Assembly: GCF_000317125.1 (NCBI RefSeq) | Contig: NC_019695.1 | Span: forward strand, 358,336-422,335 | Direction of reading: 5' to 3' | DNA: 64,000 nt | Origin: Chroococcidiopsis thermalis PCC 7203 | GTDB lineage: Bacteria > Cyanobacteriota > Cyanobacteriia > Cyanobacteriales > Chroococcidiopsidaceae | Part shown: positions 1-64,000 of the stretch, in pieces | Layout: each line of letters opens with the position of its first letter | Position numbering within the stretch: position 1 is the first letter of the stretch | Made by a program: the position numbers and the translations under genes | The notes under the pieces: generated by a model | Seen by the model: the letters and a program-made list of their open reading frames with translations, nothing else | What the model was told of the DNA's origin: nothing | Databases searched by the model: none

Positions 1-1172
1 GCGATCGCCCCACCAATGGCTCCTACAGAAGGGATAACGCTTTGCTCTGGGGGAAGGAGCAATCCTGATAGACTTTCTGCCCCAGCTATACCACCGAAGT
101 ACATTCCTACGCCAATTCCAGCTTGATGCGGTGCTACTAACATCAGGACAAAAGGAATTGCACCATTCAGTACAAGATTAAAAGCAACTAGTAACCCGAG
201 GATGGCAAGAATCAAAGTCAACCAACTGGGAATAAATACTGCAATTTGTAACAAGATAGCAGTTGCGATCGCACCTATACATATAGCACGTCGATTATCT
301 AGCCGCAGCGTCCAATCAGCAGTTGGCGGAGCTGCAAGTGCCAGCATAATCCCCACTCCTACCATCAACCAGTCCACGTTATTAATTTCTAGTCGTAGCA
401 TCAGCATTTTGGACAAAGTAACTGTCAAAAACTGCGTTCCCCAAGCGATCGCCATCCCACTTAAAAAAATTAAACTTAAAGCGATTTTGAGTGGTGGATT
501 GTCTGTGCTTTTGTGTTCTATTGCTGCTCTAACGGTTAAATTTGCCCTTGCCAACGTTTCTGGCAAATTGACATATCTTAAAATAGCTGCCGCACCTAGC
601 AATGAAAACGAACCAATCGCAAAAGCAAAAATAGTATCTAAATTTAACACTAAATTGTGAGCAACTGGTCTAAAAGCTGTCAATAATCCGGCTACGAGAA
701 CTAACAAACTATTAGCTAGCACTAATCCCTCTGGAGGGGCATAATTTCTTAGTAAAGATATTGCTGGGCTGTGAAATATTATCATTGCCAGAGTCCAAGC
801 TACCGATACCACGATTGACACCCAACGAAATTCACCTACACCCTTGCCGAAAACAACCACAGTCGGAATTGCTATAAATAGAGTTGATGCCAAAACGATC
901 CCTGCTGCTATGAGCGGAAAACGGCTACCAAACTGCTGTTTATCGCGATCGGATAAGCCTCCCATCAAAGGTTCTAGTACCACTGCCAATCCATTTCCAA
1001 CCACAAGTAGAGCAGAACTAACAGGGGCGGGAAAGTAAGATTCTTCCAGCAATTTAGGCAAATACACGCTATAAATCAACCAAGTTAGTGCGATCGCCCC
1101 TTGCAATCCTGCCAATCCCCATACTTGCAACCACAATACTGGTACGGATAGATCTTCCTCCTGTTTTTCCAT
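1..1172 (-). CDS. Multi-pass membrane transporter (MFS-like), 5' portion; the gene continues past the window start
   Basis: The reverse-complement reading frame is open from the ATG at 1172 (MEKQEEDLSVPVLWLQVWGLAGLQGAIALTW...) to position 1. The translation is hydrophobic and helix-rich with a GxxxDRxxxR-like loop (MGGLSDRDKQQFGSR). The frame is absent from the ORF track because it is truncated by the window edge. The plus-strand ORFs 202-660 and 844-1038 lie inside it and look spurious. Confidence 0.55.
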   Translation of the reverse strand, partial: MEKQEEDLSVPVLWLQVWGLAGLQGAIALTWLIYSVYLPKLLEESYFPAPVSSALLVVGNGLAVVLEPLMGGLSDRDKQQFGSRFPLIAAGIVLASTLFIAIPTVVVFGKGVGEFRWVSIVVSVAWTLAMIIFHSPAISLLRNYAPPEGLVLANSLLVLVAGLLTAFRPVAHNLVLNLDTIFAFAIGSFSLLGAAAILRYVNLPETLARANLTVRAAIEHKSTDNPPLKIALSLIFLSGMAIAWGTQFLTVTLSKMLMLRLEINNVDWLMVGVGIMLALAAPPTADWTLRLDNRRAICIGAIATAILLQIAVFIPSWLTLILAILGLLVAFNLVLNGAIPFVLMLVAPHQAGIGVGMYFGGIAGAESLSGLLLPPEQSVIPSVGAIGGAI

Positions 1173-1600
1173 GCTCTATATCCTTTGTGTCTCAGTCGTT
1201 AGATAAAATTCAAGAACCTAAAATTTAACAACCTGCAATATTTAAAGACACAAACTCACCAAAGCTTTTTCCGGCTAGATGCACTATTTTATGTAAAAAA
1301 TTTGGCAACGCTCAAGGTTTTGATGCTCAATTGTTAAAGTCGATCTATCAACGAGGCTATTTCTATTGTGGGCGATCGCGATTTTATTCTTTAGCTGTAC
1401 CGTCATCCCTCTTTTCTCCCGTGGCTATAAAAAGTATTTCATTTAATGAATGAGTTAAATATTTTTCCAAAAAATAACTTTTCAGAAAACTAAAAAGTAA
1501 TCAATCGACTCATATTACTCAAATTATTGAGCCAAAAATTGAAATTATTATGATTTACTTTAAATCCAATCGTCCGTTTATATCTCAGAATATAAAACTC

Positions 1601-1649
1601 ACCAATTACCAACTACCAATTACCAACTACCAATTACCAACTACCAACT
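1601..1649. repeat. STRR-like heptamer tandem repeat (CCAACTA/CCAATTA)n, about 7 copies
   Basis: Directly visible tandem heptamers in the intergenic region upstream of the PTPS gene. The same family recurs at 4590, 16441, 20460, 20975, 23455 and 25573. Confidence 0.9.
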
Positions 1650-1731
1650 CATTGCTATCGCGGTAGCAATTGGTCTATTCTAGTAAAAGTGTTAAGTTTA
1701 CGAAATTTTACATACTGCTCCCTGTGCGCTC

Positions 1732-2598
1732 ATGCAATGTATAGTTAACCGCCGCGCTCAATTTTCCGCCAGCCATCGCTATTGGTTGCCAGAGCTGAGC
1801 GAAACAGAGAACCAGCAACAATTTGGCTTATGTTCCCGCTTTCCAGGTCACGGACACAACTACGTCTTATTTGTTTCTCTTCTCGGAGAGTTAGATGAAT
1901 ATGGCATGGTTTTAAACCTGTCTGATGTCAAGCACGTAATTAAGCGAGAAGTGACTAGCCAGCTAGATTTTTCCTATCTCAATGACGTTTGGCAAGAATT
2001 TCAGCAAACATTGCCAACAACGGAAAATATCGCCCGCGTCATCTGGCAAAAGCTTGCCTCACACTTACCGATAGTCAAAATTCAGTTATTTGAACATCCT
2101 CAACTTTGGGCAGAATATCAAGGAAATGGCATGGAAGCATACTTAACTATTAGCACTCATTTTAGCGCCGCTCATCGGTTAGCTCATCCCGATCTCAACC
2201 AACAAGAGAATACAGAAATTTACGGAAAATGCGCTCGTCCAAACGGTCACGGTCACAATTACCACTTAGAAGTGACTGTAAAGGGGGAAATTCACCCTCG
2301 TACGGGCATGATTGTAGATTTGAGTGCATTGAACCAAGCGATCGAAGACTTGGTTATTGAACCACTCGACCATACTTTTCTCAACAAAGATATTGCCTAC
2401 TTTGCCAAAGTCGTGCCTACGGCAGAAAATATCGCCGTATATATCTCAAATGTGCTGCAACAGCCAGTGCGAGAGTTAGGCGCAGAACTACACAAGGTCA
2501 AGTTGATTGAAAGTCCAAATAATTCTTGCGAAGTCTACTGTACTCCAGCTGATTCAATCAAGAGCGCAACTAGAGAACCAGCGTTAGCCCAAGTTTAA
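1732..2598 (+). CDS. 6-pyruvoyl-tetrahydropterin synthase family protein (PTPS/QueD-like), tandem two-domain form
   Basis: Two repeated PTPS domains, each with the motif FSA(S/A)HR...C(S/A)R(F/P)(P/N)GHGHNY. The N-terminus MQCIVNRRAQFSASHRYW is typical of the family. Confidence 0.85.
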   Translation: MQCIVNRRAQFSASHRYWLPELSETENQQQFGLCSRFPGHGHNYVLFVSLLGELDEYGMVLNLSDVKHVIKREVTSQLDFSYLNDVWQEFQQTLPTTENIARVIWQKLASHLPIVKIQLFEHPQLWAEYQGNGMEAYLTISTHFSAAHRLAHPDLNQQENTEIYGKCARPNGHGHNYHLEVTVKGEIHPRTGMIVDLSALNQAIEDLVIEPLDHTFLNKDIAYFAKVVPTAENIAVYISNVLQQPVRELGAELHKVKLIESPNNSCEVYCTPADSIKSATREPALAQV

Positions 2599-2687
2599 GT
2601 CGTAGAAGTAGAAATGGTAGCGATCGCGCTCGATCTAAATCAAAGCATCTCGATCGCTATCTATCTTGACAATCGCTTGCTAACCGT

Positions 2688-3497
2688 TTACTGCTTCCAA
2701 GCTTGTGGTTGCTGAAAGGCATAGATGTCTGCAATGACTCGAACCCAACCATCAGCGACCGAGGCAAGGATGCGATCGCCTTTTTCTTTTGTCGCTACGG
2801 TCGGATCGCCTAAAATTCCTGTCTGCGTCAGATCGCGGGTTGCCCAAGCAAAAGGTAATTTCCCTTCCATTGAAAGCAGACTATCTTCAGGTAAGCCGTG
2901 AGGGTATTCTGTCACAGCCGCTTCCATTTTGACTTGTTCTGGTAAAATCGACAGCATCACACTAGTTTCAGCATCACCGGCATGAATCCCAAACTCTTTC
3001 TCGCGATCGGAAAGTAACTCTCCGGCAATGTGGGGAACCCGCCAAGTAAAGAGGGGAAATACGAGAAAATCTGCATATTTGACGTGCAAATCCCGTGCGG
3101 CAATTTCCATAATTTGGGGTTGTCCGCCGTGAGAATTCATCAACACGAATTTGCGAAATCCGGCACGGTAAATACTTTCAGCAACTTCAATTAAAGTCGC
3201 AAGTAAAGTTGACGCACTTAGGGTAATCGTGCCAGGAAAATGCCAATGTTCGTTCGATTTACCGTAGTACAAGGGTGGTAGGGCATAAGCGGGAATGCGA
3301 TCGCTTAATTGAGACAATGCCTTGCCTAAAACTGCCATACCAATTGCAGCGTCCACAATTAACGGTAAATGGGGTCCGTGTTGTTCGATCGCCCCTACAG
3401 GTTGAATGATGACGACATTTTCTTTATCCGGCATCTTTTGAATGTCAGCCCAAGAAAGATAGGGAAAAAATCGATTCGGGGAAATGTAGCCGTGCAT
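2688..3497 (-). CDS. Creatininase-family amidohydrolase
   Basis: 269 aa with the motifs GPHLP, NSHGGQ and HAGDAETS, characteristic of the creatinine amidohydrolase family. Confidence 0.75.
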   Translation of the reverse strand: MHGYISPNRFFPYLSWADIQKMPDKENVVIIQPVGAIEQHGPHLPLIVDAAIGMAVLGKALSQLSDRIPAYALPPLYYGKSNEHWHFPGTITLSASTLLATLIEVAESIYRAGFRKFVLMNSHGGQPQIMEIAARDLHVKYADFLVFPLFTWRVPHIAGELLSDREKEFGIHAGDAETSVMLSILPEQVKMEAAVTEYPHGLPEDSLLSMEGKLPFAWATRDLTQTGILGDPTVATKEKGDRILASVADGWVRVIADIYAFQQPQAWKQ

Positions 3498-3498
3498 C

Positions 3499-3553
3499 AG
3501 TTATCAGTGAAGAAAGGGTGTTGGGAGAATTCGGAATTCGGAATTCGGAATTC
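3499..3553. repeat. STRR-like repeats: (TCAGTTA)2 followed by (GGAATTC)4
   Basis: Visible tandem heptamers. The GGAATTC array recurs at 47757-47790. Confidence 0.8.
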
Positions 3554-3591
3554 ATGCGTGAATGGGTGAATGCGTGAATTGTCTTGCTCCC

Positions 3592-4587
3592 TCAGCTCTC
3601 TTCCCCCTGCTCTCTGCTCCCAGCTCGTCCCTGCTCCCTCATCAGTACATCTTCTGCTAAAGCGACTGCACCCCAAAGTGGCGCTTTATCTCCCAAGGCG
3701 GCGGGGACGATCTCGAAGTGGACTTCGGGTAATGCTGTGGCTCGCGCTATGTGGTGGATAGCATTCCAAAAGCGATCGCCTGCTTTGGTGACGCTACCAC
3801 CTAAAATAAACCGTTGGGGATTGATGAGGTTGGCGACGTTGCCAATCGCTACTCCCAAAGCCCAACCAGCTGTTTCTAATGCCTCGATCGCAATTTTATC
3901 TCCTTGGGTAGCGGCTTGACTGACCATCAGTCCCGTTATCTCATCTAGGTTATCGTGACAAAGCGATCGCAACAGCTTCCCTTTATCTGGATGTAAATTT
4001 AACCGATCCTTGGTCTGTTGGGCGATGTAGGGACCAGAAGCCAGTCGTTCTAAGCATCCACGCTTACCGCACAAACAAACAGGACCAGTCGGATCGACGA
4101 CTACATGTCCGATCTCCCCTGCCATTCCTTCTATTCCCCGCCAAGGGCGATCGTTGAGAATCCAGCCTCCACCTACACCCGTGCTGACAGTAATATAAAG
4201 CAAACTGTTATAACCCATCCCCGCACCATAGCGATGTTCGCCCAATGCCGCGACATTCGCATCGTTGTCCACACTGGCAGGAGCGCCAAATTCTCGCTCT
4301 AGGATCTCCTGTAAAGGCATATTTTCCCACCCGCTGACGTGGTGCGACAGTCTGACTTTACCGCTTGTAGCATCCACAGGTCCACCAAAGCTGACACCGA
4401 TCGCCCTTGGTTCTCTACCTGCTAACAGTTCCCGTGCCAGACTCAACATTATCTCTAGATCGGATTGAGCATGAGGATTTGGCGGTGAAAAAACCCTTTT
4501 GTCACTCAACTGGTGTTTTTCTCCTGAAGCTACCACCGCCGCCGCGTGTTTAGTTCCACCAAAATCTAGCGCCAGAATTAGATTCAT
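3592..4587 (-). CDS. ROK family sugar kinase/regulator
   Basis: N-terminal LDFGGTK ATP-binding motif and the ROK zinc signature CLCGKRGCLE. The C-terminal tail (REQGRAGSREQGEES) is a translation of the repeat DNA, so the true stop may be slightly upstream. Confidence 0.8.
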   Translation of the reverse strand: MNLILALDFGGTKHAAAVVASGEKHQLSDKRVFSPPNPHAQSDLEIMLSLARELLAGREPRAIGVSFGGPVDATSGKVRLSHHVSGWENMPLQEILEREFGAPASVDNDANVAALGEHRYGAGMGYNSLLYITVSTGVGGGWILNDRPWRGIEGMAGEIGHVVVDPTGPVCLCGKRGCLERLASGPYIAQQTKDRLNLHPDKGKLLRSLCHDNLDEITGLMVSQAATQGDKIAIEALETAGWALGVAIGNVANLINPQRFILGGSVTKAGDRFWNAIHHIARATALPEVHFEIVPAALGDKAPLWGAVALAEDVLMREQGRAGSREQGEES

Positions 4588-4589
4588 TG

Positions 4590-4680
4590 AGTGGTAATTG
4601 GTAATTGGTAGTTGGTGAATTCTTCTCTGTCCCTCTGCTCCCTTGTCCCCCTTGTCTCCCTTGTCTCCCTTGTCCTCCCT
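4590..4680. repeat. STRR-like repeats: (GGTAATT/GGTAGTT)n then (CCCTTGT)n
   Basis: Visible tandem heptamers between the ROK and hisZ genes. The CCCTTGT family recurs at 7880, 8395, 39930 and 53530. Confidence 0.85.
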
Positions 4681-5956
4681 ACTCCTTGCTCCCAGCTCGT
4701 CCCTGCTCCCTCTTCAGCGTTTCAATCTCAGCGGAACCGTCATCTTTGAGCCAAGCAATTTGTTGGATGCGGCGCTGGCGGGCGTAGGTGCGGATTTCCT
4801 CTGGTTGGCGATCGCCTAAGTCCATTTCGACTCGCAACCCAGGAGTACAGCGTAACTTTTCTGCATAGGCAAAAGCAGCCGCGTAAGCTGCTGGCGATCG
4901 AGCGACAACGAGCCAATCACTAGCGGGTGTGGCTTGCGGTAAGCGATCGGCAGACAGTAAGGCTTGTTGTAAATCTTCCGTGTTGAGGACAAAGCCAACC
5001 CCCGGAATTGTTTTACCTTGGGGATGATACAGTCCTAAAAGTTGGTCGTAACGACCTCCTTGCCCTAAAATTTGCGGTTGAGCTGTTAGATTGTCGATCG
5101 CTGCATTGCCGATGACTTCAAACACGATCCCCGTGTAATAGTCAAAGGTGCGAATCATGCTCAAATCTAGAATGATTGGAAAGTTTTGCGAGTTTTGGTT
5201 TGAGTCTACACTAAAGCATCGATCCAAAATCTCAACTAGCGATTTGAGTCGGTGTAAAGCTGCTTGTTGTGGTGCGTCTAAACTTAATTTTGTGACTTTT
5301 TGCAATACATCTGCGGGATGTCCGCGCAAATCGAGCATCACTAAAGCTCTAGCTCGTAGATCTTCGCTTAAAGGTAGAGTTTCGAGCGTGACGCGATCGA
5401 GGTGAGCGATCGCCTGTCGAACGCGATCGCGCCCAGATGCGGGGAAAGAAGCTAATAATGATTGGGTAATTTCCGCTTCGCCCAGAATCAGCTGCCAGTT
5501 GTGTAAACCCAATTCATTCAAGCACTCAGCCAGCAGTAATAACACCTCAGCATCAGCCAGCAATCCTTCGCTACCCAGCAACTCCACCCCAGTTTGATAA
5601 AACTCCAACTGGCGGTTGTGACTGCTATCGGGCGTGCGACAAAAGACGTTAGCGTTGTAGTAGAGGCGTTGCGGAAAGGTCGCTCCTGCCATCCGAGTTA
5701 CAGCAGTGCGAGCGATCGAGGCTGTCAATTCTGGACGCAACCCCAATTCTTCCTCGCGATCCTGAACTTGGATCACCGTCGATCGCTGAATTGCTCCTCC
5801 AGCCATCAGCGTATCTAACCGTTCGAGAGTTGAAGTAATGATGCGGTGATAGCCCCAACGATGAAATACCTGCTGCAACCGTTCTTCGACCCAGTGTTTC
5901 TGAGCCACATCTAAGGGTAATAAATCTCTTGCTCCCGCAGGTGATTGGTAGACCAT
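4679..5956 (-). CDS. hisZ: ATP phosphoribosyltransferase regulatory subunit HisZ (HisRS paralog)
   Basis: Class II aaRS-like core with MVYQSPAGARDLLP, ITSTLERLD, LRPELTASIAR and GGRYD. The ITxTLExLD and LRPxxTxxIAR forms fit HisZ better than HisS. The start is placed at the internal Met (MVYQSP) so the gene abuts the upstream stop at 5967. Confidence 0.65.
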   Translation of the reverse strand: MVYQSPAGARDLLPLDVAQKHWVEERLQQVFHRWGYHRIITSTLERLDTLMAGGAIQRSTVIQVQDREEELGLRPELTASIARTAVTRMAGATFPQRLYYNANVFCRTPDSSHNRQLEFYQTGVELLGSEGLLADAEVLLLLAECLNELGLHNWQLILGEAEITQSLLASFPASGRDRVRQAIAHLDRVTLETLPLSEDLRARALVMLDLRGHPADVLQKVTKLSLDAPQQAALHRLKSLVEILDRCFSVDSNQNSQNFPIILDLSMIRTFDYYTGIVFEVIGNAAIDNLTAQPQILGQGGRYDQLLGLYHPQGKTIPGVGFVLNTEDLQQALLSADRLPQATPASDWLVVARSPAAYAAAFAYAEKLRCTPGLRVEMDLGDRQPEEIRTYARQRRIQQIAWLKDDGSAEIETLKREQGRAGSKE

Positions 5957-5966
5957 TGATTTTTGT

Positions 5967-6941
5967 TTATTTTTTCTTGCCTCCAAATAGACCGCCAAAC
6001 ATTCCCCCACTTCCAGATGGCTCTGATGGTTTTTTCGACGCAGTTTTAGATGCAGTTTTATCAGAAGTGGCTGTTTGAGTGCCAGCTTTACTCGCTAGCC
6101 GATCTAACAGTTGTTTTCCTTCTAGGGCGATCGGATCTTTAGGGTCTAATTGTAGGGCTTTGTTAATATGTACCTTAGCCATAGTAGCCTGATTCTGCTT
6201 CAAATAAACCGTGCCAATTAAGCTATGACAGCGACTATTATTTGGCTCTAGCTTCAGCGCATCTTTCAGCTCTACACTCGCTGGGGCGAAGAGATTCTTT
6301 TCCATTAAAGACTGGGCGCGACGAAGATAGGGTTCAGCTGGCGATGGAGGTGACTCTGGCTCAGTTGGGGGAGGCGAAGATGCTGCCGGTCGAGAATGTT
6401 GGTTGGGAACCACAGATGGCACAGTCGTTCTAGCAACCATAAATCCAGTACCACCTTTACGCCCTAAGTAGACTAGGTTTAATTCGCTGATTTGACTAAT
6501 TATAGGGATAATTCTTTCGAGAGATTCATACTGTTGTTTTGTCACTTCAGCGATCGCTTTTTGATAGACTTGGTCGATATCTGTGCTGTGTTGAAGCTGG
6601 ATCGATAGTTCGTTTTTGAGCGAAATGCTGGTTGTTTCCTGAGCTAACCGCTTGCCCATCTCCCGCAGCATCACCATGTATTCAACACGACTGTAATCCT
6701 GGGATAATTTTTTATAAGCGGGATTGACAAGCTTAGACAGAATATGATTTGCCGCTTGTTTATCTGAAATACTTTTAGCCGTGCAAGTATCGGGATGTAA
6801 GCAGCGAGCAATAATCAAATAGCGTTTGCGAATTTCTTTAAAGTCGGCATCAATTGGAACGCCCAAAATTGCATGGCAATCTGTGAAGTCAAATAAAAAT
6901 AATCCGCCATCAATCTTAAAAGACATATGTTTTTGTCTCAC
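5967..6941 (-). CDS. J-domain (DnaJ-like) protein with TPR repeats
   Basis: J-domain with an HPD motif (AILGVPIDADFKEIRKRYLIIARCLHPD), a Pro-rich linker and C-terminal TPR-like repeats. Confidence 0.8.
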   Translation of the reverse strand: MRQKHMSFKIDGGLFLFDFTDCHAILGVPIDADFKEIRKRYLIIARCLHPDTCTAKSISDKQAANHILSKLVNPAYKKLSQDYSRVEYMVMLREMGKRLAQETTSISLKNELSIQLQHSTDIDQVYQKAIAEVTKQQYESLERIIPIISQISELNLVYLGRKGGTGFMVARTTVPSVVPNQHSRPAASSPPPTEPESPPSPAEPYLRRAQSLMEKNLFAPASVELKDALKLEPNNSRCHSLIGTVYLKQNQATMAKVHINKALQLDPKDPIALEGKQLLDRLASKAGTQTATSDKTASKTASKKPSEPSGSGGMFGGLFGGKKK

Positions 6942-7023
6942 CTCTGCCTATTGCACGATCGCTGGAATGTGGTATTAGCGTGGTTTAATTATCACCACCA
7001 ATCTAATAATTCCCAGATTGTGG

Positions 7024-7854
7024 CTAGGGATTATAATGACTCCAAGTTGAGAGTGGTGGCACTTGAAGTAATTCTTGGCTGAGACTTGAATGAATTAGTC
7101 CATTCGTGGCTAAAATCCTGCCAGTTGCTAGGTCGATTGGGCTACCATCATAGGCACTGACTTGACCCCCTGCTGCTTTGAGAATGGCAATTCCAGCAGC
7201 AATATCCCACAGAGAAATTCCCCGTTCCCAGTAGCCATCGATGCGCCCGCTGGCAACATAAGCTAAGTCTAAAGCTGCTGCGCCGCTGCGCCTGACTCCT
7301 TGAGTCAGATGAGTCAAATGACAGAATTCGGCATAGTTATTATCAGCTGTTTCGCGGCGATCGTAGGCGAAACCAGTTACCAGAAGACACTTACTCAGTT
7401 CGGCTGTGGTTGAAACGCTTATAGGTTTGCGGTTACAGGTCGCGATCGCCCCTTTTGCCCCTCGGAACAATTCATCACGATAAGGATCGAAAATGACTCC
7501 AACCTGTGGAACTCCAGCTATTAATAACCCAATTGACACGGCGAAACAAGGATATTGATGCGCGAAATTTGTCGTTCCATCTAAAGGATCGATCGCCCAA
7601 CAAAATTCGCTGTCTGCATTCCCCAGCTTGCCCGATTCTTCCGCTAGAATGGCATGATCGGGAAAATGCCGCTGTAAGACTTCTAAAACTACCACTTCCG
7701 ATGCTCGATCGGCAGCAGTTACTAAATCTCCACCCCGTCCTTTTTCTCTAACTTCTTCTAGCTTACCTAAATAGCTCAGCAAAACCGCACCCGCAGCTAA
7801 GGCGGCTTCTGTAGCAACATCTAAGAATGTTTGGAGTTGTCGATCGTTTGTCAT
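7024..7854 (-). CDS. Inositol monophosphatase family protein
   Basis: IMPase motifs DPLDGTTNF and WDIAAG. Confidence 0.85.
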   Translation of the reverse strand: MTNDRQLQTFLDVATEAALAAGAVLLSYLGKLEEVREKGRGGDLVTAADRASEVVVLEVLQRHFPDHAILAEESGKLGNADSEFCWAIDPLDGTTNFAHQYPCFAVSIGLLIAGVPQVGVIFDPYRDELFRGAKGAIATCNRKPISVSTTAELSKCLLVTGFAYDRRETADNNYAEFCHLTHLTQGVRRSGAAALDLAYVASGRIDGYWERGISLWDIAAGIAILKAAGGQVSAYDGSPIDLATGRILATNGLIHSSLSQELLQVPPLSTWSHYNP

Positions 7855-7905
7855 TTGTCATTTGTCATTTGTCAATATTCTCCCTTGTCCCCCTTGTCTT
7901 CCTTA
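7848..7905. repeat. STRR2-like (TTTGTCA)4 followed by CCCTTGT repeats
   Basis: Visible catttgtcatttgtcatttgtcaa then cccttgtcccccttgtcttcc. Confidence 0.85.
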
Positions 7906-8438
7906 TCCCTCTTCTCCCCGACTCCCGCCATTTGCCGAAATTCAGTCGGGGTTTGCCGCATTGGTTGTTTCACATCCCACACGCCACGCCCCATGATTCT
8001 TGCCCAGGCTTGTGCTTTTTCCAAGCGATCGTCATACTTACGATCGCGCGATCGCCCATCCCACAAAACATATCCCTCTTTCAGTAGTTGCTCGTTCAAC
8101 AATTTGCCATTTTGCCACACATAAGCCCACTGTCGCCCAAATTTATCTGGCTGTCCGTCAAGTTCTAAGGTAACTGTCTTGCCGTTGACCGTTGCTTCTA
8201 GCTGCTGTTTAGCTGCGTGTCCCCAAGGCTGTTGCTGGATATCTGGGGCTTCAATTCCCGCAAGTCTCACTTTGAAAGCCTCCCCTCTACTTATGGCTTC
8301 TAGAGTTTGTCCGCTGACTACACGCACAACCTGCGCTGGCATTCCGTTATCGATCGCACGAAACTGACAACCCTGAATAAACAAGAGTGGGAGAAAGACA
8401 AGGGAGACAAGGAAGACACGGGAGAAACTACTACTCAC
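7872..8438 (-). CDS. Thermonuclease (staphylococcal nuclease-like) lipoprotein
   Basis: Signal peptide with a lipobox-like FIQGC, then an SNase-like core (VVRVVSGQTL...GIEAPD...WAYVW). The signal-peptide codons are themselves built from CCCTTGT repeat DNA. Confidence 0.7.
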   Translation of the reverse strand: MSSSFSRVFLVSLVFLPLLFIQGCQFRAIDNGMPAQVVRVVSGQTLEAISRGEAFKVRLAGIEAPDIQQQPWGHAAKQQLEATVNGKTVTLELDGQPDKFGRQWAYVWQNGKLLNEQLLKEGYVLWDGRSRDRKYDDRLEKAQAWARIMGRGVWDVKQPMRQTPTEFRQMAGVGEKRDKEDKGDKGEY

Positions 8439-8462
8439 TAACTGATAACTGATAACTGATGA
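8436..8462. repeat. STRR-like (ACTGATA)3
   Basis: Visible tandem heptamers. Confidence 0.8.
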
Positions 8463-8825
8463 CTATTCCTCATCCAAAGGTAATCCCGACCTAACTCTAC
8501 CTTTGGCAAAATAACGCCCAAATTGCAGTTCATAAACTTCATCTTCGTCTTGGGTTTCTACTTCCATGTCAGAACGAGCATAACTAACACATAACAGAGC
8601 ATAACCGCGATCGCGTAATTCTGGTGAGAGTCCCATTGCCTCTGGCTGATACACTTCTCCCGATAACACTCTAACAGCGCAAGTCGTACAAGCACCATTA
8701 CGGCAAGAAAATGGTAATTCTACCCCTTGTTGTTCTGCCGATCGCAAAATGTATTGGTCTGCGGGGACTTCGACAGTATGAATTGTACCGTTGGCGCGAT
8801 CGTGTATCCGAATTGTATGTGTCAT
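8463..8825 (-). CDS. Plant-type [2Fe-2S] ferredoxin
   Basis: Cys pattern CRNGACTTCAV...LLCVSY, typical of plant-type ferredoxins. Start taken at the MTHTIRIHD Met. Confidence 0.8.
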   Translation of the reverse strand: MTHTIRIHDRANGTIHTVEVPADQYILRSAEQQGVELPFSCRNGACTTCAVRVLSGEVYQPEAMGLSPELRDRGYALLCVSYARSDMEVETQDEDEVYELQFGRYFAKGRVRSGLPLDEE

Positions 8826-8954
8826 AAGCAATTTTGAATTTTAGATTTTGGAGCCACTGCCTTGCGGAGGTTTCATCCGTTAGAGCAAGTGACACGATTT
8901 TAGATTGGTTTGAAAATATTCTTTTCTATTGTATGATGGGAGATCGCGACACCT

Positions 8955-9041
8955 GGAGAGGTGGCCGAGTGGTTGAAGGCGCAGCACTGGAAATGCTGTT
9001 TGGGGGCAACTTCAACGTGGGTTCGAATCCCACCCTCTCCG
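8955..9041 (+). tRNA. tRNA-Ser (anticodon GGA), class II with a long variable arm
   Basis: Hand-folded: acceptor GGAGAGG/CCTCTCC, D-arm with GG, anticodon stem CAGCA/TGCTG with loop CTGGAAA, long variable arm, T-arm GGGTTCGAATCCC. Confidence 0.85.
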
Positions 9042-9063
9042 TTGAAATTTCATACGTCGATTA

Positions 9064-9096
9064 AAAGTAGGGGCGCATATTTGTGCGCCCCTACTA
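9064..9096. terminator. Bidirectional rho-independent terminator hairpin
   Basis: Perfect inverted repeat GTAGGGGCGCA-N-TGCGCCCCTAC followed by a T-rich tract. It lies between tRNA-Ser (+) and the convergent minus-strand gene. Confidence 0.7.
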
Positions 9097-9141
9097 AATT
9101 TACGTTCCACTAAAATTAATCTGTGGTCTTACCGCATCAGC

Positions 9142-10182
9142 CTAGCTGACAACGCCCATTTCTTGTTGCGCTTTGGCTTTAGCAGCTTTGAAGTCGCTAG
9201 CCATTTGCTCGCTTTGGTCGCTACTGAGGTTGTTACGAATTGCGGTAAACATGTCGAACTCTTCTTGACGAATGTGATCGCCCACAGCATCCATCAGTTG
9301 CTTAACTTTATCTTTGAACTGCGAATTAGAAGGATCGATCGCTTTAATCTCATCTAATTTGGTTCTGAATTCAGCTTGCTCGCTGTAGAGTTCTTGAACT
9401 TTGTCTTCTGGATAGAAAGCACGCACTCTAGGATAGACTACTTCCTCTTCTGCGATCGAATGAGCCAACAGATCTTTGTAAATTTGACCGAAGTACTCTT
9501 GGATCTTCTGAGGATTGTCACTCTGCAACAACTCGGTGAACAGTGTATTCACTTTGCTGTGATCTGCACGAATCAGATCTTGGACGTTCATATCCTTCTT
9601 ATCAGAAGTTTGGGTAACGGCACTACCGACTACGCCAGAGAAAGCCGCAACCGCATCTTGTACGCGCGCCCACAGCCCTTGGTCTGCATCCTTGCCAGTC
9701 AGCTCGCGAGTCCCAACTTGCTCTAAGATCCCTTTGAGTTGTTCTTGGTGCGCTCTGTTTTCAAAGTTAACTGTATTCAAAGGACCGAACGCTATATCGA
9801 CATCTGCACCTACGACTTGAGCAGCTTTGTGCAGCATGATACCAGTCATTGCTTGTCCGTGTTTGAGCAGTTCGTGCTGAGCGAACTTGTCATACAAAGA
9901 CAATTCAGAGCCTTGCATCATTTGCTTGGTCTTTTCGATTAGCTCTTGTGTAACCTTTCTGGGTTCTCCCTGAATGCCATATTGTACGATGACAGTCTCA
10001 ATAACGCCCAAGTTCTTGCGATCGGAATCGAGCATTTCTTGAAGCCGCTTTTGAATTTCCGAATCGTTGATTTGTCCTAGCAGTGTTTCTTCGTTAGAAA
10101 TAATTAACTCTTGTAGAGCTTTCACGTCAGCTAGTTTAACCGCAATAGCAGAACGCTTGGTATCGTCTAATGTTACGACCAT
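9142..10182 (-). CDS. Hemerythrin (HHE cation-binding) domain protein
   Basis: C-terminal region with H/E-rich helices (DLLAHSIAEEEVVYP, DHIRQEEFDMFTAIR) resembling the hemerythrin-like fold. The N-terminal half could not be identified. Confidence 0.55.
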   Translation of the reverse strand: MVVTLDDTKRSAIAVKLADVKALQELIISNEETLLGQINDSEIQKRLQEMLDSDRKNLGVIETVIVQYGIQGEPRKVTQELIEKTKQMMQGSELSLYDKFAQHELLKHGQAMTGIMLHKAAQVVGADVDIAFGPLNTVNFENRAHQEQLKGILEQVGTRELTGKDADQGLWARVQDAVAAFSGVVGSAVTQTSDKKDMNVQDLIRADHSKVNTLFTELLQSDNPQKIQEYFGQIYKDLLAHSIAEEEVVYPRVRAFYPEDKVQELYSEQAEFRTKLDEIKAIDPSNSQFKDKVKQLMDAVGDHIRQEEFDMFTAIRNNLSSDQSEQMASDFKAAKAKAQQEMGVVS

Positions 10183-10549
10183 CTTTTCCAGTTCCTCTCA
10201 AGATTTTTGGATGTATCGGCTACATCTTTTAGGTTGTCACGCAGATTGCCCAATTCCATCTTTCTTTTGATGGATCGGTAGCATAGTTAGAAAAAACCAG
10301 TCAAAAGGTGGAAAAAGGCTCAGAGATAGCTAATTAATTCGGCTTATAGGTGATATTTCTTGTCAGGCTTTCTCAAGCAGAAAAAATTAAAATTTGTTTA
10401 AGGAAGATTTGTCTATTGACTAAAAATCTGCTGACGTTTTGATATAGGTTGACTCAACGTAGAATCTCCTCCACCACAAGACAGATACACAACGTTTGAC
10501 AAATCGTTAGATTGACTCAAGAGGAGCAAACTAAGGGTATAAGATTCGG

Positions 10550-11290
10550 ATGTCAGAACAACAAGGATTGGGAGAACAAGCGCTGAATAAAGCAGCAGAA
10601 ATCGGATTGTCTAGTCAACTCGATGAAGTAGAAAAGTTAGATGTAGATATTAAAACAGATCCGCTCAAAGCATTGCAAGGACAAGTAGACTCGGTGGCGA
10701 TCGCAGGTGAAGGAATGGTGATGCAAAAAGACCTGCGAGTAGAAAAGATGGATATGCAGGTGGATAGCGTTGCCATTAACCCCCTCAGTGCGGCAATGGG
10801 TAAAATCGAACTTACTCAACCAACCCAAGGTAAGGCTCGCGTGGTTTTGACAGCAGCAGACATCAATCGTGCTTTCAACTCCGAGTACATCCGTCAGCAA
10901 CTGCAAGCCACAAAAATTGAGATTAACGGGCAACAGATGACCGTAGTTCCGCAGCAGGTAGATTTCCAACTACCAGGTGAAGGAAAAGTGTCCCTGAATG
11001 CCAACATCCGCTTGCAGGAAACTAACGAAACAAAGCAAGTAGCTTTTACTGCCGTACCGGAAGTTGCATCTGGAGGGCAAACTGTCACCTTAAAAGACGT
11101 GCAATATGGAGACGAACAAGCACAATCTCCAGAGTTAACTAAGGCTTTAGTAGATGCAACCAGTGAAATTTTGAATCTGAGCAACTTTGACCTCGAAGGG
11201 ATCTCCCTCCGTATCAAAAATTTACAGGTCGAAGCAGGAAAGATCGCCCTAATTGCAGAGGCTAATGTTACGCAAATTCCATCAGCATAA
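10550..11290 (+). CDS. DUF2993 (LmeA-like) family protein
   Basis: 246 aa with the repeated beta-rich pattern typical of DUF2993. Assigned from memory of the family, not from a search. Confidence 0.5.
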   Translation: MSEQQGLGEQALNKAAEIGLSSQLDEVEKLDVDIKTDPLKALQGQVDSVAIAGEGMVMQKDLRVEKMDMQVDSVAINPLSAAMGKIELTQPTQGKARVVLTAADINRAFNSEYIRQQLQATKIEINGQQMTVVPQQVDFQLPGEGKVSLNANIRLQETNETKQVAFTAVPEVASGGQTVTLKDVQYGDEQAQSPELTKALVDATSEILNLSNFDLEGISLRIKNLQVEAGKIALIAEANVTQIPSA

Positions 11291-11295
11291 CCTGT

Positions 11296-11335
11296 AATTT
11301 GAGGTATTAGGGGTTAGCACTAACCCCTAACCCCT
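11296..11335 (+). terminator. Stem-loop after the DUF2993 gene
   Basis: Inverted repeat TTAGGGGTTAG-cac-CTAACCCCTAA. There is no clear U-tract, so confidence is low. Confidence 0.4.
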
Positions 11336-11400
11336 AAACGTCAGTTGCTATAACGGGGTAACTCCCGCAACGCACTGGCTCCCCATAACCACTCACTCTT

Positions 11401-11946
11401 ATGGACACACAACAAAAAACAGGAACGCCACCATATCCTGACATTCCTGCCCTGATTGAGAATGACGAGCGCGAATACCGCGATCCTGGTATACCTAGTA
11501 CAGTGGCAGTGTTGGGTCATCCGATCCACCCATTGCTTGTGACCTTACCGATCGCTTTTCTATTGGCATTGGCTGTCACTGATGCAGTCTATTGGTTGAA
11601 TAAAGACTCTTTCTGGGCAAGAGCATCTTTTTGGTTAGTAGTGGCTGGGTTTGCCACGACTTTACCAGCAGCCCTGACAGGTTTGATGGACTTCTTGAGA
11701 ATCGATCGCGTGCGTAAGCGTACTGCTGGTTTGGCGCATTTGGTTCTCAACATTACTATTATTGTCTTGACGGGTATTAATCTCTTACTCCGGCTTAACA
11801 ATGTAGTAGGGGCTATTTTGCCTACAGGCTTGACACTTTCACTCATTACTGCAACACTTTTAGGACTGTCCGGCTGGTATGGCGCAGAGCTAATCTATCG
11901 ACATAAAATTGCTGTAATTGGCAACAGTAGCCGTTCAGAACCATAG
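11401..11946 (+). CDS. DUF2231-like integral membrane protein
   Basis: Four predicted TM helices with a conserved HP(I/L)HP motif (LGHPIHPLLVTLPIAF). Confidence 0.55.
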   Translation: MDTQQKTGTPPYPDIPALIENDEREYRDPGIPSTVAVLGHPIHPLLVTLPIAFLLALAVTDAVYWLNKDSFWARASFWLVVAGFATTLPAALTGLMDFLRIDRVRKRTAGLAHLVLNITIIVLTGINLLLRLNNVVGAILPTGLTLSLITATLLGLSGWYGAELIYRHKIAVIGNSSRSEP

Positions 11947-12239
11947 TTAGCAAATATCTATTCTTGAGGTAAGCTAATATTTGCGATCGCCGCTTACCTT
12001 TAGTTTTGAGTCCATGTTACCGAACTCTACTCAAACCACATACATAACTATTTCAATGCTCGTCGTTTCTACGATGGGCTTTCTTTTATTGTGACCTCCT
12101 TCTCTGTTGGAAAAGAGCTGCTCTACTCTCTTAGAGCAGGCATGACTCGGCTCCATCTTTTCTTGGTGGAACTTTCCCTAGTATATATTAGGCTGTTTTT
12201 TAGGATGGTTGTGGTTGCGGCAATTAGAGACGAAAGAAA

Positions 12240-12464
12240 ATGCATAAGAAAGTTAAAGTGACACCAAATTCCAAGCATCCAGCTATTAAAGAAGAACCTG
12301 ATGGCAGTTTAACGGTTCATTTGAAATCTCCGCCCATAAATGGTAAAGCTAACCAAGAATTAATTCAACTATTAGCTAAAAAATTTGAAATCCCAAAAAC
12401 TCGAATTAAAATTAAATCCGGCTTGGTATCCCGTCAAAAATTAATTGAAATTGACTTGAATTGA
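12240..12464 (+). CDS. DUF167 (YggU) family protein
   Basis: 74 aa; [26 protein letters not shown] matches the YggU/DUF167 pattern (..V.PGA..G.AN..L...LA). Confidence 0.6.
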
Positions 12465-12947
12465 AATATTTAAAATCATAAATAAAAATATCCATACAAA
12501 TGCAGAAACAGTTTCGTCGAAAATCTATACTTTTAATTGAAGCACTCAACAAACAGAATTTACAAAAATAATTATGCAGCAAGTATAGTCATCTTCCACC
12601 AAACAGCAAAATTAGGCGATCGCTGGCAACTAACAACTGATAACTGTACGGGCGAGTTTAGCAAATAGATGGACAGCCTTAGCGAGTAAAGCTGTGCTTC
12701 ATACCTACCCCGACAATAACTGATAACTGTATTCCGTAAGATCGCGTAATCATCCTAATATTACAGAAAATTAATAGAAAAATCAGTGAATTCAAGGATG
12801 CTCGCCTAACTGACGCACAGTTAAATATAAAAGTTAAATATGTAAAACAGGGAACTTTGTAGGCTTTAACGCTATAAAAAGTTAGCCTCGCGCTAGAAAC
12901 TACACGGAAGAATCACCCGATTTTTCATGCATAGGAGTATTTTTTAA

Positions 12948-13670
12948 ATGGTTATCTCGTCCGACAATTTGCTCTTTTCTACTCACTCAAAACCAGGTAC
13001 ACAAGCAGAATATTCCTTAAAGAAGAAGTATCCCCAGAAGCACGACCATTACAGCTTTGATGACTACTTCCAATTTCAACCGAACACGGGCATTGTCACC
13101 GATTGGCACGACCAGCGCCATCTATTTGCCACAGAAGACTTCATCGTAGGATTAATTGAGGGATTGGAAGAAGAAGTCGGTAGCGCTTCTACAGTCTTGA
13201 TGTACAACATTGGCTTCGAGTGGGGAACCAGGGATGCCAAATTCTTTCAACAGTGGTTTGAGCAGGAATATGGCAAGAACGTCAAAGAAGTCAATTCCCT
13301 GTACATGCTAGAAGCATGGTGGTGGCCCTTCACCGCTCAAGGCTGGGGCAACTGGGAAGTCGATATGAGCGACCATAAAAACGGGTTCATGTTCGTCAAC
13401 ATCTTCGATTCTGCCGTAGCTAGAACATTGGGCGATGTTGGTAAACCAGTTTGTCATATCTATGCGGGATTATTTGCTGGATTCTTTAGCGATCTCGTTA
13501 AAAAAACCTTGAGTTGCATTGAAATTCAGTGCTACTCAATGGGAGAAACATACTGTAAATTCCTCTTGGGTACAAAAGACCGGATTGATGCTGCTGCCTT
13601 CTGGCACAACGAAGGTGCTACAGCTCGCGATATTGAAAAGCGGCTGCGTCATGGAGAACGGTTAGGATGA
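12948..13670 (+). CDS. V4R-domain protein (operon gene 1)
   Basis: C-terminal PVCHIYAGLFAGFFSDLVKKTLSCIEIQCYSMGETYCKFLLG matches the V4R consensus PVC....G...G........E..C...G...C.F. Paralogous to gene 4 (14742-15410). Confidence 0.6.
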   Translation: MVISSDNLLFSTHSKPGTQAEYSLKKKYPQKHDHYSFDDYFQFQPNTGIVTDWHDQRHLFATEDFIVGLIEGLEEEVGSASTVLMYNIGFEWGTRDAKFFQQWFEQEYGKNVKEVNSLYMLEAWWWPFTAQGWGNWEVDMSDHKNGFMFVNIFDSAVARTLGDVGKPVCHIYAGLFAGFFSDLVKKTLSCIEIQCYSMGETYCKFLLGTKDRIDAAAFWHNEGATARDIEKRLRHGERLG

Positions 13671-14188
13671 GGAATCGAAATGTTTTGCTGTGCCAATCGG
13701 TACAGCAATTTTTGCACTCTTGTAACTGGGACGGACAAGAGATTGAGGATGCCGATTACCCGCAACATCAACTTAGCGAGGAATTCCTATCTTCTTGGGA
13801 ATGCTTGACAGTTCAACAATTCTTGCGGCTTTGTGGATGGGAAGGAGAACAACAGCCAGCCAAGAGTGATGTGCCGATTCCAGCGCCACTACAAAATCAA
13901 TCGCCGCTACAGCATTTTACTCCCATCGCCAATCCTCATGCAGCTTGGTTGCGGCTTTCCGTCAAAAAATTCTTCAGCCATTGCAATTGGCAAGGGCGAC
14001 CAGTTGAGGATGTTAACTGGGGACAACTAGACCCCTATGCCCGAATGAAACAACGAGTCAGAGATTGTTTTGGGTATCTTCCTTGGGAAGGGAATCCAGA
14101 AATTGGAACTCTGCCCAAGTCTGCGACTAAGCTACCGCCACCTTTAGCTCCCGAACCGACCTTTTCAGACTTATCAGATCTATTCTAA
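13667..14188 (+). CDS. Cys/Trp triple-repeat protein (operon gene 2)
   Basis: Three copies of a ~14-aa motif: SVQQFLHSCNWDGQ, TVQQFLRLCGWEGE, SVKKFFSHCNWQGR. ATGA overlap with gene 1. Confidence 0.5.
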   Translation: MRNRNVLLCQSVQQFLHSCNWDGQEIEDADYPQHQLSEEFLSSWECLTVQQFLRLCGWEGEQQPAKSDVPIPAPLQNQSPLQHFTPIANPHAAWLRLSVKKFFSHCNWQGRPVEDVNWGQLDPYARMKQRVRDCFGYLPWEGNPEIGTLPKSATKLPPPLAPEPTFSDLSDLF

Positions 14189-14200
14189 AGCTGCAAATTT

Positions 14201-14686
14201 ATGTACCCAGAAATCAGAGCCATACTTGATGATGCTGAAGAACGCTATCTTAGGCTAGAAGAAATAGTTGCTTTGAAGCATCATGTTTCATCCTTTGCCC
14301 AACGCTTGCAAGTTTATGAAGTGCTGCGGGATAACGAAATTGCTATTTTTCAACCGATCGCTGACCAACTGCTCGTAGCTTTTCCCCAACACAAACAAGA
14401 AACCATCGAACGCGCCTTAAAAAATTGGCTGGGAACGCTACGTTACTGTGCAATGGCAATGCTGTTGAATAATCCCATGTTTCTCCAACATCGTTTGCTG
14501 GAATGGCTGACGGACATCATTCAAGTTCACCAAACACAAGGCATTGATACAACCCTTTATCAGTTCCTCATAACTCGCCTGCCAGAAATTTTGGCTGAGG
14601 AACAAATGGCTCTGCTGCAACCGTTCTTAGCTCAAGTGGAACAAGCTGTCATGGGAACTTGTAGTGCAGCCACAGTGCCAGCATAA
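14201..14686 (+). CDS. Phycobiliprotein-fold (globin-like) protein lacking the Cys-81 equivalent (operon gene 3)
   Basis: 161 aa and all-helical, with DAEERYLRLEEI and LGTLRYCAMAML segments aligning to phycobilisome-protein helices. No Cys at the bilin-attachment position. Confidence 0.5.
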   Translation: MYPEIRAILDDAEERYLRLEEIVALKHHVSSFAQRLQVYEVLRDNEIAIFQPIADQLLVAFPQHKQETIERALKNWLGTLRYCAMAMLLNNPMFLQHRLLEWLTDIIQVHQTQGIDTTLYQFLITRLPEILAEEQMALLQPFLAQVEQAVMGTCSAATVPA

Positions 14687-14741
14687 GTATCACTCGTCAG
14701 CATAACTCACTATCAAACAAGCAGAAGCAACAGACAAAATC

Positions 14742-15410
14742 ATGATTACTGTCGCCGATTTAATCAAAGACGAACGCTTACCAGGAAATTATTTTGCCTT
14801 TGATGCCTACATTCAGGGTGATTTTGAATCAGGTTTGCTGGAAAATCGCCACGGCGATCGCCTCATAGCAATTCCAGACACGCTGATTCAATCGATTTAC
14901 ACCGCACTCAACCAAGAAACAGGTCAAGCTTCCGGTGTAGTACTTGCCAATTGCGGGCGCTGGTGGGGCAAAAATTTCTACGCTCGGTTCGTCGAACAAG
15001 TTAGCGAGTACTACTCTAAACCGATCGATCAAATGGAGATGGTTGAGTTTACTCAGTGTCTCAGACAGTGTTGGAAAGCTCATGGTTGGGGAACTTTTGA
15101 ATTAGATTTGAGCTACTACCAACAAGGATTTTTAGTCGTCAAAACCCAGAATTCTCCCTACGCCAAGCAAGCACCCCAGAGCAAAAGACCAGTATGCTAT
15201 TTTGAAGCAGGTATCCTCCGCGCTTTCTTCAGCCAACTGACAGGACGAGAACTTCACTGCCTGCAAACAACCTGCGAATCTCTCGGAGCTGAGTACAACC
15301 ACTTTGTTCTAGGCTTAGCACAACGAATCAAACCAGCCGATGCTTGGTTAGAAGAACAGCAAGAGCATGAAATTATCATGCACCGACTCTGCAATAGTTC
15401 TAATCAATAA
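14742..15410 (+). CDS. V4R-domain protein (operon gene 4, paralog of gene 1)
   Basis: PVCYFEAGILRAFFSQLTGRELHCLQTTCESLGAEYNHFVLG is a V4R-like C-terminus. The N-terminal half also aligns with gene 1. Confidence 0.6.
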   Translation: MITVADLIKDERLPGNYFAFDAYIQGDFESGLLENRHGDRLIAIPDTLIQSIYTALNQETGQASGVVLANCGRWWGKNFYARFVEQVSEYYSKPIDQMEMVEFTQCLRQCWKAHGWGTFELDLSYYQQGFLVVKTQNSPYAKQAPQSKRPVCYFEAGILRAFFSQLTGRELHCLQTTCESLGAEYNHFVLGLAQRIKPADAWLEEQQEHEIIMHRLCNSSNQ

Positions 15411-15439
15411 AGCAATTAGCAATTAGCAATTAGGAAAAC

Positions 15440-15922
15440 ATGGCAAAGACTGTCAGACTAGAACCAATCGGTGAAGAAACCTCCATTCAAACGAATGGCA
15501 ACATCCTATCTGTTCTGTTAAAAAACGAACTGAATGTGTTGCATGAGTGTGGCGGTCGAGGAATGTGCGCTACCTGCCATGTTTACATCAAAAGTGGTAT
15601 GGAAAGCTTATCTTCACCCAGCCGACGCGAACGGCGGACAATTGAGGTCATTACTTCTGCCAACAATCATTCTCGCCTCGCTTGTCAAGCTTTAGTGATT
15701 GGTGAAGGTGTAGTCGTTGAATTACCTGCTGGTACGTATGTCAGTGCAATTGATGATATTGAGTCTCTCATCGGCACGCGGGCAGAACAAAACATCCTTC
15801 ACCCTCTAGACGGTAGAATCCTTGTGGAAGCAGGTAAGTTAGTTACCCGTTCGATGATTACTCAACTTCAAGATACTCGTACTGAGGTTTCTGAGTATAT
15901 GAATCATGCCAGCGATGCTTAA
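15440..15922 (+). CDS. [2Fe-2S] ferredoxin, adrenodoxin/putidaredoxin type (operon gene 5)
   Basis: CGGRGMCATCHVYI ... LACQA cysteine pattern, plus a ~60-aa C-terminal extension. Confidence 0.7.
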   Translation: MAKTVRLEPIGEETSIQTNGNILSVLLKNELNVLHECGGRGMCATCHVYIKSGMESLSSPSRRERRTIEVITSANNHSRLACQALVIGEGVVVELPAGTYVSAIDDIESLIGTRAEQNILHPLDGRILVEAGKLVTRSMITQLQDTRTEVSEYMNHASDA

Positions 15923-15967
15923 GCGCTAATAGTCAAGATTTTTTATTGTCCAGGAGGAGAAAAGTTT

Positions 15968-16441
15968 ATGTTAAGTCAGTTAGCCCGCTTAACCGTAGAA
16001 GCGGACGGTCGCTACGCTACTTCAGAAGAACTTCAGTTTCTTAAAGATTACATTGAGTCTCTTGATACTCGTGCAAGCGCATATCAAAAAATCCAAGCTG
16101 CTGAGGCAGAAGTTCTCAGTCAGTTGGAGGCAAAGTGGGCTGCTAACGAGAATTTGTTTGGGCAAGGTAACAATAAACTCAATGTTTCAACCTGCCAACG
16201 CGATCTGAAAAATATGATACGTTACACAGCCACAACTGTATTGAGTAGCGACCTCGATCGCCTGCGAGAAAGTTGTTTGCTTTGGTATCAAACTATCGTT
16301 CGTGCTTACAAATACGGACATATTGCTAACATCACATATCCATTACTAAATGAGTTGATGAAACAGTTTCTATCTGCTGAAGAAGCAGCGCTTGCATCTC
16401 CAGTTTTAGGACTCAACCAAGTGATTTTGGGTAAAACATAA
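15968..16441 (+). CDS. Allophycocyanin-like phycobiliprotein-fold protein retaining the Cys-81 equivalent (operon gene 6)
   Basis: ADGRYATSEELQF resembles the N-terminal phycobiliprotein helix (ADARGEFLS.EQL). STCQRDLKNMIRYTATTV aligns with AACLRDMEIILRYV, the bilin-binding Cys region. There is an AGGAGGA RBS 8 nt upstream. Confidence 0.6.
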   Translation: MLSQLARLTVEADGRYATSEELQFLKDYIESLDTRASAYQKIQAAEAEVLSQLEAKWAANENLFGQGNNKLNVSTCQRDLKNMIRYTATTVLSSDLDRLRESCLLWYQTIVRAYKYGHIANITYPLLNELMKQFLSAEEAALASPVLGLNQVILGKT

Positions 16442-16475
16442 CTGGTAGTTGGTAATTGGTAGTTGTTAGTTATTT
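16441..16475. repeat. STRR-like (GGTAGTT/GGTAATT)n
   Basis: Visible tandem heptamers. Confidence 0.8.
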
Positions 16476-16539
16476 ATCGATCGCCATTACCCATTACCCC
16501 GTTACCATTTCCTTAATTGAAAATTCAAAGTAAGTTACT

Positions 16540-17526
16540 ATGCAAGACAATTTCACAGCACCAGCAAATAAATATCCTTGGTTAGAAAAGGTAGAAATCG
16601 CATCGGTCGTTGGTTCAATTGGTGGCGCGATCGCTTCTTTCATGCTCAACCAGGCAGCAGTTGCCGCAATTCCGCTCTCTGTAACTGTCGCGCTCAACTT
16701 AACTAATCGACGGATACTGTTAGATCATTTAAAACAACACAATTTAGCCACGATCGCTCAAGTTTTGCAAGAGCAGGTCAAAACTCAATCTAATCTAGAA
16801 AGACTGAGTGAAGAATTGGGAACATTCGAGCAACAAACAGAGAAAAAGCACGGTGAAGCGCAAGCTGGAATTAAGTTGTTAGACGAACATCTTCAGCTAA
16901 CAAATAATAACTTGCAACAAGCGCGAGAAAATAGCGATCGCAGTATTGCTCAACTCCAACAGCAAGACGCAAACATTCAAAATCAGTTACAAACGCAACT
17001 AGAAACGCTCAACCAGCAGCTAGAGCAGCTCCAGCAACAAACTAATATGCTAGTACAGGAGCAAAACAACCGTTTAATGAACGAACAAGCTAAGATTGCT
17101 AGAACTGTAGATGCTTTGCGCGATATCGAGACTTGCACTCAAAGTTTGCGGATCAATCCGATTTCTGCTAATGCTTTCTTCAATCGCGGTTTGAGTTATC
17201 AACGTTTGGGCGATCGCGAAGCAGCAGTTGGCGATTTTACAGAAGCAATTCGAGTTAATCCTCAATATGCAGAAGCTTTTCAAAGTCGCGGTCTTGCCCA
17301 TGCCGATCTCGGTGATAAAAAAGCGGCAGTACGGGATTTACGCGAAGCCGCCAGACTATTTTTTGAGAGCGGTGAGATTGATAAATATCAAATTGCTCGC
17401 GACCTCGGTAAGAAGTTTCACGATTTAGATTCGCCTAGTGAAGCAGAAGCGCTCACAGAGGTAGCTTACGAAAGCTCAATGGCAGGCTCGTTTGAAGATA
17501 TTGCCTTAGAGTCTTTGTTCTCTTAA
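16540..17526 (+). CDS. Coiled-coil / TPR-repeat protein with an N-terminal TM segment
   Basis: Q/L-rich coiled coil followed by TPR-like repeats (AFFNRGLSYQRLGDREAAVGDFTEAIRVNPQYAEAFQSRGLAH). Confidence 0.65.
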   Translation: MQDNFTAPANKYPWLEKVEIASVVGSIGGAIASFMLNQAAVAAIPLSVTVALNLTNRRILLDHLKQHNLATIAQVLQEQVKTQSNLERLSEELGTFEQQTEKKHGEAQAGIKLLDEHLQLTNNNLQQARENSDRSIAQLQQQDANIQNQLQTQLETLNQQLEQLQQQTNMLVQEQNNRLMNEQAKIARTVDALRDIETCTQSLRINPISANAFFNRGLSYQRLGDREAAVGDFTEAIRVNPQYAEAFQSRGLAHADLGDKKAAVRDLREAARLFFESGEIDKYQIARDLGKKFHDLDSPSEAEALTEVAYESSMAGSFEDIALESLFS

Positions 17527-17633
17527 TTTAGGTCAATTGGGAGGCGATCGCGCCGTAACGAAATCTGCCCGATCTATGTAACGTCATTTTTGTTTAGTCC
17601 AAAACTAAGCAGGACTTACGCAGTCGATCCCCC

Positions 17634-17700
17634 AAACCCCCTTAAAAAGGGGGGACTTTAAGCCCCCTTTTTAAGAGGGGAACCAGGGGGGATCGAGATC
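17634..17700. repeat. Dispersed palindromic element GATCCCCC...CCCCTTAAAAAGGGG...GGGGGGATC
   Basis: Visible nested inverted repeats with G/C runs around TTAAAAA cores. Related copies sit at 35078-35112 and 47804-47912. Confidence 0.75.
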
Positions 17701-17746
17701 TCAGATTTTCTTGTGCGTAACTCCTGACTAAGGCAAAGTTGACCAA

Positions 17747-17785
17747 AATGAATTGGGGTTACATGACCCCAATTCTCAGTTATTT
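17747..17785 (+). terminator. Stem-loop GAATTGGGGT-tacatg-ACCCCAATTC followed by a T-rich tract
   Basis: Perfect 10-bp inverted repeat followed by tcagttatttt. Confidence 0.5.
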
Positions 17786-17984
17786 TCAATTTTTGAGCTG
17801 TCAGTCAGTGGATCGAGCCTGTTTTGGTATTTCAAGCATTTATAGAAACTCCGCTAAAAGACTAATATCTAAAATTAAAACTAGCAGATAGCAGAGCAGT
17901 CATAACAGATTTGATACAAAGCATTATATCGCTCTAATCGTTGTAACCGACACAAAAATTAAGATACTTTTTATCCTAAAAACT

Positions 17985-18863
17985 ATGAGTGAAACTTTAC
18001 CAATTTCCTCCAAATATCATATTTTAAAGCTAGTTGGACAAGGGCAATTCGGACGAGTCTACTGTGCTATTGATAAAAAAAATGGTAAAACTGTAGCACT
18101 TAAAGAACTCGACCAACAAAAGTTTCCCACGAAAAAGTTTTTACGAGAATTACATTTCTTATCTAGCTTGCAGCATCCAAATATCATTTCTTTCCAAGGT
18201 ATAGAGCATATAAAAAATGCAAGATTTCTGGTTATGGACTATTGCGAAGCCGGAACTTTGCGTAATTTCATGCAAAGCGATGACTTTAATCTCATTCACG
18301 GTTTGAAATTTATTACAGATATTCTTGCTGGACTGGGACACGCACACACTCGTGGTGTCGTTCACTGCGATATTAAGCCAGAAAATATTTTAATTAGTAT
18401 AGGTTCTACTAGCTACTTAGCTCGGATTTCTGATTTTGGTTTAGCAAGAGTTTGTCAAGAAATTTCTACAGATAAAATTATCTGTACTGGTTCTCCTGCA
18501 TATATGGCTCCAGAAAGATTTTATGGTAAATCTTCTCCAGCGTCAGATCTTTATGCAGTTGGAGTCATGCTGTACGAGTTGGTTTTGGGTTTTCGTCCTT
18601 TTTCAGGAATGCCAGGAGAATTGATGACAGCTCACATGAATCAAGCTGTGGAAATTCCTAGCGCTGTTCCGCTCTTACTACGTTCTACAATCTCCACTGC
18701 CATGCAAAAATTCCCTAACAAGCGGTTTCCATCAGCAGCTGAGATGATGAAGTCAGTGCAATTAGCCATAGAAGTAGAAAAAGTAACGTACGGTAATATT
18801 CCTCCTCTAAATATACCTTCTAATATTCCTTCATTCTCTTACCTAAATAGTACGCAAGCCTAG
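17985..18863 (+). CDS. Hanks-type Ser/Thr protein kinase
   Basis: GQGQFGRVY...ALKEL (ATP-binding Lys), HCDIKPENIL, DFGLAR, GSPAYMAPE. Locally AT-rich. Confidence 0.85.
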   Translation: MSETLPISSKYHILKLVGQGQFGRVYCAIDKKNGKTVALKELDQQKFPTKKFLRELHFLSSLQHPNIISFQGIEHIKNARFLVMDYCEAGTLRNFMQSDDFNLIHGLKFITDILAGLGHAHTRGVVHCDIKPENILISIGSTSYLARISDFGLARVCQEISTDKIICTGSPAYMAPERFYGKSSPASDLYAVGVMLYELVLGFRPFSGMPGELMTAHMNQAVEIPSAVPLLLRSTISTAMQKFPNKRFPSAAEMMKSVQLAIEVEKVTYGNIPPLNIPSNIPSFSYLNSTQA

Positions 18864-18962
18864 TAAACTAATAAGCTAATCAATTGCGATCGCCACATTT
18901 TTTGTTTAAGAATCTACTTATTTTTTGACGACATCACGTTACCTTTACTATCAATTAATATC

Positions 18963-19685
18963 ATGAGCTACTTAGTTAAACCTGGATTCTCGACTTGTTA
19001 TTATATTCGTAAACTCTTGCTACAAAACGAAGAGGAATTGAAAACAATCTTGAGTCAAAAAGCCGGCTTTTGTTTCAACACACAAGAAACTTTAGAAAAG
19101 CTTTTAAGAGGAATTTATCTGGAAGAAACGATCGAACAACTTTTACAAACTCTTTATGCCGATACTACTGAAATTTCTACTAAAGTTGAAAAACTGGAAG
19201 TGTTAGTAGCCAATCATCAAAGAATTTCTGTAGAAAGTCCCCATAACTATCAAGGATTAGGCGAGATTAAACGCCAGATCTTATGGATATTAGGTTTTAA
19301 GCGAGTAGCTGTCAAGATTGAAGATATAGTTCAAGCCCTGGTTCAATTGAATGAATATAGTATCAATTACATAGGGCGCACGTTGACTATCAACACATGG
19401 AAATCAACTCGTCCTGATTTTGAATGGCTAAATTTATTTGAATTCGATCGGTTTGGCAAAATCACCTTTGCTGGACAAGGAAAGGATGTAGCCAATGTCG
19501 AACAACTCAATTGGTTACAAGAATGGATCGTTGGCTACGTCTGTCAAGTTGCTCAGTTCATCCGCGACTTTACAACTACAATTGAATATAAAAAAATTGG
19601 TGAATTACCGGAAGGGGTATTAATTACTCAAGTTACTTCTTACTCTCACTGGGTTGCTGCAAAACCGCGATCGGCACAAGTTTGA
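18963..19685 (+). CDS. Hypothetical protein, probably co-transcribed with the kinase
   Basis: 240-aa ORF with no recognisable motif. Same strand and the same AT-rich composition as the kinase. Confidence 0.4.
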   Translation: MSYLVKPGFSTCYYIRKLLLQNEEELKTILSQKAGFCFNTQETLEKLLRGIYLEETIEQLLQTLYADTTEISTKVEKLEVLVANHQRISVESPHNYQGLGEIKRQILWILGFKRVAVKIEDIVQALVQLNEYSINYIGRTLTINTWKSTRPDFEWLNLFEFDRFGKITFAGQGKDVANVEQLNWLQEWIVGYVCQVAQFIRDFTTTIEYKKIGELPEGVLITQVTSYSHWVAAKPRSAQV

Positions 19686-19689
19686 CAGT

Positions 19690-19800
19690 TAACAGTTATC
19701 AGTCATCAGTGACTAGTGACAAGAATTGAATCTGATTCCACTAGTCACTAGCCACAAGCCACTCACTAAACCCCACTCCCGACTCCCGACTCCCCAACAC
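19690..19800. repeat. Composite repeats: CAGTTAT, GTCACTAGTGAC palindrome, (CCCGACT)n
   Basis: Visible; located at the convergent junction with the NUDIX gene. Confidence 0.7.
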
Positions 19801-19808
19801 AAAGTTAT

Positions 19809-20360
19809 TTATTGGGAAGGAAATAAAAACGGTTTAGCTAGGACAAAACTAGCAATAGATTTAGCATCTATTGGTTGTCCGACGAGAATGGCTTGTTCAA
19901 ATTCCTGGGGTGTCATGAAGACTGTTTCTATATCTTCGTCCGCATCCTGACTAGGAGGCGCATCCAAAGGAACTAAATCTTGCGCTAAAAAACTATAAAT
20001 AATTTCATCAGAATAACCAGGGGCAAGAAAGAATTGTCCTAGTTTTTGCCATTTTTGAGCGCGATAGCCTGTCTCTTCCTCAATTTCTCTTTGAATCGTG
20101 TCAAACGGTTCTTCGTTTGGCTCTACAGTCCCGGCAGGGAATTCTAAAATTCTGCCTTGTGTGGCAAAGCGATATTGCCACAATAAAATTAATTTACCTT
20201 CTGGAGTAATAGGAACAGCTAAAGCGCCTCCCGGGTGACGGACGCATTCCCAATCGCCTTCAACTTGGTTAGGTAAACGATAGCGATTGACTTCAAAACT
20301 AAATTTACGCCCTTGGTAAAACAGGCGATGTTTGAGCAATTGTGGCGGTTCTTGCATCAT
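19809..20360 (-). CDS. NUDIX hydrolase (ADP-ribose pyrophosphatase-like)
   Basis: Nudix box GTVEPNEEPFDTIQREIEEETG. Start taken at MMQEPPQ rather than the upstream in-frame Met, which lies in repeat DNA. Confidence 0.75.
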   Translation of the reverse strand: MMQEPPQLLKHRLFYQGRKFSFEVNRYRLPNQVEGDWECVRHPGGALAVPITPEGKLILLWQYRFATQGRILEFPAGTVEPNEEPFDTIQREIEEETGYRAQKWQKLGQFFLAPGYSDEIIYSFLAQDLVPLDAPPSQDADEDIETVFMTPQEFEQAILVGQPIDAKSIASFVLAKPFLFPSQ

Positions 20361-20399
20361 GTGAGGGAGTAGGGAACAAAATTCAAAATTCACGCATTG

Positions 20400-20525
20400 G
20401 GACAAGCACAAGTCGCAAGTCACAAGTTGCATTTAAAATACGCACCACTTAACAACCGTCAACTGTCAACCAACTACCAACTACCAATTACCATTTTTCA
20501 CTGATAACTGTTCACTGATAACTGA
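20400..20525. repeat. STRR-like arrays: (ACAAGTC)n, (CAACTGT)n, (CCAACTA)n, (CACTGATAACTGTT)2
   Basis: Visible tandem repeats. Confidence 0.8.
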
Positions 20526-20980
20526 CTCCAGTACAGTCTACAGCTTGAAGTAGCGTGGCGATCGCTTTACCAGATACAGGATCGATCCAATTGGGGGCAA
20601 TTTCTGCTAATGGGACGAGAACAAAAGCGCGTTCTCTCATGCGGGGATGAGGTAGGGTAAGGTTAGGAGTATCGAGAATAAGATCGTCGTACAACAGCAG
20701 GTCAATGTCAAGCGTCCTCGCGCCCCAACGTTCTTGGCGCACGCGCCCAAATTTTGCTTCAGTTGCCAGTAGAATATCTAACAATTCCTGGGGAGACAGT
20801 TGAACCTGAAGTACTGCACAACCATTAATATAGTCTGGCTGAGGTGGTCCCACTGCTTTCGTGCGATACCAGCTAGACTTTGCTGCGATCGCAATCTCAG
20901 GCATCTCGGCTAAAGTTGCTAAAGCAGCCTCCACAATAGCCAAAGAATCACCAAGATTACTTCCCAGGGCGATCGCGCAA
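20512..20980 (-). CDS. folK: 2-amino-4-hydroxy-6-hydroxymethyldihydropteridine pyrophosphokinase (HPPK)
   Basis: IALGSNLGDS near the N-terminus, then RTLDIDLLLYDD and PHPRMRERAFVLVPL. The annotated ATG start (MTNYQLPITNYQLPITN) is a translation of the CCAATTA/CCAACTA repeat array, so the real start is probably further in and may be non-ATG. Confidence 0.75.
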
Positions 20981-21060
20981 TTAGTAATTGGTAATTGGTA
21001 ATTGGTAATTGGTAGTTGGTAGTTGGTCACTGATAGCTGATAACTGACAACTGATAACTG
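20975..21060. repeat. STRR-like (GGTAATT)4(GGTAGTT)2 + (CTGATAA)n
   Basis: Visible tandem repeats. Confidence 0.85.
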
Positions 21061-21163
21061 TTTAATAGTGTGTCACTTAAGACTCAAATCTTAAACAGGG
21101 ATTAAAATATGCAAGACGGTTATAGCTTTGAAATGGGATTCGTAGTAGTTACGCGCGATCGCG

Positions 21164-23419
21164 TTGGTGCGATCGGATTTATCCGCTATTTTGAGGAGTG
21201 AGCAACCAAAGCTGATGGAACCAGATTCAACAGGGCAAAGTCCATCTGGAAAATTTTCCGATCGCCATCATGGGCGATCTTCAGGCAGTTCCCAGAAATC
21301 GTCTATTAAATCTCGCTACAAACCCCTCTATTTTCGGTTCTGGTTTTGGTTGCTTGTGGGTTTTGGCGGCGGGCTAGCGGCATTGAGTAGTGTTTGGTTA
21401 TCTATAGAGGGTAGTCTACCACCAGCCAATGAACTATTGGCTACTGTGCGGAGTCAAACCCTAACGATCGCGGCTGGAGATGGCACAATTTTACAGCAGC
21501 AAGGACCTGCAACTAGAGAACCGTTGAAAATAGAGCAAATTCCCAAACCTCTAGTTCAAGCTTTTATTGCTTCGGAAGACAGGCGCTTTTATCAACATCG
21601 CGGTTTCGATCGCCAGGGAATTTTCAGGGCAGTCTGGGCGAATTTGCGTTCGGCTAATTTGGTGGAGGGTGGTAGTACCATTACCCAACAATTGGCACGA
21701 ATTCTCTTTTTAAATCAAGAGCGGAGTTTGTGGCGCAAACTGAAAGAGATCCGCGTTGCCATGAAGATTGAGGAGAATTTAAGTAAAGACCAAATTTTAG
21801 AGCGTTATCTCAACTCAGTTTATTTGGGACAAGGGGCTTATGGCGTAGCAGATGCGGCTTGGGTTTATTTCAGCAAGTCAGTTAACCAGCTGACACTATC
21901 TGAGATGGCAACAATTGCCGGATTAGCGCCAGCACCAAATTTTTATTCTCCTACAGTGAATAAATCGGCAGCAATTGGGCGGCGCAACATGGTATTGCAG
22001 CGGATGCAGGAGGATGGAGTCATTCATGCATCTGAGGCGATGGCAGCGAAAAATGCACCTTTAACGGTAAAAACAAGTTCTCCTAAACGGCTTCAAGCTA
22101 AAGCTTCTTACTTTACTACCTACATTCAACGAGAACTACCCAAATACGTTCCTGCGGATGTCCTTAAAGCAGGCGGACTGACTGTAGAAACTAGCCTCAA
22201 TCCTAAATGGCAGCAAGCAGCGGAAGCAGTTGTGTTAAAAACTGTAACCGAGAATGGGAAATGGCAAAGATTCGGGCAAGCAGCACTAGTGGCGATCGAT
22301 CCCCGTAACGGCGAAGTCAGGGCAATGGTAGGGGGGACGGATTTCGGCAAACATCAGTTCAATCGCGCTACTCAAGCCCAAAGACAACCAGGATCGACAT
22401 TTAAAGGATTTGTCTATACAGCTGCGATCGCTAGCGGTCTTTCTCCTTACAAACAATACCTTGACTCTCCCTTCAAAGTCGATGGTTACGAACCGAAAAA
22501 CTTCAGCGAGAGATTTCGGGGCGAAATGTCGATGCGGGATGCTCTGGCTGCTTCAATTAACGTAGTCGCAGTCAAGGTGTTAATGGATGTAGGCTTCGAC
22601 CCTACAATTAAACTCGCCCAATCGATGGGAATTAAATCGCCTTTAATCCCTGCTTATTCTTTAGCTTTAGGTTCGGCAGAAGTCAATTTGTTGGAATTGA
22701 GCAGCGCCTATGGTTCTTTGGCAACTGGGGGAATGCATACAGAAGCTCATGGCATCCGGCGAATCCGCGATCGCAGTGGTAATATTATCTACGATGCTAA
22801 ATTTACATCTCGGCGCGTTTTAGACCCAGACAGCGCGGCGATCGCAACTTGGATGTTAAGAAATGTCATCACTGCTGGAACTGGCGGTGCGGCAGCTTTG
22901 GTAGATCGTTCTGTTGCAGGTAAAACTGGGACATCGGATAAAGCTCGCGATTTATGGTTTGTCGGATACATTCCCCAACTTGTCACCGGAGTTTGGTTAG
23001 GAAACGATAACAATCAACCCACGGCAGGTAGTAGTAGTACAGCAGCCTATGCCTGGAATCGGTTTATGGTGCAAGCCGTGGAAGGCATGGAAGTAGAGAA
23101 ATTTGCCGCTTTACCTAACTTAGACAACCGCAAACCTACGATTAAACGACAACCAGTTAAACCCAGAAGAATATCGATTGGCAAAATCACCGACCAAAAT
23201 AGCGAAGGTGGTTCTCTACGCCAAGGAGAAAACTCAGAAAATTACCAACCTACCCGCAGAAGACGCAGACGCGATCGACAAAGCCAACTGCGGGGCAGTC
23301 TTTGGCGATCGCGCTTGCAGCGTCAAACCCCCGCCGATCCACAACGCTACAATCGACTCATGGATCGCTTGCGTCAAAACCGCATTCCACGCCAACCAAC
23401 CCTTGACAGTGACCAGTGA
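21164..23419 (+). CDS. Class A penicillin-binding protein (PBP1A-type transglycosylase/transpeptidase)
   Basis: Transglycosylase motifs (EDRRFYQHRGFD, ITQQLAR) and transpeptidase motifs (STFK, SIN, KTGT), with a basic R-rich C-terminal tail. The exact start is uncertain; MEPDSTG is an alternative. Confidence 0.85.
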   Translation: MVRSDLSAILRSEQPKLMEPDSTGQSPSGKFSDRHHGRSSGSSQKSSIKSRYKPLYFRFWFWLLVGFGGGLAALSSVWLSIEGSLPPANELLATVRSQTLTIAAGDGTILQQQGPATREPLKIEQIPKPLVQAFIASEDRRFYQHRGFDRQGIFRAVWANLRSANLVEGGSTITQQLARILFLNQERSLWRKLKEIRVAMKIEENLSKDQILERYLNSVYLGQGAYGVADAAWVYFSKSVNQLTLSEMATIAGLAPAPNFYSPTVNKSAAIGRRNMVLQRMQEDGVIHASEAMAAKNAPLTVKTSSPKRLQAKASYFTTYIQRELPKYVPADVLKAGGLTVETSLNPKWQQAAEAVVLKTVTENGKWQRFGQAALVAIDPRNGEVRAMVGGTDFGKHQFNRATQAQRQPGSTFKGFVYTAAIASGLSPYKQYLDSPFKVDGYEPKNFSERFRGEMSMRDALAASINVVAVKVLMDVGFDPTIKLAQSMGIKSPLIPAYSLALGSAEVNLLELSSAYGSLATGGMHTEAHGIRRIRDRSGNIIYDAKFTSRRVLDPDSAAIATWMLRNVITAGTGGAAALVDRSVAGKTGTSDKARDLWFVGYIPQLVTGVWLGNDNNQPTAGSSSTAAYAWNRFMVQAVEGMEVEKFAALPNLDNRKPTIKRQPVKPRRISIGKITDQNSEGGSLRQGENSENYQPTRRRRRRDRQSQLRGSLWRSRLQRQTPADPQRYNRLMDRLRQNRIPRQPTLDSDQ

Positions 23420-23500
23420 CCAGTTATCAGTGACCAGCTATCAGCGCTCTCTTGCCAACTACCAACTACCAATTACCAATTACCACTCCTCACTGATAAC
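23400..23500. repeat. STRR-like (GTGACCA/GTTATCA)n + (CCAACTA/CCAATTA)n + CTGATAA
   Basis: Visible. Partly translated as the C-terminal tail of the PBP ORF. Confidence 0.8.
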
Positions 23501-23597
23501 TGACGTTTAAGGAATTCGTAAGAGTCCAAAAAAACATGACGAGCTAGACTGAAGGGGAACTCTTCCTTGGAAAGTGCAGAGCTTAGCGTAGAATCTT

Positions 23598-25094
23598 ATG
23601 GCACAGCAAAGCTTTGGTGTGATTGGACTAGCGGTAATGGGTGAAAACCTTGCCCTAAACGTCGAGCGTAATGGTTTTCCCATCGCAGTTTACAATCGCA
23701 CTCCCGAAAAAACCAATGCATTCATGACAGAGCGGGCGCAGGGCAAAAATGCCGTTGCTACCTACTCTTTAGAAGAATTTGTCAATGCGCTAGAACGCCC
23801 CCGCAAGATTTTGATCATGGTTAAAGCTGGTGCGCCAGTGGATGCAGTAATTCAGCAGCTCAAACCCTTGTTGGATGAAGGCGACATTATCATTGATGGG
23901 GGCAACTCGCTGTATGACGATACGGCGCGACGCACTCGCGAATTAGAACCAGAAGGCTTCCGCTTTATCGGTATGGGCGTAAGTGGAGGTGAAGAAGGGG
24001 CATTGAATGGTCCTAGCTTAATGCCAGGGGGAACGAAAAGTTCCTACGAATATTTGTCACCGATTTTTAATAAAATTGCCGCTCAAGTAGAAGACGGTCC
24101 CTGCGTGACTTATATCGGTCCTGGGGGCGCAGGTCACTACGTCAAAATGGTTCACAATGGCATTGAGTACGGCGATATGCAGTTGATTGCCGAAGCCTAC
24201 AGCCTCCTCAAAGATGGTTTGGGTTTGGATAATCGGCAACTGCACGAAATTTTTGCCGAGTGGAATACTACCGAAGAACTCGATTCCTATTTGATTGAAA
24301 TCACTGCAGATATTTTCCGCTATATCGACCCCGACACCAAAAATCACTTGGTCGATATGATTCTCGATTCTGCCGGACAAAAAGGTACGGGGCGCTGGAC
24401 GGTGCAAAGTGCTTTGGAGTTTGGCGTATGTATTCCCACGATTACGGCAGCGGTGAACGCGCGGATTATGTCCTCTTACAAGCAAGAGCGAGTAGCTGCA
24501 TCCCAAATGTTACCCGGTCCTACAGGCACGTATCAAGGCGATCCGAAGGCATTCATCAATATGGTGCGGGATGCATTATATTGTTCTAAAATCTGCTCTT
24601 ATGCTCAAGGAATGGCGCTGTTAGCGACAGCATCCAAAGAGTATTCTTATGACCTGAATTTGAGCGAAATGGCGCGGATTTGGAAAGGCGGCTGTATTAT
24701 TCGCGCTAGATTTTTAGGTAAGATTCAGAGTGCTTTCATTGAAAATCCGAACTTACCCAACTTGCTGTTGGCTCCAGAGTTTAGACAAACAATTCTCGAT
24801 CGCCAAGATGCATGGCGGGAAGTTTTAGCAGCGGCGGCGAAACTCGGCATTCCCGTACCTGCATTTAGTGCGTCGTTAGATTATTTTGACAGCTACAGAC
24901 GCGATCGCTTGCCCCAAAACCTGACGCAAGCTCAACGCGACTACTTCGGCGCTCACACTTACGAACGTACTGACAAAGAAGGCTTCTTCCATACCGAGTG
25001 GACGAAGTTCTCTGAGGAATCGGTACAAACTTCTACCCCAGAACCGCTACAAGCAGATCAGCCAACGACTCCTCAACCAACGGGAAGTCGTTAG
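23598..25094 (+). CDS. gnd: 6-phosphogluconate dehydrogenase, decarboxylating
   Basis: N-terminal [19 protein letters not shown] fold; GxSGGEEGA and [16 protein letters not shown] motifs. Confidence 0.9.
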
Positions 25095-25103
25095 GAAAGA
25101 TAC

Positions 25104-25137
25104 AGGGTGCGTTATCAACGCACCCTTTAAGTATTAT
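25104..25137. terminator. Bidirectional terminator hairpin AGGGTGCG-ttatcaa-CGCACCCT + T-rich
   Basis: Perfect 8-bp stem lying between the convergent gnd gene and the small secreted protein gene. Confidence 0.65.
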
Positions 25138-25140
25138 TGA

Positions 25141-25479
25141 TTAAAAACCAATTCTAATCTGCACGGAATTACGGCGTGGATAGTAGTATCGTCCGTGCCT
25201 GTAGCGGCGATGATATCTTTTACCATATCTATAAGGATCGTAGAAGCGATCGTACCCATACCAATCGGGACGATAAAGTCGATAGCGCGGACGGCGATGC
25301 CAATCGCGTCTGTAGTGTCGATGATAGTCACGGTCGCGCCATCGGGAGGGAACGACAATAATTCCCGCGCGATCGCCAATCGTGACACCAAAATCTACGC
25401 CAGTTTCGGCTTTCGCGGGTGCTGCGGTGCAAATTGTCAGTAATGCAGTCAGGGCGAGGATTTTAGCTTTCATTGCCAC
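25141..25479 (-). CDS. Small secreted Arg/Tyr/His-rich protein
   Basis: Signal peptide (MAMKAKILALTALLTICTAAPAKA) followed by highly basic RY/H-rich repeats (RWRDRDYHRHYRRDWHRRPRYRLYRPDWYGYDRFYDPYRYGKRYHRRYRHGRYYY). Confidence 0.5.
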   Translation of the reverse strand: MAMKAKILALTALLTICTAAPAKAETGVDFGVTIGDRAGIIVVPSRWRDRDYHRHYRRDWHRRPRYRLYRPDWYGYDRFYDPYRYGKRYHRRYRHGRYYYPRRNSVQIRIGF

Positions 25480-25664
25480 TCACCTCAAATTTTAGCGAGG
25501 ATGAGAATGCTGTTTAATTTATACTCTCAGTGTATCAGTTATTAGGGAGCAGGGAGCGCACGAGCAGAGAACAGCGATCGACAACCAACTACCAACTACC
25601 ACTACTCACTTCTCCGCGACCAAATATACAATAGATAAAATCTATCTTAGGGAAGACATGATGT

Positions 25665-26699
25665 ATGTCCCTTGCTGTTGAGTTAGATGCTGCTGAGGAA
25701 AGTACTGTAGTTAAAGTTAGGAGTGCGATCGCTCACGCAGTGGCGGGACGGTTGCGATTGCGCTTGCTCCAGCCAATCGAAGATGCAGCTTATGCTCAAT
25801 TAGAGCAGCAAATTCGATCTTTAGCATTTGTTGAAAGCATTAGAGTCAATCCTACAGTGGGTTGTCTGACCATTACTTATGAAGTAACTCAGTTTGCAAG
25901 CACTCCTATCCCGCCCTTGGAATTGCTAGCAGCGATCGCACAGGTAAGCAATTTACAAATAGATTTAGGTACAAATATATCAGATAGCATGAATTCCGAT
26001 CGCCAGCCTGACGCGGCTCAGTCACAGTTGAGAACATTTGGTGCAACTTTGGTTGGTGGAGCGGTAGGAGATATGTTTGGCGGCGCTATCGGTGCTACAG
26101 CGGGAGCGATCGTCATGGGACCCGCAGGTGCTATTTTGGGAGGTCAGATTGGTGTTTTTGTTGGTAGCATTATTGGCGCTCAAATTGGCGCTGAAACCGT
26201 TCATCATGTTGACCAGTTTGTATCATTAGCTAATATTCAAGGAACTGGACTAACAGCAGAAAAAATTGCTCAAACCCTGCAAAAGAGAGCAAGCGAAAAA
26301 ATGGGCGAAACTACTGGGCAAATTTTTGGCGCAGTTGCGGGTAAGGTAGTTTTAGGTCCAACAGGGGCAGTTTTTGGTTCAATTTTAGGTGGAGCTATTG
26401 GCGCTCAGCTAGGAGAAGACACGGCGACTGCAACCAATCCCCAGAGATTGCCAGCAACGACTCAGCAATGGTTCGTTCAGACAACTCAAAAGTTTGTCGG
26501 TGAAACCGCAACAGTAACGGTAGGAGGGGCTGTTGGTAAAATCGTGCTTGGTTCTCCAGGTCAACAGATGGGTTTGAAGTTGGGCAAGCGCATTTCTAAA
26601 ATAGTAGAGTGGGATACAACACCACACCGAGTTGTAGATATTACGCCTACGCCACAGTTATTGGGAGAAACACAAACAGGCGATCGCCAATCCTACTAA
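25665..26699 (+). CDS. Glycine-zipper (GxxxG-rich) membrane-associated protein
   Basis: Multiple GxxxGxxxG tracts (GGAVGDMFGGAIGATAGAIVMGPAGAILGGQIGVFVGSIIGAQIG). Confidence 0.5.
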   Translation: MSLAVELDAAEESTVVKVRSAIAHAVAGRLRLRLLQPIEDAAYAQLEQQIRSLAFVESIRVNPTVGCLTITYEVTQFASTPIPPLELLAAIAQVSNLQIDLGTNISDSMNSDRQPDAAQSQLRTFGATLVGGAVGDMFGGAIGATAGAIVMGPAGAILGGQIGVFVGSIIGAQIGAETVHHVDQFVSLANIQGTGLTAEKIAQTLQKRASEKMGETTGQIFGAVAGKVVLGPTGAVFGSILGGAIGAQLGEDTATATNPQRLPATTQQWFVQTTQKFVGETATVTVGGAVGKIVLGSPGQQMGLKLGKRISKIVEWDTTPHRVVDITPTPQLLGETQTGDRQSY

Positions 26700-26783
26700 G
26701 CTGTCACATATTCAATTTGCATTATCAGGGCAATTAATGCTATTTGCCTTAGACATTTTGACTTTTGACTTTTAACTTTTGAC

Positions 26784-27800
26784 TTGCTTTGTAGATTCAG
26801 CAGTAAGATCGGGAAGTCGCTCGACTTTTTGGCTGTGCTGGGCATTCTGATAGTTCTCCTATCTTCCTTTGTCTTATCTTTCCACAACATCACCGTTCGA
26901 GTTCTATTTGCAGAGCATCTCGTTCTCGGTTTATTTCTTTTGGGTGGATACGTTAAACCCGATTTGCCTCATTCGTTCTTGCTGATGTTCATGCGAATGC
27001 TGTTAGTGGTTCCACTCATGGCATTTCTCGCACCCAAGTTGTACCCGTCTGCATGGAAAGAATGCCAAAACTTATTCCACCGCGATCGCCGCGATGTTCT
27101 GGTGCAGGCATTTGGCTGTGGAGTATTGATGTTTGTCTATGTTGCCTCACTCTACGTTGCCATTGGGTTGATTCCAACTGGCATCGCCATGACGCTATTT
27201 TTCACCTATCCCATATTCACAGCACTATTAGCTTGGCAATTTTTTGGCGATCGCCCAACACTGTTTCGCTGGGTCGTTATGGGCATCATTTTAGTAGGTA
27301 GTGCCTTTACAATTCCTCAATCTACGCCTACTCAGAATAGTTATGCAATTGCGATCGGCATTCTTGCCAGCGTCGGCTCTGGAGTTGTTTATGCTCTTTA
27401 TACAGTCATTGCCCAAAAATGCTTTGAAAAACTGCATCCCATTCCCTTCACCTGGATCAGTTTTGCTACCACGCTGCTATTTTCTGGCATGAGTCTGTTA
27501 TTTTGGCAACTCCCCTATACCAATCTTGCCTGGACACCTTTATGGATTGGCGGCATATTTTCAGGGTTAGTGAGTTTTCTCGGACACATTTTGAATAATA
27601 TTGGTATTCGCTCGATTGGTGCAACCGCTGCCTCTATAATTGGTTCTAGCAGTCCGGCATTGACAGCATTAGTTGCTTGGCTAATAATTCACGAAACCTT
27701 AAATACAGTTCAAATTTTAGGGATTGGTATTGTCACGTTGGGTATTGCTTTGTTGAGTGGTGAACGAGCTTTAATTAAGCGATCGCATCACCCTAACTGA
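26784..27800 (+). CDS. DMT-superfamily (EamA-like) transporter
   Basis: About 10 TM segments with duplicated EamA-like halves. The true start may be at a downstream Met. Confidence 0.6.
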   Translation: MLCRFSSKIGKSLDFLAVLGILIVLLSSFVLSFHNITVRVLFAEHLVLGLFLLGGYVKPDLPHSFLLMFMRMLLVVPLMAFLAPKLYPSAWKECQNLFHRDRRDVLVQAFGCGVLMFVYVASLYVAIGLIPTGIAMTLFFTYPIFTALLAWQFFGDRPTLFRWVVMGIILVGSAFTIPQSTPTQNSYAIAIGILASVGSGVVYALYTVIAQKCFEKLHPIPFTWISFATTLLFSGMSLLFWQLPYTNLAWTPLWIGGIFSGLVSFLGHILNNIGIRSIGATAASIIGSSSPALTALVAWLIIHETLNTVQILGIGIVTLGIALLSGERALIKRSHHPN

Positions 27801-27802
27801 AA

Positions 27803-28531
27803 TTAAACATTATCAAAACTACTAATAACGGGAAACCCTTCCGAATCTGATGTCCGATTGCCCGATCGCAGAGAAAAAAGCGTTCGCATTCCCGCTGCCT
27901 TAGCTGCTTTTAGTTCTGCCGTCACATCTGAAATAAACAGAATTTGTGTTGGTAACACTCCGATCGCTTGAGCAATCTTGCGATAACTTTCTGCCTCTTT
28001 TTTTGAGCCAGTTTCAGTATCAAAATAACCGCTCAAAAACCGAGTTAAATCGCCTGCTTCAGAATATTGAAATAACAATTTTTGTGCTTGAACGCTACCT
28101 GACGAAAAGATATACAATCGCTTACCCTCACGAATCCAACGTTCAAATGAAGGTTTAACATCGGGAAAAAGTTGCGATCGCAGCGTTCCATCTCGATAAC
28201 CGCTTTCCCAAATTTTCCCCTGTAACGATTTGAGTCCGGTAGATTTGCGATCGGTTGCTATTAAATAATGAATGTAAGGTACGGCGGCGGTTGCTGAATT
28301 ATCCACCCATTCAGGTACATTCAACCCCTGAGCAAAATCGGCTGCATACTCTTGCCGCAATCGCTCTAAATCTGCTTGTACTGCACTTTCCTGAAAATGA
28401 GTTTGCAAAAATGCTTCTACCTGCTTTTGAGCAAAAGGAAACAACACGCCGAAAACGTAATCAATCGGGGTTGTGGTTCCTTCAATATCGAGCAAAATAA
28501 TATCTGCACGAGCAGAATAGCGATCGGGCAT
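27803..28531 (-). CDS. mtnC: Enolase-phosphatase E1 (acireductone synthase), HAD family, methionine salvage
   Basis: N-terminal ILLDIEGTTTPI HAD motif I and FSSGSV motif. The length and C-terminal motifs match MtnC. Confidence 0.75.
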   Translation of the reverse strand: MPDRYSARADIILLDIEGTTTPIDYVFGVLFPFAQKQVEAFLQTHFQESAVQADLERLRQEYAADFAQGLNVPEWVDNSATAAVPYIHYLIATDRKSTGLKSLQGKIWESGYRDGTLRSQLFPDVKPSFERWIREGKRLYIFSSGSVQAQKLLFQYSEAGDLTRFLSGYFDTETGSKKEAESYRKIAQAIGVLPTQILFISDVTAELKAAKAAGMRTLFSLRSGNRTSDSEGFPVISSFDNV

Positions 28532-28687
28532 GGTTACACAGAAATAATTACATGCATCAACCCGATCCAGTATACATATAGGGAATACAGATATGGCAGT
28601 CCTACCTAATTTATGAAACTCAAGCTTTTTTAGCTACTCCCTGCTATATTTGCTAACACACCCTTTTCGTTACAATGAGAATATCTG

Positions 28688-28996
28688 TTGCAATACTTCT
28701 CTATGAGTCAACCTACTGCATCGATCAACACCAAACTCATTGACTCTCTGGCTCAAATTATCCTTTCCCTCACCGACGAGGAGCGCCAACTTCTGGCGCA
28801 AAAAATTCAACATTCACCGTTGTCTGAGGAAGAGCATCAACATAAAAAAGAAGCTTTACAACGAGATATTACTTTGGGTGTGGAACAACTCAAGAACGGC
28901 GACTACACCGAGTATAACGATTCCTCACTACCCAACTTATTTGAAAATATTAAGAGACGCGCTAAACAAAGACTTGAGCAGGAGCCAGCTCAGTGA
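28688..28996 (+). CDS. parD: ParD-family type II antitoxin
   Basis: GVEQLKNGDYTEYNDSSLPNLFENIKRRAKQR resembles the ParD/CC2985-type antitoxin C-terminus. ATGA overlap with the downstream toxin. Confidence 0.6.
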   Translation: MQYFSMSQPTASINTKLIDSLAQIILSLTDEERQLLAQKIQHSPLSEEEHQHKKEALQRDITLGVEQLKNGDYTEYNDSSLPNLFENIKRRAKQRLEQEPAQ

Positions 28997-29283
28997 ATCG
29001 CTTCCGTCTTTCACAACAGGCAGAACAAGACTTGGAAGATATCTGGGTTTATCTAGCACGACAGAATGAACTTTTAGCGGACAAACAGATTGCCCAAATA
29101 TTAGACCGATTCCCTATGTTATCTCAATTTCCTGATATGGGTAAACAGCGTAACAATTTACTCCCTGGACTTCGGAGCTTTCCCGTTCAGCCCTACATCG
29201 TTTTTTATACTAAAATTGCGGATGGCATCGAAATTGTTAGAGTCTTGCACCAATTTAGAGATATTGACAGCCAGTTGTCGTAA
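28993..29283 (+). CDS. parE: RelE/ParE-family type II toxin
   Basis: 96 aa; the QAEQDLEDIWVY...IVFYTKIADGIEIVRVLH pattern is typical of ParE toxins. Confidence 0.7.
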   Translation: MNRFRLSQQAEQDLEDIWVYLARQNELLADKQIAQILDRFPMLSQFPDMGKQRNNLLPGLRSFPVQPYIVFYTKIADGIEIVRVLHQFRDIDSQLS

Positions 29284-29376
29284 TTTGGCGATCGCATTAG
29301 TAGAATGAGCAGCGCCTTCTACATTAATTAAATCAGTAACTTACTACAGGAGTGCCAGTAGCTACCAGAGAAAAGT

Positions 29377-30420
29377 ATGGTTGTTAAACATCAAGCTACT
29401 ATTCCACGCTTAACTGAAGGTAGTATCGAACAGTTACGCAAGAGAGGATTACCTGAATGCAACACTGATGAAGAAATAGCATTAGCAATGGGAATCAGCG
29501 TCGAAAAGCTGCATTTTTTAGCTGGCGATCGCTCTATATCTTCTACTTCACTTTATTCCCGCTTTCAGATTTCCAAAAAAACAGGTGCAGCGAGAACAAT
29601 TACTGCACCAACGCCCGAACTAAAAGCTGCTCAAAGATGGATTTTAAAGCATATTTTAGATAAGATAGAAATTCACGATGCAGCTCATGGTTTTTGTCGC
29701 GATCGCTCTATTGTTACCAATGCCACACCGCATGTAGGTAGAGATGTAATAGTAAAACTCGATCTACAAAACTTTTTTCAATTAATTACATATAAACGTG
29801 TCAAAGAATTATTTCATGGTTTTGGTTATTCTGAAACTGCGGCAACAATTTTTGGATTAATCTGTACGATCGCGACAACAAATAATAGTAATAAAACGAG
29901 CTGTAAAAATATAGAAAAACGTCACTTACCTGAAGGTGCGCCAACCAGCCCTGCTATTTCAAATCTGGTTTGCGATCGCCTCGATACGCATTTAACTAAA
30001 CTTGCCAATAATCTTGGATTTCGCTATACACGTTATGCCGACGATCTAACATTTTCTTGTTATGGAGCAGCTCATAAAGTAGATAAATTAATTCAAGAAA
30101 GTAAATCGATCGTTACTCAAGAAAGCTTTACAGTTAATTCTGATAAAACTCAAGTTTTAAGCAAATCTGTACAACAAATAGTCACGGGTATTGTGGTAAA
30201 CCAACAATTAAATCTATCTCGAAAAACGTTGAAAGCTTTCCGAGCTACTTTGTATCAAATCGAACGAGAAGGTTTATCAGGTAAAAAATGGGGGAATTCA
30301 AATAATTTAATTGCTACAATTACTGGGTTTGCTAACTACGTAGCAATGGTTAACCCCAGCAAAGGCGCAGAATTTTTAGCATCAGTAGAACGGATTAAAC
30401 AGAAATGCGATCGCTCCTAA
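29377..30420 (+). CDS. Retron-type reverse transcriptase (Ec86/retron-Eco1-like)
   Basis: Clear colinear similarity to the Ec86 RT as I recall it: LRKRGLP..ISVEKL, ELKAAQRWILKHILDK, NATPHVGRDVIVKLDLQNFF, LPEGAPTSPAISNLVCDRLD, YTRYADDLTFS (YADD) and the retron-specific VTG motif (IVTGIVVNQ). Confidence 0.85.
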   Translation: MVVKHQATIPRLTEGSIEQLRKRGLPECNTDEEIALAMGISVEKLHFLAGDRSISSTSLYSRFQISKKTGAARTITAPTPELKAAQRWILKHILDKIEIHDAAHGFCRDRSIVTNATPHVGRDVIVKLDLQNFFQLITYKRVKELFHGFGYSETAATIFGLICTIATTNNSNKTSCKNIEKRHLPEGAPTSPAISNLVCDRLDTHLTKLANNLGFRYTRYADDLTFSCYGAAHKVDKLIQESKSIVTQESFTVNSDKTQVLSKSVQQIVTGIVVNQQLNLSRKTLKAFRATLYQIEREGLSGKKWGNSNNLIATITGFANYVAMVNPSKGAEFLASVERIKQKCDRS

Positions 30421-30597
30421 GTTGTGAATAAAATATACAACTTGAGTAATTTCTCGCTTGCTATTTGCGGTTGTTGTGTTAAATTTATACCGAAGTAGTT
30501 GTAAAGTTACAAAGCTGTAGTACGGGTTCTGCATACCCGACTGGTACGCTGACTCATAGTATAAGCGTATACCGCAAAGTACTTTAGCTATTGCACC

Positions 30598-30669
30598 GTT
30601 TGATTAGCTCAGTTGGTAAGAGCGCCTGCTGTATGCGGGATGACCCAGGTTCAAATCCTGTATCAAACC
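30598..30669 (+). ncRNA. tRNA-like element 1 (pseudo-tRNA; anticodon loop reduced to 5 nt)
   Basis: Hand-folded: acceptor GTTTGAT/ATCAAAC, U8, D-arm GCTC-AGTTGGTAA-GAGC, T-arm CCAGG-TTCAAAT-CCTGT. The anticodon arm folds only as CCTGC-tgtat-GCGGG, a 5-nt loop. Confidence 0.5.
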
Positions 30670-30671
30670 CC

Positions 30672-30745
30672 CGAAAGTTAGCTCATTTGGTTAGAGCAAT
30701 CGGTGTATCGCCGATTGGTAGCAGGTTCGATTCCTGTACTTTCTC
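30672..30745 (+). ncRNA. tRNA-like element 2 (non-canonical anticodon loop UGUAUCG, no U33)
   Basis: Acceptor cGAAAGT/ACTTTCt with a mismatched first pair, D-arm GCTC-ATTTGGTTA-GAGC, anticodon stem ATCGG/CCGAT with loop TGTATCG, T-arm GCAGG-TTCGATT-CCTGT. Confidence 0.5.
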
Positions 30746-31207
30746 CAAAATCCCCTCGTCCTGGGTACGGACACCTTGTTAGGGACAAGGCAATTTAACG
30801 GATACAGGTTAGGCGAAGTCTAACGCTGGACGTGTTTGTTTGATGAGTTCGTGAATTACTCTGTCATGCAGGTGTTTTATTGCAGTTCAGGAGCCAGCGC
30901 AAATGTAATTCTCTCTAACTTGAGTATGTCCTTCGTTTTCCCAATCCGATTCTCTACAGAGACTCTGGCACAGGCAAATCGAACGGCGTATTTGAGCGTT
31001 GTTGGCTTTGGTTGAATTACCTTCGGGTGTTCTGGCAAGGTTACAGCACTCTTCATCCAGTTTTGGAGAATCTTTTGCCCGCACCAAGATTGTTAACCCC
31101 TGTACTGGCAGAGTAAAACATATTTTTGTATTATATGTAGTATACCGAAATTATCTTGCTAAGGGTTGTAAGCTCCTGGTTAGTAGCTAAAGCTGCCAAA
31201 AAGACGA

Positions 31208-32794
31208 ATGTTCTTATCTAATCTTCTCCGGCGGGTACAGTTGCCCAAATTATCGATTCAAATTTCTATGTGGAAAACCTTTTACATCAAGCCTAACGAA
31301 ATCGGAATTTTATATTACCGCAGCGATTTTAAGAAGATTTTACAGCCAGGAACTTACACTTATTTGGGTCGCCACTGGCAAGTCAAAACTTATGACTTGA
31401 ACCAGCCAGAAGTTAAGATTGAAAATTTAGAATTATTGCTCAGAACCCACGAAGCCGAATTACAAGAGCATCTATTAATTATTAGAACAGCATTTAACCA
31501 AGCTGCTTTAGTACGCTGCGGTCAAACCTGGATAAGTGTCATGCCAAATCAACTACGTGCTTTTTGGCGTGGCTTTATTGAGGTAGAATCTCATATTTTC
31601 AATTTAGAAGAAAGTCTAGAATTACCTGCTGAATTTGTTCAGCAATTGCGCGGACTTGCCATAAACGGATTGAAAAAATTCCAAATTTCAGAGTATGAAA
31701 TTGGCTTGCTATACGTTCAAAATAACTTTATTAGACCTCTAGAACAAGGGGAATATGCTTTTTGGACTGTAAATCGGGATGTTGCACTAAGAACTCTCAG
31801 CCGGATCGTACCTAACCCAGACTTTCCACTAGAAGATGTAATGATTGAACAACATCCTGAGTTTGTTTCAGCCTATTGCGAAGTCGTACAATTACAAGAT
31901 CGACAAGTAGCAATTGTCCGGTATTTGGGTAAAGTTATTGCTATTTTGCCACCTACAAGCCGCAAGTTATTTTGGCGCGGTGTGGAATTGGAAATGATCG
32001 ATATTAGTAGCAATGCTAAATTATCGCCTAATTTAGTAGCAGAATTGTTGGCAGGTTCTAAAGAAGTTCTATTACTAAGCCATAACAGTTTGCACGTTCG
32101 AGAAGTACCCGCGCAGCACGTTGGTTTATTGTATGTAAATCAAGAATTTCAAGCTTTACTAGAGCCAGGAATACATGCTTGGTGGTTGTATGGACGCTCC
32201 TTTCAAACTGAAGTGATTGACATGCGTTTGCAAAATATCGAGGTATCCGGTCAAGATATTCTATCAAAAGATAAAGTTCCTCTACGCTTGAACTTAACTG
32301 CTGGTTTTCGCATTCAAGATCCGCTGAGAGCAAAAAATGGTTTATCAGATATTTCTAGTTTCTTGTATAAAGAATTACAGTTTGCTTTACGTGCAGCAGT
32401 TGGCGAACAAACTTTGGATGCACTATTAGAAAATAAAGGTGCGATCGATCGCAGTGTTGCTGAATACATTCGTAGCAAAACCGCAGACTATGGAATTGAA
32501 GTTGATTCTGTCGGGGTGAAAGATATAATTTTACCTGGCGAGATTAAGACAATATTGAGCAAGGTAGTAGAAGCGGAAAAAGCTGCTCAAGCAAACGTAG
32601 TTAGACGCAGAGAAGAAACCGCAGCTACTCGCAGTATGTTAAATACTGCAAAAGTGATGGAAGATAACCCTGTTGCTTTGCGTTTGAAAGAATTGGAGGT
32701 ATTAGAACGAATTGCAGAAAAGATCGATCGCATTCAAGTTAATGGCAGTTTAGATAGTATTTTGACCGAATTAATTCAGATTAATCGGCAATAA
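31208..32794 (+). CDS. SPFH/band-7 (stomatin/prohibitin-like) protein with three degenerate N-terminal SPFH-N repeats
   Basis: The C-terminal half is a canonical band-7 domain plus coiled coil (KDIILPGEIKTILSKVVEAEKAAQANVVRRREETAA). The N-terminal 300 aa hold three repeats of an E(I/Y)G(I/L)LY...PG(T/E/I) motif. Confidence 0.75.
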   Translation: MFLSNLLRRVQLPKLSIQISMWKTFYIKPNEIGILYYRSDFKKILQPGTYTYLGRHWQVKTYDLNQPEVKIENLELLLRTHEAELQEHLLIIRTAFNQAALVRCGQTWISVMPNQLRAFWRGFIEVESHIFNLEESLELPAEFVQQLRGLAINGLKKFQISEYEIGLLYVQNNFIRPLEQGEYAFWTVNRDVALRTLSRIVPNPDFPLEDVMIEQHPEFVSAYCEVVQLQDRQVAIVRYLGKVIAILPPTSRKLFWRGVELEMIDISSNAKLSPNLVAELLAGSKEVLLLSHNSLHVREVPAQHVGLLYVNQEFQALLEPGIHAWWLYGRSFQTEVIDMRLQNIEVSGQDILSKDKVPLRLNLTAGFRIQDPLRAKNGLSDISSFLYKELQFALRAAVGEQTLDALLENKGAIDRSVAEYIRSKTADYGIEVDSVGVKDIILPGEIKTILSKVVEAEKAAQANVVRRREETAATRSMLNTAKVMEDNPVALRLKELEVLERIAEKIDRIQVNGSLDSILTELIQINRQ

Positions 32795-32895
32795 CCATAT
32801 TACTGTAGGGGCGGGTTCACTAGAAATTTCCATACACATATGAAGAACTCTATTAACCCGCCCTCATATGATTTGGGATCAACCGATCGCCAGAA

Positions 32896-33999
32896 TTAAT
32901 AATAAAATTTAGCAATTTTTTGGGCGATCGCACCCCATTTAGAATTTTGAGTCACAGCTGCCCAATAAGCAAAGCCGCGAATTGCCATGTTGTGATCGAC
33001 GGCTTTCACCTTGCCAGTTCGTCCGGTTTCCTGCCCTGCGGTGCGAGTATTGCCCTGAGTGCTAATTTCTCCTGAAGCTAAAACTCTGGTTTGCTGCCAT
33101 GCTAAGGCTTTCTCAATCGCTGTTTTTACTTTTGGCGTGAGGGGATCGTCTGGAAAGTAAGTCACCCACCGCTGAGCATACACTACACCTACCATTTGAT
33201 AACTACTATCATGCCCGCCTTTTTCTGGATTAATCCCATTTGGACGCTGTAAAGTTAAGCCTTCCTGAAGTGACTGACGGGCATATTTCATCAACTCTGC
33301 ATCCCCAGTTAGTTTGCTGGTTAACCCCAAGGCTACTGCAACTGCATATCGGCGATGGGTGTAAGGCTGGTTGCGTTTAATTCCCTGTTTCCAGACATCT
33401 TGAGAAATCATCCAACGGGCAGCATGTCTAACCAAAGGCTTGTAACGCGATACTTGTGCTGCATACTTATTTGCTTGGGGAGACTGCTGGATGACTAAGA
33501 GACTATGGGCAACTGCTTGTACAAAGAACGAAGTACTATGGAAAGGATCGCCTGTTCCCTTAAAACTACCGTCCGCAGCCTGTTGCTTGAATCCCCAGTC
33601 AAACATTCTGAATCCCGCTTGGATGGCTTTAGGATTGTTGCTGACTAACCCACCAATCACCAATCCTTCACCGTAGCGTTGCGCTTCAATATACCATTTG
33701 TTTGTCCGATGACGCTCCCAGTCGATGTTGGTACTATGCGCCCCACTCGGTGATATAGCATTATATGACTTAGAAAGGCGACGGTAGAGAGAATTGCTAA
33801 TGAGATTGGATGACTCGTAGTGAAAGTCTGTACGCTTTCTATTTCTCTGAGTTGGGGGAGTTGAAATCGGACGTTTAGCAACATCAAATTGAGATATGCG
33901 ATCGCGTGTATCTGTCAAAATTAATGGAGAGGCGATCGCTTTTTCCCCAATTTGTACTGAGAATAGTAATAGCATCGCCAACAAACTGCGTACTTTCAC
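32896..33999 (-). CDS. Secreted hypothetical protein, possibly polysaccharide-active
   Basis: Signal peptide. The only functional hint is its position at the end of the glycosyltransferase cluster. Confidence 0.4.
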   Translation of the reverse strand: MKVRSLLAMLLLFSVQIGEKAIASPLILTDTRDRISQFDVAKRPISTPPTQRNRKRTDFHYESSNLISNSLYRRLSKSYNAISPSGAHSTNIDWERHRTNKWYIEAQRYGEGLVIGGLVSNNPKAIQAGFRMFDWGFKQQAADGSFKGTGDPFHSTSFFVQAVAHSLLVIQQSPQANKYAAQVSRYKPLVRHAARWMISQDVWKQGIKRNQPYTHRRYAVAVALGLTSKLTGDAELMKYARQSLQEGLTLQRPNGINPEKGGHDSSYQMVGVVYAQRWVTYFPDDPLTPKVKTAIEKALAWQQTRVLASGEISTQGNTRTAGQETGRTGKVKAVDHNMAIRGFAYWAAVTQNSKWGAIAQKIAKFYY

Positions 34000-34009
34000 T
34001 TCCTACTCC

Positions 34010-34978
34010 CTATTTATTCCCTTGTCTAACTTGCTGAAAACCTGTAGAGTCCAACAGTAAAACAACTGCTCCAGGCAAACTTAACATCCAACCCAAAACT
34101 GTAATTGTGAGAGACAACAATAGAGCTTGTTCTACTGAAAGACCAATCCGACTAAATAAATAAGCCCATAATCCTTCTTTTAGTCCAATTCCGCCTAAAG
34201 ATATCGGTAGTAAAGTTACTACTACAATTATTGGAATAAAAACTAAGAGTTCCAAATAAGAAATTGGAATTTTTAACTGATGGGCAACTAAGTAATGATA
34301 ATAAACTATAGCTAACTGTAGTAAAAGTGACAGTCCCATTGATAACAACAAAGCTTGGCGATGTTGGGCAAATGTGCGTAAGAGAATTTGAATTTTTGCA
34401 AACCGAGCCGCTACTGAACTCAGCCGAAACTTGATGAGCCAAGGTTCTGCCCAAATTAATAACTTTGGGCTGGCTATCAGTAAAACTGCTCCGACTAGCG
34501 AACCAACACAAGCTGCAAATAAGAGCAGAATATCCCAGCGTCCAATCAATTTAAAAGCAGGCACTAAGCCAATGACTGCTAACCCAGAAAGGGCAGCAAG
34601 TCCGGTAAATCTTTCTAGAAAAACAGATACAAGTGCTACTTCTGAATCTTTAGTCGATTGCGCGACTCGATAAACTCGATAGACATCTCCGCCTAGTGCG
34701 CCTGGGAGGAAAATATTCAAAAACATTCCAGCGAAATAACTACTGAGTAAACTACTCATTGGTGCAGAATGTCCGCTAGACCACAAAACAACTTGCCAAC
34801 GCCAACAACTCAGCAGTTGACAACCCGTGTAGAATAGCAAAGCAAAGATAATAAAAGATGGAGATAGGTACTGAAATTGTACCCAGACTTGATACAAATC
34901 CATCCGAGTTAATACTAAAGCTAGTATTCCTGCGCTAACAATAATTTTGATTAACAATATTGGTTTTGTCTTCATCAT
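34010..34978 (-). CDS. Lysylphosphatidylglycerol-synthase-TM-region (UPF0104) family membrane protein, flippase-like
   Basis: About 8 TM helices. Proteins of this family are commonly paired with GT2 polyprenyl-phosphate sugar synthases. Confidence 0.55.
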   Translation of the reverse strand: MMKTKPILLIKIIVSAGILALVLTRMDLYQVWVQFQYLSPSFIIFALLFYTGCQLLSCWRWQVVLWSSGHSAPMSSLLSSYFAGMFLNIFLPGALGGDVYRVYRVAQSTKDSEVALVSVFLERFTGLAALSGLAVIGLVPAFKLIGRWDILLLFAACVGSLVGAVLLIASPKLLIWAEPWLIKFRLSSVAARFAKIQILLRTFAQHRQALLLSMGLSLLLQLAIVYYHYLVAHQLKIPISYLELLVFIPIIVVVTLLPISLGGIGLKEGLWAYLFSRIGLSVEQALLLSLTITVLGWMLSLPGAVVLLLDSTGFQQVRQGNK

Positions 34979-35077
34979 TTACCTCAAAAAATGGTAATGT
35001 GCTTTAACAATCAATGGATAGAGATTATAAAAATTTACCAAATAGTACTATCAATTCTTTACGACTACGCCGCAGAA

Positions 35078-35112
35078 GATCCCCCCAACCCCCCTTAAAA
35101 AGGGGGGCTATG
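35078..35112. repeat. Dispersed palindromic element GATCCCCCCAACCCCCCTTAAAAAGGGGGGC
   Basis: Same family as 17634-17700 and 47804-47912. Confidence 0.7.
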
Positions 35113-35156
35113 AGAGACGGATTTTTGCAAGAATAAATAGAATTGGTATGACAAAT

Positions 35157-38100
35157 TTAATAAGCTCCTAAATCTCCCCCTTGATAAGGTACGTGCGGAA
35201 ATACCCCATCTTCTGGTTTCCACAGCCGCACCCGCGCTCCAAAGGTTTCCATAATTGGTTGACCTAAAGTTTCTATGTAGTCGCGAAACACAGGTTCAAA
35301 TCTACCTTCTGTGTGATTATCTACATGCAACCATACGCGCTTAGAATTCTCTAAAATATGGCTCATTTGATCTAAATTACTAATTAGTTTGCCACCACCC
35401 CAGCGATCGATCACTCGACCGTTATTCCAATAGAAAACATCGAAGCGGATATTACCTGGAATAAAGTAATCTAAGCCTCCTAAACCAGTTGAAGCAGCAG
35501 CCGGAGAAGTCGAAATCACAACATCGCCTGCTTGTCTGTGACTGCTAATATATGCGAATGCTTCATTGTTACGCCTAGTGAGTGCGTCGTGATAGCTAGC
35601 TAAAACTCGATTTGGTTCTACGTTCAGAATTAAAAGTAAGAGAACGCTGGCGATCGCAATCCCTCTACTTGGTAATAAATTTCTCGTAAACACCTCAAAT
35701 TTGCTGGCTACACTTTCGGCAATACAAGCAGCACTATAAACAGCAAGTAAAATAAATATGGGATAAATTTGATAGGTGTACCTCGTAGCAATTTGATAAA
35801 TCAAAATAGTGAGTAGTATCAAGTTGATCGAGACGCTACTGAACAAAAACAATGTTTTTCCATCTCGCCGTTTGAGAAAATATATCCAACCTAACAAAAA
35901 GAAAAAACTATAAATAATATGCATTCGACTGGGACCCACAAAGAAATTGTTTGCCAGTCCTGAAATGCTAAAGAAATGAACTTTGAGATAAGCGTCTGTA
36001 CTGTCGGAAAGAGCTACCCAAGGAGTCAAACATCGAATCGAGAAGAAAACAAGATCGTAAGCAATAATTCCCATTGAAACGACGCTACTCATAACAATTT
36101 GCCAATCGTCCGCCCAGCGAAAAGGTCGATAGAAAAATATAAATCCTACTAAAAAGCAAGGCAATAAAGTTACAGTTACCTCTTGATTTAAGATGGTCAG
36201 AGTCAAAGCAATGAAAAATCCGTATTGGTAAGCTCTACCACTGCGATCGACAAATCCTTTGAGGAACAACCAGAAACTTAAGATGCTCAGGCATTGAACG
36301 ACTTGGTAAAACCGAATGAAGCGAGAAAAGTAAACTTGTGAAGGATCGAAAGCTAGAATTGCCGTGACGATGAGAGCTATCCAAGCTTTTCCGGTAATTT
36401 TGCGGGTGAGAACATAAACTAAAACTAGGGTGGCTGTACCCCAAAGTACGGACAAAAAGCGAGCATTCACTACTGAATCCCCTAGCAGCCGCAGCCACAG
36501 AGCCAGCATGTAGTGATAGGCTGGAGAGCGGGTGTACCAAATACCCGATGTTGCTTGGGGCGCACCTGTACGCAGAATTCCCCTCGTTGCATCTAAAGAA
36601 GTATTTTCATCTGCATCGAGATCTACGAAACCCAGGTTATAGGCTCTAACAACAAAACCGATCGCAACGATCGCACCCAGCATCAACCATTGGTTCCAAG
36701 CGGGAGAATACGCTTGGTAAGCTGTCGTCAATCGATTTATGAAGTTGTGTCGCGTGTGGCTGGGAAGTAAAATAAACAGGGCGATCGCCCCAAATCCAAA
36801 CAAAATTAAGCACATACTGATTGGAGATGCTCCAACCCTGCTAACTAAACTCAAGCTGATAAAGGCAGTTAACCCCATAGGCAACCACAACCCCAAGCAA
36901 GCTAGTCTCCTTTCCCGCCAACTCCACAACAGCGTCAGCAACACGACGATTAAAAACCCTAGCAAGATGAGTGAATCGCTTTGTTGTTGAAAAAACAGCA
37001 GTCCCCGTTCTGCTTCTGCATAGCGATGCTTGAGTAAACCAATTCCAATCAGAAAAAGCGTTCCTGGTAATAATAGCTCTGCCCCAGCGCCCAAACTATT
37101 CCACCAGCTAAGGCGATCGCCCAACCAAAATCTACCAAGACTCCAAGCGCTAACCACAGCACAACCTATACCTGCTAATTGCCACAGCCAAAAGTGCCAG
37201 AGATAATCGGGATAATTCAGCAGATATGCATCGCCCTCAAACGTGCGTTCTAACTTTTGTGCGTCTGGCGAACCCAAAACTTGTGCTGCTCGTGCTTCAC
37301 CCTCGCCATTAAACCAGCCAGATACAGGTTGCTCCAGAGTTTTCCAAGTGTTATTCGTGGTAATGGGTGCGATCGCTGCGTGCGACTTAGTTTCTGCCCA
37401 GCCATCCAAGAAAAATCCGAGCGGATTAAAGGGAGCCGCCGCACCAAGTTGGTGCAGGGGTCGAGTCAAATGTACAGCCAGGGTATTGCTGCCAGGTCGG
37501 AGAAAATTTGTCACCTCATACATGTGTAATTGGTTGTTCTGCTCGGCATCGTAGCGGTTGACCAATAAACCGTTAATCAGCAAAGCATACTTCCCATCTC
37601 CGGCAAACCGAATGAAGGCACGGGAAAACTGATGTTGTGGTATCTGCCAATCACTTCTCAGCCACACTTCTCCTTGGGTACTTTCAATTCCAGTAATCCA
37701 ATTTCCCCCTAAGAAGCGATCGAATAGTCTTGGACTGAGGCGCTTATAAGTTCCTTCTTGCACCGAACCAATTGCTTTAGCTGAAGACCAACTTTCATCA
37801 GGAAAATCGCGATCGAACCAAAGCAAACCATTGTGGGCTTCGTTGAGATTTGAAACTACCCACGGTGTTGTACCTGTTGCCAGATCGATCGCGGGTGATG
37901 TAGATAAGGGATAGACAGCGCCCTCAACTACCACACGCGGATTTTGCCGACTCTTTTGCACCTCGATCGCGATCGTATTTCTCCCAGCTTGGAGGTGGCG
38001 AGTCAAGTCAACATAGGTCGTTAATTTCCAATCTTTAGCATTGGCAAGCTGAATCCAATCGTAACCCCGCGAACGGTAAGCAACGCTATCATTCGCCCTT

Positions 38101-38435
38101 TGAAAATCCTCCGAGAATCGACTTCCTAAGCCCAGAGAATGATAGAGAATATTTCTGTCTCTAGCGATCGCCCGTCCGTTAACATAAAGAATGAAATCGT
38201 TGTCGGCACTCAACCGCAACCAGGCTGCTTCGGGAACGTCATTCAGGAAAAAAGACCGACGCGCATAAAAACGGTAAGTTGGCGCTTGGGGTGCAATCCA
38301 CTGTGTTTGGGCAGACCAAGCAACGCGATCGGCAGCAGCAGGGTTTTTATCCCAAACAGAAAAGCCTGATATGCCCAACAAAAAGCCCAAGATTATAACT
38401 AATCCGAGCGATAACCAACGGTTTAAACGATTCAT
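35157..38435 (-). CDS. Giant membrane glycosyltransferase-like protein: N-terminal extracytoplasmic domain + GT-C/PMT_2 (ArnT-like) multi-TM core + C-terminal periplasmic domain
   Basis: About 1090 aa. N-terminal signal/TM segment, then a ~450-aa soluble domain, then more than 12 TM helices rich in aromatics and loops typical of GT39/ArnT-like transferases, then a ~200-aa C-terminal domain. Start placed at MNRLNRW (38435), which directly abuts the upstream stop. Confidence 0.5.
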   Translation of the reverse strand: MNRLNRWLSLGLVIILGFLLGISGFSVWDKNPAAADRVAWSAQTQWIAPQAPTYRFYARRSFFLNDVPEAAWLRLSADNDFILYVNGRAIARDRNILYHSLGLGSRFSEDFQRANDSVAYRSRGYDWIQLANAKDWKLTTYVDLTRHLQAGRNTIAIEVQKSRQNPRVVVEGAVYPLSTSPAIDLATGTTPWVVSNLNEAHNGLLWFDRDFPDESWSSAKAIGSVQEGTYKRLSPRLFDRFLGGNWITGIESTQGEVWLRSDWQIPQHQFSRAFIRFAGDGKYALLINGLLVNRYDAEQNNQLHMYEVTNFLRPGSNTLAVHLTRPLHQLGAAAPFNPLGFFLDGWAETKSHAAIAPITTNNTWKTLEQPVSGWFNGEGEARAAQVLGSPDAQKLERTFEGDAYLLNYPDYLWHFWLWQLAGIGCAVVSAWSLGRFWLGDRLSWWNSLGAGAELLLPGTLFLIGIGLLKHRYAEAERGLLFFQQQSDSLILLGFLIVVLLTLLWSWRERRLACLGLWLPMGLTAFISLSLVSRVGASPISMCLILFGFGAIALFILLPSHTRHNFINRLTTAYQAYSPAWNQWLMLGAIVAIGFVVRAYNLGFVDLDADENTSLDATRGILRTGAPQATSGIWYTRSPAYHYMLALWLRLLGDSVVNARFLSVLWGTATLVLVYVLTRKITGKAWIALIVTAILAFDPSQVYFSRFIRFYQVVQCLSILSFWLFLKGFVDRSGRAYQYGFFIALTLTILNQEVTVTLLPCFLVGFIFFYRPFRWADDWQIVMSSVVSMGIIAYDLVFFSIRCLTPWVALSDSTDAYLKVHFFSISGLANNFFVGPSRMHIIYSFFFLLGWIYFLKRRDGKTLFLFSSVSINLILLTILIYQIATRYTYQIYPIFILLAVYSAACIAESVASKFEVFTRNLLPSRGIAIASVLLLLILNVEPNRVLASYHDALTRRNNEAFAYISSHRQAGDVVISTSPAAASTGLGGLDYFIPGNIRFDVFYWNNGRVIDRWGGGKLISNLDQMSHILENSKRVWLHVDNHTEGRFEPVFRDYIETLGQPIMETFGARVRLWKPEDGVFPHVPYQGGDLGAY

Positions 38436-39889
38436 TCTTGAGCCTCGCCAGAATCCTTCCAAGCTTTGTTGTCAATTGATTGGCGATACTGCTCCCAGGC
38501 TTTTTCAATCTTGCCATCATGGTAGCTCGCCCAAGAGTTATGCAGATATGCTTGCCCCAGTAAAGCCAAATTGCTTTGCTGGGGATACTCTTGCGTTTCA
38601 ATAATTTGTCGCGCCACTGATGCCGAGCGATCGAATTCACCATTAGCGGCTCTAGCCAACATTAAGTCATAAAGCGCTTCAATATGAGCCGGAAAAATCT
38701 GCAATGCCCTTTCAAATCGCTCTATTGCTAATCCTGTCTGGTGGTTTGTGGGGCTATTCGGACCATTAAAATAAGTCACTCCTTGATTTAAGATACTTGT
38801 CGTGAGATACTCCCTCACTAAAAAGTTTTGAGGTTGCGTTGCCAATGCATTTTGAAAATACTCTTCAGCGCGGATGAAATCTTTGCGTCGATAGCTTTCT
38901 AATCCCTTGACAAATGCGATCGCATCTGAATCTAGCTGGTTAGCATAAAATCCGGCTTCTGCCTCACGTCGCAGAAATTCCGTGTCGCCTTGCAAGGGAG
39001 GATAACAAGTTTTTAAAATCTTGCTAAGAGTAACCACTGGACGATACTGACCTTGAGCATATAGCGTATCTATGTGGCGATCGATGAAATTGGGTAAAAG
39101 CATTGAGACAACTAGTAAGGCGATCGCAACTCCTGCCCAAGGCAAAAACTTAGCTATATCTGTTATCAAAGCGTTGAAACCCCGCTCTGCTAATCCTAAA
39201 TAACAAGCCATTAAACCAATAACTAAACCAGCAACAGTAGCACTCCAACCACGACCGATGTAGGCAAAAAAATTGTTACTATAACCAAATCCTTCGACCC
39301 AAATTAGATCCCAGGATGACATTTGAAAAAAGCGACTATCTTTAATAGAAAAAGAAGCGATTGATTTGAGTGGATCGGGTTGGCTTAATGTTATATTCTG
39401 TTTCCACTGAGACTGAATTTTCGGAAAATTTCTTTGGACGTGATGAGTGGCTTCTACCCCTTGTTTGTAATAAGCCGCACTCAAAAAAGCCACGGTAGGC
39501 GACCAGGTAGTAATAAAGTAAGGAAAAAGTAGCACGGCAACTAAGCCGCTCCAGAACAGCATTCGAGCGGCGCGACTGCGACTAAACCAGAGTGCGATCG
39601 CCCCAGCTAAAAGCGCAAACAATAAAGCAATAACCCTACCTGCACTGGCGATCCTAAGATTAGTGTCAAATGCCTCTAAAGCTTCGGGAGGTAAACTATA
39701 CCAAGGAGATTTTACCCCTAAAAATAAAGTAAAAGATGCAACCAAAAAAGTAAGTCTCGTGCGCTCAAACCAGTTATACCAAACCTCTTTTTTAACTTGA
39801 TTTTGACTAATTATTCCTGTTTCAGTCACAGGTAATATATTAGTAAATCTGAGTCGAATGGTATTCAGGTAATAGAGCAAATTATTCAT
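38432..39889 (-). CDS. Polytopic membrane protein with C-terminal TPR repeats
   Basis: N-terminal TM bundle followed by TPR-like repeats (AEEYFQNALATQPQNF...YDLMLARAANGEFDRS). Confidence 0.55.
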   Translation of the reverse strand: MNNLLYYLNTIRLRFTNILPVTETGIISQNQVKKEVWYNWFERTRLTFLVASFTLFLGVKSPWYSLPPEALEAFDTNLRIASAGRVIALLFALLAGAIALWFSRSRAARMLFWSGLVAVLLFPYFITTWSPTVAFLSAAYYKQGVEATHHVQRNFPKIQSQWKQNITLSQPDPLKSIASFSIKDSRFFQMSSWDLIWVEGFGYSNNFFAYIGRGWSATVAGLVIGLMACYLGLAERGFNALITDIAKFLPWAGVAIALLVVSMLLPNFIDRHIDTLYAQGQYRPVVTLSKILKTCYPPLQGDTEFLRREAEAGFYANQLDSDAIAFVKGLESYRRKDFIRAEEYFQNALATQPQNFLVREYLTTSILNQGVTYFNGPNSPTNHQTGLAIERFERALQIFPAHIEALYDLMLARAANGEFDRSASVARQIIETQEYPQQSNLALLGQAYLHNSWASYHDGKIEKAWEQYRQSIDNKAWKDSGEAQE

Positions 39890-39894
39890 AAGAA

Positions 39895-39990
39895 GTCAGT
39901 GGCTAGTGGCTAGTGGCTGGTGGCTGGTGGCTAGATTTTCTCCCTTGTCTCCCTTGTCTTCCTTGTCCCCCTTGTCTTCAGTTTTGACTT
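39895..39990. repeat. STRR-like (GTGGCTA/GTGGCTG)5 + (CCCTTGT)4 + (TTTTGACTTCTGAC)
   Basis: Visible tandem heptamers. Confidence 0.85.
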
Positions 39991-41480
39991 CTGACTTCTA
40001 AGCGATCTCCTGGATTTATCCCTCTAGGAGAAAGTACAACCTGTTCCCCAGGCATCAAACCCGATATAATTTCTCGTTGATTGTCGAAAATTCTGCCCAT
40101 TTGGACTGGTTTGACAACTGCTTGACCTGCCTCGGCAACCATCACCATGCCTTCGCCACCAGATAAATGAATGACTGCACTTTCTGGAATTGCTAAATTA
40201 GCTTTGTCCTTATTGAATTGAACGTATCCCTGCAAGCCAGCTGCCATTTGCAGATCGTCAACGGCAATCCAAACGGAGTAAGTATAGCGGCGATCGATCC
40301 CACCTTTAGGACGTTTGCCCGCACTAGTTAAAATGGTTGGGTTGAGTCGAATCACTTTCCCTTGGAAGGTGCGACCAGGATAAGACATCAAACGTATCGT
40401 CGCGAGATCTCCAACTTTAATCGCGTTGATTTGCGCTTGGTCGATATAAGCCCTAATCGCAAAATCTTTAGATATACTAACCAGCGGACGGCTAGCACGT
40501 ACCCCTGCTAATTCACCGCGATCGATATTAACCCAACTAACTAAACCATCCATCGGTGCGTAAAGCACTGTATTGTGTAAATTTTTTAGCGCATTTTGTA
40601 GGGCTATTTTGTCGTTTTGCAGTTTCAGACGAGCATTCCCTAGTTCGTTATCGATCTCTTGTTGCGTGTGTGCTAGTTCTTGTTGAGCGCCAAGCAAGTT
40701 TTGTTGCAAAGTTGTATAAAAGTCTTGGCTACCGTAGAGCTGAATTTGGGCGTTAATCGTTTGCCGTTTGGTTGAATCTAAGTCTTTCTTCCGCGCTAAA
40801 TAACTATCTTGAATGTCGTAGAGCTGAAATTTAGAAATAGCTCCTGCTTGGACTAAGGAATTCATTTGTTGCAGTTTCTTTTGAGCGATCGCCAGCCGAT
40901 GCTGACCATCAGCAACTTGGTCTTTGAGTTCTTTATCAACCAAGGAATTCATATCTTGCACTTTAGTTGAGGCGATCGCCAGCCGATGTTTGGCAAGTTC
41001 GACATCAGTTTTTAGCTTGGCTAATTTCACTGGCGCTGACTTTTGTAAGTTCAGCAGAGCCATTTCCGAAATAGCGGCATTGTTACGGGCAGCATCAACG
41101 GCATTTTTATAGGGTTCTTGCTGGAACTGAACCAATGCCTGTCCTTTTCGTACCGACTGCCCTTCCTCAACGTAAACCTGTTCTACTGGTCCCGATACCT
41201 GTGGGCGGAGGTCTATTTTATGCAACGCCACCGACTCCCCAGGTGCAGCTACGTTATCCTCTAGAGTTTTTGGCGCTACGGCTACAGTTTTCACCGCGAT
41301 CGGTTTACCCGTTAATCGTTGCAATGCTGGATAACCAATGCTAGAAGCGTAGATTTTCGACTCTGGATTTTTGGTCGCTGGCACGAGTACGGCGATCGAT
41401 AGAACCGCCATAATCCCCAACGGCGCTGCTACTAGAGTTGTCAACACAGCACGAGAAAATAATGGATGAGAACGAATCAT
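39978..41480 (-). CDS. HlyD-family membrane fusion / periplasmic adaptor protein
   Basis: N-terminal TM anchor, long coiled-coil (repeated LAIA..KLQ.MNSLV), biotinyl/lipoyl-like beta flanks and a C-terminal beta-barrel domain. ATGA overlap with the upstream GT4 gene. Confidence 0.7.
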   Translation of the reverse strand: MIRSHPLFSRAVLTTLVAAPLGIMAVLSIAVLVPATKNPESKIYASSIGYPALQRLTGKPIAVKTVAVAPKTLEDNVAAPGESVALHKIDLRPQVSGPVEQVYVEEGQSVRKGQALVQFQQEPYKNAVDAARNNAAISEMALLNLQKSAPVKLAKLKTDVELAKHRLAIASTKVQDMNSLVDKELKDQVADGQHRLAIAQKKLQQMNSLVQAGAISKFQLYDIQDSYLARKKDLDSTKRQTINAQIQLYGSQDFYTTLQQNLLGAQQELAHTQQEIDNELGNARLKLQNDKIALQNALKNLHNTVLYAPMDGLVSWVNIDRGELAGVRASRPLVSISKDFAIRAYIDQAQINAIKVGDLATIRLMSYPGRTFQGKVIRLNPTILTSAGKRPKGGIDRRYTYSVWIAVDDLQMAAGLQGYVQFNKDKANLAIPESAVIHLSGGEGMVMVAEAGQAVVKPVQMGRIFDNQREIISGLMPGEQVVLSPRGINPGDRLEVRSQN

Positions 41481-42694
41481 AATTTCACTGTTTGAGAGAG
41501 CGTCGGCACAGTATTAGCCAAGGCGGAGCTAAACACCTCTTGCCATAGAGGAACGATCCGCGACCAGCCAAACCGAACTTGAACATCTTGCAAGCCTCTT
41601 CGTCCTAATTGTTGAGCCAGATTGGGGTCAGCCAGTACTTTCAAAATGGCGGCTGCTAGCGCTTCAGGGTCTTTTTGGGGTACTAACAGACCAGTAACTC
41701 CAGAACGGATGACATCGCCAATGCCACCAACTGCACTAGCAATTACAGGCTTTTCATGTGCTAAGGCTTCTATCATCACGATTCCTAAGCCTTCGGTATC
41801 GCCTTTGCTATCGACAATGGCAGGTAGGACAAAGATATCGCAGGAAGCGTATGCATCTGCCAATTCTTCTTTGCTGACAAAACCGAGGAATTCTACCACT
41901 TGATCTAAACCCAATGTATGACACTGAGATTTAATCTCTGTTTCTAGGATTCCCTTACCAACCACCTTTAAGCACACGGGCTGCTGTTTTAAAATCAGTG
42001 TCAAAGCCTGCAAAAGATACCGCAATCCTTTACGTTCGTCCAATCTGCCAACAAAAAGTAATTGGGGAATCTCCCCTGCTGCACGTTGTTTGGGCGGTTT
42101 TGCTTCAATCGTCAAGCCGTAAGGAATTACGGTAACTGCGCCTGAATAAATTTTGCGTACCAATCCCAGCGTGAAAGAAGAATTGGCAGTGACGCTGTTT
42201 GCATGGGGCGTGAGCCAGCGCAGAATTGACGAGACAAAGCGAAATTTATTTGCCAGTAAAAGTTCGGCTCCGTGAAAACTGAACACCATCGGAATGCCGA
42301 GAATCTTACTAGCAGGGAATGCCATCAATCCGTGTGGAAAAGCCCAGTGAACGTGAAGTAGGGCTGGTTTTTCCTTGCAGCATACCAGAAACAACCTAAT
42401 CGTACCCAGAAGGATGTAAAGAGCCGCAGCGAGTAAATAAAGCGGCTGTTTTTGCAACTTAGTCGGCGCTCCATCTCGGACGAGATTTTCAAACCGTTTG
42501 AAACAATAACGAAAACGATAAACTTTTATGCCATCTAGCATGTAGCTTTTACTACCTTCGTAGGCTGGGGCAAAAACCGAGAATGTCGTTTCCGCAGATT
42601 GACAGCGTAAAATTGCTTCTCGCACAAAGGCTCCGTGGTTGCCTTCTGCATTTTGAGGATATACCGAACTGATAACTAATATATGTTTGTTCAT
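41477..42694 (-). CDS. Glycosyltransferase family 4 (GT-B, retaining)
   Basis: C-terminal E-x7-E-type motif region (SKGDTEGLGIVMIEALAHEKPVIAS...GGIGDVI) typical of GT4. Confidence 0.75.
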   Translation of the reverse strand: MNKHILVISSVYPQNAEGNHGAFVREAILRCQSAETTFSVFAPAYEGSKSYMLDGIKVYRFRYCFKRFENLVRDGAPTKLQKQPLYLLAAALYILLGTIRLFLVCCKEKPALLHVHWAFPHGLMAFPASKILGIPMVFSFHGAELLLANKFRFVSSILRWLTPHANSVTANSSFTLGLVRKIYSGAVTVIPYGLTIEAKPPKQRAAGEIPQLLFVGRLDERKGLRYLLQALTLILKQQPVCLKVVGKGILETEIKSQCHTLGLDQVVEFLGFVSKEELADAYASCDIFVLPAIVDSKGDTEGLGIVMIEALAHEKPVIASAVGGIGDVIRSGVTGLLVPQKDPEALAAAILKVLADPNLAQQLGRRGLQDVQVRFGWSRIVPLWQEVFSSALANTVPTLSQTVKL

Positions 42695-42783
42695 TGGAGA
42701 ATGGGGAGTCGGGAATGAAGGGGAATTGTAGAGACGTTACATGTAACGTCTCTACATAAATTTATGTAACGTCTCTATATAAA

Positions 42784-43608
42784 TTAAGAATTACTCGCTA
42801 CGCGATCGCGATTAACTTGCATGTCGAAAGCTTCTTTACCAGCACGAAACCCAACATCAACTGCTTTGAACATCGCCGGAATGTATTGAAATGGTAAGAG
42901 CAAGCGATTTTCAATATGAAACCACCACCAAGTGCGGGAAAAGTTCATGGCGGATGTCACCAGCCGTCCGCGTCCAAATTTACTCTGACCGGAAAAACGT
43001 GGATGCCAAGGAGTAGCAACCTCTGTAATGTTATATCCCCAACCTGCTAAGATTGCCAAAAGGTAGCGATGGGTCACAACATCAAACGGTACTTTGGTGA
43101 GAATGTCGCGGCGCACGAGTTTGATCCAATTCATATCATGAATTTTCAAACCAAAGGACATCCGACAGGCAAGATTAGCAAATTTAGAAGCCATGACTTT
43201 GCCATCACCGCGTTGCTGTCGCCATCCGGCAACGCCGTCAACTCCTGGTACGCAAGCTTCTAATAATAAAGGTAAGTCACTCTGAAAATCAGATTCTAGA
43301 TCGGCTTGTCCCCAAAATACCCATTCTGTATTAACGTGGGCGATCGCAGTTTTCCAAACTCCGGTAACACCGCGCTTTTGAGGATGTCGAATCGTTTTTA
43401 AATAAGCATATTGACAGCATAACTGTGTCAGAATTTGAGGAGTTTGATCTGTACTGCCATCGTCAATTAAAAGTACTGGCAGAGTAAAGCCTAGATTTTG
43501 AAAAGTGCGATCGAGCGTATAGAAAAGTTTTTCCAAATTACCTTCTTCATTCAAGCAAGGAATTACGATTGTGACGGAGTGACTTAAGGCGGGAGGTGCG
43601 AATAACAT
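42784..43608 (-). CDS. Glycosyltransferase family 2 (polyprenyl-phosphate sugar synthase-like)
   Basis: Motifs VTIVIPCLNEE and LLIDDGSTDQT (DXD). Confidence 0.75.
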   Translation of the reverse strand: MLFAPPALSHSVTIVIPCLNEEGNLEKLFYTLDRTFQNLGFTLPVLLIDDGSTDQTPQILTQLCCQYAYLKTIRHPQKRGVTGVWKTAIAHVNTEWVFWGQADLESDFQSDLPLLLEACVPGVDGVAGWRQQRGDGKVMASKFANLACRMSFGLKIHDMNWIKLVRRDILTKVPFDVVTHRYLLAILAGWGYNITEVATPWHPRFSGQSKFGRGRLVTSAMNFSRTWWWFHIENRLLLPFQYIPAMFKAVDVGFRAGKEAFDMQVNRDRVASNS

Positions 43609-44281
43609 GCGGCAGAGAGAAATGTAAAAGTTTTGTTAAAAAACATCATGGCTGCGTAATGTATTGATTTAGTTCGGTAGAAGTACTTGAATCTTTATGT
43701 TTTTTGTTAAAGAATTTGTGAAGAGAAAGACAAGTTAGAGCAAAACTTAAAAAATAGTAAAAATTCTCTAGCGATCGCCATTAAATCTATGCCAATTTGT
43801 GTAATTTTACCGAGGTTCGGTTTTATTTTGAAACGCAAGTTGTTGTCAAAAAAATTTACTTTTACATAGAATCCGTAATTCAACATATTGAATTCTTAAT
43901 TGCAGTGTAAACACATAAGTGTAGTCTGCACGCATCTCAGTAGCGATCGCTACAGATTTTTTGTCAAGCGTGTAAATTGCACGATTCCATAGTCATTTTA
44001 GAAAAACGATCGGTAATTGCACTGAATTTTTAGTCCAAATTAAACTCATCTATGCAGAATTCAGTTGCGATCGAAGTATATCTATTGAAAATAAATTCAG
44101 TGTTTGTCTTCAGGTAGTTTACAACCATCTCGGACAAGATAAATCTGTAGTAAATTCGACCTCTACCTCAAGACTGAAGTTTGGCACTACTAAAAAGGAG
44201 ATTTCGAGAAAATATTATTTTGCTGCGGCTTCTCAGCTCAAATTTTGTCACGGTCTTGCTGAGAAAACCTCAGCTATGAGT

Positions 44282-44337
44282 TTTGTCTAACTGTGTAATT
44301 TGTCTAACGGTGTGAGACTAACCCGACGGTGGTTAGT
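44282..44337 (+). promoter_or_regulatory. Direct repeat TTTGTCTAAC (x2, 17 bp apart) followed by hairpin ACTAACC-N7-GGTTAGT, 30-80 nt upstream of the first giant surface-protein gene
   Basis: Visible in the sequence: gttttgtctaactgtgtaatttgtctaacggtgtgagactaacccgacggtggttagt. Confidence 0.3.
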
Positions 44338-44364
44338 TATTGAAGATCTGAACCCTGTGGAAAT

Positions 44365-47055
44365 ATGAACACTCAAACCAAACGGCTTTATCGCCAACTG
44401 CTTGTAGCTACCTTATTAATGGGTGGCACTTTTAACATGACTGCACCTGTTTTGGCGCAGGCTGTACCGACTGCACCACTCACGGGTGCGGGAACTGAGA
44501 TCAAAAACAAAGCGACTGCTACTTATGAAGACCCCAGTAACCCTGGTACGATAAATGCAACTTCTAACGAAGTGACTATCACAGTAGCAGAGGTTGCAGG
44601 TATCGCTGTTGTTGGTTCGACACCTGTTGACAGGAACGGTAGTAGTGTCTCCAACGGAGATATTTTAGACTTCGACTTTACAATTACTAACGTCGGTAAC
44701 GATACCACTGCTATCTACATTCCAGGCAAGACAATCCTAAATACAGGAGGTCGTATTGTCGGCGGTCAAATCGGTAGTACAGCTGGAGCCAATAGCGTTT
44801 ATATCGTTAGAATTAACGGCAACACGCTGACAACTCCAGTTGCCGTTCCTGATGCTGGCGTTCAATCAGATAATGCTGCATTTATCCTAGCTATTCAAGG
44901 CGCAGGCTATGCTGCTTTTGATGGCTCGATTGATGTCAACCAAGAGATAGTAGTACGAGTTCCTGTCACAGTGACAGAAACCGTAGCAACTAATCCAATT
45001 AGCGTGCAATTCGGTAACACTGCCGATCCTGGAACGCAGAATCGCCAGAACATCCTATATGCAGCCGATGCCACTACTGATGATGATGTGCGGACTGCTG
45101 ACATATCCGAACCGGCTCCTAGAAATTTAGGTCCTGCAAATGGAGAACGGGAAGCAGCAGCATTCCAATCGATTCCTTTAGGAACGCAGGTCACTACCCG
45201 CGCTCTAGCAACTGTACTCAAGACTCGCTCTCTACATACTCCTAATACTTCAGCGCTCGATGACGACCAGATTCGTTACCGTTTAGACTTGCGCGTTGAA
45301 GGCTCCTATCCCAATGCCTCCTCCTTTGCTGTAGGTAACTTGGAAGGAACGGCTCTGGCTAACGCCATTACGGGTGCAGGCGCTCCTACTGGAGCTGTGA
45401 TTTTAGTTTCTGATGTCATTCCTACAAATACAGTTTTGGATGCTGGCTTCTTACCAACCGCACCTTCAGGCTGGACTGTAGTGTATAGTAATGACGATCC
45501 TGCGGCGGCTAACGCTACAGCCCTCAGTGCCAACTGGACAACCACTGCACCTACAAATCAGGCTCAGGCAGATTTAGTGAAGCGGATTGGTATTGTCCGT
45601 ACTGGCTCAATGACTGCTGGATCTTCTACACTTACCGATACAAATGGCTTCCAGTTCCAGGTAAGGACAGCCACGGGCTTCGCTGGTGGTCAAATCCTCA
45701 ACATTGCTCAAGCCTTCGGTCATACCCAAGGAGATAGCGATCTTAACCGGATTATCTATGATGAGTCCGGCGACCAATTCCCCAATAACTTTGAGGGTAC
45801 GACAACTCCTTACGCTGACGGTGCAGGTGGCTTCGATCCTGCTAATGATGACGGTATAGCTCTTGCTACTTACGGTAGTGACCCCAGCAACCAACCTGTA
45901 AATAACCCACAGAGTAACCTGGGTACGGGTAGTGATGGTGAAGTTAACCTACTTTCCATTGACGCACCTGGTAGCATTTTGACCGGACCTAGAGGAGTTC
46001 CAGGGGCAACAGGTCCAGGAAACTCCAATCAGACTGACTACGTGAACCAGTCAATTTCGCCGCCAGTGGGTAAAGATCCTGCCGTTGCGCTCACAAATGC
46101 AGAAACTCTCGATCTTGTTTTCAATAACACGGTCAGAAACCCCAACTCGCTTGGACTCAACAACGTAGTTCTGAAGCCAATTCCCGCTGAACAAGCCGAT
46201 TACGCAGCAGATAACACGGCTGCTAACCAGCAAGACCCCAATACTGGTTATGGTACGAATGCAACCTTACCAAATGGTACGACTGTCAAGATCGAGTATG
46301 GTGGACAATCAGCCACTTATACATGGAATGGCAGTACCTTTAGCACTACTGATACACCAATTAAAATTACTACGCTCAACGGTCAGGTCAGCCTTGACTA
46401 CACAGTAACAGTAAATCTTGGCGATGGCGCTGCTCAAAATGCTGCATATCCAGTAGCGATCGTGGCATTTGTCGATGAAGATAATAACAATGAGTTTAGC
46501 CGGAATTCAACGACTCCCACGGCTGAAAGTATCTTCAACTTGAAGGTCGATCGAACCTATACGGGTTTCGTGAAGCTGACGAAAGAAGCTCGGATTTTGG
46601 ATGATGCTGGTAATCCAATTACTGTAGATGCAACTGGTGCTGCGATCGCAGATCCTGATGGATTTACAACGAATCCAGCTAGACCTCAACCCGGTTGGAA
46701 GATCGAGTATCGGATTTCCTACGAAAACATCTCGACACCTGCTTCTACTGGTGGTAGCGGTAGCGTTCAATTAAGTGCTAGCAACTTCAAAATCTTTGAA
46801 GATGGTACTGGCGATACGACAAACCCCAGAAATGGTACTTGGGCTGCAACTACAGAACACGTACAGACAAAGGCAGTTGGTACACAGGGAACAGTCAGCT
46901 TCTACAATACGACGATCGATACGATCAATCCTGGTTCTGGCGTACCTGAAGCTTTGACGAATACTGGTTATGTCAACTTTATCGGTAGTTTAGCTCCGAA
47001 TGGTACAGCAGGAACACCACAAGGAAACTTCAAGTTCCAGCGTTTAGTGAAATAG
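44365..47055 (+). CDS. Secreted T/N/G-rich surface protein with DUF11-like (conserved repeat domain) modules
   Basis: Signal peptide (LLVATLLMGGTFNMTAPVLAQA); low-complexity T/N/G/A-rich beta repeats; DUF11-like segments (GDILDFDFTITNVGND). Confidence 0.6.
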   Translation: MNTQTKRLYRQLLVATLLMGGTFNMTAPVLAQAVPTAPLTGAGTEIKNKATATYEDPSNPGTINATSNEVTITVAEVAGIAVVGSTPVDRNGSSVSNGDILDFDFTITNVGNDTTAIYIPGKTILNTGGRIVGGQIGSTAGANSVYIVRINGNTLTTPVAVPDAGVQSDNAAFILAIQGAGYAAFDGSIDVNQEIVVRVPVTVTETVATNPISVQFGNTADPGTQNRQNILYAADATTDDDVRTADISEPAPRNLGPANGEREAAAFQSIPLGTQVTTRALATVLKTRSLHTPNTSALDDDQIRYRLDLRVEGSYPNASSFAVGNLEGTALANAITGAGAPTGAVILVSDVIPTNTVLDAGFLPTAPSGWTVVYSNDDPAAANATALSANWTTTAPTNQAQADLVKRIGIVRTGSMTAGSSTLTDTNGFQFQVRTATGFAGGQILNIAQAFGHTQGDSDLNRIIYDESGDQFPNNFEGTTTPYADGAGGFDPANDDGIALATYGSDPSNQPVNNPQSNLGTGSDGEVNLLSIDAPGSILTGPRGVPGATGPGNSNQTDYVNQSISPPVGKDPAVALTNAETLDLVFNNTVRNPNSLGLNNVVLKPIPAEQADYAADNTAANQQDPNTGYGTNATLPNGTTVKIEYGGQSATYTWNGSTFSTTDTPIKITTLNGQVSLDYTVTVNLGDGAAQNAAYPVAIVAFVDEDNNNEFSRNSTTPTAESIFNLKVDRTYTGFVKLTKEARILDDAGNPITVDATGAAIADPDGFTTNPARPQPGWKIEYRISYENISTPASTGGSGSVQLSASNFKIFEDGTGDTTNPRNGTWAATTEHVQTKAVGTQGTVSFYNTTIDTINPGSGVPEALTNTGYVNFIGSLAPNGTAGTPQGNFKFQRLVK

Positions 47056-47067
47056 CTGGAGCGAATA

Positions 47068-47104
47068 GAATTCGCGACTACGATTGTGTAGTCGCGAATT
47101 TTAG
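47068..47104 (+). terminator. Rho-independent terminator
   Basis: GAATTCGCGACTAC-gattgt-GTAGTCGCGAATT followed by TTTT. Confidence 0.75.
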
Positions 47105-47200
47105 GCTCAAGTGCTTTGCAATATTCCTACCTCTCTGTTACATCCGTGCCTTGAATGGGCAAATTAATGGATGGATTTGAATCATCAGGAGACTGTCACA

Positions 47201-47758
47201 ATGAAACATTTGTCAATGTTTGGCGTAGCTGTCGCCGTATTATTATCTGCACCTCTAGGCGATCGCATCGTTAGCGCCCAACAACAGCCAAAAGCAACAG
47301 TTCAAAACATTCAATCTCAACGCCCCGTACAGTTAAATCTGATGGCAGAAAAGAAAGTCATGCAGAAAGACGCGCAGGGCAAGCCAAAAGCAACTTGGCA
47401 AGCAATGCGGGGAAAAGTTACAGTTTTTCCAGGGGATGTGATTCGCTATACCGTGCGCGGTGCTAACAGTGGCGATCGCCCAGTCAAAAATCTCGTCTTA
47501 ACTCAACCAATTCCCAAGCAGACGACATATATTTTGAATTCTGTTACGATTAACCATCCTGGGGTTGCGGTTACGTACAGTATTGATAATGGCAAGAGTT
47601 TTGTCGAAAAACCAACTGTAAAAGTCAAATTAGCTGACGGTAAGGTTAAAACCGAGCCAGCACCAGCAGAACTCTACACTCACATTCGCTGGAAATTTGA
47701 CAAAGCAGTTGATTCTAGCCAGTTGGTTGGTGCAGCTTATCAAGTCAAGGTGAAATAA
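47201..47758 (+). CDS. Small secreted DUF11-domain protein (candidate fibre/pilin-like subunit)
   Basis: Signal peptide (MKHLSMFGVAVAVLLSAPLG) and a single DUF11-like core (GDVIRYTVRGANSGDRPVKNLVLTQPIPKQTTYI). Confidence 0.55.
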   Translation: MKHLSMFGVAVAVLLSAPLGDRIVSAQQQPKATVQNIQSQRPVQLNLMAEKKVMQKDAQGKPKATWQAMRGKVTVFPGDVIRYTVRGANSGDRPVKNLVLTQPIPKQTTYILNSVTINHPGVAVTYSIDNGKSFVEKPTVKVKLADGKVKTEPAPAELYTHIRWKFDKAVDSSQLVGAAYQVKVK

Positions 47759-47912
47759 ATTCGGAATTCGGAATTCGGAATTCCGAATTTTTACATGAGC
47801 GTCGATCCCCCTAAATCCCCCTTTTTAAGGGGGACTTGGAAAGGTTGAACCACCCTTTTTAAGGGGGACTTGGAAAGGTTGAACCCCCCTTAAAAGGGGG
47901 GCAGGGGGGATC
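47757..47912. repeat. (GGAATTC)4 array followed by a tandem-duplicated GATCCCCC...GGGGGATC palindromic element
   Basis: Visible. CCCTTTTTAAGGGGGACTTGGAAAGGTTGAAC occurs twice. Confidence 0.8.
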
Positions 47913-48015
47913 TAAAAGCTCTACTAGGTCAAAACAATACTGCTCAAATCTCTTCTTAAATAATAGCGATCGCCATTGCACAATTGACCTAAATCAACAT
48001 CGGCTTGTCCTCCAA

Positions 48016-49578
48016 TTGCGGACAAATAAAATAATTATCCAAACGCAGATGCAACCTCCGAACCGATTTTTGAATTATTGGTTGCGACCAATAGCAACAG
48101 CTCTTTTAGCTGGAGCTGTCTCACAAACTTTACTAACTGGTCTAATTCAAGTAGGGGTAGCAATTGAAATCACTAATCAAGCAACTTATAGTTATGAGTT
48201 TAATAACGATAAATCAGAGATTAAACAATCAATCCAAACGACAACAAATAAACTTTCTACCTCAGTAGTCACCACAGATTTAATAGATCCTTTAGGAAAA
48301 ATCACAGGCTGTACTGGTGAAACTTTGCCTGATTATACAGGATTTAGTATTGGTTTGTACGAGCCAAATTCTCAAGATGCAACAACAACAGAAATTGCCG
48401 AACCTGTATCTCTCACTCGTACAGAATCACCAGATATTGCTAACAATAATATTCCCAGAGGATTAGAGCCAAATACAGAAAATAGCAATCCTTTTTTCCT
48501 CACCAATGGCAAAGAAGGAACTTATAATTTCCTTCTCGATCCTCAGCGGGGTCAGTTGGATCGCGGTAAAACTTATATTTTATTAATTCATCCCCCCGAT
48601 AAATCAATTTATGACGAGCGCCGCATCAAGCTCACAATTGGAGAACGGGACGATAGAGTTGTTGCTTATACCGCTACCTCTTTAGACGGCAAACCAATTA
48701 GTGCTACTGACAATCGCACGTCTATTAACGGAACGATTGACATTGAAAATGCCGAACGAATTGGATTAGTCTTAGCCGTTTTGGATTTGGATACAAGCGT
48801 TTGTCAAGCTCAAGAAGTACAAGTTGTCAAAACAGGCGATCGCGCTACAGCCGAACCTGGAGATACAGTTATCTATCGTCTCTCAGTCAAAAATCTCAGC
48901 AGCAGCCCGCTGAAAAATATCGTCGTCACCGATACCTTACCTCTAGGTTTTACCTTTATACCTAAATCCGTGCGGGCAGAGTTGGGCAAATCTCCAGTTG
49001 CGATCGCCTCTAGTCACGATGGCAGAACGATCTCTTTACGTGCAGAAGGAATAGAACTACCAAGTAACGCCACCAACGAGCAAGTTCTGAATATAGCTTA
49101 TGCCGCAGTCCTCACGGCTGACGCAGTTCGCGGCACGGGTGAAAACCTGGCAAACGTGACCGGACAGCGCATTGATAACAACCAAACAGTCAAAGATGGT
49201 CCCGCCGTTCACAGATTACGGATTAATCCAGGCATTTTGTCAGATTGCGGCACGCTGATCGGACGAGTATTCGTAGATAAAAACTTTGATGGCGAACAGC
49301 AACCAGGAGAACCAGGAGTTCCCAATGCGGTGATTTTCATGGATGACGGCAACCGCATTACTACCGATATTCAAGGACTATTTTCTGTTGCCAATGTCAT
49401 TTCTGGTTATCGCACGGGAGTTTTAGATTTCAGTAGCGTACCTGGCTACACCTTGGCTCCCAACCGCCGTTTTATCGAACGCAACAGTCAATCTCGTTTA
49501 GTGCATTTAGAACCTGGTGGAATGGCGCGGATGAATTTTGCTGTGACTCCGATCGCGAAGGAGGCAAAACCTAAATGA
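48016..49578 (+). CDS. Secreted protein with a C-terminal DUF11-like domain
   Basis: N-terminal TM/signal segment. VVKTGDRATAEPGDTVIYRLSVKNLSSSPLKNIVVTDTLPLGFTFI is a DUF11-like core. ATGA overlap with the next gene. Confidence 0.55.
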   Translation: MRTNKIIIQTQMQPPNRFLNYWLRPIATALLAGAVSQTLLTGLIQVGVAIEITNQATYSYEFNNDKSEIKQSIQTTTNKLSTSVVTTDLIDPLGKITGCTGETLPDYTGFSIGLYEPNSQDATTTEIAEPVSLTRTESPDIANNNIPRGLEPNTENSNPFFLTNGKEGTYNFLLDPQRGQLDRGKTYILLIHPPDKSIYDERRIKLTIGERDDRVVAYTATSLDGKPISATDNRTSINGTIDIENAERIGLVLAVLDLDTSVCQAQEVQVVKTGDRATAEPGDTVIYRLSVKNLSSSPLKNIVVTDTLPLGFTFIPKSVRAELGKSPVAIASSHDGRTISLRAEGIELPSNATNEQVLNIAYAAVLTADAVRGTGENLANVTGQRIDNNQTVKDGPAVHRLRINPGILSDCGTLIGRVFVDKNFDGEQQPGEPGVPNAVIFMDDGNRITTDIQGLFSVANVISGYRTGVLDFSSVPGYTLAPNRRFIERNSQSRLVHLEPGGMARMNFAVTPIAKEAKPK

Positions 49579-52500
49579 AGTGGAGAACGCGATTTTTCAA
49601 TGCCTTCCTAGTAATTACTACAGTGAATGCGATCGGTTTGTTGATTCTGCCTAAAACTGCTAGAACAGAACCACTACAAACTCAAACAGAATTTGGTACT
49701 TACGTAGCAGCATTACCAATCGAATTGAGACAAGTACAGCGATCGGTGACAGAAAAGCGCTGGCACGATTATATTGTGGCATTACTTGCCCAACCTAAGA
49801 CATCTGTACCTGTAGAGAATACGCAGGAATTCGGCACTTACGTAGCAGCGTTACCGATTGAAGCCGTTGCAACACCACCCTCAGAAACAGATCAACAGTT
49901 GCAACAACTGCTGGTGGCGTTCCTCGCTGCACCAGGGACAACAACAGTAGCTACGCCAGATTTCGGGAACGACACAGTTGCATTACCGATCGCCTTAAAT
50001 CGAGAACAGACAGTTACGGATTTTCCTGAAGCTGAAGTTGCATTACTCTCTTTGCCAGCAGCATCAGATGTCATCGAAAATACTCACACTTCACCTCAGG
50101 ACGTACCATCAGGAGCGATCGAACAAAATACAAATATCCCATCCCAGAGCGTACCGCAATCTGAAGCAGAGCAAAAGTATGCTAACTACTTGGTTGCTTT
50201 ACGGGAACAAAACCAGTCACCAAACTCGGAAAATATCGATTCCCAGACAACTTCCACTCCAAGCCCAAATGACCTAAAATTTCTTTCGCCGCGATCGAGC
50301 CAAGTCTTGGATGTGCCAGCTACTACGGTAACTGTGCAGTCTCCCGCAAATATTCCTGTTGAACTGTCAGTAAATGGTGAACTAGTCGATACATCTTTAA
50401 TTGGTGGTACAGAAACAAACAACACGGCGAATTCCGTGACGCAGACATGGTATGGCGTGCCACTCCAGCAGGGAGAGAATCACCTCACACTTAAAATTAA
50501 GACTGGCGATCGCGCTGGAGAATCAACGACAGTTAAAGTATACGTGCGCGGTAATACTAAACAAATCACCGTCCAAACGCAAGAATCGCGAATTCCCGCC
50601 GATGGACGTTCGACGGCAACGATTGAAGGGCAGCTACTCGATGACAAAGGCAATCGCACCAACGAAGATGCGATCGTCACTCTTGATGCTAGTGCTGGGG
50701 AGTTTGTCGGTAAGGATGCTAAGCCCGATATCCCAGGATTTCAAGTCCTGGCACGCAAAGGACAATACTCGGCTGAACTGCGATCGGGACTACAAGCGCA
50801 AACAGTCAGAATTCGCGCTGAAGCTTTTCAGCTAGAAGCATATACCCAATTTCAATTTGAAACGAATCTGCGCTCTAGTCTAGTTACGGGTGTTGTTGAC
50901 TTGCGTTTAGGTGCGAGAGGCACTGATTTTTACAAGAGTTTTCGCGACTTTTTGCCCCCCGATGAAGACAACCGCACCGAACTGAGTTTTCATACAGCAG
51001 TTTTTGCCACAGGTAAAATTGGCGAATGGTTGTTTACAGGAGCATATAACAGCGATCGCACCCTGAATCAAAAATGCGACGGCACTTCGGGTTTGTTTCG
51101 AGATTACCAAGTCTGCGATCGCAACTATCCCGTTTACGGCGATAGTTCTAAAGTCGAGGCTGTCACCCCTTCTCAAGATAGTTTATATCTGCGCTTTGAG
51201 CGATCGGCATCCATTCCTGGCGCTGAGCCTGACTATGTGATGTGGGGTGACTACGATACAAAAGAGTTTGCTCGCTCCTCACAAGAATATACTGCGACTT
51301 CTCGTAACCTCCACGGATTCAAAGCAAATTATAATCTAGGAGATTTTCAACTTTCAGTATTCTATGGCGATAACGTTGAAGGTTTTCAACGCGACACGAT
51401 CCCGCCTGATGGTACGAGCGGTTATTATTTCCTCTCGCGACGCTTGCTTATACCTGGAAGTGAAAACATCTCGATTGAAGTCGAAGAACTCAATCGCCCA
51501 GGTACGGTATTGTCACGTCAACAACTGGTTCGGGGTACGGACTACGACATCGACTACGATCGCGGCACGTTGTTATTTCGCGAACCAATTTTCCGCACGG
51601 CTGTAGATGAAAACGGACAAGTTTTGGTGCGGCGAATCGTTGCCACCTATCAGTATGAGAGCCAAGAAAAGGACAATCGCATCTACGGTGGTAGAGTTCA
51701 GTACAACATCTCGCGACAACTTGAGAATGAAAGTTGGCTCGGTGCAACATATTTAAAAGAAGAACGCGGCATTCGCGACTTTGAACTTTACGGTGCAGAC
51801 GCGCAAATTGCGATAAGTGACAAGATACATTTGATTGCCGAATACGCTCACTCTCAAAATGATTCAGAAATGATGGGAGAAGTCAGCGGTTCGGCTTATC
51901 GGTTAGAGGCTGAGGGAGAGATTGCCAAAGGGATTCAAGGTCGAGCTTATTGGCGCTCTACCGATACAGGTTTTAGTAACAACGCGACAACTAGCTTTGT
52001 CCCAGGACAAACTCGTTATGGAGCGCAGGTTACAGGACAGGTCGCTGCAAAAACTAATGTTCGGTTGCAGTACGACCATGAAGACAATCGCGGCATAGCA
52101 CCTCAACCGTTAGATAATTTTACCGATTTATTTTCACCCCGTTCGGAGGCGATTCCAGGTAGTAAGGTTGACAACTCGCTGACAACGATTACAGCCGGAG
52201 TACAGCAGCAGATTGGTAAAGCCGACCTCACATTAGATTGGGTACATCGGCATCGAGAAGACCGGATCGAACCGAATGCTTTGAGCGGTACTTCAGACCA
52301 ATTGCGATCGCGTCTCAAGTTACCTTTAACTGAAACTCTCACTTTTTTAGCCCAAAACGAACTGACCATTTCTAATGAAGAGGATGCTGTTTATCCAGAC
52401 CGAACGATTGTAGGTTTAGATTGGAAAGTTGCACAAGATTTGAGTATTCGCTTATCGCAACAGTTTTACAGTGGCAGTCAGAATGATGGTAACTCGATTA

Positions 52501-53741
52501 CCAGTCTCGATTTTATTGGCGAACGCAAATTCGGTACGGATACCACTGTCAACGGGCGTTACTCCATTTTAAATGGAGGTGACGGGATGACAACACAGGG
52601 TGCGATCGGGATAAAACAAGGTCTGACCATTGCCCCTGGGTTAAAGCTGGACTTGGGATACGAGCATGTATTTGGTAGTTTCTTCAATCGGACTGGAGCA
52701 GGTAAGCAGTTCGTGCAACCTTTTACAGCGGGACAAAGTGCCTCTTCAATTGGCGTTGACTCCGGCGATAACTACCATATTGGCTTAGCATACACGCCTA
52801 GCGACGATTTCAAAGCTAGCGCTCGTTACGAACATCGGAATTCTTCTGGTGGTTCTAATACAGTTATTTCTGCAAATGTAACCGGAAAAATTTCTCCCGC
52901 GCTAACGGGTTTGGTTAACTATCAACAGGCGAATGCTTCTAACCAAAGACTCTCAGGGTTGGGAGATACGGCTCACTTAAAAGTGGGTCTAGCATATCGC
53001 GACCCGAATAACGATAAATTTAATGCTTTGTTACGTTATGAATATCGCAAGAATCCTTCTACAATTCCCGATACGATTTTACTCGGCAGCGGTACGGGTT
53101 CCAAAGACCATACTTTTGCTCTAGAAACTATTTATGCTCCTAACTGGCGATGGGAACTTTACGGCAAGTATGCGATTCGCCACAGTACCTCTTACTTAGC
53201 AGCAGATTTAGTTAATTCCAGTACGATTAATTTGGGACAATTACGAGCGACTTATCGCTTGAACGACAAAATCGATTTGGTCGGTGAAGCTCGCTGGATT
53301 AATCAACCTTCAGAAGATCGCAGCGAGACGGGTTTTGTTGCTGAAGCAGGCTACTACCTGACACCAAATCTGCGGTTATCGGCAGGATATGCTTTTGGTC
53401 AGGTGAATGATGACGATTTTAGCGGCTCTCGTTCTGCTGGTGGGGCTTATTTTGGTTTAACCGTGAAATTGAACGAATTGTTTGATGGTTTTGGGTTGCA
53501 AAAACCCGTTCCTGCATCGAAGAAAGCACAGGAGCAGGGGAGCAGGGGAGCAAGGGGGCAAGCGACCCCCCTAACTGAGCTTAAAAAGGAGGGCGAAAGT
53601 CGTTCGATTCCGCCTCAAGCAAATCCAAAGGCGATCGCTCCTAATACTCTTCCAGAAAGTAAGGAGGAAACAACTCAGGTTCAGTCATATTTAGACAGAG
53701 AAATAAATTCAACTTCGTTAGAATCTATCGCAAGGGAATAG
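49575..53741 (+). CDS. Giant outer-membrane protein: N-terminal (EFGTYVAALPIE)-type repeats, Big_1 Ig-like domain, ~900-aa predicted beta-barrel
   Basis: Signal peptide. Three copies of a QTEFGTYVAALPIE-like motif. An invasin/intimin-type Ig-like segment (TVQTQESRIPADGRSTATIEGQLLDDKGNRTNEDAIVTLDASAGEF). Then a long stretch of alternating hydrophobic residues with a C-terminal aromatic signature (GGAYFGLTVKLNELF), characteristic of OM beta-barrels. Confidence 0.5.
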   Translation: MKWRTRFFNAFLVITTVNAIGLLILPKTARTEPLQTQTEFGTYVAALPIELRQVQRSVTEKRWHDYIVALLAQPKTSVPVENTQEFGTYVAALPIEAVATPPSETDQQLQQLLVAFLAAPGTTTVATPDFGNDTVALPIALNREQTVTDFPEAEVALLSLPAASDVIENTHTSPQDVPSGAIEQNTNIPSQSVPQSEAEQKYANYLVALREQNQSPNSENIDSQTTSTPSPNDLKFLSPRSSQVLDVPATTVTVQSPANIPVELSVNGELVDTSLIGGTETNNTANSVTQTWYGVPLQQGENHLTLKIKTGDRAGESTTVKVYVRGNTKQITVQTQESRIPADGRSTATIEGQLLDDKGNRTNEDAIVTLDASAGEFVGKDAKPDIPGFQVLARKGQYSAELRSGLQAQTVRIRAEAFQLEAYTQFQFETNLRSSLVTGVVDLRLGARGTDFYKSFRDFLPPDEDNRTELSFHTAVFATGKIGEWLFTGAYNSDRTLNQKCDGTSGLFRDYQVCDRNYPVYGDSSKVEAVTPSQDSLYLRFERSASIPGAEPDYVMWGDYDTKEFARSSQEYTATSRNLHGFKANYNLGDFQLSVFYGDNVEGFQRDTIPPDGTSGYYFLSRRLLIPGSENISIEVEELNRPGTVLSRQQLVRGTDYDIDYDRGTLLFREPIFRTAVDENGQVLVRRIVATYQYESQEKDNRIYGGRVQYNISRQLENESWLGATYLKEERGIRDFELYGADAQIAISDKIHLIAEYAHSQNDSEMMGEVSGSAYRLEAEGEIAKGIQGRAYWRSTDTGFSNNATTSFVPGQTRYGAQVTGQVAAKTNVRLQYDHEDNRGIAPQPLDNFTDLFSPRSEAIPGSKVDNSLTTITAGVQQQIGKADLTLDWVHRHREDRIEPNALSGTSDQLRSRLKLPLTETLTFLAQNELTISNEEDAVYPDRTIVGLDWKVAQDLSIRLSQQFYSGSQNDGNSITSLDFIGERKFGTDTTVNGRYSILNGGDGMTTQGAIGIKQGLTIAPGLKLDLGYEHVFGSFFNRTGAGKQFVQPFTAGQSASSIGVDSGDNYHIGLAYTPSDDFKASARYEHRNSSGGSNTVISANVTGKISPALTGLVNYQQANASNQRLSGLGDTAHLKVGLAYRDPNNDKFNALLRYEYRKNPSTIPDTILLGSGTGSKDHTFALETIYAPNWRWELYGKYAIRHSTSYLAADLVNSSTINLGQLRATYRLNDKIDLVGEARWINQPSEDRSETGFVAEAGYYLTPNLRLSAGYAFGQVNDDDFSGSRSAGGAYFGLTVKLNELFDGFGLQKPVPASKKAQEQGSRGARGQATPLTELKKEGESRSIPPQANPKAIAPNTLPESKEETTQVQSYLDREINSTSLESIARE

Positions 53742-56700
53742 CCATGCGCAAGGTTCAATTTTACAGTGTGCTAGGGACTCTAAAGCTTGAAGAGAAAGCG
53801 ATCGCAATCCATCTATATTCCGGTAAGTTCGAGCTGGCAGCTTTTGTCTGCACCTTCATCTTATGTATTCTCGGCTATTGGACGCAGCCAGCCCAAGCTG
53901 AAGGTAGTAAAGAACTCAACTCTAGTAGTGGCAAGAGAGCTTATACTGAGTGGGATACCGTACAAACAACAGCTGGGATTGCTCGGAAAAGCACGCTCAA
54001 AGTTTACGTGAATGCTGGAGAAAAGATTAATCTTGGCTCTAGTGTCTACAACAGTGCTGGAGGAGGGACTCAAGATATTGTCTACCGCAGTCCTAATGGA
54101 GGACAGGATGGTTCTTGTGATGTCCTCCAAACGGGCTTCGGCTTGATTGATACAACCACTAAAGAAGCTAACGGACCATTTCCTAGTGCAGGCGGATATA
54201 CTCCTTGCCAAATTACTGCAACTGAAACTGGAATCTACGAAGTAGAATTTCATGCTCCACTTTCAGATGGAACTGGTCAAAACCCGCTCATGATTGCTAC
54301 AACCACTGCCTTTGCCACAGATGCAACTCAAAGAGCAACAGTAGCAGCTTGGGACATTACTGTAACTAATAGTTCCGCTCAAGCTATTCCTGGTCGGGTA
54401 TTTGCGAATTACCTAGCTCTCAACATAGGTAATAATACGAATGACTCGATAGGAGCTTTGAGTTCTGCTGTATTTGTCAAAACCGCAGATGGTTATTTAT
54501 ACAGAATAGATTTCAACGGCTTAGATCCCTTTGGATTTATCATGCTATCCAATCCACAAGGGTTTACTTCAGGAGGAAATCGACTCTACAAATCCGTTCA
54601 ACTTGGGAGTGGTGATAGTTTACCGAGTGGAGGCGCGATCGATAGCTCCGTAGCAGGGACTAATAAAATATTTTTTAATCCTCCAAGCATGGACTTACCA
54701 GCTACGGCTTCGCTACCTAGCGGTGGTTCGACATGGCTCCAGTCTTTAGTCGCTCCTCCTCCTGCTGCACCGACTAACTTTGAGTTCGTCGGCAAAGAAG
54801 CAAACACTCCTGGTAAAGCAGGTACATTTCCTTTGGGTGGTTATTTCAAATTTAATGTGGCTCAAGCAGGACGTTACCGAATTTTTCTAGACTTCAACGG
54901 TAATGGTACTTTTGATAGCAACGATCGCATCTTATCTGGAATTTCCACAGTTGGGACTAATTCTGTGGAATGGGACGGTAAGGATGGATTGGGTGTGGCT
55001 CTCAGACCCGATGCGACTGGATATCGTGCTAGTATTGCGGTCACGGTTGATGTTGGTGAAGTCCACTTTCCCTTTATTGACGCTGAGAACAACCCCAGAG
55101 GCATCATCGTAACGCGACAGAATTGTACTCTCAGCGAGCCATTAGCCGGGTGTACGATTGTCTACTACAACGATACTGGATTAATTGGAGGAACTGTACC
55201 CAATCCTATTGCTGCTAAGGGTGGAATTGACAGCAGTACAGGCGCTCATGCTTTTAGTAGCTCTTTTGGCGATCACAAAGGAATCGATACCTGGACGAGC
55301 GTTCCATCTACCTCTGACTCTATAGAATCTGGTGGCATCGTTCTCCGAGAAGCTGACCTGCAAGTGACGAAAACACATAGTTTTTCCAATGTTGTTGGTA
55401 GCCAAATTACTTACACAGTCACCGTAACTAACAAAGGTCCCAGCGATACAAGCGATATTGTCGTTACTGACAATATTCCTGGCACTGTTACTAATGTCAC
55501 TTGGACTTGTGCAATTACTAATGATGTTGCTGGTAGTCTCGCTAATGCTTGTGGTGCAGCCAATGGTTCGGGGAACAACCTCAATACCACATTAACGCTT
55601 AATAAAGATGCAGTTGCCACTTTTACTATTACGGGTACTGTTCCTAGTTTTGCAGACTTGTCGAATTCAGTTACTGCTAAAACTCCACTAGATGTGACAG
55701 ATCCGAATACAACCGCTAACGATTCTCACACTAACACTGTTACCGATACCTTTATATTTGGTACTCCTCCTACTGTAACTAAAACTGACGTGCTTGCTAT
55801 TGATGGCGATCGTTCTGGTGGTACAACTCCTTTAGCAAACCAAGCTGTTACCCCAGGGGATACTTTAGAGTACAGGATTACTGTGACCAACCCTAGCACA
55901 AATACAGCAATTAGCAACGTCATACTGACCGATACCATTCCTACCAATACGACTTATGTTTCTGGTACTTTAAGAGTTGCTGCGGGAGCTAATACCGGAA
56001 ACAAAACTAATAGTCTAGATACCGATCAAGCAGAAATCATTAACAACAATACTAATGTTATCTTTCGTCTGGGAACAGGAGCAAACGGCACATTAGGGGG
56101 AAGTTTGACTGCTGGGCAAAGCACTACAGTCACATTTCGCGTTCGGGTTAACAATCCTTTTCCGAATGGTGTGTCTCAAGTGTCTAATCAAGCATTTGTT
56201 GCTAGCGACAAATTTCCGAGTCTTAAAAGTAACGATCCTGATACTTCTACAGCAGACGATCTGACTGTTACTCGTATAGCAGCACGGCTACGCTTAGTTA
56301 AACGAATTACAGCCATTAATACCACAAATTTTACTAATGTTGTCGATCCTACTACAACTAGCGATTTAAATGACAATAGTAATGTGAGATGGTTGTCTAA
56401 CTATTTACAAGGCAAAGTCTTTGATACTACGCAACCTGGAGACGAAATTGAATATACAATCTACTTTATTTCGGATGGAGCGAATTCAGCAAATAATACA
56501 GCTTTGTGCGATCGCATTCCTACGAACACCAGTTTTATTTCTAATACCTTTAATAGTGGTTACACTGCTAATAGTTTAGGTTTATCAGGAACAGATAGAG
56601 GTATTCTCTGGCAATACAGCGGCACGACTCAATCGTTAACAAATCTCAGTGATGGAGATGCCGCAACCTATTTTCCCCCAGGAGTTGAGCCGAGTAACGT

Positions 56701-56776
56701 TTATCCCAATATTAATTGTCAGGGCAGTAATACCAATGGGGCGATCGTGGTTAATTTAGGTAGTTTACCCAATCTT

Positions 56777-57979
56777 AGATCTTGCACCAGTACAGATACT
56801 CTAGTTGCGAAAGAGTAGGTTTCAATGAGAGAAAAGGGCGTGAAACCAATTGAATGCAAGAACGATGGAAACCCTTCTTGCCCACGCCCAAGGGCTAGTC
56901 TACACCCTACTTGATTTGATGCCGAGCCACTATCAACGAGATAGCCTACAAGCCTTGCTGGGATTATTTTTACAAGCTCAAGGACATCCTCTGCCCCAAC
57001 AATGCAAAACTAAATCAGCCAGTGCCTTAAGTCGGTTTCTCAACGTCTACCCCTGGTCAACTCGTCGGCTGATTCGTAGTACCCGCTCCTTTGTCCTGCA
57101 GCAAATTCTGTCACAGCCACGAATTGGACGTAGACCCATCTTACAAGTCATCATCGACTTAACCACCCTAGAAAAACGCGGCAAGTTCAAGCTGTTGGAT
57201 GGATTAGTGCGAGTCTTCCATAGCAAACGTGGGCTACACCTAGTCGTGATGTATCTAGTAGTGGGTCAATGGCGCGTGCCGTGGAATTTTCGAGTTTACC
57301 GAGGGAAAAATCATTCCTCACCAGCACAGTTGGGGCTACGACTTGTACAAAGCTTACCTTCATTGCTGAGTCAACACTTTCAGCTCATGATTTTAGTAGA
57401 TACAGCCTTTGGTAGTGCCGAATTTTTACATGGTATACGTAAATTAAAATATCACGCCATTGCCGGAGTACGCTGTGACCGCAAGCTACAAGATGGGCGC
57501 AATGTTAAGCAACTATGCAGGCGGGGACAACAAGTGCGACTGGTAAAATTAAAGTTTCCAGTTTCACTGTCTTGGTACTATCTCAAGCGTGACGACGGTA
57601 GGCTGGAAAAGCGCTTTGTCCTCTCTACCAAACCACTTAAAGCTAGTACTATCAATTACTGGGGCAAAAAGCGTTGGCAGATTGAGGGATGGTTCAAAAC
57701 TGCTAAACATCGGTTTGGATTAGACCAATTTGGTCAGGGCACATTGCTAGGTGTCTACCGTTGGCTGGTATTGTCACTTTTAGCTTATTTGTTAGCACAT
57801 TGGGCTTATTTGTCTACTGCATCTACCGACTCACCTGATTGGGGTAAGGCGGCTCAACTGGCACTTGAAGCATTACTGCCTCAACTAGTGGTGTTGCTCC
57901 TGCTGCTGGAGAGCAAACGCCTCACACCCCTAGCACGCTCCCTTGGTTTTGACATTCAAATCACTTGCTGCAAGATCTG
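56777..57979 (+). mobile_element. IS4-family insertion sequence, about 1.2 kb
   Basis: Terminal inverted repeats AGATCTTGCAcCAgtAc (56777-) and, as reverse complement, AGATCTTGCAgCAagTg (-57979). Contains one DDE transposase ORF. Disrupts the host ORF. Exact ends and TSD are ambiguous; a 4-bp ATCT duplication would restore the host frame. Confidence 0.7.
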
Positions 57980-57980
57980 A
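56850..57980 (+). CDS. IS4/IS701-like DDE transposase
   Basis: 376 aa containing LMILVDTAFGSAEFL and KRWQIEGWFKTAKHRFGLDQF, both typical of IS4-superfamily transposases. Confidence 0.75.
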   Translation: MNARTMETLLAHAQGLVYTLLDLMPSHYQRDSLQALLGLFLQAQGHPLPQQCKTKSASALSRFLNVYPWSTRRLIRSTRSFVLQQILSQPRIGRRPILQVIIDLTTLEKRGKFKLLDGLVRVFHSKRGLHLVVMYLVVGQWRVPWNFRVYRGKNHSSPAQLGLRLVQSLPSLLSQHFQLMILVDTAFGSAEFLHGIRKLKYHAIAGVRCDRKLQDGRNVKQLCRRGQQVRLVKLKFPVSLSWYYLKRDDGRLEKRFVLSTKPLKASTINYWGKKRWQIEGWFKTAKHRFGLDQFGQGTLLGVYRWLVLSLLAYLLAHWAYLSTASTDSPDWGKAAQLALEALLPQLVVLLLLLESKRLTPLARSLGFDIQITCCKI

Positions 57981-58477
57981 GCAATGCAACGGGTGCAGGT
58001 ACGCCAATTAATTCCTACGGCTTCATTCGTTTTCGGGCTAAGGTGCAATAAGAAAAATAGCAGCACGAAATTTAAAGTAGGCGATCGCTGTTATACGTAC
58101 ACGTAGTTGGAGCGGACATAGAGTTTTGAACTGGAGCAGTTTTACATTATGTCTATACATAATTTACTTGTGAAGAATATACCTGAATCAAAATTATTGT
58201 ACTGAAAGATATCTAATTCTAACTGGGCAAGCTAAATCATACGATCGGTTATGAGTTTTTACTAAAAGTTACAATACTTAGAAATTTTCAAATGTTCATA
58301 AACGAAAACCACTGTAAAACTGCTGATAGCTACCTTATCAATCGTATCTATCGATTGCTAGCTGCCAAAAAACGATTCAATGACCGCAGATTCAATAAAA
58401 CTACAATGATTAAAAAAATGAATTGCAGTCAATAAAGCTGGCGCGATCGCCACAATTTACTCAGGCTGGAAGAAGGA

Positions 58478-61400
58478 TTGGCAATTATTATGAATAAACC
58501 TGTAATGTTAAAAAAACTTGCTCCAATTACCTTAACCGTTGTTGGAGTACTTTTATGTTGTCCCCTAAAAGCAAATGCCACTCCCAACTTACAAATTAAA
58601 CCCATTTCCTGGGACATTATCGGTCTAGATAGTAATAAACCTGATATTGAAGGACCCAATGTTTTTAATATTGGAGCTAGAGTTTGTAATCTCGGTACAT
58701 CTGCCGCTAAAGATATACAAGCGAAGATTAACTTGGGTTCGGGAACGGGTAGTGCTTATATTTCACTTCTCGGTCTGAATACTTTAAATATTAACTATCT
58801 ACCTGCTGGCGGTGCTGGATCGACATTTCATAATATTGGTAATACTGGCGCAACTCCAGCTTACTGCACAGATTTTTATTTCAACATTCAAGTTCAGCGA
58901 CTTCTAGCTGCTCAAAACACGTATCGAGAATATTATATTGAGGCAACTGGTAAAGATTTAAGCGGTACTCAGCTAGCGACAATTACAACTCCTCAACCTC
59001 GCCGTTTATACGTTGAAAAATTAGTCGAGCAGAATCGTAATAAGGTACTCACTTTCACAGGCACAACCACCGTACAATCAGGAGATATTGTAGATTATAC
59101 GGTAACTGGTCAGACAGCAACTGGAGGTTATGAACAATTAGTTTTTGCTACTAACTTTCCCAACACTGTTTTTCAGGTTCTTAAAGTTAATACCAATTAT
59201 ACAACTCCCTCTGGTACAACTAATAATTCCATTTATGGTGATGCCTGTGGTTGGGATTCAGATCCTAATTCTAGTTATTACCGAACTTGCGATAATCTGA
59301 GTATTTCTGATGGTTATACAGGTGGAAAAGTTGGCGATGACTTTACTGCAAGATACAAAGTAAAAATTATTGCTACTCAGAATCAAACAATTGGTGTTTC
59401 TAGTTTAGTTTATGATAAATCTGGCTCTAGTTATCACTACAATACAACTTATAAAATTCCACCCGACTATGACATTAATATTAATGTTACTCCTGCTGTA
59501 ACAGCAGATTTAAGTTTAACTAAGACAGTCAATAAATTACTGCCTAATGTAGGGGAAAATGTCACCTTTACGATTAATGTAAAAAACGATGGTCCTGACA
59601 ACGCTACAAATGTCAAGGTTCAGGATATCTTACCTACTGGAATAACCTACGTTTCCTCGAATGCCTCTGTCACCTTTGGCGCTACGACTCCTACTTATCT
59701 CAGTGTCAGCGATTACAACGGAGGTGTTTACATTTCTAGTACGGGGATGTGGGATATAGGTACGCTTCCCAAAGGCGCTACTGCAACGCTTCAGATTGTG
59801 GCAACAGTAAATACCACTAATGCCATTACTAATATTGCTGAAGTCAACGCCAGCGACCAAACCGATCCTGACTCTACTCCGAACAACAATAACGTCAACG
59901 AAGACGATCGCGCTGCTGTAACTTTTAATCAAAGGGTATCCATTTCTGGTACGGTGTTTGAAGATGTTAACTATGGTGGTGGTGTAGGGCGCGACTATAC
60001 GACTGCTAACAATTCAGCCGCACTCTCCGGCTTCGCTACAGGTGTAATTCGCCGCCCAAACGTACGGGTAGAGTTATATAGCTCGGCAGGCAATTTCTTG
60101 ACTTCCACTCTCACTGATACTAACGGCGCTTACAGCTTCACCAATCAGCCAGGAAATACAAGTTACACGGTGCGCGTGGTTAACGGTACTGTAACTTCTG
60201 CCCGTCCCAGTTCGGGAGGTACGCTCATCCCGGTACAGACTTATCGTACCGATGCCACTACGGGAACTATAACTGCGGTTGCGGATCGGGTGGGGGGAGA
60301 AAACCCGACATTAGTTGATGCGGGCAATGGTAGTACCACGTTAGCCGCACTCACTACCGCTACAACCGCTGCTCAATCGATCGCCCAAATTAATGCTGGT
60401 GCTGGTAATATCACGGGTATAGACTTCGGCTTTAACTTTGACACCATAGTCAGTACGAGAGATTCCGGTCAGGGCAGCTTACGCCAGTTCATTATTAACA
60501 GTAATACTCTCAACAATACGAGTCTGGCTCAAGTTGGAGTGCTTTCCGGTAGGGAGGAGAGTATCTTCATGATTTCAGATGGTGCAGCTCATCCCGGTTT
60601 ACGGGCGGGGTTACCTAACCAATTTAGCGGTGGTGTCGCCACAATTACTTTAGCAACTGCTCTACCCGCGATCGCAAATGCAACTAGTACTAACGCTAAC
60701 CGTACTAGTATTGATGGTAGAACCCAAACTGCCTTAACTGGAGACACTAACGCACCAATATTTAACAACACGACTGGACCAGAAATTGTTCTCAACGTCG
60801 CCGCCGGTCCTGGGCTGGAAGTGCAAGCTAGCTTTACTTTTATTAAAAATATCGGTATTACTGGTGCTAACGGTGTAGGTACGGCAGGTGTGGGAGTCTA
60901 TTTCAATGGTGCGGGGGCAGCGAACTCGCGGCTAGAAGATGCTACTATTTTTAGCAATGATAACTCAGGCGTAAAGTTTCAAAGTGCCACTAGCGCTTAC
61001 GTTAATTCCAATATCATTCGTAATAATGGCGTGACCGATCCTCTTGCTGATGGGGTCGAACTGATTGGCTCTAGTAGCAATAACGTGACTGAGAATATCA
61101 TCATCAACAACCCAGGTTACGGGATCGATCTACATACGACTACCAACAACAGCAACAACCTGAGTAGTAACCAGATTATCAACAATGGCGCACCCGACGA
61201 CACTCAGGATGCTGGAATTGGTATCCGCTTAGGAAGCAACAACCTGATCGGTCAAAATACGATCGCTAACAATCTCGGTGATGGTATTGTCGTTGCTGCG
61301 GGAACGGGCAACACAATGACTGAAAACTCGATTTATAGCAACGGTGGACTTGGCATCGATTTGGGTGGTGGTAGCGAAGGTAATGGGGTGACGCTTAATG

Positions 61401-62410
61401 ACAGTGGCGATCTCGATACGGGTGCAAATGGTCTATTTAACTTTCCGATTTTAGAGAGCGCTCAGCTTTCAGGTGGTAACCTAGTCGTTAAAGGCTTTGC
61501 TCGCCCTGGCTCGAAAATAGAATTTTTTGTCAAACAACCCGACCCCTCAGGTTTTGGTGAAGGACAAGAATATCTCGTGACGTTGGTTGAAGATTCGGCA
61601 GACGATGCCGATGCGACAACTGGCACTTATACTAGTCCGTTCAATGGTCTCAACCAAGGTACTGACACCACAAACCGATTTGAATTTTCGATCCCGTTAG
61701 GCAGTCTGCCGAATACAGTCACAACCGCTGACACGCTCACTGCTACTGCTACCTGTCTCAACAGCGAAAACTGCACTAGCGCCCCAAATGGCAGTACTTC
61801 AGAATTCAGCGGTAATATTACCATTACTGGCAGCCCTCATCTATCACTCGTCAAGCGCATTACTGCCATCAATGGCGTTCCTTTTTCTGGGTTTGATGGT
61901 ACTGCTACTGACCCGAATAATAATGGCGATCTCGATGAAGATGTGAACTGGGGTTTACCGCTGGATGACTCCTTGAGAGGACAGATCGATGGCGGTTTTG
62001 TCCAACCGGGAGAAGAAGTCGAATACACGATTTACTATCTCTCTACTGGTGCGACTACAGCTCAAAATGTGTTGTTTTGCGATCGCGTTCCCGCAAATAT
62101 GAGTTTTCTTGCTACTGGGTTCGATAGCTATCCCGTGCAAGCATCTGGAGGTTTACAAGGAGTAGCACGGGGGATTCTCTGGCAATATAACGGGACGACT
62201 GAATCGTTAACAAATGTCAGCGATGGAGATACGGCAATGTATTTTCCCCCAGGAGTTGAGCCGAGTAGTGTTTATCCTAGTGTTAATTGTCAGGGTAGCA
62301 ATACCACTGGGGCGATCGTGGTTAATTTAGGCGATTTAATCAATGCGACTGCGCCTGGAATTCCTGCAAATGCCTATGGATTTGTGCGGTTTAAAGCTAA
62401 GCTCAACTAA
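58478..62410 (+). CDS. Giant secreted adhesin-like protein: DUF11 module, parallel beta-helix repeats, conserved C-terminal domain shared with the 53744 gene
   Basis: Signal peptide; T/N/G-rich sequence. DUF11-like core (LSLTKTVNKLLPNVGENVTFTINVKNDGPDNATNVKVQDILPTGITYV). PbH1-like repeats (NNGVTDPLADGVELIGSSSNNVTENIIINNPGYGIDL...). C-terminal ~190 aa closely similar to the C-terminus of the IS-disrupted paralog. Confidence 0.65.
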   Translation: MAIIMNKPVMLKKLAPITLTVVGVLLCCPLKANATPNLQIKPISWDIIGLDSNKPDIEGPNVFNIGARVCNLGTSAAKDIQAKINLGSGTGSAYISLLGLNTLNINYLPAGGAGSTFHNIGNTGATPAYCTDFYFNIQVQRLLAAQNTYREYYIEATGKDLSGTQLATITTPQPRRLYVEKLVEQNRNKVLTFTGTTTVQSGDIVDYTVTGQTATGGYEQLVFATNFPNTVFQVLKVNTNYTTPSGTTNNSIYGDACGWDSDPNSSYYRTCDNLSISDGYTGGKVGDDFTARYKVKIIATQNQTIGVSSLVYDKSGSSYHYNTTYKIPPDYDININVTPAVTADLSLTKTVNKLLPNVGENVTFTINVKNDGPDNATNVKVQDILPTGITYVSSNASVTFGATTPTYLSVSDYNGGVYISSTGMWDIGTLPKGATATLQIVATVNTTNAITNIAEVNASDQTDPDSTPNNNNVNEDDRAAVTFNQRVSISGTVFEDVNYGGGVGRDYTTANNSAALSGFATGVIRRPNVRVELYSSAGNFLTSTLTDTNGAYSFTNQPGNTSYTVRVVNGTVTSARPSSGGTLIPVQTYRTDATTGTITAVADRVGGENPTLVDAGNGSTTLAALTTATTAAQSIAQINAGAGNITGIDFGFNFDTIVSTRDSGQGSLRQFIINSNTLNNTSLAQVGVLSGREESIFMISDGAAHPGLRAGLPNQFSGGVATITLATALPAIANATSTNANRTSIDGRTQTALTGDTNAPIFNNTTGPEIVLNVAAGPGLEVQASFTFIKNIGITGANGVGTAGVGVYFNGAGAANSRLEDATIFSNDNSGVKFQSATSAYVNSNIIRNNGVTDPLADGVELIGSSSNNVTENIIINNPGYGIDLHTTTNNSNNLSSNQIINNGAPDDTQDAGIGIRLGSNNLIGQNTIANNLGDGIVVAAGTGNTMTENSIYSNGGLGIDLGGGSEGNGVTLNDSGDLDTGANGLFNFPILESAQLSGGNLVVKGFARPGSKIEFFVKQPDPSGFGEGQEYLVTLVEDSADDADATTGTYTSPFNGLNQGTDTTNRFEFSIPLGSLPNTVTTADTLTATATCLNSENCTSAPNGSTSEFSGNITITGSPHLSLVKRITAINGVPFSGFDGTATDPNNNGDLDEDVNWGLPLDDSLRGQIDGGFVQPGEEVEYTIYYLSTGATTAQNVLFCDRVPANMSFLATGFDSYPVQASGGLQGVARGILWQYNGTTESLTNVSDGDTAMYFPPGVEPSSVYPSVNCQGSNTTGAIVVNLGDLINATAPGIPANAYGFVRFKAKLN

Positions 62411-62506
62411 CCTAACCTTTACCTAGTGGTAGTTTTTCCCTTAATGGCTAATTGCCTGTTAAATCTGGGAAGACTAAATATAGACTCCATAAGCCGATCC
62501 CCAGAT

Positions 62507-64000
<1,494 letters not shown>

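Follow-up and report, generated by a model that had tools for sequence, protein, structure and literature searches.

A Chroococcidiopsis thermalis gene cluster encoding V4R, phycobiliprotein-fold and ferredoxin proteins very probably corresponds to the Synechocystis slr0144-slr0152 operon

Six genes lie close together at positions 12948 to 16441 of a 64,000-nucleotide stretch of Chroococcidiopsis thermalis PCC 7203 DNA (referred to as "the window" in this study), and the question they raise is whether they form a new chromophore-binding system or a known one. The first-pass annotation of this DNA had not recognised the combination as a described system. This view was wrong. The gene order is that of Synechocystis slr0144-slr0152, which had already been annotated and published (PMC4853703, PMC4284462, PMC9880817, PMC10151467, PMC6002478), and the six genes are very probably the Chroococcidiopsis orthologue of this cyanobacterial operon (the 'pap' operon or bilin-globin BBAG cluster). 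Because the orthology to slr0144-slr0152 is direct and the cluster has been published under several names, the system is not undescribed; it is a known system rather than a new one.

All six open reading frames were found on the + strand, as first described, in the order V4R protein, repeat protein, globin, second V4R protein, adrenodoxin-type [2Fe-2S] ferredoxin and second globin. Two ATGA overlaps had been claimed. The one between the first two genes (13667-13670) is real and is the sole such overlap among the six; the other, at 14742, is the start codon of the second V4R gene plus an A. The remaining spacers, from the repeat protein gene to the last globin gene, are 12, 55, 29 and 45 nt. 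Ahead of the first gene, a 483-nt intergenic region (12465-12947, + strand) is the sole long non-coding gap and presumably carries the operon's promoter and 5' UTR; sigma-70-like matches within it were not in excess of those in shuffled sequence. In Synechocystis, the operon is one transcription unit, TU2264 (PMC4195498).

A tblastn search with the window proteins yielded 72 loci, all in other species, in which the core is complete. As synteny is kept across these loci, the arrangement is not due to chance. In 26 loci, including those of Chroococcidiopsis, Aliterella, Snowella, Synechocystis, Waterburya, Pleurocapsales and Thermosynechococcaceae, the genes for the first V4R protein, the repeat protein, the globin, the second V4R protein, the ferredoxin, the BBAG (second globin), a TPR protein and a kinase are colinear; in the other 46, of the Microcoleus/Tychonema type, the genes are rearranged yet kept together. 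The TPR gene follows the BBAG gene in 24 of the 26 colinear loci, and the kinase gene adjoins the cluster in 67 of the 72. The six genes belong to the unit as first delimited, but its end is not at 16441, since the TPR gene (16540-17526) and the kinase gene (17985-18863) also belong to it.

The V4R proteins and the ferredoxin are 57-67% identical to their counterparts in Synechocystis salina, with full synteny, and clustering at 90% groups the S. salina open reading frames with slr0147 (P74446) and with the ferredoxin slr0148 (P74447) of Synechocystis sp. PCC 6803. Compared with slr0144-slr0152 of the latter strain, the eight gene families have identical order and orientation and the ferredoxin (Fed5) has the same conserved tail, identities to the S. 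salina orthologues being 32-67%. However, Chroococcidiopsis differs in four respects: it lacks the plant-type ferredoxin gene slr0150 (fed4) between the BBAG and TPR genes, and the cluster is the variant known as cluster e'', as in Acaryochloris, where the layout is identical and slr0150 is likewise missing (PMC6002478); its kinase has 292 residues (the domain only) instead of 654; its repeat protein has four repeats with Cys instead of three Cys-free ones; and an additional conserved 240-residue open reading frame lies past the kinase gene. What was observed directly comprises the orthology of the cluster, its gene order, its domains and the conservation of its motifs, and nothing was found that contradicts its identity.

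The first V4R protein (Slr0144 type, 240 aa; 12948-13670, + strand) matched PF02830 with E=5e-22 and the second (Slr0147 type, 222 aa; 14742-15410, + strand) with E=6e-19; they are 29% identical to each other over 201 aa. The former is 63% identical to the Slr0144-type product of S. salina (locus L036), which occupies the same cluster position and groups at 90% with a '4-vinyl reductase' of PCC 6803, and the latter is 57% identical to the product clustering at 90% with 'slr0147 [Synechocystis sp. PCC 6803]' (P74446). Both proteins had been described as ending in one small-molecule-binding motif. The family assignment holds for both and the motif is complete in the C-terminal domain of the first, but the second has Gln for Glu and Asn for the last Cys, i.e., two of the four ligands are missing. 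Moreover, the functional reading went too far, as in V4R sensor domains the Cys/Glu/Cys/Cys motif makes up the structural zinc site, formed in DmpR by Cys151, Glu172, Cys177 and Cys185 (PMC7264223). The first protein can be aligned to the sensor domains of PoxR and MopR over this C..E..C..C motif, and its N-terminal part shows a weak likeness to XylR_N (E=2e-3), another feature of XylR, DmpR, MopR and PoxR. Solved structures of this type have pockets for hydrophobic small ligands (PMC7264223). Unlike these regulators, the window V4R proteins stand alone, with no AAA+ or DNA-binding domain.

BchJ, from which the V4R domain takes its name, also has this domain with its zinc site. The V4R proteins might thus be BchJ-like '4-vinyl reductases' and the operon a device delivering chlorophyll for the assembly of photosystems, in which bilin plays no part. 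In agreement with this possibility, the ligands of V4R sensor domains are small and hydrophobic (PMC7264223), the operon and chlorophyll synthesis are co-regulated when carbon is abundant, and a buffering of free pigments has been proposed for Slr0144 and Slr0147 (PMC9175036); the PSII phenotypes seen in mutants of the operon and of slr0151 are also compatible with it (PMC9145668, PMC4853703). However, the two proteins scored 21.5 and 15.9 bits against the BchJ model TIGR02019, far below its cutoff of 74.3, and their nearest solved relatives are aromatic-effector sensor domains rather than enzymes. In addition, the invariant pairing with two phycobiliprotein-fold globins and descent from bilin reductase clusters point to bilins (PMC10151467). 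We therefore consider a chlorophyll-only role unlikely.

The repeat protein (Slr0145 family, 173 aa; 13667-14188, + strand) matched no Pfam or NCBIfam family in profile searches. A triple CxWxG repeat had been noted, and these three copies (CNWDG, CGWEG and CNWQG) are present; there is, however, a fourth, degenerate copy (LPWEG), and the Cys is lineage-specific rather than conserved. The four repeats have the form V..F[FL]...(N/P)W.G and are followed by a C-terminal DLSDLF, the conserved signature of the family being V..F[FL]...NW.G plus a C-terminal DLxxLF. Open reading frames with such repeats and C-terminus lie between the first V4R gene and the first globin gene in 59 of 68 loci, including that of S. 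salina, and the family comprises 366 representative clusters at E<=1e-3. The AF2 model has a pLDDT of 42 with short helices at the repeats, and the protein is probably largely disordered.

The ferredoxin (Fed5, Slr0148 type, 160 aa; 15440-15922, + strand) matched Fer2 (PF00111, E=5e-10), and its top PDB matches, E. coli ISC ferredoxin (1I7H), putidaredoxin and adrenodoxin, cover residues 15-99 only. It shares with these vertebrate-type [2Fe-2S] ferredoxins the fold and the Cys spacing (C37-x5-C43-x2-C46-x35-C82). It differs from them in three respects: its score against fdx_isc is 60 bits, under the cutoff of 132; it is encoded beside globin and V4R genes, not ISC or P450 genes; and it has a C-terminal extension of about 60 aa, which is conserved in 61 orthologues and matched no Pfam family in profile searches. 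The earlier description of an adrenodoxin-type ferredoxin with a 60-aa tail was thus correct. The protein is 67% identical to the S. salina product that clusters at 90% with P74447/BAA18548 of PCC 6803. Synechocystis can dispense with both Fed5 and Fed4, showing no stress phenotype (PMC4284462).

Starting 98 nt past the second globin gene, the TPR gene (16540-17526, + strand; TPR_1 and TPR_2, E about 1e-11) encodes a protein of the Slr0151 type, 32% identical over 275 aa to an S. salina 'slr0151 family photosystem II repair protein'. Slr0151 is a PSII repair/assembly factor in Synechocystis that binds CP43 and D1 and is required for PSII repair (PMC4853703, PMC9145668). The Ser/Thr protein kinase gene (17985-18863, + strand; Pkinase, E=1e-50) encodes a kinase domain of the SpkG (Slr0152) type, 50% identical to residues 50-292 of the 654-residue S. 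salina SpkG orthologue; among the loci, kinase lengths are bimodal (272-307 or 599-710 aa). As a 458-nt gap with a hairpin precedes this gene, it may or may not be co-transcribed. Another 99 nt downstream is the gene for the 240-aa protein (18963-19685, + strand), which had no Pfam or NCBIfam match in profile searches and has no homology with the C-terminal half of the long SpkG. It follows the kinase gene in the two Chroococcidiopsis records (99% identity), a Chroococcidiopsis MAG (55%) and Aliterella (51%), and weak matches lie upstream of the cluster in two loci (L009 and L042). It is possibly a lineage-specific accessory gene, and we include it in the unit only tentatively.

Even in the rearranged layout, the kinase gene is about 0.5 kb from the ferredoxin gene. 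This fits the SpkG-dependent phosphorylation of Fed5 in Synechocystis, as stated in PMC11863333 with reference to Angeleri 2018. One may then ask if the unit is a redox or iron-status signalling module, in which the ferredoxin and the Cys-rich V4R proteins would be the sensors, the kinase the output and the globins accessory. Repression of the operon under iron limitation, oxidative stress, high light and low carbon (PMC4853703, PMC4284462) is consistent with this, as are the conserved kinase position and matches of both V4R proteins to the model of MsvR, an archaeal redox regulator (E about 7e-10). However, the MsvR matches reach only 39 bits against a cutoff of 220 and span only the common V4R domain, the conserved Cys and Glu residues form the structural zinc site (PMC7264223), no DNA-binding or other output domain is present, and two conserved globins and the PSII association would be left unexplained. 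A mainly signalling role is quite improbable; it overlaps with, and does not exclude, the mechanism that we prefer.

Three names for the cluster are in print: the PSII-assembly 'pap' operon, the ferredoxin 'cluster e''' and the cyanobacterial BBAG cluster (PMC4853703, PMC4284462, PMC10151467). According to the historical remarks in PMC4853703 and PMC9145668, slr0144-slr0152 was described in 2004-2008 as a photosystem-assembly operon. Its synteny was catalogued in 2014 as clusters e, e' and e'' (PMC4284462), physical interactions among Slr0144-Slr0149 were reported in 2021 by co-fractionation and AP-MS (PMC9880817), and in 2023 the operon was given a new reading, that of the cyanobacterial BBAG cluster (Rockwell et al. 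2023, PMC10151467). Deletion of the operon in Synechocystis causes growth to slow and PSII activity to drop (PMC4853703, PMC9145668); the PSII phenotypes may be due to slr0150-slr0152 and not to the core genes (Rockwell et al. 2023, PMC10151467), and other studies tied the operon to PSI (PMC4853703). The domain composition was correctly described at first (PF02830 in both V4R proteins, PF00502 in both globins and PF00111 in the ferredoxin), and a ferredoxin-bilin or tetrapyrrole link agrees with these profile searches and with Rockwell et al. 2023 (PMC10151467). Also, bilin synthesis and binding are indeed known from the ancestral clusters (PMC10151467). Nevertheless, a hitherto undescribed complex for processing or sensing bilins or tetrapyrroles, with chromophore-binding proteins and a dedicated electron donor, is very improbable, and as a claim of novelty it is refuted by the published gene order and direct orthology.

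The two divergent phycobiliprotein-fold proteins both exceed the PF00502 cutoff of 22.2 bits, as had been anticipated: the Slr0146-type globin (161 aa; 14201-14686, + strand) with 35.7 bits and the Slr0149-type cyanobacterial BBAG (allophycocyanin fold, 157 aa; 15968-16441, + strand) with 49.6 bits. Their families are homologous (hhalign, 99% probability), with A-L-K-N in the first opposite C-Q-R-D in the second. The first, conserved at its place within the cluster in other loci, thus lacks the Cys and Asp of the CxRD motif, which in the BBAG consists of Cys76, Arg78 and Asp79; the 'TCQRD' of the orthologue profile lies opposite the 'ACLRD' of ApcF with its chromophore Cys. The AF2 model of the BBAG (pLDDT 81) matches allophycocyanin subunits with a TM of about 0.8, and, like allophycocyanin alpha and beta, the two proteins are paralogous, although identity to the latter is only about 17-23%. 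It had been proposed that one globin keeps the Cys-81 equivalent and the other does not, which is correct for this pair, but the Cys is not fixed: among 73 orthologues it is C in 50, W in 22 (about 30%) and F in one, the Asp being invariant. Covalent attachment therefore cannot be essential to this family. That the globins are light-harvesting phycobilisome subunits, i.e., a divergent allophycocyanin alpha/beta pair, is extremely improbable in spite of the PF00502 scores, the structural superposition and the database names phycobilisome protein or allophycocyanin carried by many orthologues, given the variable or missing chromophore residues, scores of 15-29 bits against NCBIfam equivalogs (ApcA, ApcB, CpcB and CpeB; cutoffs 225-279, Cpc and Cpe models in general being far from reached), neighbours that are V4R, ferredoxin, TPR and kinase genes rather than linker or lyase genes, a published phylogeny that separates the BBAGs of cyanobacteria from the light-harvesting clade and the weak fluorescence of tested BBAGs (quantum yield 3-7%; both PMC10151467), and the explicit doubt cast on the 'apcA' label (PMC6002478).

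Descent from heterotroph clusters that also encode heme oxygenase and bilin reductase has been reported for the globin, V4R and Fe-S genes (PMC10151467). These pre-PcyA (pre-1/pre-3) clusters resemble ours in having an Fe-S protein, one V4R protein of each clade and phycobiliprotein-like globins, one or two in number, that carry a CxRD motif (PMC10151467), whose Cys attaches bilins autocatalytically (PMC10151467); bilin binding was reported for BBAG-1 and BBAG-3 (PMC10151467). In contrast, no ferredoxin-dependent bilin reductase or heme oxygenase was found in the Chroococcidiopsis cluster or elsewhere in the window, and TPR and kinase genes have been added. The weak points of a bilin-based mechanism include this absence, the loss of Cys76 in some orthologues, the dispensability of Fed5 and Fed4, and the fact that the BBAGs assayed for bilin binding are heterotroph proteins (PMC10151467).

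With these points in mind, we tentatively suggest the following, as a possibility rather than an expectation: the two globins may form an alpha/beta-like pair holding a bilin, most likely phycocyanobilin, carried by the Slr0149-type subunit only; the two zinc-stabilised V4R proteins may bind or hand over a hydrophobic tetrapyrrole; Fed5, under control of the kinase, might provide or sense electrons; the disordered Slr0145-type repeat protein could be a tether between these modules; and the TPR protein may dock the assembly on PSII assembly or repair intermediates. The whole complex would then link PSII biogenesis to the status of tetrapyrroles and redox, and would not itself serve light harvesting.

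Six plus-strand genes lie tightly spaced between positions 12948 and 16441 in the ORF listing. The first two of them, g1 and g2, overlap by an ATGA at 13667-13670, and the remaining spacers from g2 to g6 are 12, 55, 29 and 45 nt. The first-pass annotation had described two such overlaps and had ended the unit at 16441. Only the g1/g2 overlap exists (a window-wide count of ATGA confirmed the sites at 13667 and 14742), and the unit continues with a gene for a TPR protein (g7, 16540-17526), directly downstream of the six genes, and with a Ser/Thr kinase gene (g8, 17985-18863) downstream of g7. The gap between g6 and g7 is 98 nt, and no spacer from g1 to g7 exceeds this length. A promoter and terminator scan of the 12.2-20 kb interval gave match counts no higher than those of shuffled sequence, and Rfam at gathering threshold returned three tRNAs only, none within the operon.

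A Synechocystis salina locus recovered by our genome scan carries the same genes, plus a plant-type ferredoxin gene (10482-10817) between its BBAG globin and TPR genes. By exact-sequence cluster look-up, its second V4R protein (V4R-B) belongs to the 90% cluster of 'slr0147 [Synechocystis sp. PCC 6803]' (P74446), and its ferredoxin to that of P74447 / BAA18548 (slr0148). The TPR protein of this locus carries the name 'slr0151 family photosystem II repair protein', in which 'slr0151 family' comes from UniRef; in the NCBIfam release searched, neither g7 nor the S. salina Slr0151 orthologue matched a dedicated model. Given these cluster memberships and the shared genes, g1 to g8 are the orthologues of slr0144-slr0149, slr0151 and slr0152 (spkG), and this identity is secure. 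The window has the following features of the Synechocystis pap / BBAG operon: both V4R types (g1 and g4); a Fed5 ferredoxin with its tail (g5); a BBAG globin together with a Cys-free globin (g6 and g3); an Slr0145-type protein (g2); and a colinear gene order including the TPR and kinase genes.

The Synechocystis operon, however, carries fed4 (slr0150, a plant-type ferredoxin gene) between its BBAG and TPR genes, whereas the window does not. Conserved synteny of this operon has been catalogued under the cluster names e, e' and e'', of which e' includes the kinase and e'' is e' minus fed4 (PMC4284462), and the window layout is that of e''. Since the slr0150-less layout is a published variant and also occurs in Acaryochloris, where the globins have been flagged as mis-annotated 'apcA' (PMC6002478), the wider family is not defined by fed4.

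The operon was first found by iron and oxidative-stress microarrays, and 'pap' stands for PSII assembly proteins, a name given after the products were detected in PSII preparations (PMC4853703). In Synechocystis, the operon is a single transcription unit, TU2264 (PMC4195498), and Slr0144-Slr0149 interact, as seen by co-fractionation and AP-MS (PMC9880817); data on PSII association from the same organism are given in PMC9145668. Rockwell et al. 2023 name slr0144-slr0149 as the cyanobacterial BBAG example, the Fe-S, V4R and globin genes being derived from clusters of heterotrophs with heme oxygenase and a pre-PcyA bilin reductase (PMC10151467). Such pre-PcyA-type clusters encode a ferredoxin-dependent bilin reductase and heme oxygenase, whereas the window has neither: no family of either enzyme was found by Pfam among ORFs of at least 130 aa across the 64 kb.

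The six genes had initially been proposed to form an undescribed bilin or tetrapyrrole processing or sensing complex, and an existing annotation of the same gene order with an established function had been named as refuting this. It is so annotated, as the pap / BBAG operon, and the claim of novelty has to be given up, although the gene set, the domains and the link to bilins stand; the domain calls were all backed by Pfam and NCBIfam profile searches. Both the system and its variant, e'', are already known, and the comparative points made below leave this classification unchanged.

A genome scan with the alignment of g6 yielded 80 loci, all of which were then searched by tblastn with the window proteins. 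The gene-neighbourhood comparison that the first-pass annotation had suggested showed the cluster to be conserved in cyanobacterial loci. The order V4R-A, repeat protein, globin, V4R-B, ferredoxin, BBAG, TPR and kinase is colinear in 26 loci, including those of Chroococcidiopsis, Aliterella, Snowella, Synechocystis, Waterburya, Pleurocapsales, Xenococcaceae and a Thermosynechococcaceae MAG; the closest are two Chroococcidiopsis records with 95-100% amino-acid identity across all genes, which places the window on a Chroococcidiopsis chromosome. Another 46 loci, of the Microcoleus/Tychonema type, are split into a ferredoxin plus BBAG part and an inverted V4R-B/globin/repeat/V4R-A block, and tblastn detected no TPR gene in them. 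Two loci carry unexpected taxon names: L018, labeled 'Actinomycetota bacterium', has a complete Microcoleus-like cluster, and L034, labeled 'Candidatus Gracilibacteria', has a complete, colinear one. Most likely, both are mis-binned cyanobacterial contigs.

Both globins exceeded the PF00502 cutoff of 22.2 bits (g3, 161 aa, 35.7 bits; g6, 157 aa, 49.6 bits). They share 26% identity, and their families are homologous (hhalign 99%). In a profile of g6 orthologues, T-C-Q-R-D of g6 aligns with A-C-L-R-D of ApcF, which contains the chromophore cysteine, and the AlphaFold model of g6 (pLDDT 81) superimposes on allophycocyanin subunits with a TM of ~0.8. The motif of g6 is Cys76-x-Arg78-Asp79, making it an Slr0149-type BBAG globin with CxRD, and g3, with A-L-K-N at the Cys site of g6, is the second, Cys-free globin of the Slr0146 type. 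Autocatalytic bilin binding via the CxRD cysteine has been reported for BBAGs of heterotrophic bacterial clusters (PMC10151467). Among 73 distinct Slr0149-type orthologues, Asp79 is invariant, and the Cys76 column holds Cys in 50, Trp in 22 and Phe in 1, the carriers of Trp or Phe including part of Microcoleus, Waterburya and Gloeocapsopsis (for example L007, L013, L035 and L012). As this column is variable (Trp or Phe in 23 of 73), covalent bilin attachment cannot be essential to the family; judging from the alignment, about 30% of Slr0149-type orthologues can do without the bilin Cys. Of the phycobiliprotein models, the superfamily model PF00502 is the only one that g3 and g6 pass: the NCBIfam equivalogs ApcA, ApcB, Cpc and Cpe gave 15-29 bits for g6 and 17-18 bits for g3 versus cutoffs of 225-279.

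The two V4R proteins matched PF02830 (g1, 240 aa, E=5e-22; g4, 222 aa, E=6e-19) and are 29% identical to each other. The former is closest to the S. salina ORF in the Slr0144 position (63%) and the latter to its Slr0147-cluster ORF (57%). The Cys/Glu motif of the V4R domain can be aligned to the sensor domains of PoxR and MopR, and in the homologous domain of DmpR the corresponding residues Cys151, Glu172, Cys177 and Cys185 hold a zinc ion beside the ligand pocket (PMC7264223). As the V4R motif matches these zinc ligands, it represents a structural metal site rather than the small-molecule-binding site for which it had been taken. The motif had also been ascribed to both paralogues. It is complete in g1, with all four zinc ligands, but in g4 the Glu and the final Cys are missing, with Gln and Asn at two positions, so that its site is degenerate.

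The ferredoxin g5 (160 aa) is a Fer2 protein with ISC ferredoxin, putidaredoxin and adrenodoxin as its nearest models and solved relatives. The match to the solved relatives spans only residues 15-99, leaving a tail of about 60 residues that is conserved in 61 orthologues and belongs to no Pfam or NCBIfam family. The score against the ISC ferredoxin model TIGR02007 was 60 bits, below its cutoff of 132.1, and no isc genes were found near g5. With the S. salina ORF of the P74447 cluster, the protein shares 67% identity. The Synechocystis counterpart, slr0148, has been described as the adrenodoxin-like Fed5, which is dispensable (PMC4284462, Cassier-Chauvat and Chauvat), and SpkG is needed for Fed5 phosphorylation (PMC11863333, citing Angeleri 2018).

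Searches of Pfam and NCBIfam gave no match for the repeat protein g2 (173 aa). The ORF that separates V4R-A from the first globin has, in 59 of 68 loci, between one and three strict V..F[FL]...NW.G copies, and these same ORFs end in [LFI]xx[LM]F, typically DLSDLF; within the family, D[LF]xxLF-COOH is near-invariant. Both the repeat and the C-terminal DLxxLF of g2 recur in the S. salina ORF 7815-8240. Each protein among g2 and the locus ORFs (L003-L080) has one to four repeats with low-complexity linkers between them. The Cys of the g2 repeat is conserved only in a Chroococcidiopsis-like group; in other loci, Tyr or Ile mostly takes its place. When 1.84 billion representatives were searched by profile, 366 clusters fell into this Slr0145 family (E<=1e-3); they are 86-420 aa long and vary in repeat number, some members of about 400 aa having at least five. 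The AF2 model of g2 places a short helix on each repeat; its pLDDT of 42 was taken as a hint of disorder only. These features would fit a disordered tether with short binding motifs. In the literature searched, no paper mentioning slr0145 discusses the protein, and the family signature of repeat plus C-terminal peptide appears to be undescribed there.

Across the kinase ORFs of 73 loci and the window, the SpkG-type kinases associated with the cluster fall into two length classes: 272-307 aa, found in 11 loci with the window (292 aa) among them, and 599-710 aa. Thus, g8 is the short form and consists of the kinase domain only. In the rearranged Microcoleus-type loci, the kinase gene still lies some 0.5 kb from that of the ferredoxin and is transcribed divergently. 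The spacer between g7 and g8 (17527-17984, 458 nt) contains a hairpin at 17750-17775, a near-perfect 26-nt palindrome (GAATTGGGGTTACATGACCCCAATTC) with a terminator-like score on both strands. As this terminator-like hairpin precedes g8, the kinase gene may have its own promoter. Following the kinase is g9 (18963-19685), an ORF of 240 aa without a Pfam or NCBIfam family, which in Chroococcidiopsis and Aliterella is conserved (51-99% identity) and directly follows the kinase. It was considered as the detached C-terminal half of a long SpkG and rejected, BLASTP showing no similarity. In two Pleurocapsales-type loci, ORFs located upstream of the cluster resemble it weakly.

The operon is surrounded by ordinary housekeeping genes. 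About 2.8 kb upstream, a minus-strand gene (9142-10182), preceded by a tRNA gene (8955-9041), encodes a protein of 346 aa that ends in a hemerythrin (HHE cation-binding) domain; it showed no tie to the cluster in the other loci. An isolated 347-aa reverse transcriptase (29377-30420, plus strand; RVT_1, E=4e-24) lies in a stretch with few ORFs, ahead of two neighbouring tRNA genes (30598-30669 and 30672-30745). It may belong to a retron or a DGR or be what is left of a group II intron, and it matched no Rfam family at gathering threshold. Between 44365 and 62410 there is a run of very large proteins of secreted or surface type (896, 520, 1388, 1024 and 1310 aa) with DUF11, DUF7925, DUF7927, beta-helix/NosD and porin-like domains, broken up by a DDE transposase (56850-57980).

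From the anatomy of the operon, what is published on Synechocystis and the descent of the cluster, a mechanism can be tentatively proposed in which: the globin pair would hold a bilin, carried on the Slr0149-type subunit; the V4R proteins would bind or pass on a hydrophobic tetrapyrrole; Fed5 would provide or sense electrons under the control of the SpkG-type kinase; the Slr0145-type protein would link the parts as a tether; and the TPR protein would bring the assembly to CP43 and D1 in PSII assembly or repair. As worded, this combination is rather unlikely to hold in full. Against it are the dispensability of Fed5, the variable g6 Cys among orthologues and the absence of bilin enzymes nearby. 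Moreover, published phenotypes may stem from slr0150-slr0152, not the core genes (PMC10151467), and some reports give PSI rather than PSII association (PMC4853703). Still more doubtful, and in our estimate improbable, is the notion of a single regulated machine, in which a bilin-loaded globin heterodimer and two V4R carriers on the Slr0145-type tether, with a kinase-switched ferredoxin that powers the machine or acts as its sensor, would report tetrapyrrole or redox status to PSII assembly. The tether would then act through its V..FF...NW.G helices and the C-terminal DLxxLF peptide, possibly a ligand of the TPR protein.

A redox-signalling module would overlap with the proposed mechanism and does not exclude it. 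It is also possible that the V4R proteins are BchJ-like carriers of chlorophyll precursors. However, the BchJ model TIGR02019 scored g1 at 21.5 bits and g4 at 15.9 bits, versus a cutoff of 74.3, and thus no support, and this reading leaves the globins unexplained. A role of the globins as light-harvesting subunits is rejected on the basis of the equivalog scores, the motif loss, the genomic context, and published phylogeny and fluorescence.

For the proposed mechanism of bilin-holding globins, V4R carriers, Fed5, tether and TPR docking, the dispensable bilin Cys, the kinase that always lies near the ferredoxin gene, the degenerate V4R-B zinc site and the Slr0145 signature provide handles for further work, and only the biochemistry of the pap / BBAG complex and the motif architecture of the Slr0145 family appear to merit it. 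The cluster is linked to the assembly and repair of PSII and is regarded as a relic of the gene set that brought phycocyanobilin synthesis into cyanobacteria.

Follow-up and report, generated by a model that had tools for sequence, protein, structure and literature searches.

The gene studied here lies in a 64,000-nucleotide stretch of Chroococcidiopsis thermalis PCC 7203 DNA (NC_019695.1, positions 358,336 to 422,335; hereafter the window). Its 173-aa product (13667..14188, + strand), which we call X together with its family, is encoded directly downstream of a V4R gene, V4R-A (slr0144-like; 12948..13670, +; Pfam V4R, E 5e-22), that overlaps its start. Directly downstream of X is BBAG1, a phycobilisome-like globin gene (slr0146-like; 14201..14686, +; Pfam Phycobilisome, E 1.1e-8). 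V4R-B (slr0147-like; 14742..15410, +; Pfam V4R, E 6e-19) comes next, followed by a 2Fe-2S ferredoxin gene (slr0148/Fd5-like; 15440..15922, +; Pfam Fer2), the second phycobilisome-like globin gene, BBAG2 (slr0149-like, with a CQRD motif; 15968..16441, +), a gene for a TPR protein whose central region is coiled-coil-like and whose conserved C-terminal tail reads ...LESLFS (slr0151-like; 16540..17526, +), and a Ser/Thr protein kinase gene encoding the kinase domain only (slr0152/SpkG-like; 17985..18863, +). DUF167 and DUF2231 genes are further neighbors. The X and BBAG1 ORFs share a reading frame, and the V4R-A ORF is in another.

The slr0144-slr0152 operon, known as pap (photosystem II assembly proteins), is the V4R and bilin-biosynthesis-associated-globin (BBAG) cluster. 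The gene order in the window (V4R, X, phycobilisome-like, V4R, Fer2, phycobilisome-like, TPR, kinase) is the published slr0144-slr0152 order (PMC10151467; PMC4195498, TU2264; PMC4853703; PMC11863333) minus slr0150. The assignment of X to the second gene of this operon, in the slr0145 position, is well supported, with gene order as the sole basis for equating X with Slr0145. In Synechocystis sp. PCC 6803 (TU2264, slr0144-slr0151/0152), Slr0145 occupies the same slot, after the V4R gene slr0144, and the order is otherwise the same; unlike the window operon, the Synechocystis operon includes slr0150, a petF-like ferredoxin gene. Slr0145, likened here to X by gene position, is annotated merely as hypothetical, as X is, and the literature searched yielded bare listings of it and no function, motif, or family. 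At the 5′ end of X, the start codon (13667-13669) and the V4R-A stop codon TGA (13668-13670) share an ATGA (13667..13670, +), and a GGAG lies 11 nt upstream of the X start. The overlap suggests that X may be translationally coupled to V4R-A. A hairpin at 13685-13708 (z = -3.5 in the window) was considered as a conserved translational-coupling element and rejected, the mean z in 75 orthologous loci being about 0.

The first-pass annotation of this DNA had called an ORF at 13667-14188 (+) and had credited its product with three motif copies at a spacing of roughly 40 aa. The gene call was borne out: the ORF begins with ATG and encodes 173 aa identical to WP_015152441.1/K9TTL4 ("hypothetical protein," C. 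thermalis PCC 7203), with 23 close homologues. There are indeed three exact motif matches, at residues 11-23 (SVQQFLHSCNWDG), 48-60 (TVQQFLRLCGWEG), and 98-110 (SVKKFFSHCNWQG), and the actual spacings are 37 and 50 residues. Absent from that annotation were a degenerate fourth copy (residues 131-142, VRDCFGYLPWEG), which close homologues keep as VxEFFQFIPWEGxPEIG, and the conserved tail FSDLSDLF with which X ends. The units also reach further upstream than the motif, each reading W-x-C-L-S-V there. Window X is therefore drawn here as three A units, one B unit, and a tail: A1 (residues 7-23, LLCQSVQQFLHSCNWDG; 13685..13735, +; predicted helix 12-18), A2 (residues 44-60, WECLTVQQFLRLCGWEG; 13796..13846, +; predicted helix 49-55), A3 (residues 94-110, WLRLSVKKFFSHCNWQG; 13946..13996, +; predicted helix 99-105), the terminal-flavor unit B (residues 127-150, MKQRVRDCFGYLPWEGNPEIGTLP; 14045..14116, +; predicted helix 131-134), and the conserved acidic-hydrophobic C-terminal tail PTFSDLSDLF-COOH (14156..14185, +; predicted helix 169-172). 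Window X contains six Cys, and its net charge is -6.

The loose form of the motif, V..[FC][FL]....W.G, matches X four times. Since this pattern never occurred twice in any of 200,000 shuffles of X (it occurred once in 42 shuffles), it repeats in X more than chance would allow. A scan of 948 kb (the window and related loci, six frames) with V..F[FL]....W.G returned 124 matches, and all 124 fall in the X ORF or its equivalent at related loci. We had considered the motif as a targeting signal common to other proteins and rejected this idea on the zero occurrences outside X in those 948 kb.

The first-pass annotation could assign X to no known domain, and our searches agree with it for both the single sequence and the family profile. 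Window X had no match in Pfam, NCBIfam, or the PDB, and neither of the linker domains PF00427 and PF01383 was found in it by a Pfam scan at E <= 1. When 54 family members were compared with curated families, no consistent match emerged; against the PDB, their profile matched designed coiled coils only (E = 0.0095 or worse), and these matches we regard as spurious. A homologue search with the family profile returned 34 matches, every one named "hypothetical," and a profile search with the family gave 362 clusters at 50% identity (E <= 1e-3). The family is spread throughout the cyanobacteria sampled here and has so far been annotated only as hypothetical. Window X bears the family signature, which consists of at least two units of the form V-x-x-F-[FL]-x-x-x-x-W-x-G plus a ...D-[LF]-S-D-L-F tail.

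Members of the family share a common anatomy. Each begins with an N-terminal type-A unit (its Trp is residue 21 in 142 of 245 members), continues with zero to five further units, and closes with a single terminal type-B unit, giving two to seven units in proteins of 86 to 419 aa. The type-A consensus is S-W-[QL]-C-L-S-V-x-E-F-F-x-x-x-N-W-x-G-x-P, that of type B is L-S-L-T-L-[SP]-V-x-E-F-F-Q-x-[IF]-[PNA]-W-E-G-x-P-x-I-[AG]-x-L-P, and that of the tail is [ED]-Φ-T-L-x-D-[LF]-S-D-L-F-COOH. L (95%) and F (96%) occupy the final two tail positions, and the Ser of D-L-S-D-L-F is present in 78% of members. Between the units lie Pro/Gln-rich, unconserved spacers of about 15 to over 80 residues. In the close family, identity to window X is 66% in the motif segments and 34% in the spacers, and selection on X appears to act on the motifs only.

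Family-wide conservation also bears on the first-pass proposal that an invariant Cys-x-Trp-x-Gly marks a metal or cofactor site or a covalent Cys-Trp cross-link. All three A units of window X do contain C-x-W, half a dozen Cys are available in the protein, and the adjoining genes handle tetrapyrroles and Fe-S clusters. Invariance is nevertheless confined to the trio of copies in window X. Across 559 family units gathered by HMM, with no regular expression involved, W is present in 100%, F in 97%, G in 96%, and V in 92%, but Cys stands two residues before the Trp in only 22% (21-22% across the family-wide counts), with I, F, S, V, or L elsewhere. The last unit has I or F at this position and P preceding the W, and many orthologues have no Cys at position -2 to the Trp in any unit. 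The family shows no conserved His/Cys ligand pattern, X is predicted to be disordered, and the neighborhood encodes no maturation enzyme. With Cys in only about 22% of units, neither a metal site nor a cross-link at a Cys-Trp pair is supported; judged by these conservation data, the idea appears close to refuted, and we consider it extremely doubtful. We give still less credence to X being a multicore RiPP precursor in which each repeat is a core peptide. Short conserved units with variable spacers do resemble such precursors, but neither the operon nor its flanks (in the window and in five looked-up loci) contain a radical-SAM, P450, YcaO, protease, or transporter gene, and the X gene is fixed in a photosystem-assembly-linked operon of the sampled cyanobacteria.

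Modeled alone by AlphaFold2 from a 24-sequence alignment, X had a mean pLDDT of 37.5, a value that by itself is no proof of disorder. The model contained few short helices: one in each of the four motifs (about seven residues long), a fifth at the tail, and another in a spacer (residues 38-42). X is probably intrinsically disordered, and it combines several traits of multivalent scaffolds: predicted disorder, conserved short motifs, variable and unconserved spacers, and variable copy number. We also modeled an X-BBAG1 chimera in which a placeholder residue replaced the stop codon (...DLF-X-SCKF-M...), from an alignment in which X sequences were few and BBAG1 sequences many. In this pLDDT-only readout, with fewer X sequences aligned, the type-A units reached 62-77, compared with 35-44 for X alone. 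The rise may be read as a weak and ambiguous hint that X binds BBAG1. DSSP assigned a bridge between residues 48 and 98 of the chimera, which suggests that the motifs might pack on each other. These two features would be expected if the units formed a folded repeat domain, either intramolecular or oligomeric, that the shallow alignment keeps AlphaFold from detecting. Such a fold seems very improbable to us, given Pro/Gln-rich, unconserved spacers that range so widely in length, the two to seven units per protein, and the low confidence of the X-alone model.

We next turn to how firmly X is tied to its neighbors. The locus sample comprised the best 80 of 434 V4R-A relatives; all 80 are cyanobacterial, and the Synechocystis locus lies outside them. 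An ORF with two to seven motifs lies directly 3′ of the V4R-A gene in 78 of these best 80 loci, and a 4-nt [AG]TGA start/stop overlap joins X and V4R-A in 74. Ordinary tblastn (at least 28% identity, >100 aa) detects X in just 15 of the same best 80. By exact-sequence look-up of five family members, one of them a 419-aa protein with six units, all five were found between a V4R gene and a phycobilisome-like gene, again with the 4-nt overlap in five of five. Linkage to V4R-A in the best 80 of 434 is 78 for X, 75 for V4R-B, and 74 for BBAG1, and is looser for the kinase (57), BBAG2 (54), Fer2 (46), and TPR (31) genes. X is therefore fixed in the cluster as tightly as V4R-B and BBAG1 and more tightly than Fer2, BBAG2, TPR, and the kinase. 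Many loci keep X with no TPR gene in the retrieved flanks (TPR being found in 31 of the best 80 of 434). The first-pass suggestion that X is a dedicated part of a V4R/phycobiliprotein-like operon is upheld by the 78 of 80 loci (best 80 of 434) and the five look-ups; the same counts show X present in homologous operons, where its absence would have told against the suggestion. Unit number differs between operon types, with two units in V4R-X-BBAG1-V4R-kinase clusters and three to six in the full operon. It follows operon architecture and phylogeny and therefore says nothing clear on stoichiometry.

X is probably a tether for pap operon proteins, because nearly all operon-bearing cyanobacteria examined keep it beside the same partner gene. 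As the best explanation of the data taken together, we tentatively propose, at somewhat less than even confidence, that X, the Slr0145-position protein, is a multivalent disordered adaptor or tether for the operon's proteins. The chain would be intrinsically disordered, and each unit would form a two-turn amphipathic helix that is capped by N-W-x-G and lines up V, FF, and a hydrophobic residue along one face. Such a unit could be a short peptide that docks onto a folded protein from the same operon. The likeliest partner would be V4R-A, putatively cotranslated via the conserved 4-nt overlap; other candidates are V4R-B and BBAG1. With its acidic LF tail possibly docking at a second site, X as a multivalent tether would hold together soluble operon proteins in several copies or of several kinds. 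Counting against the proposal, the 150 best family representatives include no natural fusion of X to a partner.

The amphipathic, aromatic-rich character of the units (hydrophobic moment 0.47-0.53 in 11-residue windows) raises the alternative of a membrane-interface anchor, in which Phe/Trp-rich helices enter the cytoplasmic face of the thylakoid and tether V4R and BBAG proteins near assembling photosystem II. Operon proteins have been reported with PSII or PSI preparations, according to the citations of Wegener 2008 and Kubota 2010 in PMC4853703. However, the helices are only about seven residues long, their hydrophobic moment is moderate, and both the net charge of X and its tail are acidic in sign. 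The near-invariant N, W, G, and V are also atypical of lipid-binding helices, which tolerate hydrophobic exchange. We consider membrane anchoring rather unlikely. Specific recognition of the units fits better than a generic hydrophobic surface, because N, W, G, V, and FF are conserved, not mere hydrophobicity, and the helix spans about seven residues.

X might also be a phosphoregulated substrate or regulator of the SpkG-like kinase, with the Ser/Thr before V (79% of family units) and the similarly frequent tail Ser switching docking on and off. The kinase gene is linked in 57 of the 80 loci (best 80 of 434), and several Synechocystis operon proteins are phosphoproteins, with Fd5 phosphorylation requiring SpkG (PMC11863333). 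Against this, we came across no phosphosites recorded for Slr0145, the kinase gene accompanies V4R-A less often than X does (57 versus 78 of the best 80 of 434), and the Ser/Thr ahead of the helix may simply be an N-cap. Phosphoregulation strikes us as clearly improbable. A switch of this kind would be compatible with the adaptor model.

The adaptor model has counterparts among known systems. EPYC1 of the algal pyrenoid and CsoS2 and CcmM of carboxysomes are multivalent disordered linkers with repeated short helices. X resembles them in having a disordered chain, a repeated short conserved element, and variable spacers and copy number. It differs in that it has no sequence similarity to them, is much smaller, and is linked to V4R and globin genes rather than to Rubisco; unlike in these cases, nothing suggests condensate or shell formation for X. 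The EEVD tail of Hsp70 and Hsp90 binds TPR domains, and the SSB tail is acidic-aromatic. Like these, X has a conserved acidic stretch and hydrophobic residues at a free C terminus, and a TPR gene is present in the operon, although the tail sequences differ. The Slr0151-like TPR protein itself ends in Φ-x-[SDN]-L-F, similar to the X tail. Long SpkG-like kinases of many cyanobacteria finish in ...DLRxLDLDLLF; this kinase tail was rejected as a shared docking motif, since it probably forms the final strand of a C-terminal folded domain. A further comparison is with phycobilisome linker polypeptides (PF00427, PF01383), which organize phycobiliprotein discs. X adjoins phycobiliprotein paralogues and might organize those, but unlike these linkers it matches neither linker domain, and the prediction for it is an unfolded chain. 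The BBAGs, moreover, are phycobiliprotein paralogues without a light-harvesting role (PMC10151467).

A bolder version of the adaptor model would make X the organizing subunit of a hitherto unrecognized higher-order assembly. Its two to seven units and LF tail would cross-link heterodimers of V4R-A and V4R-B with bilin-binding BBAGs, giving a scaffold-like or condensate-like module for tetrapyrrole and bilin handling at photosystem assembly sites, with the LF tail of the Slr0151-like TPR protein competing for the same docking site. We hold this version to be unlikely; if true, it would represent an EPYC1/CsoS2-type principle in pigment handling rather than in carbon fixation. [quoted passage not shown] To our knowledge, comparative work on it has centered on its V4R, globin, and Fe-S genes, leaving slr0145 aside. 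X is a widespread cyanobacterial family without an existing family model, and the unit motif together with the tail provides a means of recognizing members that ordinary similarity searches miss. The family is of specialist interest and overturns nothing known. Its analysis yields precise peptides and point mutants for finding the binding partners of the V4R and BBAG proteins.

The 173-aa repeat protein under study (X; ORF 13667–14188 on the forward strand, with an ATG start) has the same sequence as WP_015152441.1 (K9TTL4), which is annotated as a "hypothetical protein" in Chroococcidiopsis thermalis PCC 7203. Within the tetranucleotide ATGA (13667–13670), the ATG of X overlaps the TGA that ends an upstream V4R gene (V4R-A, 12948–13670). 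Downstream on the same strand lie genes for a phycobilisome-like globin (BBAG1, from bilin-biosynthesis-associated globin; 14201–14686), a second V4R protein (V4R-B; 14742–15410), a 2Fe-2S ferredoxin (Fer2; 15440–15922), a second phycobilisome-like globin (BBAG2; 15968–16441), a TPR protein (16540–17526), and a Ser/Thr kinase (17985–18863). This gene order is that of the Synechocystis slr0144–slr0152 operon with the slr0150 equivalent missing; since only 98 nt (16442–16539) separate the BBAG2 and TPR genes, the window operon has no counterpart of the petF-like ferredoxin slr0150. X therefore occupies the slr0145 position, an assignment made by synteny alone.

The slr0144–slr0152 products have been named Pap, for photosystem II assembly proteins (PMC4853703), and slr0144–slr0151 are transcribed as one unit, TU2264, where slr0145 appears merely as a hypothetical protein (PMC4195498). 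The slr0152 product is SpkG, with slr0148 (Fd5) as its likely substrate (PMC11863333). Rockwell et al. 2023 derived the Fe-S protein, both V4R proteins, and the BBAGs from pre-PcyA bilin reductase-associated clusters and left slr0145 undiscussed (PMC10151467). In the searchable full-text literature, slr0145 gave two hits, and each of them is a bare listing.

Several features of the neighboring genes were recorded alongside. BBAG2 carries CQRD (16193–16204), which is the CXRD motif for bilin attachment that Rockwell et al. 2023 discuss (PMC10151467); BBAG1, which adjoins X, has no CXRD and just two Cys (residues 83 and 154). The TPR–kinase intergenic region contains a perfect palindromic hairpin (GAATTGGGGT…ACCCCAATTC, 17750–17775) with a terminator-like score on both strands. 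The SpkG-like kinase consists of nothing but the kinase domain (292 aa), and a conserved 240-aa ORF (18963–19685) without a Pfam match comes next; this pair recurs in related Chroococcidiopsidales-like loci (L001, L003, L004, L007, L008, and L080 of the locus set described below), and the kinase of most other cyanobacteria has 590–720 aa, including a long C-terminal domain whose last residues read …DLRxLDLDLLF. Farther along the window, tRNA-Tyr(GTA), which spans only 74 nt, abuts tRNA-Ile(TAT) without a spacer (30598–30746), both with modest Rfam scores (∼44–45 bits).

The first-pass annotation had described three copies of a motif in X, matched here as (S/T)V(Q/K)(Q/K)F(L/F)xxC(N/G)W(D/E/Q)G. 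These are exact matches (residues 11–23, 48–60, and 98–110), but a fourth unit had been missed: a looser form of the motif also matches VRDCFGYLPWEG at residues 131–142. This looser form never occurred twice in a sequence in 200,000 shuffles of X, and all 124 six-frame matches to a similar loose pattern, V..F[FL]....W.G, in 948 kb (the window plus related loci) fell inside the X ORF or its equivalent, so the repeat is real and not due to chance. Also overlooked were W-x-C-L-S-V, by which each unit extends upstream, and FSDLSDLF, a conserved tail at the C terminus. At the nucleotide level, a 10-bp hairpin followed by a T run (13685–13708) lies 18 nt inside the coding sequence, whose first 60 nt have a folding energy of −18.3 kcal/mol (z = −3.5); 75 orthologous loci show no conservation of this hairpin at that position (mean z ∼0).

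Linkage was assessed in loci L001–L080, the best 80 of 434 from a genomic search with V4R-A as the query, drawn from diverse cyanobacteria. A motif-carrying ORF directly follows V4R-A in 78 of them, and the 4-nt overlap [AG]TGA is present in 74. The two loci without such an ORF have a disrupted ORF (L039) or are a deletion variant (L080). Among the 78, L002 and L035 have a truncated or frameshifted copy. In the deletion variant (Chlorogloea sp. CCALA 695, ∼6001–9100), a truncated V4R-A runs directly into the BBAG2, TPR, and kinase genes, and X, BBAG1, V4R-B, and Fer2 are absent. In the reverse direction, all five X family members looked up by exact sequence, one of them a 419-aa protein with six units, are flanked by a V4R and a phycobilisome-like gene and show the same 4-nt overlap. 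Linkage to V4R-A is tight for X (78 of 80), V4R-B (75), and BBAG1 (74) and looser for the kinase (57), BBAG2 (54), Fer2 (46), and the TPR protein (31). X belongs to an invariant operon core of V4R-A, X, BBAG1, and V4R-B, and this synteny supports the earlier proposal of a dedicated accessory function. Two main architectures were seen, which differ in the size of X: the complete arrangement V4R-A, X, BBAG1, V4R-B, Fer2, BBAG2, TPR, (kinase) has X with three to six units, and the order Fer2, BBAG2 … V4R-A, X, BBAG1, V4R-B, long kinase, with no TPR gene nearby, has X with two units (∼100–120 aa).

To describe the family, we built a single-unit HMM from alignment columns rather than a regular expression and collected 559 units. 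Trp is present in 100%, the first Phe in 97%, Gly in 96%, Phe or Leu at the second position in 95%, Val in 92%, and Asn in 68% (Pro in 13%); Cys two residues N-terminal to the Trp occurs in 22%. First and middle units are of type A, S-W-[QL]-C-L-S-V-x-E-F-F-x-x-x-N-W-x-G-x-P; the last is always of type B, L-S-L-T-L-[SP]-V-x-E-F-F-Q-x-[IF]-[PNA]-W-E-G-x-P-x-I-[AG]-x-L-P. The chain ends in [ED]-Φ-T-L-x-D-[LF]-S-D-L-F-COOH (final Leu 95%, final Phe 96%). In window X, three A units precede a single B unit, and the tail follows. Among 233 proteins, 62 have two units, 134 three, 24 four, 7 five, 5 six, and 1 seven, and the first Trp is residue 21 in 142 of 245. In the close family, identity to window X is 66% in motif segments vs. 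34% in the Pro/Gln-rich spacers; selection acts on the short helical units and the tail, not on the spacers. We regard both the identity and the anatomy given here for X as highly secure.

AlphaFold2 (24-sequence alignment) gave a mean pLDDT of 37.5, with one short helix per unit (12–18, 49–55, 99–105, and 131–134) and two more in the tail (169–172) and a spacer (38–42), and the chain is predicted to be disordered. With BBAG1 as one candidate partner, we also modeled an X–BBAG1 chimera, the two genes being in the same frame. BBAG1 folded confidently (pLDDT 85–95), and the A units reached pLDDT 62–77 vs. 35–44 in X alone, although the alignments differ between runs and the output is limited to pLDDT and DSSP. 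In that same output, DSSP bridge residues 48 and 98 suggest unit-to-unit packing in the model. A folded repeat domain is nevertheless very unlikely. The first-pass annotation had taken the Cys-Trp pairs as pointing to a possible metal or cofactor site or a covalent crosslink. That reading is not supported: Cys is a local feature (21–22% of units family-wide), the model predicts no fold for the chain, and maturation enzymes are absent from the neighborhood of X. A Cys/Trp cofactor site is highly improbable. A RiPP precursor scarcely merits consideration.

Each unit would form an amphipathic helix of two turns that docks onto a folded partner; V, FF, and a hydrophobic residue would share one face, and N-W-x-G would serve as the cap. 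X might then tether the soluble proteins of the operon in a multivalent fashion, with V4R-A as the most likely partner, V4R-B and BBAG1 as further candidates, and the tail binding a second site. We put this adaptor mechanism forward tentatively, at somewhat below even chances. Such helices could instead anchor X at a membrane interface, but the specific residues are near-invariant and the helix is short, favoring protein recognition and leaving an anchor unlikely. That X is a phospho-switch or substrate of the SpkG-like kinase, which would be compatible with an adaptor, is less likely again. EPYC1 and CsoS2 are multivalent disordered linkers; X, with its predicted disorder, is alike in architecture but has no sequence in common with them. 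The Slr0151-like TPR orthologs in the 80 loci also have a conserved tail, Φ-x-[SDN]-L-F-[SAG]-COOH (IALESLFS in the window, 17497–17526; elsewhere, for example, VAVGSLFA and VAVSNLFG), resembling the L-S-D-L-F-COOH of X. Both tails may use one docking site, or they may compete for it.

Because X evolves too fast outside its motifs, a word-indexed homolog search misses most relatives: it returned only 23, all from Chroococcidiopsidales-like organisms. An exhaustive profile search found 362 clusters (50% identity) at E ≤ 1e-3 and 168 at E ≤ 1e-10, with lengths of 86–419 aa among the 150 matches listed. With window X as the Tblastn query and a cutoff of at least 28% identity across >100 aa, just 15 of the 80 loci gave a match to X. 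As the first-pass annotation had held, no known domain could be assigned: Pfam, NCBIfam, and the PDB gave no family match for X or a 54-member profile, and all source-database names are "hypothetical" or "uncharacterized."

Public databases already list the X gene as encoding a hypothetical protein, and the operon has been published; X is a component of a known operon. The searchable literature appears to contain no description of how the family is defined, of its two flavors of repeated Trp-helix unit, of the LF tail, of the conserved V4R-A overlap, or of the membership of X in the invariant core. The main value of these results is a recognizable signature, together with precise peptides and mutants, for the slr0144–slr0152-type operon.

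Follow-up and report, generated by a model that had tools for sequence, protein, structure and literature searches.

The 64-kb stretch of Chroococcidiopsis thermalis PCC 7203 DNA analysed here (the window) encodes two short proteins, the products of genes 3 and 6, which a preliminary description made from the sequence had presented as a phycobiliprotein-like pair in which a single member keeps the cysteine for bilin attachment. If these proteins are not subunits of the phycobilisome, to which family do they belong, and what might such a pair do with one attachment site between them?

Fold and bilin-attachment sites of the two globins

Gene 6 (15968..16441, + strand; 157 aa) and gene 3 (14201..14686, + strand; 161 aa) both match the Pfam family PF00502 (Phycobilisome protein) above its gathering score of 22.2 bits, with 49.6 bits (E 5.5e-13) and 35.7 bits (E 1.1e-08), respectively. 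The AF2 model of gene 6 (pLDDT 85.1) keeps the N-terminal X-Y helical hairpin, and that of gene 3 (pLDDT 84.0) consists of seven helices, including the same hairpin. In Foldseek searches, both models matched full-length allophycocyanin and phycocyanin chains with a probability of 1.00; the TM-scores were 0.75-0.80 for gene 6 (ApcA, ApcB and ApcD) and 0.60-0.69 for gene 3. The phycobiliprotein fold originally proposed for both proteins is thus confirmed by profile matches and by structure prediction, to a degree that chance would not produce. No third phycobiliprotein-like ORF was found in the 64-kb window.

Residues 74-86 of gene 6, STCQRDLKNMIRY, match the letters quoted in the preliminary description and include C76-Q-R-D (16193..16204, + strand), a candidate motif for bilin attachment and coordination. 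In a phmmer search against the PDB, this motif lies opposite the C-I-R-D or C-L-R-D of the ApcB2, ApcF-type beta-18 and CpcB chains, so that the alignment of the gene 6 cysteine with the Cys-81 site holds. The helix-E Cys-81/84 within CXRD is therefore present in gene 6 but absent in gene 3, which reads A72-L-K-N at the equivalent position (14414..14425, + strand). A profile of gene-3 orthologues placed A72 opposite the Cys of 'SACLRD' in ApcF and of 'AACLRD' in ApcB. When the gene-3 and gene-6 families were compared by hhalign (Prob 99.2, E 3.5e-19), A72 was paired with C76, K74 with R78 and N75 with D79. The Cys, Arg and Asp of the motif are thus all lost in gene 3, and retention of the attachment cysteine in gene 6 only, as had been claimed, is correct.

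A conserved gene cluster around the globins

The two globin genes belong to a run of six consecutive same-strand genes with gaps of at most 55 bp, in which Pfam detected two V4R, one Fer2 and two PF00502 domains. The run opens with a V4R-domain protein of 240 aa at the Slr0144 position (12948..13670, + strand; PF02830 78.2 bits, E 5e-22), which is of the 'V4R clade A' type and heads the colinear cluster in 40 or more genome loci, Synechocystis included. The next gene, whose start overlaps the stop of the first, encodes a 173-aa protein at the Slr0145 position (13667..14188, + strand). This protein carries four SVxxF(L/F)xxCxW(D/E/Q)G repeats, matched no Pfam or NCBIfam family, and is conserved in position, though weakly, in related loci. 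Between the two globin genes lie those of a second V4R-domain protein of 222 aa at the conserved Slr0147 position (14742..15410, + strand; PF02830 68.3 bits), a paralogue of the first with 29% identity over 201 aa, and of a 2Fe-2S ferredoxin of 160 aa at the Slr0148/Fed5 position (15440..15922, + strand; PF00111 Fer2 39.7 bits). The ferredoxin is extended by about 60 aa at its C terminus and has cysteines at residues 37, 43, 46 and 82, and the protein at this position is 160 aa long in nearly all loci; it resembles the ISC-type fdx model, although its 60 bits are below the cutoff of that model.

On the 3' side of gene 6, a coiled-coil and TPR protein of 328 aa occupies the Slr0151 position (16540..17526, + strand; TPR_1/TPR_2 and related Pfam matches, residues 210-279), and its gene is conserved 3' of the CXRD globin gene in colinear loci. 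It is followed by a Ser/Thr protein kinase of 292 aa at the SpkG/Slr0152 position (17985..18863, + strand; PF00069 172.8 bits), which consists of the kinase domain only. Kinases at this position in related loci are either 270-310 aa or 600-670 aa long. The 240-aa ORF 3' of the short kinase (18963-19685) had no Pfam match, and we rejected it as a split-off C-terminus of SpkG, since no similarity was found. A Pfam search of the ORFs at 7.0-8.4, 9.1-11.9 and 12.2-23.4 kb detected neither a heme oxygenase nor a ferredoxin-dependent bilin reductase; the other matches there were inositol monophosphatase, SNase, hemerythrin, LmeA, DUF2231, DUF167, NUDIX, HPPK and PBP. Promoter and terminator scans gave counts no different from those of shuffled sequence.

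The order V4R/unknown/globin/V4R/Fer2/globin/TPR/kinase is reproduced gene for gene in two Synechocystis loci (L027 and L044) and likewise in Aliterella, Snowella, Pleurocapsales and Waterburya, with more than 25 colinear loci besides the two from Synechocystis. Both globin types occur together in 64 of 80 genome loci, and five further loci, from Thermosynechococcus, still have two globins. The TPR and kinase genes are missing or relocated in many related loci, as has also been reported (PMC10151467). In the published annotation, slr0144-slr0149 encode V4R, bilin-binding-domain and 2Fe-2S proteins, slr0151 a TPR protein and slr0152 SpkG (PMC9880817, PMC10151467, PMC4853703, PMC11863333). The window cluster shares both gene order and domain content with this Pap operon of Synechocystis sp. 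PCC 6803, the name standing for proteins of photosystem II assembly (PMC4853703 and PMC9145668, both citing Wegener et al., 2008). Judged by sequence and gene order, genes 3 and 6 are the C. thermalis orthologues of Slr0146 and Slr0149, respectively.

Several comparisons point the same way. HMMs built from the cluster loci scored 238 and 214 bits against the two globins, values that are partly circular because the window sequences were included in the alignments, while PF00502 gave the same two globins 36-50 bits. The Synechocystis-genus orthologues reached 113-140 bits against the window globins by phmmer, at about 38-44% identity (about 44% for gene 6 with the orthologues in L027 and L044), and they share the split of motifs, CRRD in the Slr0149 type and ALLH in the Slr0146 type. 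An Acaryochloris protein named 'allophycocyanin' (P0110) proved to be a gene 6 relative with 48% identity; Acaryochloris genes annotated 'apcA' have likewise been reassigned as slr0149 homologues with the same neighbours (PMC6002478). The two clusters differ in that the slr0150-type plant-type ferredoxin gene is absent from the window, which has a gap of 98 bp, whereas L044 carries a PetF-like ORF of 111 aa, and in that the Synechocystis kinase is about 620-650 aa long as compared to 292 aa in the window.

The pair has therefore been described before, since the published slr0144-slr0152 Pap operon is what Rockwell et al. (2023) call the 'cyanobacterial BBAG cluster', a membership that the preliminary description had missed (PMC10151467, PMC6002478, PMC4853703). 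The cyanobacterial BBAGs, of which slr0149 is a named example, group a CXRD globin with a pair of V4R proteins and an Fe-S protein, as in the window (PMC10151467). Like the window cluster and unlike the pre-PcyA clusters, they lack a heme oxygenase or bilin reductase. Only some cyanobacterial BBAGs carry CXRD, and a cluster sometimes contains duplicate BBAGs (PMC10151467). The article text and one supplement do not contrast the two globin types or name slr0146, and that supplement does not mention Chroococcidiopsis. What is added here is the consistent loss of R-D in the Slr0146 type and the replacement of Cys by Trp in many Slr0149-type proteins.

Could the two proteins nevertheless belong to the phycobilisome, whether as ordinary subunits or as minor ones (ApcD/ApcF-like or AplA-like), as annotations such as 'phycocyanin' and 'allophycocyanin' imply? 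They match PF00502, their best fold matches in the PDB are allophycocyanin chains, and the identical public proteins of C. thermalis PCC 7203 (AFY85891.1 for gene 3 and AFY85894.1 for gene 6) bear the misleading names 'phycocyanin' and 'phycobilisome protein'. The fold, the X-Y hairpin and the length of about 160 aa are common to the window globins and ApcA, ApcB, ApcD and ApcF, and gene 6 has CXRD at the homologous position of helix E. However, the NCBIfam equivalogs for ApcA, ApcB, CpcB, CpeA and CpeB, with cutoffs of 225-279 bits, gave 15-29 bits, about tenfold below cutoff, the best being 29.3 bits for gene 6 (apcB, cutoff 228) and 17.9 bits for gene 3 (ApcA, cutoff 270). Identity to the solved phycobiliproteins among the Foldseek matches is just 13-22%, and PDB phycobiliproteins gave E values of about 1e-4, compared with 3.5e-19 by hhalign between the gene-3 and gene-6 families. 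The B-E loop is shorter than in the light-harvesting Apc subunits, by about 3 residues in gene 6 and by about 8 in gene 3 (compared with ApcF). Genes for V4R proteins, a ferredoxin, a TPR protein and a kinase adjoin the globins, and the apcABC or cpcBA-linker operon context is absent.

AplA was reportedly described by Montgomery et al. in 2004 as a member of the phycobiliprotein family without a classical light-harvesting role. Its gene is flanked by unk4 and cpcG2 within the phycobilisome rod region of marine Synechococcus, and the window globins, which adjoin V4R and ferredoxin genes, are set apart from it by context. In the published phylogeny, moreover, the slr0149-type globins fall outside the light-harvesting clade (PMC10151467). 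A role as a phycobilisome subunit is thus scarcely credible. The equivalog scores and genomic context led us to reject both proteins as canonical Apc or Cpc subunits, in keeping with the original assessment, and both appear to be nearer relatives of the Slr0146/Slr0149-type proteins than of the light-harvesting phycobiliproteins. Neither is an ordinary core subunit of the phycobilisome, but the family to which both belong has already been named.

Conservation of helix E in the two globin types

Among the relatives of gene 6, the aspartate equivalent to D79 is invariant in the two sets of sequences compared (121/121 and 83/83). C76 is kept in 93 of 121 and 56 of 83 proteins, and about one third have Trp in its place (26/121 and 26/83), Microcoleus offering an example, while the site of Arg78 is often occupied by Gly, Val or Leu. 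Given these replacements, covalent attachment cannot be essential to the function of the gene-6-type family. On the other hand, the Asp equivalent to D79 hydrogen bonds with the chromophore in phycobiliproteins (PMC10151467), and its invariance argues for continued, possibly non-covalent, bilin binding.

The gene-3 type shows a different pattern. At the Cys site, the 65 orthologues have Ser (37), Ala (18), Cys (4) or Thr (3), with three others, and at the Asp site His (56), Asn (8) or Asp (1). Asp is thus absent there from essentially all strong gene-3-type members, whereas it is invariant in the gene-6 type. The helix-E segment LRYCAMAMLLNN of gene 3 is better conserved than its gene 6 counterpart, with W76, R81, Y82 and M85-A86-M87-L88-L89 near-invariant. 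Three helical turns along the helix, Cys83 (R-Y-C) is present in 50 of the 65 orthologues. Such strong conservation might reflect binding of some ligand by gene 3 itself. A search of gene-3-type proteins for fusions to V4R or another domain yielded nothing informative: the longer matches P0273, P0282, P0388, P0328 and P0411 contain PF00502 only, and P0396 was discarded as a low-complexity artefact.

A putative one-chromophore complex and its alternatives

We consider the best overall explanation, with a probability of roughly 0.6, to be that these Slr0146 and Slr0149 orthologues form a one-chromophore heterodimer within a V4R/ferredoxin complex. Gene 6 would bind a bilin, most likely phycocyanobilin, at Cys76, with Arg78 and Asp79 holding the pigment. 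Gene 3 would be the chromophore-less partner, joined to gene 6 by way of the X-Y helical hairpins in the manner of the alpha and beta phycobiliprotein subunits, and the resulting heterodimer would carry one chromophore. It would share a complex with both V4R proteins, predicted to bind a small hydrophobic ligand or tetrapyrrole, and the 2Fe-2S ferredoxin. Rather than harvesting light, this complex would sense or handle tetrapyrroles, or act as a redox module, in photosystem assembly and repair, under the influence of the TPR protein and Ser/Thr kinase encoded next to it.

Data from related systems are consistent with parts of this scheme. A pull-down with Slr0149-GFP in Synechocystis recovered Slr0146 (7 PSM), Slr0144 (6) and Slr0147 (6) (PMC9880817 supplement), which is co-purification within a complex, as distinct from contact as a 1:1 heterodimer. 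The alpha/beta-like heterodimer with a single pigmented subunit, suggested in the preliminary description, agrees with this co-purification and with the hairpins in both models, while the direct 1:1 pairing and the pigment are what we infer. Rockwell et al. assayed bilin binding for BBAG-1, BBAG-2 and BBAG-3, all non-cyanobacterial; the CXRD proteins BBAG-1 and BBAG-3 attach bilin without a lyase and fluoresce weakly, with a quantum yield of about 3-7%, and both this weak fluorescence and the lyase-free attachment set the BBAG relatives apart from the Apc subunits (PMC10151467). The same authors note that cyanobacterial BBAG function may not be conserved (PMC10151467). Loss of the Pap operon lowers PSII activity in Synechocystis; the link to PSII as opposed to PSI is disputed, and may depend on slr0150-0152 and not on the globins (PMC10151467, PMC4853703).

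The replacements in the gene-6 type invite another interpretation, in which both globins are free of pigment and lend their co-opted fold as scaffold to a V4R/ferredoxin complex aiding photosystem assembly, the CXRD of gene 6 being an ancestral relic without chemistry. The loss of Cys to Trp in about one third of these proteins and the frequent loss of Arg78 fit this view, as does the absence of the canonical Cys from both globins in the Trp-variant genomes; Rockwell et al. also leave the cyanobacterial BBAG role undefined and perhaps unconserved (PMC10151467). The invariance of Asp79, whose equivalent contacts the chromophore, stands against a relic and makes a pure scaffold doubtful in our view. 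The near-invariant helix E of gene 3 instead raises the idea that both members bind a ligand, gene 3 holding a tetrapyrrole non-covalently or through Cys83, so that the pair would contain two different chromophores. The frequency of Cys83 and the return of Cys to the canonical site in some gene-3-type proteins (Snowella, CLCH) speak for it. Yet H/N/Q and K stand in place of the bilin-holding Asp and Arg, the B-E loop is shortened, and Cys83 is replaced by Ser, Gly or Ala in 15 of the 65 orthologues, so that we regard two chromophores as unlikely.

A chromophore-free sensor pair resembling the non-haem globin RsbR and signalling to the neighbouring Ser/Thr kinase, also put forward in the preliminary description, gained no specific support. 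Kinase and TPR genes do lie 3' of the globins, and the RsbR globins are distant relatives of this phycobiliprotein-like group (PMC10151467), though as an outgroup only. However, the top fold matches are all phycobiliproteins, with no RsbR or other sensor-globin structure in the top 50 for either model, both models keep the phycobiliprotein-specific hairpin, and the kinase and TPR genes are not constant members of the cluster (PMC10151467); we consider this sensor very improbable. The one-chromophore heterodimer can also be taken further, as a tentative proposal that we would sooner doubt than adopt: the heterodimer would be obligate, with one subunit 'blinded' in evolution by the loss of Cys, Arg and Asp but unusually conserved in helix E, and it would combine with both V4R proteins and the Fed5-type ferredoxin into a redox sensor that responds to a bilin or tetrapyrrole and so gates the assembly of photosystems, the pigment being held non-covalently through the invariant Asp in the Trp lineages.

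The window pair, being orthologous to a system already described, is not a discovery. The combination of one CXRD globin with one that is motif-less in nearly every strong member examined offers a clear design for biochemistry in a cluster that affects photosystem II function in Synechocystis, and the widespread mis-annotation of Slr0146/Slr0149-type genes as 'allophycocyanin' or 'phycocyanin' is flagged. The Pap/BBAG cluster is a candidate evolutionary link from bilin biosynthesis in non-photosynthetic bacteria to the origin of the phycobiliprotein antennae. If the tentative proposal of an obligate heterodimer is true, the 'blinded' pair would stand, as a living intermediate, between globins that handle bilins and the alpha/beta light-harvesting phycobiliproteins.

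Fold and bilin-attachment site of the two globins

AlphaFold2 models of gene 3 (161 aa, + strand, 14201–14686) and gene 6 (157 aa, + strand, 15968–16441), built on family alignments, reached pLDDT 84.0 and pTM 0.76 for gene 3 and pLDDT 85.1 and pTM 0.77 for gene 6. Both models are composed of seven helices, including an N-terminal X-Y pair. For each model, the top 50 Foldseek matches in the PDB were exclusively full-length allophycocyanin, phycocyanin and phycoerythrin chains (TM 0.75–0.80 for gene 6 and 0.60–0.69 for gene 3), in agreement with the phycobiliprotein fold that the preliminary description had proposed for both proteins.

The same description had held that only one member of the pair keeps the bilin-attachment Cys, and the alignments bear this out. 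The peptide it quoted, STCQRDLKNMIRY, corresponds to residues 74–86 of gene 6 and contains C76-Q-R-D (codons 16193–16204). In phmmer alignments against all PDB chains, this motif falls on the C-I-R-D or C-L-R-D of the ApcB2, β-18 and CpcB chains, with the Cys on their canonical Cys. In gene 3, two independent profile methods placed A72-L-K-N (codons 14414–14425) opposite the CXRD motif, whose Cys in known phycobiliproteins attaches the pigment and whose Arg and Asp hold it; gene 3 has thus lost the Cys and both bilin-holding residues. In a profile of 18 gene-3 orthologues, Ala72 lies opposite the Cys of ApcF 'SACLRD' and ApcB 'AACLRD', and hhalign of the gene-3 against the gene-6 family (Prob 99.2, E 3.5e-19, 151 columns) pairs A72 with C76, K74 with R78 and N75 with D79.

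Neither protein is a canonical Apc or Cpc subunit, as had been supposed. The best scores against the NCBI curated equivalogs were 29.3 bits for gene 6 (apcB, cutoff 228) and 17.9 bits for gene 3 (ApcA, cutoff 270), the identity to solved phycobiliproteins is 13–22%, and a Pfam scan of the neighbouring ORFs revealed no apc, cpc or linker genes near the pair. On these grounds, we rejected an identity as antenna subunits. The exact sequences are deposited for C. thermalis PCC 7203 as 'phycocyanin' (gene 6, AFY85894.1) and 'Phycobilisome protein' (gene 3, AFY85891.1), and close relatives in other Chroococcidiopsis and Scytonema records as 'allophycocyanin'; these names are misleading, because the equivalog cutoffs are missed.

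Conservation of the two globin types

The gene-3 and gene-6 types are distinct, stable families. The genome loci supplied 65 gene-3-type sequences. Their Cys site holds Ser (37), Ala (18), Cys (4), Thr (3) and three others, and their Asp site His (56), Asn (8) and Asp (1); W76 and the M-A-M-L-L stretch in helix E show essentially no variation. In an exhaustive profile search across 1.84 billion representatives, just 343 relatives reached E≤1e-3 and 58 reached E≤1e-30. Of the listed full-length matches with gene-3 HMM scores above about 115 bits, every one except the database relative P0294 has His, Asn, Gln, Tyr or another residue instead of the Asp; CXRD-like motifs among the matches listed are limited to weaker ones, which are nearer the gene-6 type or intermediate. 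Four loci of Snowella and its relatives (L006 at 5214–5720, L009, L013 and L018; confirmed for L006) encode a gene-3-type globin with the motif C-L-C-H, in which the canonical site again has a Cys and the Asp is still His.

All gene-6-type sequences keep Asp79 (121/121 and 83/83). Only 93/121 and 56/83 have Cys76; Trp stands there in 26, mostly from Microcoleus, Tychonema and Waterburya. Gly, Val or Leu frequently replaces Arg78. Trp replaces Cys in about one third of these globins (WRVD, WRLD or WRRD, as in L008, L035, L036, L039 and L043), and in such clusters the canonical Cys is absent from both globins.

The gene cluster in Chroococcidiopsis and other cyanobacteria

Genes 3 and 6 (PF00502, Phycobilisome protein; 35.7 and 49.6 bits), the only phycobiliprotein-like ORFs in the 64-kb window, belong to eight closely spaced + strand genes (12948–18863). 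The other members are, by Pfam, two V4R domain proteins (240 aa, 12948–13670; 222 aa, 14742–15410), a 2Fe-2S Fer2 ferredoxin (160 aa, 15440–15922), a TPR protein (328 aa, 16540–17526) and a Ser/Thr protein kinase (292 aa, 17985–18863), together with a 173-aa protein at the Slr0145 position (13667–14188) that lacks a Pfam or NCBIfam family. The gaps between the first six genes are at most 55 bp, with a 4-bp overlap in one pair. The 173-aa protein contains four repeats of SV(Q/K)(Q/K)F(L/F)xxCxW(D/E/Q)G, in which W-x-G falls at residues 21, 58, 108 and 140, and is the least conserved cluster member (phmmer 25–140 bits in related loci). In the 458-bp TPR–kinase gap, a hairpin with an 11-bp stem (17750–17775) scores as terminator-like on both strands, and the kinase gene may therefore be transcribed separately; the terminator count across the region was not higher than the shuffled expectation. 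Upstream lie genes for a 346-aa protein bearing a hemerythrin HHE domain at its C-terminus (9142–10182, −), an LmeA-like phospholipid-binding protein (10550–11290, +), a DUF2231 membrane protein (11401–11946, +) and a DUF167/YggU protein (12240–12464, +), none of which is conserved beside the cluster in the other loci checked.

Scanning one genome per species yielded 80 loci, in which every ORF was classified by phmmer; the closest matches, at 99% identity, were from Chroococcidiopsis. All eight genes appear in this order in Aliterella, Snowella, Synechocystis (L027, L044), Xenococcaceae/Pleurocapsales, Waterburya and Crocosphaera, and the Synechocystis arrangement is that of the published slr0144–slr0152 operon. 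Both globin types occur together in 64 of the 80 loci, the exceptions being mostly truncated contigs. In Microcoleus and Tychonema (L008, L016, L019–L024 and others), the cluster is broken into two divergent units. In one, a long kinase gene on the opposite strand precedes the ferredoxin and Slr0149-type globin genes; the other, on the opposite strand at a distance of 1–2.5 kb, holds V4R, unknown, Slr0146-type globin and V4R genes, with no TPR gene between the two units. In the five Thermosynechococcus loci (L026, L029, L038, L042, L051), the cluster has shrunk to a single V4R gene and, after it, a tandem pair of CRRD globins, so that two globins are still present; the flanks contain neither an Slr0146-type globin nor a second V4R gene or a ferredoxin.

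The operon products were named PSII assembly proteins (Pap) by Wegener et al. 2008, as recounted by Rast et al., who give the TPR protein as slr0151 (PMC4853703); slr0152 is SpkG, required for ferredoxin 5 phosphorylation (PMC11863333). Partensky et al. warned that Acaryochloris 'apcA' annotations are slr0149 homologues, flanked by homologues of slr0144–0148 and slr0151–0152 (PMC6002478), and an Acaryochloris 'allophycocyanin' among our database matches (P0110) is a gene 6 relative with 48% identity. Rockwell, Martin and Lagarias placed slr0149-type globins in a clade of cyanobacterial bilin biosynthesis-associated globins (BBAGs), outside the light-harvesting phycobiliproteins and with BBAG-3 and BBAG-1 from non-photosynthetic bacteria as its sister group; 'some' cyanobacterial members carry CXRD, with 'one or two' globins per cluster (PMC10151467). 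Taken together, genes 3 and 6 are very probably (about 0.9) the Slr0146 and Slr0149 orthologues of a Pap/BBAG cluster. As the pair belongs to a named, published system, its novelty is low.

Compared with the Synechocystis operon, the window has no gene for a plant-type ferredoxin at the slr0150 position but only a 98-bp gap, where the Synechocystis-genus locus L044 carries a PetF-like ORF of 111 aa. The kinase is the catalytic domain alone, as compared to about 620–650 aa in Synechocystis-genus loci; kinases of 600–670 aa occupy this position in Synechocystis, Snowella and Microcoleus loci. The ORF that follows the kinase gene (18963–19685, +, 240 aa) has no Pfam match and no similarity to the C-terminus of the long kinases.

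Possible pairing and pigment binding

In phycobiliproteins, X-Y hairpins form the α/β interface. Gene 6 may bind phycocyanobilin at Cys76, Arg78 and Asp79, with gene 3 as its chromophore-less partner through the X-Y hairpins. The pair would be part of one complex that also contains both V4R proteins and the Fed5-type ferredoxin, and which might sense or handle tetrapyrroles, or constitute a redox module, in photosystem assembly and repair, and which the adjacent TPR protein and kinase could modulate. We regard this one-chromophore mechanism as a tentative proposal, somewhat less probable than an even chance. The α/β-like heterodimer suggested in the preliminary description is reasonable and partly backed by published proteomics of the orthologues: in the supplementary affinity purification of Xu et al., Slr0149-GFP (12 PSM) was recovered with Slr0146 (7), Slr0144 (6) and Slr0147 (6), the last three being absent from the control columns in the table passages covered.

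Chief among the rival readings is a scaffold that carries no pigment; the Cys-to-Trp lineages point to it, and the invariant Asp argues against it. Alternatively, gene 3 itself might bind a ligand, as its very conserved helix E and frequent Cys83 suggest; however, gene 3 has lost Arg and Asp, and its B-E loop falls short of that of ApcF by about 8 residues, both of which speak against this second rival. Ordinary antenna subunits are poorly supported, given the equivalog scores, and so is the RsbR-like sensor pair offered earlier as the other option, since the top 50 Foldseek matches of each model were phycobiliprotein chains.

The globins BBAG-1 and BBAG-3, relatives that carry CXRD, attach bilin without a lyase and fluoresce weakly (quantum yield about 3%), and the function of cyanobacterial BBAGs was given as unknown by Rockwell et al. 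(PMC10151467); the literature searched contained no later biochemistry on them. The pair keeps some experimental value, mainly as a clean design for tests of bilin binding and pairing.

Follow-up and report, generated by a model that had tools for sequence, protein, structure and literature searches.

Three parts define a retron, namely a reverse transcriptase (RT), an msr-msd RNA and an effector; to our knowledge every classified retron type follows this plan. A 64,000-nt stretch of Chroococcidiopsis thermalis PCC 7203 DNA, referred to here as the window, carries on its forward strand a retron-family RT gene (29377-30420) with neither a canonical msr-msd nor a known effector beside it, and this raises the question of which RNA and which protein such an enzyme is paired with. 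A preliminary description of the locus had called the RT Ec86-like and had weighed a new architecture against a decayed retron. Our reading, held with moderate confidence, is that a functional RT from a sister clade of the type XIII retrons has become fixed in a cassette of RT, structured RNA and SPFH gene, with the msr hairpin placed on a tRNA-shaped element.

The open reading frame encodes 347 amino acids, exactly as first described, and all of the motifs quoted for it are present: LRKRGLP at position 20, ISVEKL at 40, NATPHVG at 115, LPEGAPTSP at 184, YADD at 220-223 and VTG at 269-271. With its NAxxH region, YADD and VTG, and its place in the retron clade, the protein is a retron RT in the general sense. 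It matches Pfam RVT_1 (3.8e-24), and among NCBIfam models retron St85 (1.7e-66) and Ec67 (9.7e-64), with group II reaching only 2.6e-19. Of 74 PADLOC families that match, the best 25 are all retron RT models. The top family is RT_XIII (3.4e-148, 492.5 bits), although the match covers only profile positions 99-427 of 469 and the RT belongs to a separate sister clade. Ec86 RT is the best relative of solved structure (PDB, 1.6e-43) and is colinear over residues 19-295, so that part of the earlier label stands. The label is nevertheless imprecise, because RT_XIII outscores RT_II-A (253.8 bits) by a wide measure. Judged by these matches, the gene is real and codes for an intact RT of the retron family, one that falls in the type XIII (Mx162) lineage and not in that of Ec86/type II-A. 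Retron-Eco1 (Ec86, type II-A) has NAxxH, YADD and VTG in common with it, but the present locus has a lower score for that family and is without an upstream msr-msd or an NDT effector. The comparison with Eco1-type systems and their NDT-like effector therefore falls away: with an RT of type XIII lineage an NDT effector is not to be expected, and no NDT-like ORF was found at the RT locus in the ORF list or with Pfam and PADLOC. Neither element of type II-A, an RT of the RT_II-A clade and an NDT-like effector, is seen.

The RT shares 55-60% identity with the type XIII RTs of cyanobacteria and lacks their N-terminal extension of ~120 amino acids. In the tree, the short RTs linked to SPFH genes form one monophyletic clade, separate from 60+ canonical RTs, and ~30 protein clusters, all equally short, come from several cyanobacterial orders. 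The short RTs are thus a cyanobacteria-wide sister clade of the type XIII RTs. Within this clade dN/dS is 0.17-0.25 at dS ~1, a saturation level, and rises to 0.44-0.51 in the two most closely related pairs. The RT is kept by purifying selection, and the retron is therefore not decayed. Decay would mean an orphan RT left after loss of msr-msd and effector, with the tRNA-like elements as debris of a tRNA gene or integration site. The absence of a canonical ncRNA and effector, the missing extension and the raised dN/dS of the two closest pairs would agree with this, as would Gloeothece PCC 7424, in which the RT is reduced to a 22-aa C-terminal remnant, so that RT loss does happen. Yet the 347-aa frame is intact with all catalytic motifs, same-length relatives form a single clade across orders at low dN/dS, compensatory changes uphold the cloverleaves described below, and no integrase was seen near the short-RT loci in the ORF lists compared. 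We regard decay as very improbable.

What the short clade has lost can be read from its canonical relatives. When 27500-32000 was searched at E <= 10 with the Rfam models, those for retron msr/msd and RT-associated motifs among them, two tRNA matches and chance-level hits to YrlA and sR34 were returned, and nothing more. An iterated nhmmer profile of the canonical type XIII ncRNA matches 49 long-RT loci, but at E <= 10 finds no match in any module of the short-RT loci, and the type XIII ncRNA motifs CATCACTAG, TTTACGAAGGG, ATCACGCG and CGCGTGAT do not occur in 30421-31207. The same holds for the proteins. At a canonical locus (L013) PADLOC detects WGR_XIII with 1278 bits and SWIM_XIII with 825.9 bits, and HEAT-ARM_XIII is also confirmed; clusters of WGR/HEAT-ARM and SWIM genes are found in most long-RT loci and in zero short-RT loci. 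Homologues of WGR/HEAT-ARM_XIII, SWIM_XIII, KptA and OmdA are absent by tblastn from the whole 64-kb window, and the earlier statement that no known retron effector is visible agrees with both PADLOC and tblastn. The components that mark type XIII, namely an Mx162-like msr-msd, the SWIM Zn-finger/winged-helix protein (cluster 114) and the WGR/HEAT-ARM protein (cluster 216), are thus all wanting, and the short clade has lost them together with the N-terminal extension.

Upstream, the RT is preceded by a ParE toxin gene (28993-29283; Pfam ParE_toxin, 3.1e-20), with which an ORF in the antitoxin position (28688-28996) overlaps by 4 nt, all on the forward strand. We count this pair (28688-29283) as a ParDE type II toxin-antitoxin system, ParE with an adjoining upstream antitoxin, the upstream ORF having no family match in Pfam or NCBIfam and being an antitoxin by position only. 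The gap of 93 nt between ParE and the RT was confirmed. A hidden msr-msd in these 93 nt was considered and rejected, as the gap is unconserved and unstructured (z = +0.94), in line with the earlier remark that no canonical msr/msd lies upstream. It had also been proposed that ParE is the toxin effector of the RT in a new retron architecture. Lying on the same strand and ending 93 nt before the RT, ParE could be co-transcribed with it. This proposal is barely credible, however, because ParDE is confined to the window, L001 and L085 (Chroococcidiopsis and Scytonema) and missing from all other short-RT loci, and because the syntenic locus L086 has the HAD hydrolase, RT, module, SPFH gene and the same neighbours without ParDE; the ORF upstream of ParE, moreover, matches no antitoxin family. 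Synteny thus excludes ParDE from the RT system, to which this lineage-specific insertion is unrelated.

The DNA downstream of the RT had been described as two defective tRNA-like elements and a non-coding stretch. Both are present, and the DNA from the tRNA-like elements to 31207 is non-coding, but the elements are not defective. They are the conserved core of a structured non-coding module of ~650 nt (30477-31119) composed of domain A, one or two tRNA-shaped elements, element B and domain C, all on the forward strand, and the suggestion of a new architecture with its RNA downstream is borne out by this module. Its conservation starts at a putative extended -10 promoter, TG-n-TAAATT (30477-30485), which was read by eye, on conservation alone, from the invariant T..TG.TA...T columns of 23 module copies; a promoter and terminator consensus scan of the region gave nothing beyond shuffle expectation, and the site is unlisted there because it lacks a -35 element. 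These columns suggest that the module has an extended -10 promoter of its own.

Domain A (30492-30597) is a multi-helix RNA of ~105 nt with an outer closing helix. It is covered by an nhmmer match at 30472-30597 (E 1e-34), and in the RNAalifold structure of 23 copies compensatory changes are seen in 10 of the 28 pairs. Element B (30752-30791) consists of two adjoining hairpins, GUCC-UGGGUAC-GGAC and CCUUGU-UAGGG-ACAAGG, and is near-invariant in 15 d-type modules; the stem of the first hairpin occurs in three compensatory variants (GCCC/GGGC, GUCC/GGAC and GCCU/AGGC), and an upstream CCCU could possibly form a pseudoknot with the loop AGGG. A variable linker follows (30792-30856, from an alignment of 10 intergenic regions), which in Nostoc takes the form of a hairpin and then an A/T run, resembling a terminator. 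Domain C (30857-31119; nhmmer E 5.2e-75) is a rod-like RNA of ~263 nt, closed by a 16-bp helix P1 (30858-30873 with 31101-31117) and ending in a three-way junction. Across 25 copies its 83 pairs are 90.3% paired, compared with 35-44% when the alignment is slid; 29 pairs show compensatory changes, a number reached in 0/500 shuffles, and the G-U pattern is compatible with the + strand only. An endless ORF of the DRT2/Neo kind in domain C or its complement was rejected, since no frame stays open from copy to copy and the lengths do not divide by three, and the antisense ORF cluster labelled c19 proved to be an artefact of RNA conservation. Taken as a whole, the module is an undescribed cyanobacterial RNA family (domain A, tRNA-like elements, element B, domain C) that occurs with or without an RT.

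The tRNA-like element of type 1 (30598-30671) is called Tyr-GTA by ARAGORN and scores 44.8 bits with the Rfam tRNA model. Its acceptor stem GUUUGAU/AUCAAAC is followed by CCCC and its anticodon arm is abnormal, with a loop of 5 nt or a shifted one; despite the Tyr call there is no long variable arm. The element of type 2 (30672-30746; ARAGORN Ile-TAT, Rfam tRNA 44.3 bits) has the acceptor stem GAAAGU/ACUUUC, with its first pair mismatched, followed by U-CCA. Its loop UGUAUCG places G at position 33 and C at position 37, where a canonical 7-nt anticodon loop has U33 and a purine at 37. Over 34 copies the cloverleaf is 97.3% paired, with compensatory changes in 14/21 pairs, and the first acceptor pair is mismatched in 12/31 copies. 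By these features both elements are conserved tRNA-like cloverleaves and not decoding tRNAs.

It is the 'anticodon arm' of the second element that links the module to retrons. Comparison with the type XIII msr identifies this arm as an msr-like hairpin, AAUCGG-UGUAUCG-CCGAUU (30698-30716), whose core CGGUGKAUCGCCG the tRNA-like element has in common with a hairpin that canonical type XIII retrons conserve in their msr; there the loop is UGGAUCG 27 times and UGUAUCG 5 times, on 6-bp stems that covary. The 13-mer occurs once in the window and in 0/100 shuffles, and the hairpin pattern once in 128 kb. It is present in 33/96 loci, always on the RT strand, and in the loci checked it lies either in a canonical msr or in a tRNA-like element. 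In L091 the hairpin occupies the other tRNA-like element, which indicates that it is kept independently of its scaffold. We consider 30698-30716 a putative docking site of the RT. The conserved structured RNA beside the RT has an msr-type hairpin as well as closing helices, namely P1 of domain C and the acceptor stems of the tRNA-like elements.

A different use of the cloverleaves can be envisaged. The Mauriceville and Varkud retroplasmids have a 3' tRNA-like CCA end, and LTR retroelements use tRNA primers; in both an RT is linked to a tRNA or tRNA-like RNA. The present RT might similarly start at a CCA 3' end, as in Mauriceville, or use a tRNA-like primer on a primer-binding site. The conserved cloverleaves would suit this, and CCA is indeed encoded after most type 1 and type 2 elements (ACUUUC-U-CCA in the window, AUCAAAC-C-CCA in Nostoc), but it is missing from several copies (L007d, L010d). 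No conserved complement to the tRNA-like 3' ends was found in 14 modules, and we conclude that there is no site resembling a primer-binding site; the 10-nt complementarity of 30739-30748 and 31061-31070 in the window is confined to its lineage. Retron RTs, furthermore, prime from the 2'-OH of a branching G and not from a 3' end. Unlike those elements, the locus has an RT of retron lineage and, as its distinctive feature, an msr hairpin in the anticodon arm. Priming of this kind seems improbable.

Beyond the module lies a gene that had been overlooked when it was stated that no NDT-like or other known effector ORF is visible. It encodes a conserved SPFH/Band-7 protein of the stomatin type ('slipin family'; Pfam) at 31208-32794 on the forward strand, its true start likely being the methionine of MWKTFY at 31268, which gives 508 amino acids. 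Its identity between loci is 80-88% with dN/dS of 0.07-0.10, compared with ~62% identity for the RT. No PADLOC defence model matches it, bar a chance-level Cas4 hit at 0.0089. From its constant position it is a candidate effector.

How firmly these parts belong together was assessed in a census that rests on 96 loci, because a metagenome scan with the domain C motif added only 4. An SPFH gene adjoins the short RT in every locus assessed, and RT, d-type module and SPFH gene are adjacent in Chroococcidiopsidales, Nostocales, Oscillatoriales, Chroococcales and Chamaesiphon despite different flanking genes. The d-type module is present in 18/19 assessable RT loci and in 2/6 RT-less loci (Fisher p = 0.005, a statistic that ignores phylogeny); as all loci share a common descent, such counts make the observations look more independent than they are. 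Nostocales and Oscillatoriales carry a second module immediately in front of the RT, where a retron ncRNA canonically lies. The RT start codon follows domain C after ~20 nt in the Nostoc and Stigonema copies and after ~55 nt in Oscillatoria (L088) and Kamptonema (L010). In Nostoc these upstream modules are u-type, with Met-like CUCAUAA loops and not the msr-like loop.

The module can also be read as belonging to the SPFH operon, either as its 5' leader or as a partner RNA, with the RT a captured passenger that is merely co-regulated and whose template, if any, is elsewhere. The tRNA-like elements would then act as signals in processing or regulation, domain C would control translation or stability, and in Nostocales the RT would have acquired a copy of the same leader. 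This account is possible, if short of probable. Five to six loci, among them L081, L084, L093, L095 and L096, have module and SPFH gene without any RT, some of them with KptA/Tpt1 and OmdA genes between the two, in the RT's place. Since both occur without the RT, and SPFH is far more conserved than the RT, RNA and SPFH have a role that is independent of the RT. Each protein gene of the cassette can own a module copy, and in Nostoc and Stigonema the module, ending ~20 nt before the RT start codon, physically forms a 5' UTR. A leader of the SPFH operon leaves unexplained, however, why its hairpin is common to the msr of the RT's sister family and why the d-type module correlates with the RT or an RT remnant; the RT, moreover, has no ncRNA of its own, yet is under purifying selection and never found apart from the module.

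In the reading we prefer, a cassette fixed around a functional RT, the enzyme would dock on the msr-like hairpin (6-bp stem, loop UGKWUCG) of the tRNA-shaped element and reverse-transcribe a portion of the module RNA, giving a product that resembles msDNA. RNase P/Z could process the RNA at its cloverleaves and so give it defined ends, the a1/a2 role may fall to the acceptor stem or to the 16-bp helix that closes domain C, and SPFH would be the partner through which the RT and its RNA act or are regulated. That the RT binds the RNA and makes cDNA, that the RNA is processed, what SPFH does and whether the cassette serves defence or housekeeping are matters of inference from the arrangement of genes and RNA. 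Several observations sit less easily with this reading: module and SPFH gene exist without the RT in the five loci named; L096 keeps the msr-like hairpin with the RT absent within 14 kb; the upstream Nostoc modules are without the msr-like loop; domain C is a continuous rod, where retrons have separate msr and msd hairpins; and the module sequence offers no site resembling a primer-binding site and no identifiable branching G, template or msDNA. The stronger proposal, that the tRNA-shaped RNA is a functional msr-msd equivalent, that a small cDNA is made from the tRNA-like or leader RNA and that the complex works with or inside an SPFH cage, appears to us rather unlikely.

Among known systems, type XIII retrons (Retron-Mxa1/Mx162, Mxa2/Mx65 and Nex2/Ne144; PMC7736814) are nearest in the RT core, and their msr hairpin is retained here. 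The short RTs differ as a sister clade without N-terminal extension, msr-msd, WGR/HEAT-ARM and SWIM, in having the hairpin in the tRNA-shaped scaffold of a ~650-nt RNA downstream of the RT, and in their SPFH neighbour. Vertical inheritance has been noted for type XIII retrons (Mestre et al. 2020, PMC7736814), and the synteny of the short-RT loci agrees with this; the cassette is chromosomal and appears to be vertically inherited, which points to a domesticated, perhaps non-defence, role of a retron RT. Literature searches for retrons or RTs with SPFH or tRNA-like (full text), and more broadly for cyanobacteria, retron and tRNA-like, returned no description of such an association, and the terms 'SPFH', 'band 7' and 'tRNA' are absent from the text of Mestre et al. 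2020 (PMC7736814). A whole clade of retron lineage, spread over several cyanobacterial orders, has thus kept nothing but the RT core and a single msr hairpin, which is transplanted into a tRNA-shaped scaffold inside a far larger structured RNA, and the protein neighbour of the RT is a highly conserved SPFH protein and not a toxin-like effector. If the tRNA-shaped RNA does stand in for msr-msd, the cassette would be a vertically inherited, possibly housekeeping cyanobacterial ribonucleoprotein and not a mobile defence island, and retron RTs would be linked mechanistically to tRNA-like templates or primers. Activity of the RT on the module RNA, if shown, would widen the notion of a retron template, provide a natural case of a bacterial RT recognising a tRNA-like RNA, and yield a new compact RT/RNA pair for engineering.

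The SPFH protein itself comprises five 5-stranded beta units, the SPFH alpha/beta core and a long C-terminal helix, and belongs to the SPFH/Band 7 family, as do the cage proteins stomatin, HflK/C, prohibitin and QmcA. Most members of the family have a membrane anchor, whereas no transmembrane helix is predicted here, and the protein probably forms an oligomeric cage or scaffold. The vault ribonucleoprotein is composed of major vault protein (MVP), vault RNA, TEP1 and PARP4. An analogy with it, which is speculative, would set the SPFH protein beside a structured RNA and an RT or, in RT-less relatives, beside KptA/Tpt1, an RNA 2'-phosphotransferase with the ADP-ribosyltransferase fold. The homologues described as 'true' bacterial MVPs belong to another family (bioRxiv 10.1101/872010), and it is the whole length of the present protein, beta-repeat units included, that Foldseek aligns to major vault protein (E 5e-14 to 1e-11).

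The reverse transcriptase (RT) encoded at 29377-30420 (+) comprises 347 amino acids and matches the Pfam family RVT_1 (3.8e-24). All motifs attributed to it in the preliminary description are present (LRKRGLP at residue 20, ISVEKL at 40, NATPHVG at 115, LPEGAPTSP at 184, YADD at 220 and VTG at 269), and its nearest solved structure is the Ec86 RT (1.6e-43; residues 19-295 colinear). The top defence-system profile, however, is retron RT_XIII (3.4e-148, 492.5 bits), compared with 253.8 bits for RT_II-A, the Ec86 type. The enzyme is hence a retron RT, as had been described, but is better termed type XIII-like than Ec86-like. Its RT_XIII alignment spans only positions 99-427 of the 469 in the profile, and the type XIII N-terminal extension is therefore absent. 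Mestre et al. 2020 (PMC7736814) equate type XIII with RT clade 10, include in it the classical myxobacterial retrons Mx162, Mx65 and Ne144, and describe an ncRNA structure particular to the type and an association with two proteins, one SWIM/winged-helix and one HEAT/ARM.

A protein search returned ~4900 homologues, the nearest of which are all cyanobacterial and fall into two size classes of ~340-370 and ~465-475 amino acids; the long RTs bear a coiled N-terminal extension of ~120 residues. A tree built by neighbour joining from 88 RT cores, including long RTs of cyanobacteria and other phyla, unites the short RTs in a single clade apart from all long RTs of either origin. Placed among the retron clades, the window RT groups by profile with the type XIII lineage, and in the tree it belongs to the short-RT clade.

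The layout of the long-RT loci was defined from a first set of 80 fetched genomic loci, the ORFs of which were clustered. It consists of a ~1060-aa protein (PADLOC WGR_XIII, 1278 bits, and HEAT-ARM_XIII), a ~547-aa protein (PADLOC SWIM_XIII, 826 bits), an Mx162-like msr-msd of ~230 nt with a1/a2 repeats ATCACGCG/CGCGTGAT, and the RT. In contrast, the short-RT loci have lost all of these parts except the RT. An iterated profile of the canonical ncRNA, which matches 49 long-RT loci, found none in the short-RT modules, and tblastn detected no WGR/ARM or SWIM homologues in the 64-kb window. An Rfam search of the RT surroundings (27500-32000) returned no retron msr/msd family and nothing above chance level besides two tRNA matches. 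The suggestion that the retron has decayed is nevertheless less likely. The RT gene is under purifying selection, with dN/dS values of 0.17-0.25 in pairs with dS of ~0.5-1.4 (the two closest pairs yield 0.44-0.51), and in this genome it is not in decay.

ParE had also been considered as a possible effector. The toxin gene (28993-29283, +; Pfam 3.1e-20) is overlapped by 4 nt by an upstream ORF for which family profile searches gave no match, and the 93 nt separating it from the RT show no conservation among relatives and no structure (z = +0.94). The ParDE pair is present only in the window and in loci L001 and L085, and is missing from L086, a locus with the synteny of the window (6PGD, EamA, HAD hydrolase, RT, SPFH, LPG synthase). 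Judged by this distribution, ParDE is an insertion and not a component of the RT system, which renders ParE a less likely effector.

A different neighbour accompanies the short RTs. The same stomatin-type SPFH gene (cluster c13) lies 0.5-1.6 kb 3' of the RT both in the window and in 16 other loci that extend far enough, from Chroococcidiopsis, Scytonema millei, several Nostoc, Kamptonema, Oscillatoria nigro-viridis PCC 7112, Cyanosarcina and an Oculatellaceae MAG; Chamaesiphon carries a fragmented copy. Since the flanking genes (HAD hydrolase, DEAD helicase, DUF3120, ThiG and others) vary by lineage, the adjacency has been kept through rearrangements. In the window, the gene (31208-32794, +) encodes 528 residues with a C-terminal Band_7/SPFH domain (7.8e-29) and no hydrophobic segment (maximum KD19 1.08), and we regard the product as an atypical soluble stomatin-type protein. 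Its AlphaFold model (pLDDT 80) shows five 5-stranded β-units, an SPFH α/β core and a long helix. In Foldseek, vault proteins align over its full length (E = 5e-14 to 1e-11) but with a TM-score of only ~0.3, and we note the resemblance as no more than a remark. Members of the SPFH/stomatin family form oligomeric rings or cages, and by analogy this protein probably does so as well.

The 787 nt between RT and SPFH are more highly conserved than the RT itself. Their indels have lengths that are not multiples of three, and no open frame runs across the copies on either strand. The preliminary description had seen defective tRNA-like elements and a non-coding stretch here; the region is a conserved structured module, and its tRNA-like elements are not debris. 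Conservation sets in at an invariant TG-n-TAnnnT (30477-30485), which from its conservation may be an extended -10 promoter; it was not among the matches of a generic promoter scan. Domain A (~30492-30597, +) is a closed multi-helix fold in which 10 of 28 pairs have compensatory changes across 23 copies. It is followed by tRNA-like elements 1 (30598-30671) and 2 (30672-30746) and by element B (30752-30791), two hairpins, the first with three compensatory stem variants. Beyond a variable linker, domain C (30857-31119, +) forms a rod with a 16-bp closing helix, ending in a three-way junction. Its 83 pairs are 90.3% paired in 25 copies, compared with 35-44% when the partners are slid; both sides have changed in 29 pairs, and none of 500 shuffles reached the observed values. 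On the opposite strand the numerous G-U pairs would become A-C mismatches; the module RNA is therefore assigned to the RT strand. A sigma-70-like match (CTGGCA-18-TATTAT, 31105-31134) overlaps the 3' strand of the closing helix; a promoter role is doubtful for its homologue in the RT-upstream copies of Nostoc and Stigonema, because the homologous TATTATG holds the RT start codon.

The cloverleaf is retained in 34 copies from all modules, with 97.3% of cells paired and compensatory changes in 14 of 21 pairs; the elements are conserved. Two types recur side by side in tandem: type 1 has the acceptor GUUUGAU/AUCAAAC, usually followed by C-CCA, whereas the type 2 acceptor is GAAAGU/ACUUUC, its first pair mismatched, and N-CCA usually comes next. 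Synthesis primed by such a tRNA or initiated at CCA is a less likely reading of the locus. The window elements are not decoding tRNAs: the one called 'Tyr' has no long variable arm and an abnormal loop, and positions 33 and 37 of the type 2 loop, UGUAUCG, are occupied by G and C, respectively. Over 10 nt, the 3' tail of tRNA-like 2 (30739-30748, UUCUCCAAAA) is perfectly complementary to a conserved domain C hairpin (31061-31070, UUUUGGAGAA), a match confined to the Chroococcidiopsis lineage.

Motif mapping revealed that the 'anticodon arm' of tRNA-like 2, AAUCGG-UGUAUCG-CCGAUU (30698-30716), has the form and core sequence of the conserved 5' (msr) hairpin of canonical type XIII ncRNAs. The latter has a covarying 6-bp stem (GGGCGG/CCGTCC, GGACAG/CTGTCC, GGATGG/CCATCC, GAATGG/CCATTC, GGGCGA/TCGTCC) and a 7-nt loop (UGGAUCG, n = 27; UGUAUCG, n = 5; UGUUUCG, n = 4; UGGUUCG, n = 3). 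A single copy of the common 13-mer CGGTGKATCGCCG is present in the 64-kb window and no match arises in 100 shuffles; the hairpin pattern has one occurrence in 128 kb, both strands of the window taken together. Of the 96 loci fetched, 33 contain the 13-mer, in every case on the strand of the RT, and among those checked its position is either within the canonical msr of long RTs or within a tRNA-like element adjoining short RTs. In one locus (L091) it is the type 1 element that bears the hairpin, which is thus kept independently of a particular scaffold. RTs of Ec86 and other retrons recognise the stem-loops of their own msr; by analogy, the short-clade RT would most simply be read as still docking on this hairpin. 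The element B hairpin CCUUGU/ACAAGG (30774-30790) shares its CCUU/AAGG pairing with the canonical junction helix around msr and msd (alignment A10, columns 39-42 with 228-231), which may be chance or a collapsed remnant.

The comparisons establish the family and clade of the RT, a conserved RT-module-SPFH cassette from which the canonical type XIII parts have gone, the RNA folds, the common msr hairpin and purifying selection. As to function, we give roughly even odds to a joint mechanism in which the RT would bind the hairpin on its tRNA-shaped element and copy part of the module RNA, the cloverleaves would serve as RNase P/Z processing signals creating defined ends, and the SPFH protein would be the functional partner. 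No branching G or template could be assigned in the module RNA, and whereas retrons have separate msr and msd hairpins, domain C is one continuous rod. The RT belongs to a known superfamily; what is new is the architecture, in which a large RNA, itself new, carries an msr hairpin on a tRNA scaffold, an SPFH gene is the companion, and the cassette is chromosomal and apparently passed on vertically. A search of a literature library found no paper linking a retron or RT with SPFH or tRNA-like RNA in such an arrangement, a broader search on cyanobacteria, retrons and tRNA-like RNA gave nothing relevant, and 'SPFH', 'band 7' and 'tRNA' are all absent from the text of Mestre et al. 2020 (PMC7736814). 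The locus should matter to retron and RT specialists and to RNA biologists, a significance tempered by the fact that the RNA-SPFH pair also exists independently of the RT.

That pair occurs in six loci without an RT, which speaks for the main rival, possible but less probable than the joint mechanism: the module would serve SPFH as its leader or partner RNA, and the RT would do no more than share its regulation. Across cyanobacteria, SPFH proteins have 80-88% identity and dN/dS of 0.07-0.10. The RT-less arrangements are module, KptA/Tpt1 (PTS_2-RNA), DUF8412/OmdA and SPFH in Trichormus variabilis (L093); module, OmdA and SPFH (L084); module, kinase, partial module, OmdA and SPFH in Calothrix NIES-2098 (L095); DUF3386, module and a 660-aa SPFH (L096); and module and SPFH (L081). 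In the sixth, Gloeothece citriformis PCC 7424 (L094), a 22-aa RT C-terminal remnant (MKNPGKGAEFLASVERIKHKYE, 3999-4064) directly precedes an intact d-type module and SPFH, an example of RT loss with RNA and SPFH retained. The KptA/Tpt1 and/or DUF8412/OmdA-like genes lie between module and SPFH (L093:3825-4964; L084:10858-11424, -; L095:4419-5000). KptA/Tpt1 is an RNA 2'-phosphotransferase of ADP-ribosyltransferase fold, and retron RTs prime from an RNA 2'-OH, so that one enzyme of the RNA 2'-position stands in place of another.

The modules fall into two subtypes. The d-type, placed directly 3' of the short RTs, has the msr-like hairpin and element B; in the u-type these are a Met-like loop, CUCAUAA, and a distinct element, B'. 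The d-type is present in 18 of 19 assessable RT loci compared with 2 of 6 RT-less loci, one of these two having the RT remnant (Fisher p = 0.005, ignoring shared ancestry). The exception is L044, where a lineage-specific ORF-containing insertion (1005-1500) breaks up domain A. In Nostocales and Oscillatoriales the u-type precedes the RT, and in RT-less loci it precedes KptA/OmdA-SPFH. From domain C of the RT-upstream modules to the RT start codon the distance is ~20 nt in Nostoc and Stigonema and ~55 nt in Oscillatoria and Kamptonema; domain C thus forms part of the RT 5' leader or lies close to it, where retron ncRNAs are usually found. A third tRNA-like element is present in some u-type modules (L036:7099-7173, L092:9414-9488, L095:1517-1593) and in L036 and L092 resembles initiator tRNA-fMet (TGCGGAATAGAGCAG...GGTTCAAATCC) with an altered anticodon. 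Two loci contain further insertions: ~900 lineage-specific nt separate RT from module at L002:9093-9990, and at L092:7552-9228 a group II intron RT/maturase (RVT_N, RVT_1, GIIM, HNH) separates the short RT and its module from a second module with SPFH.
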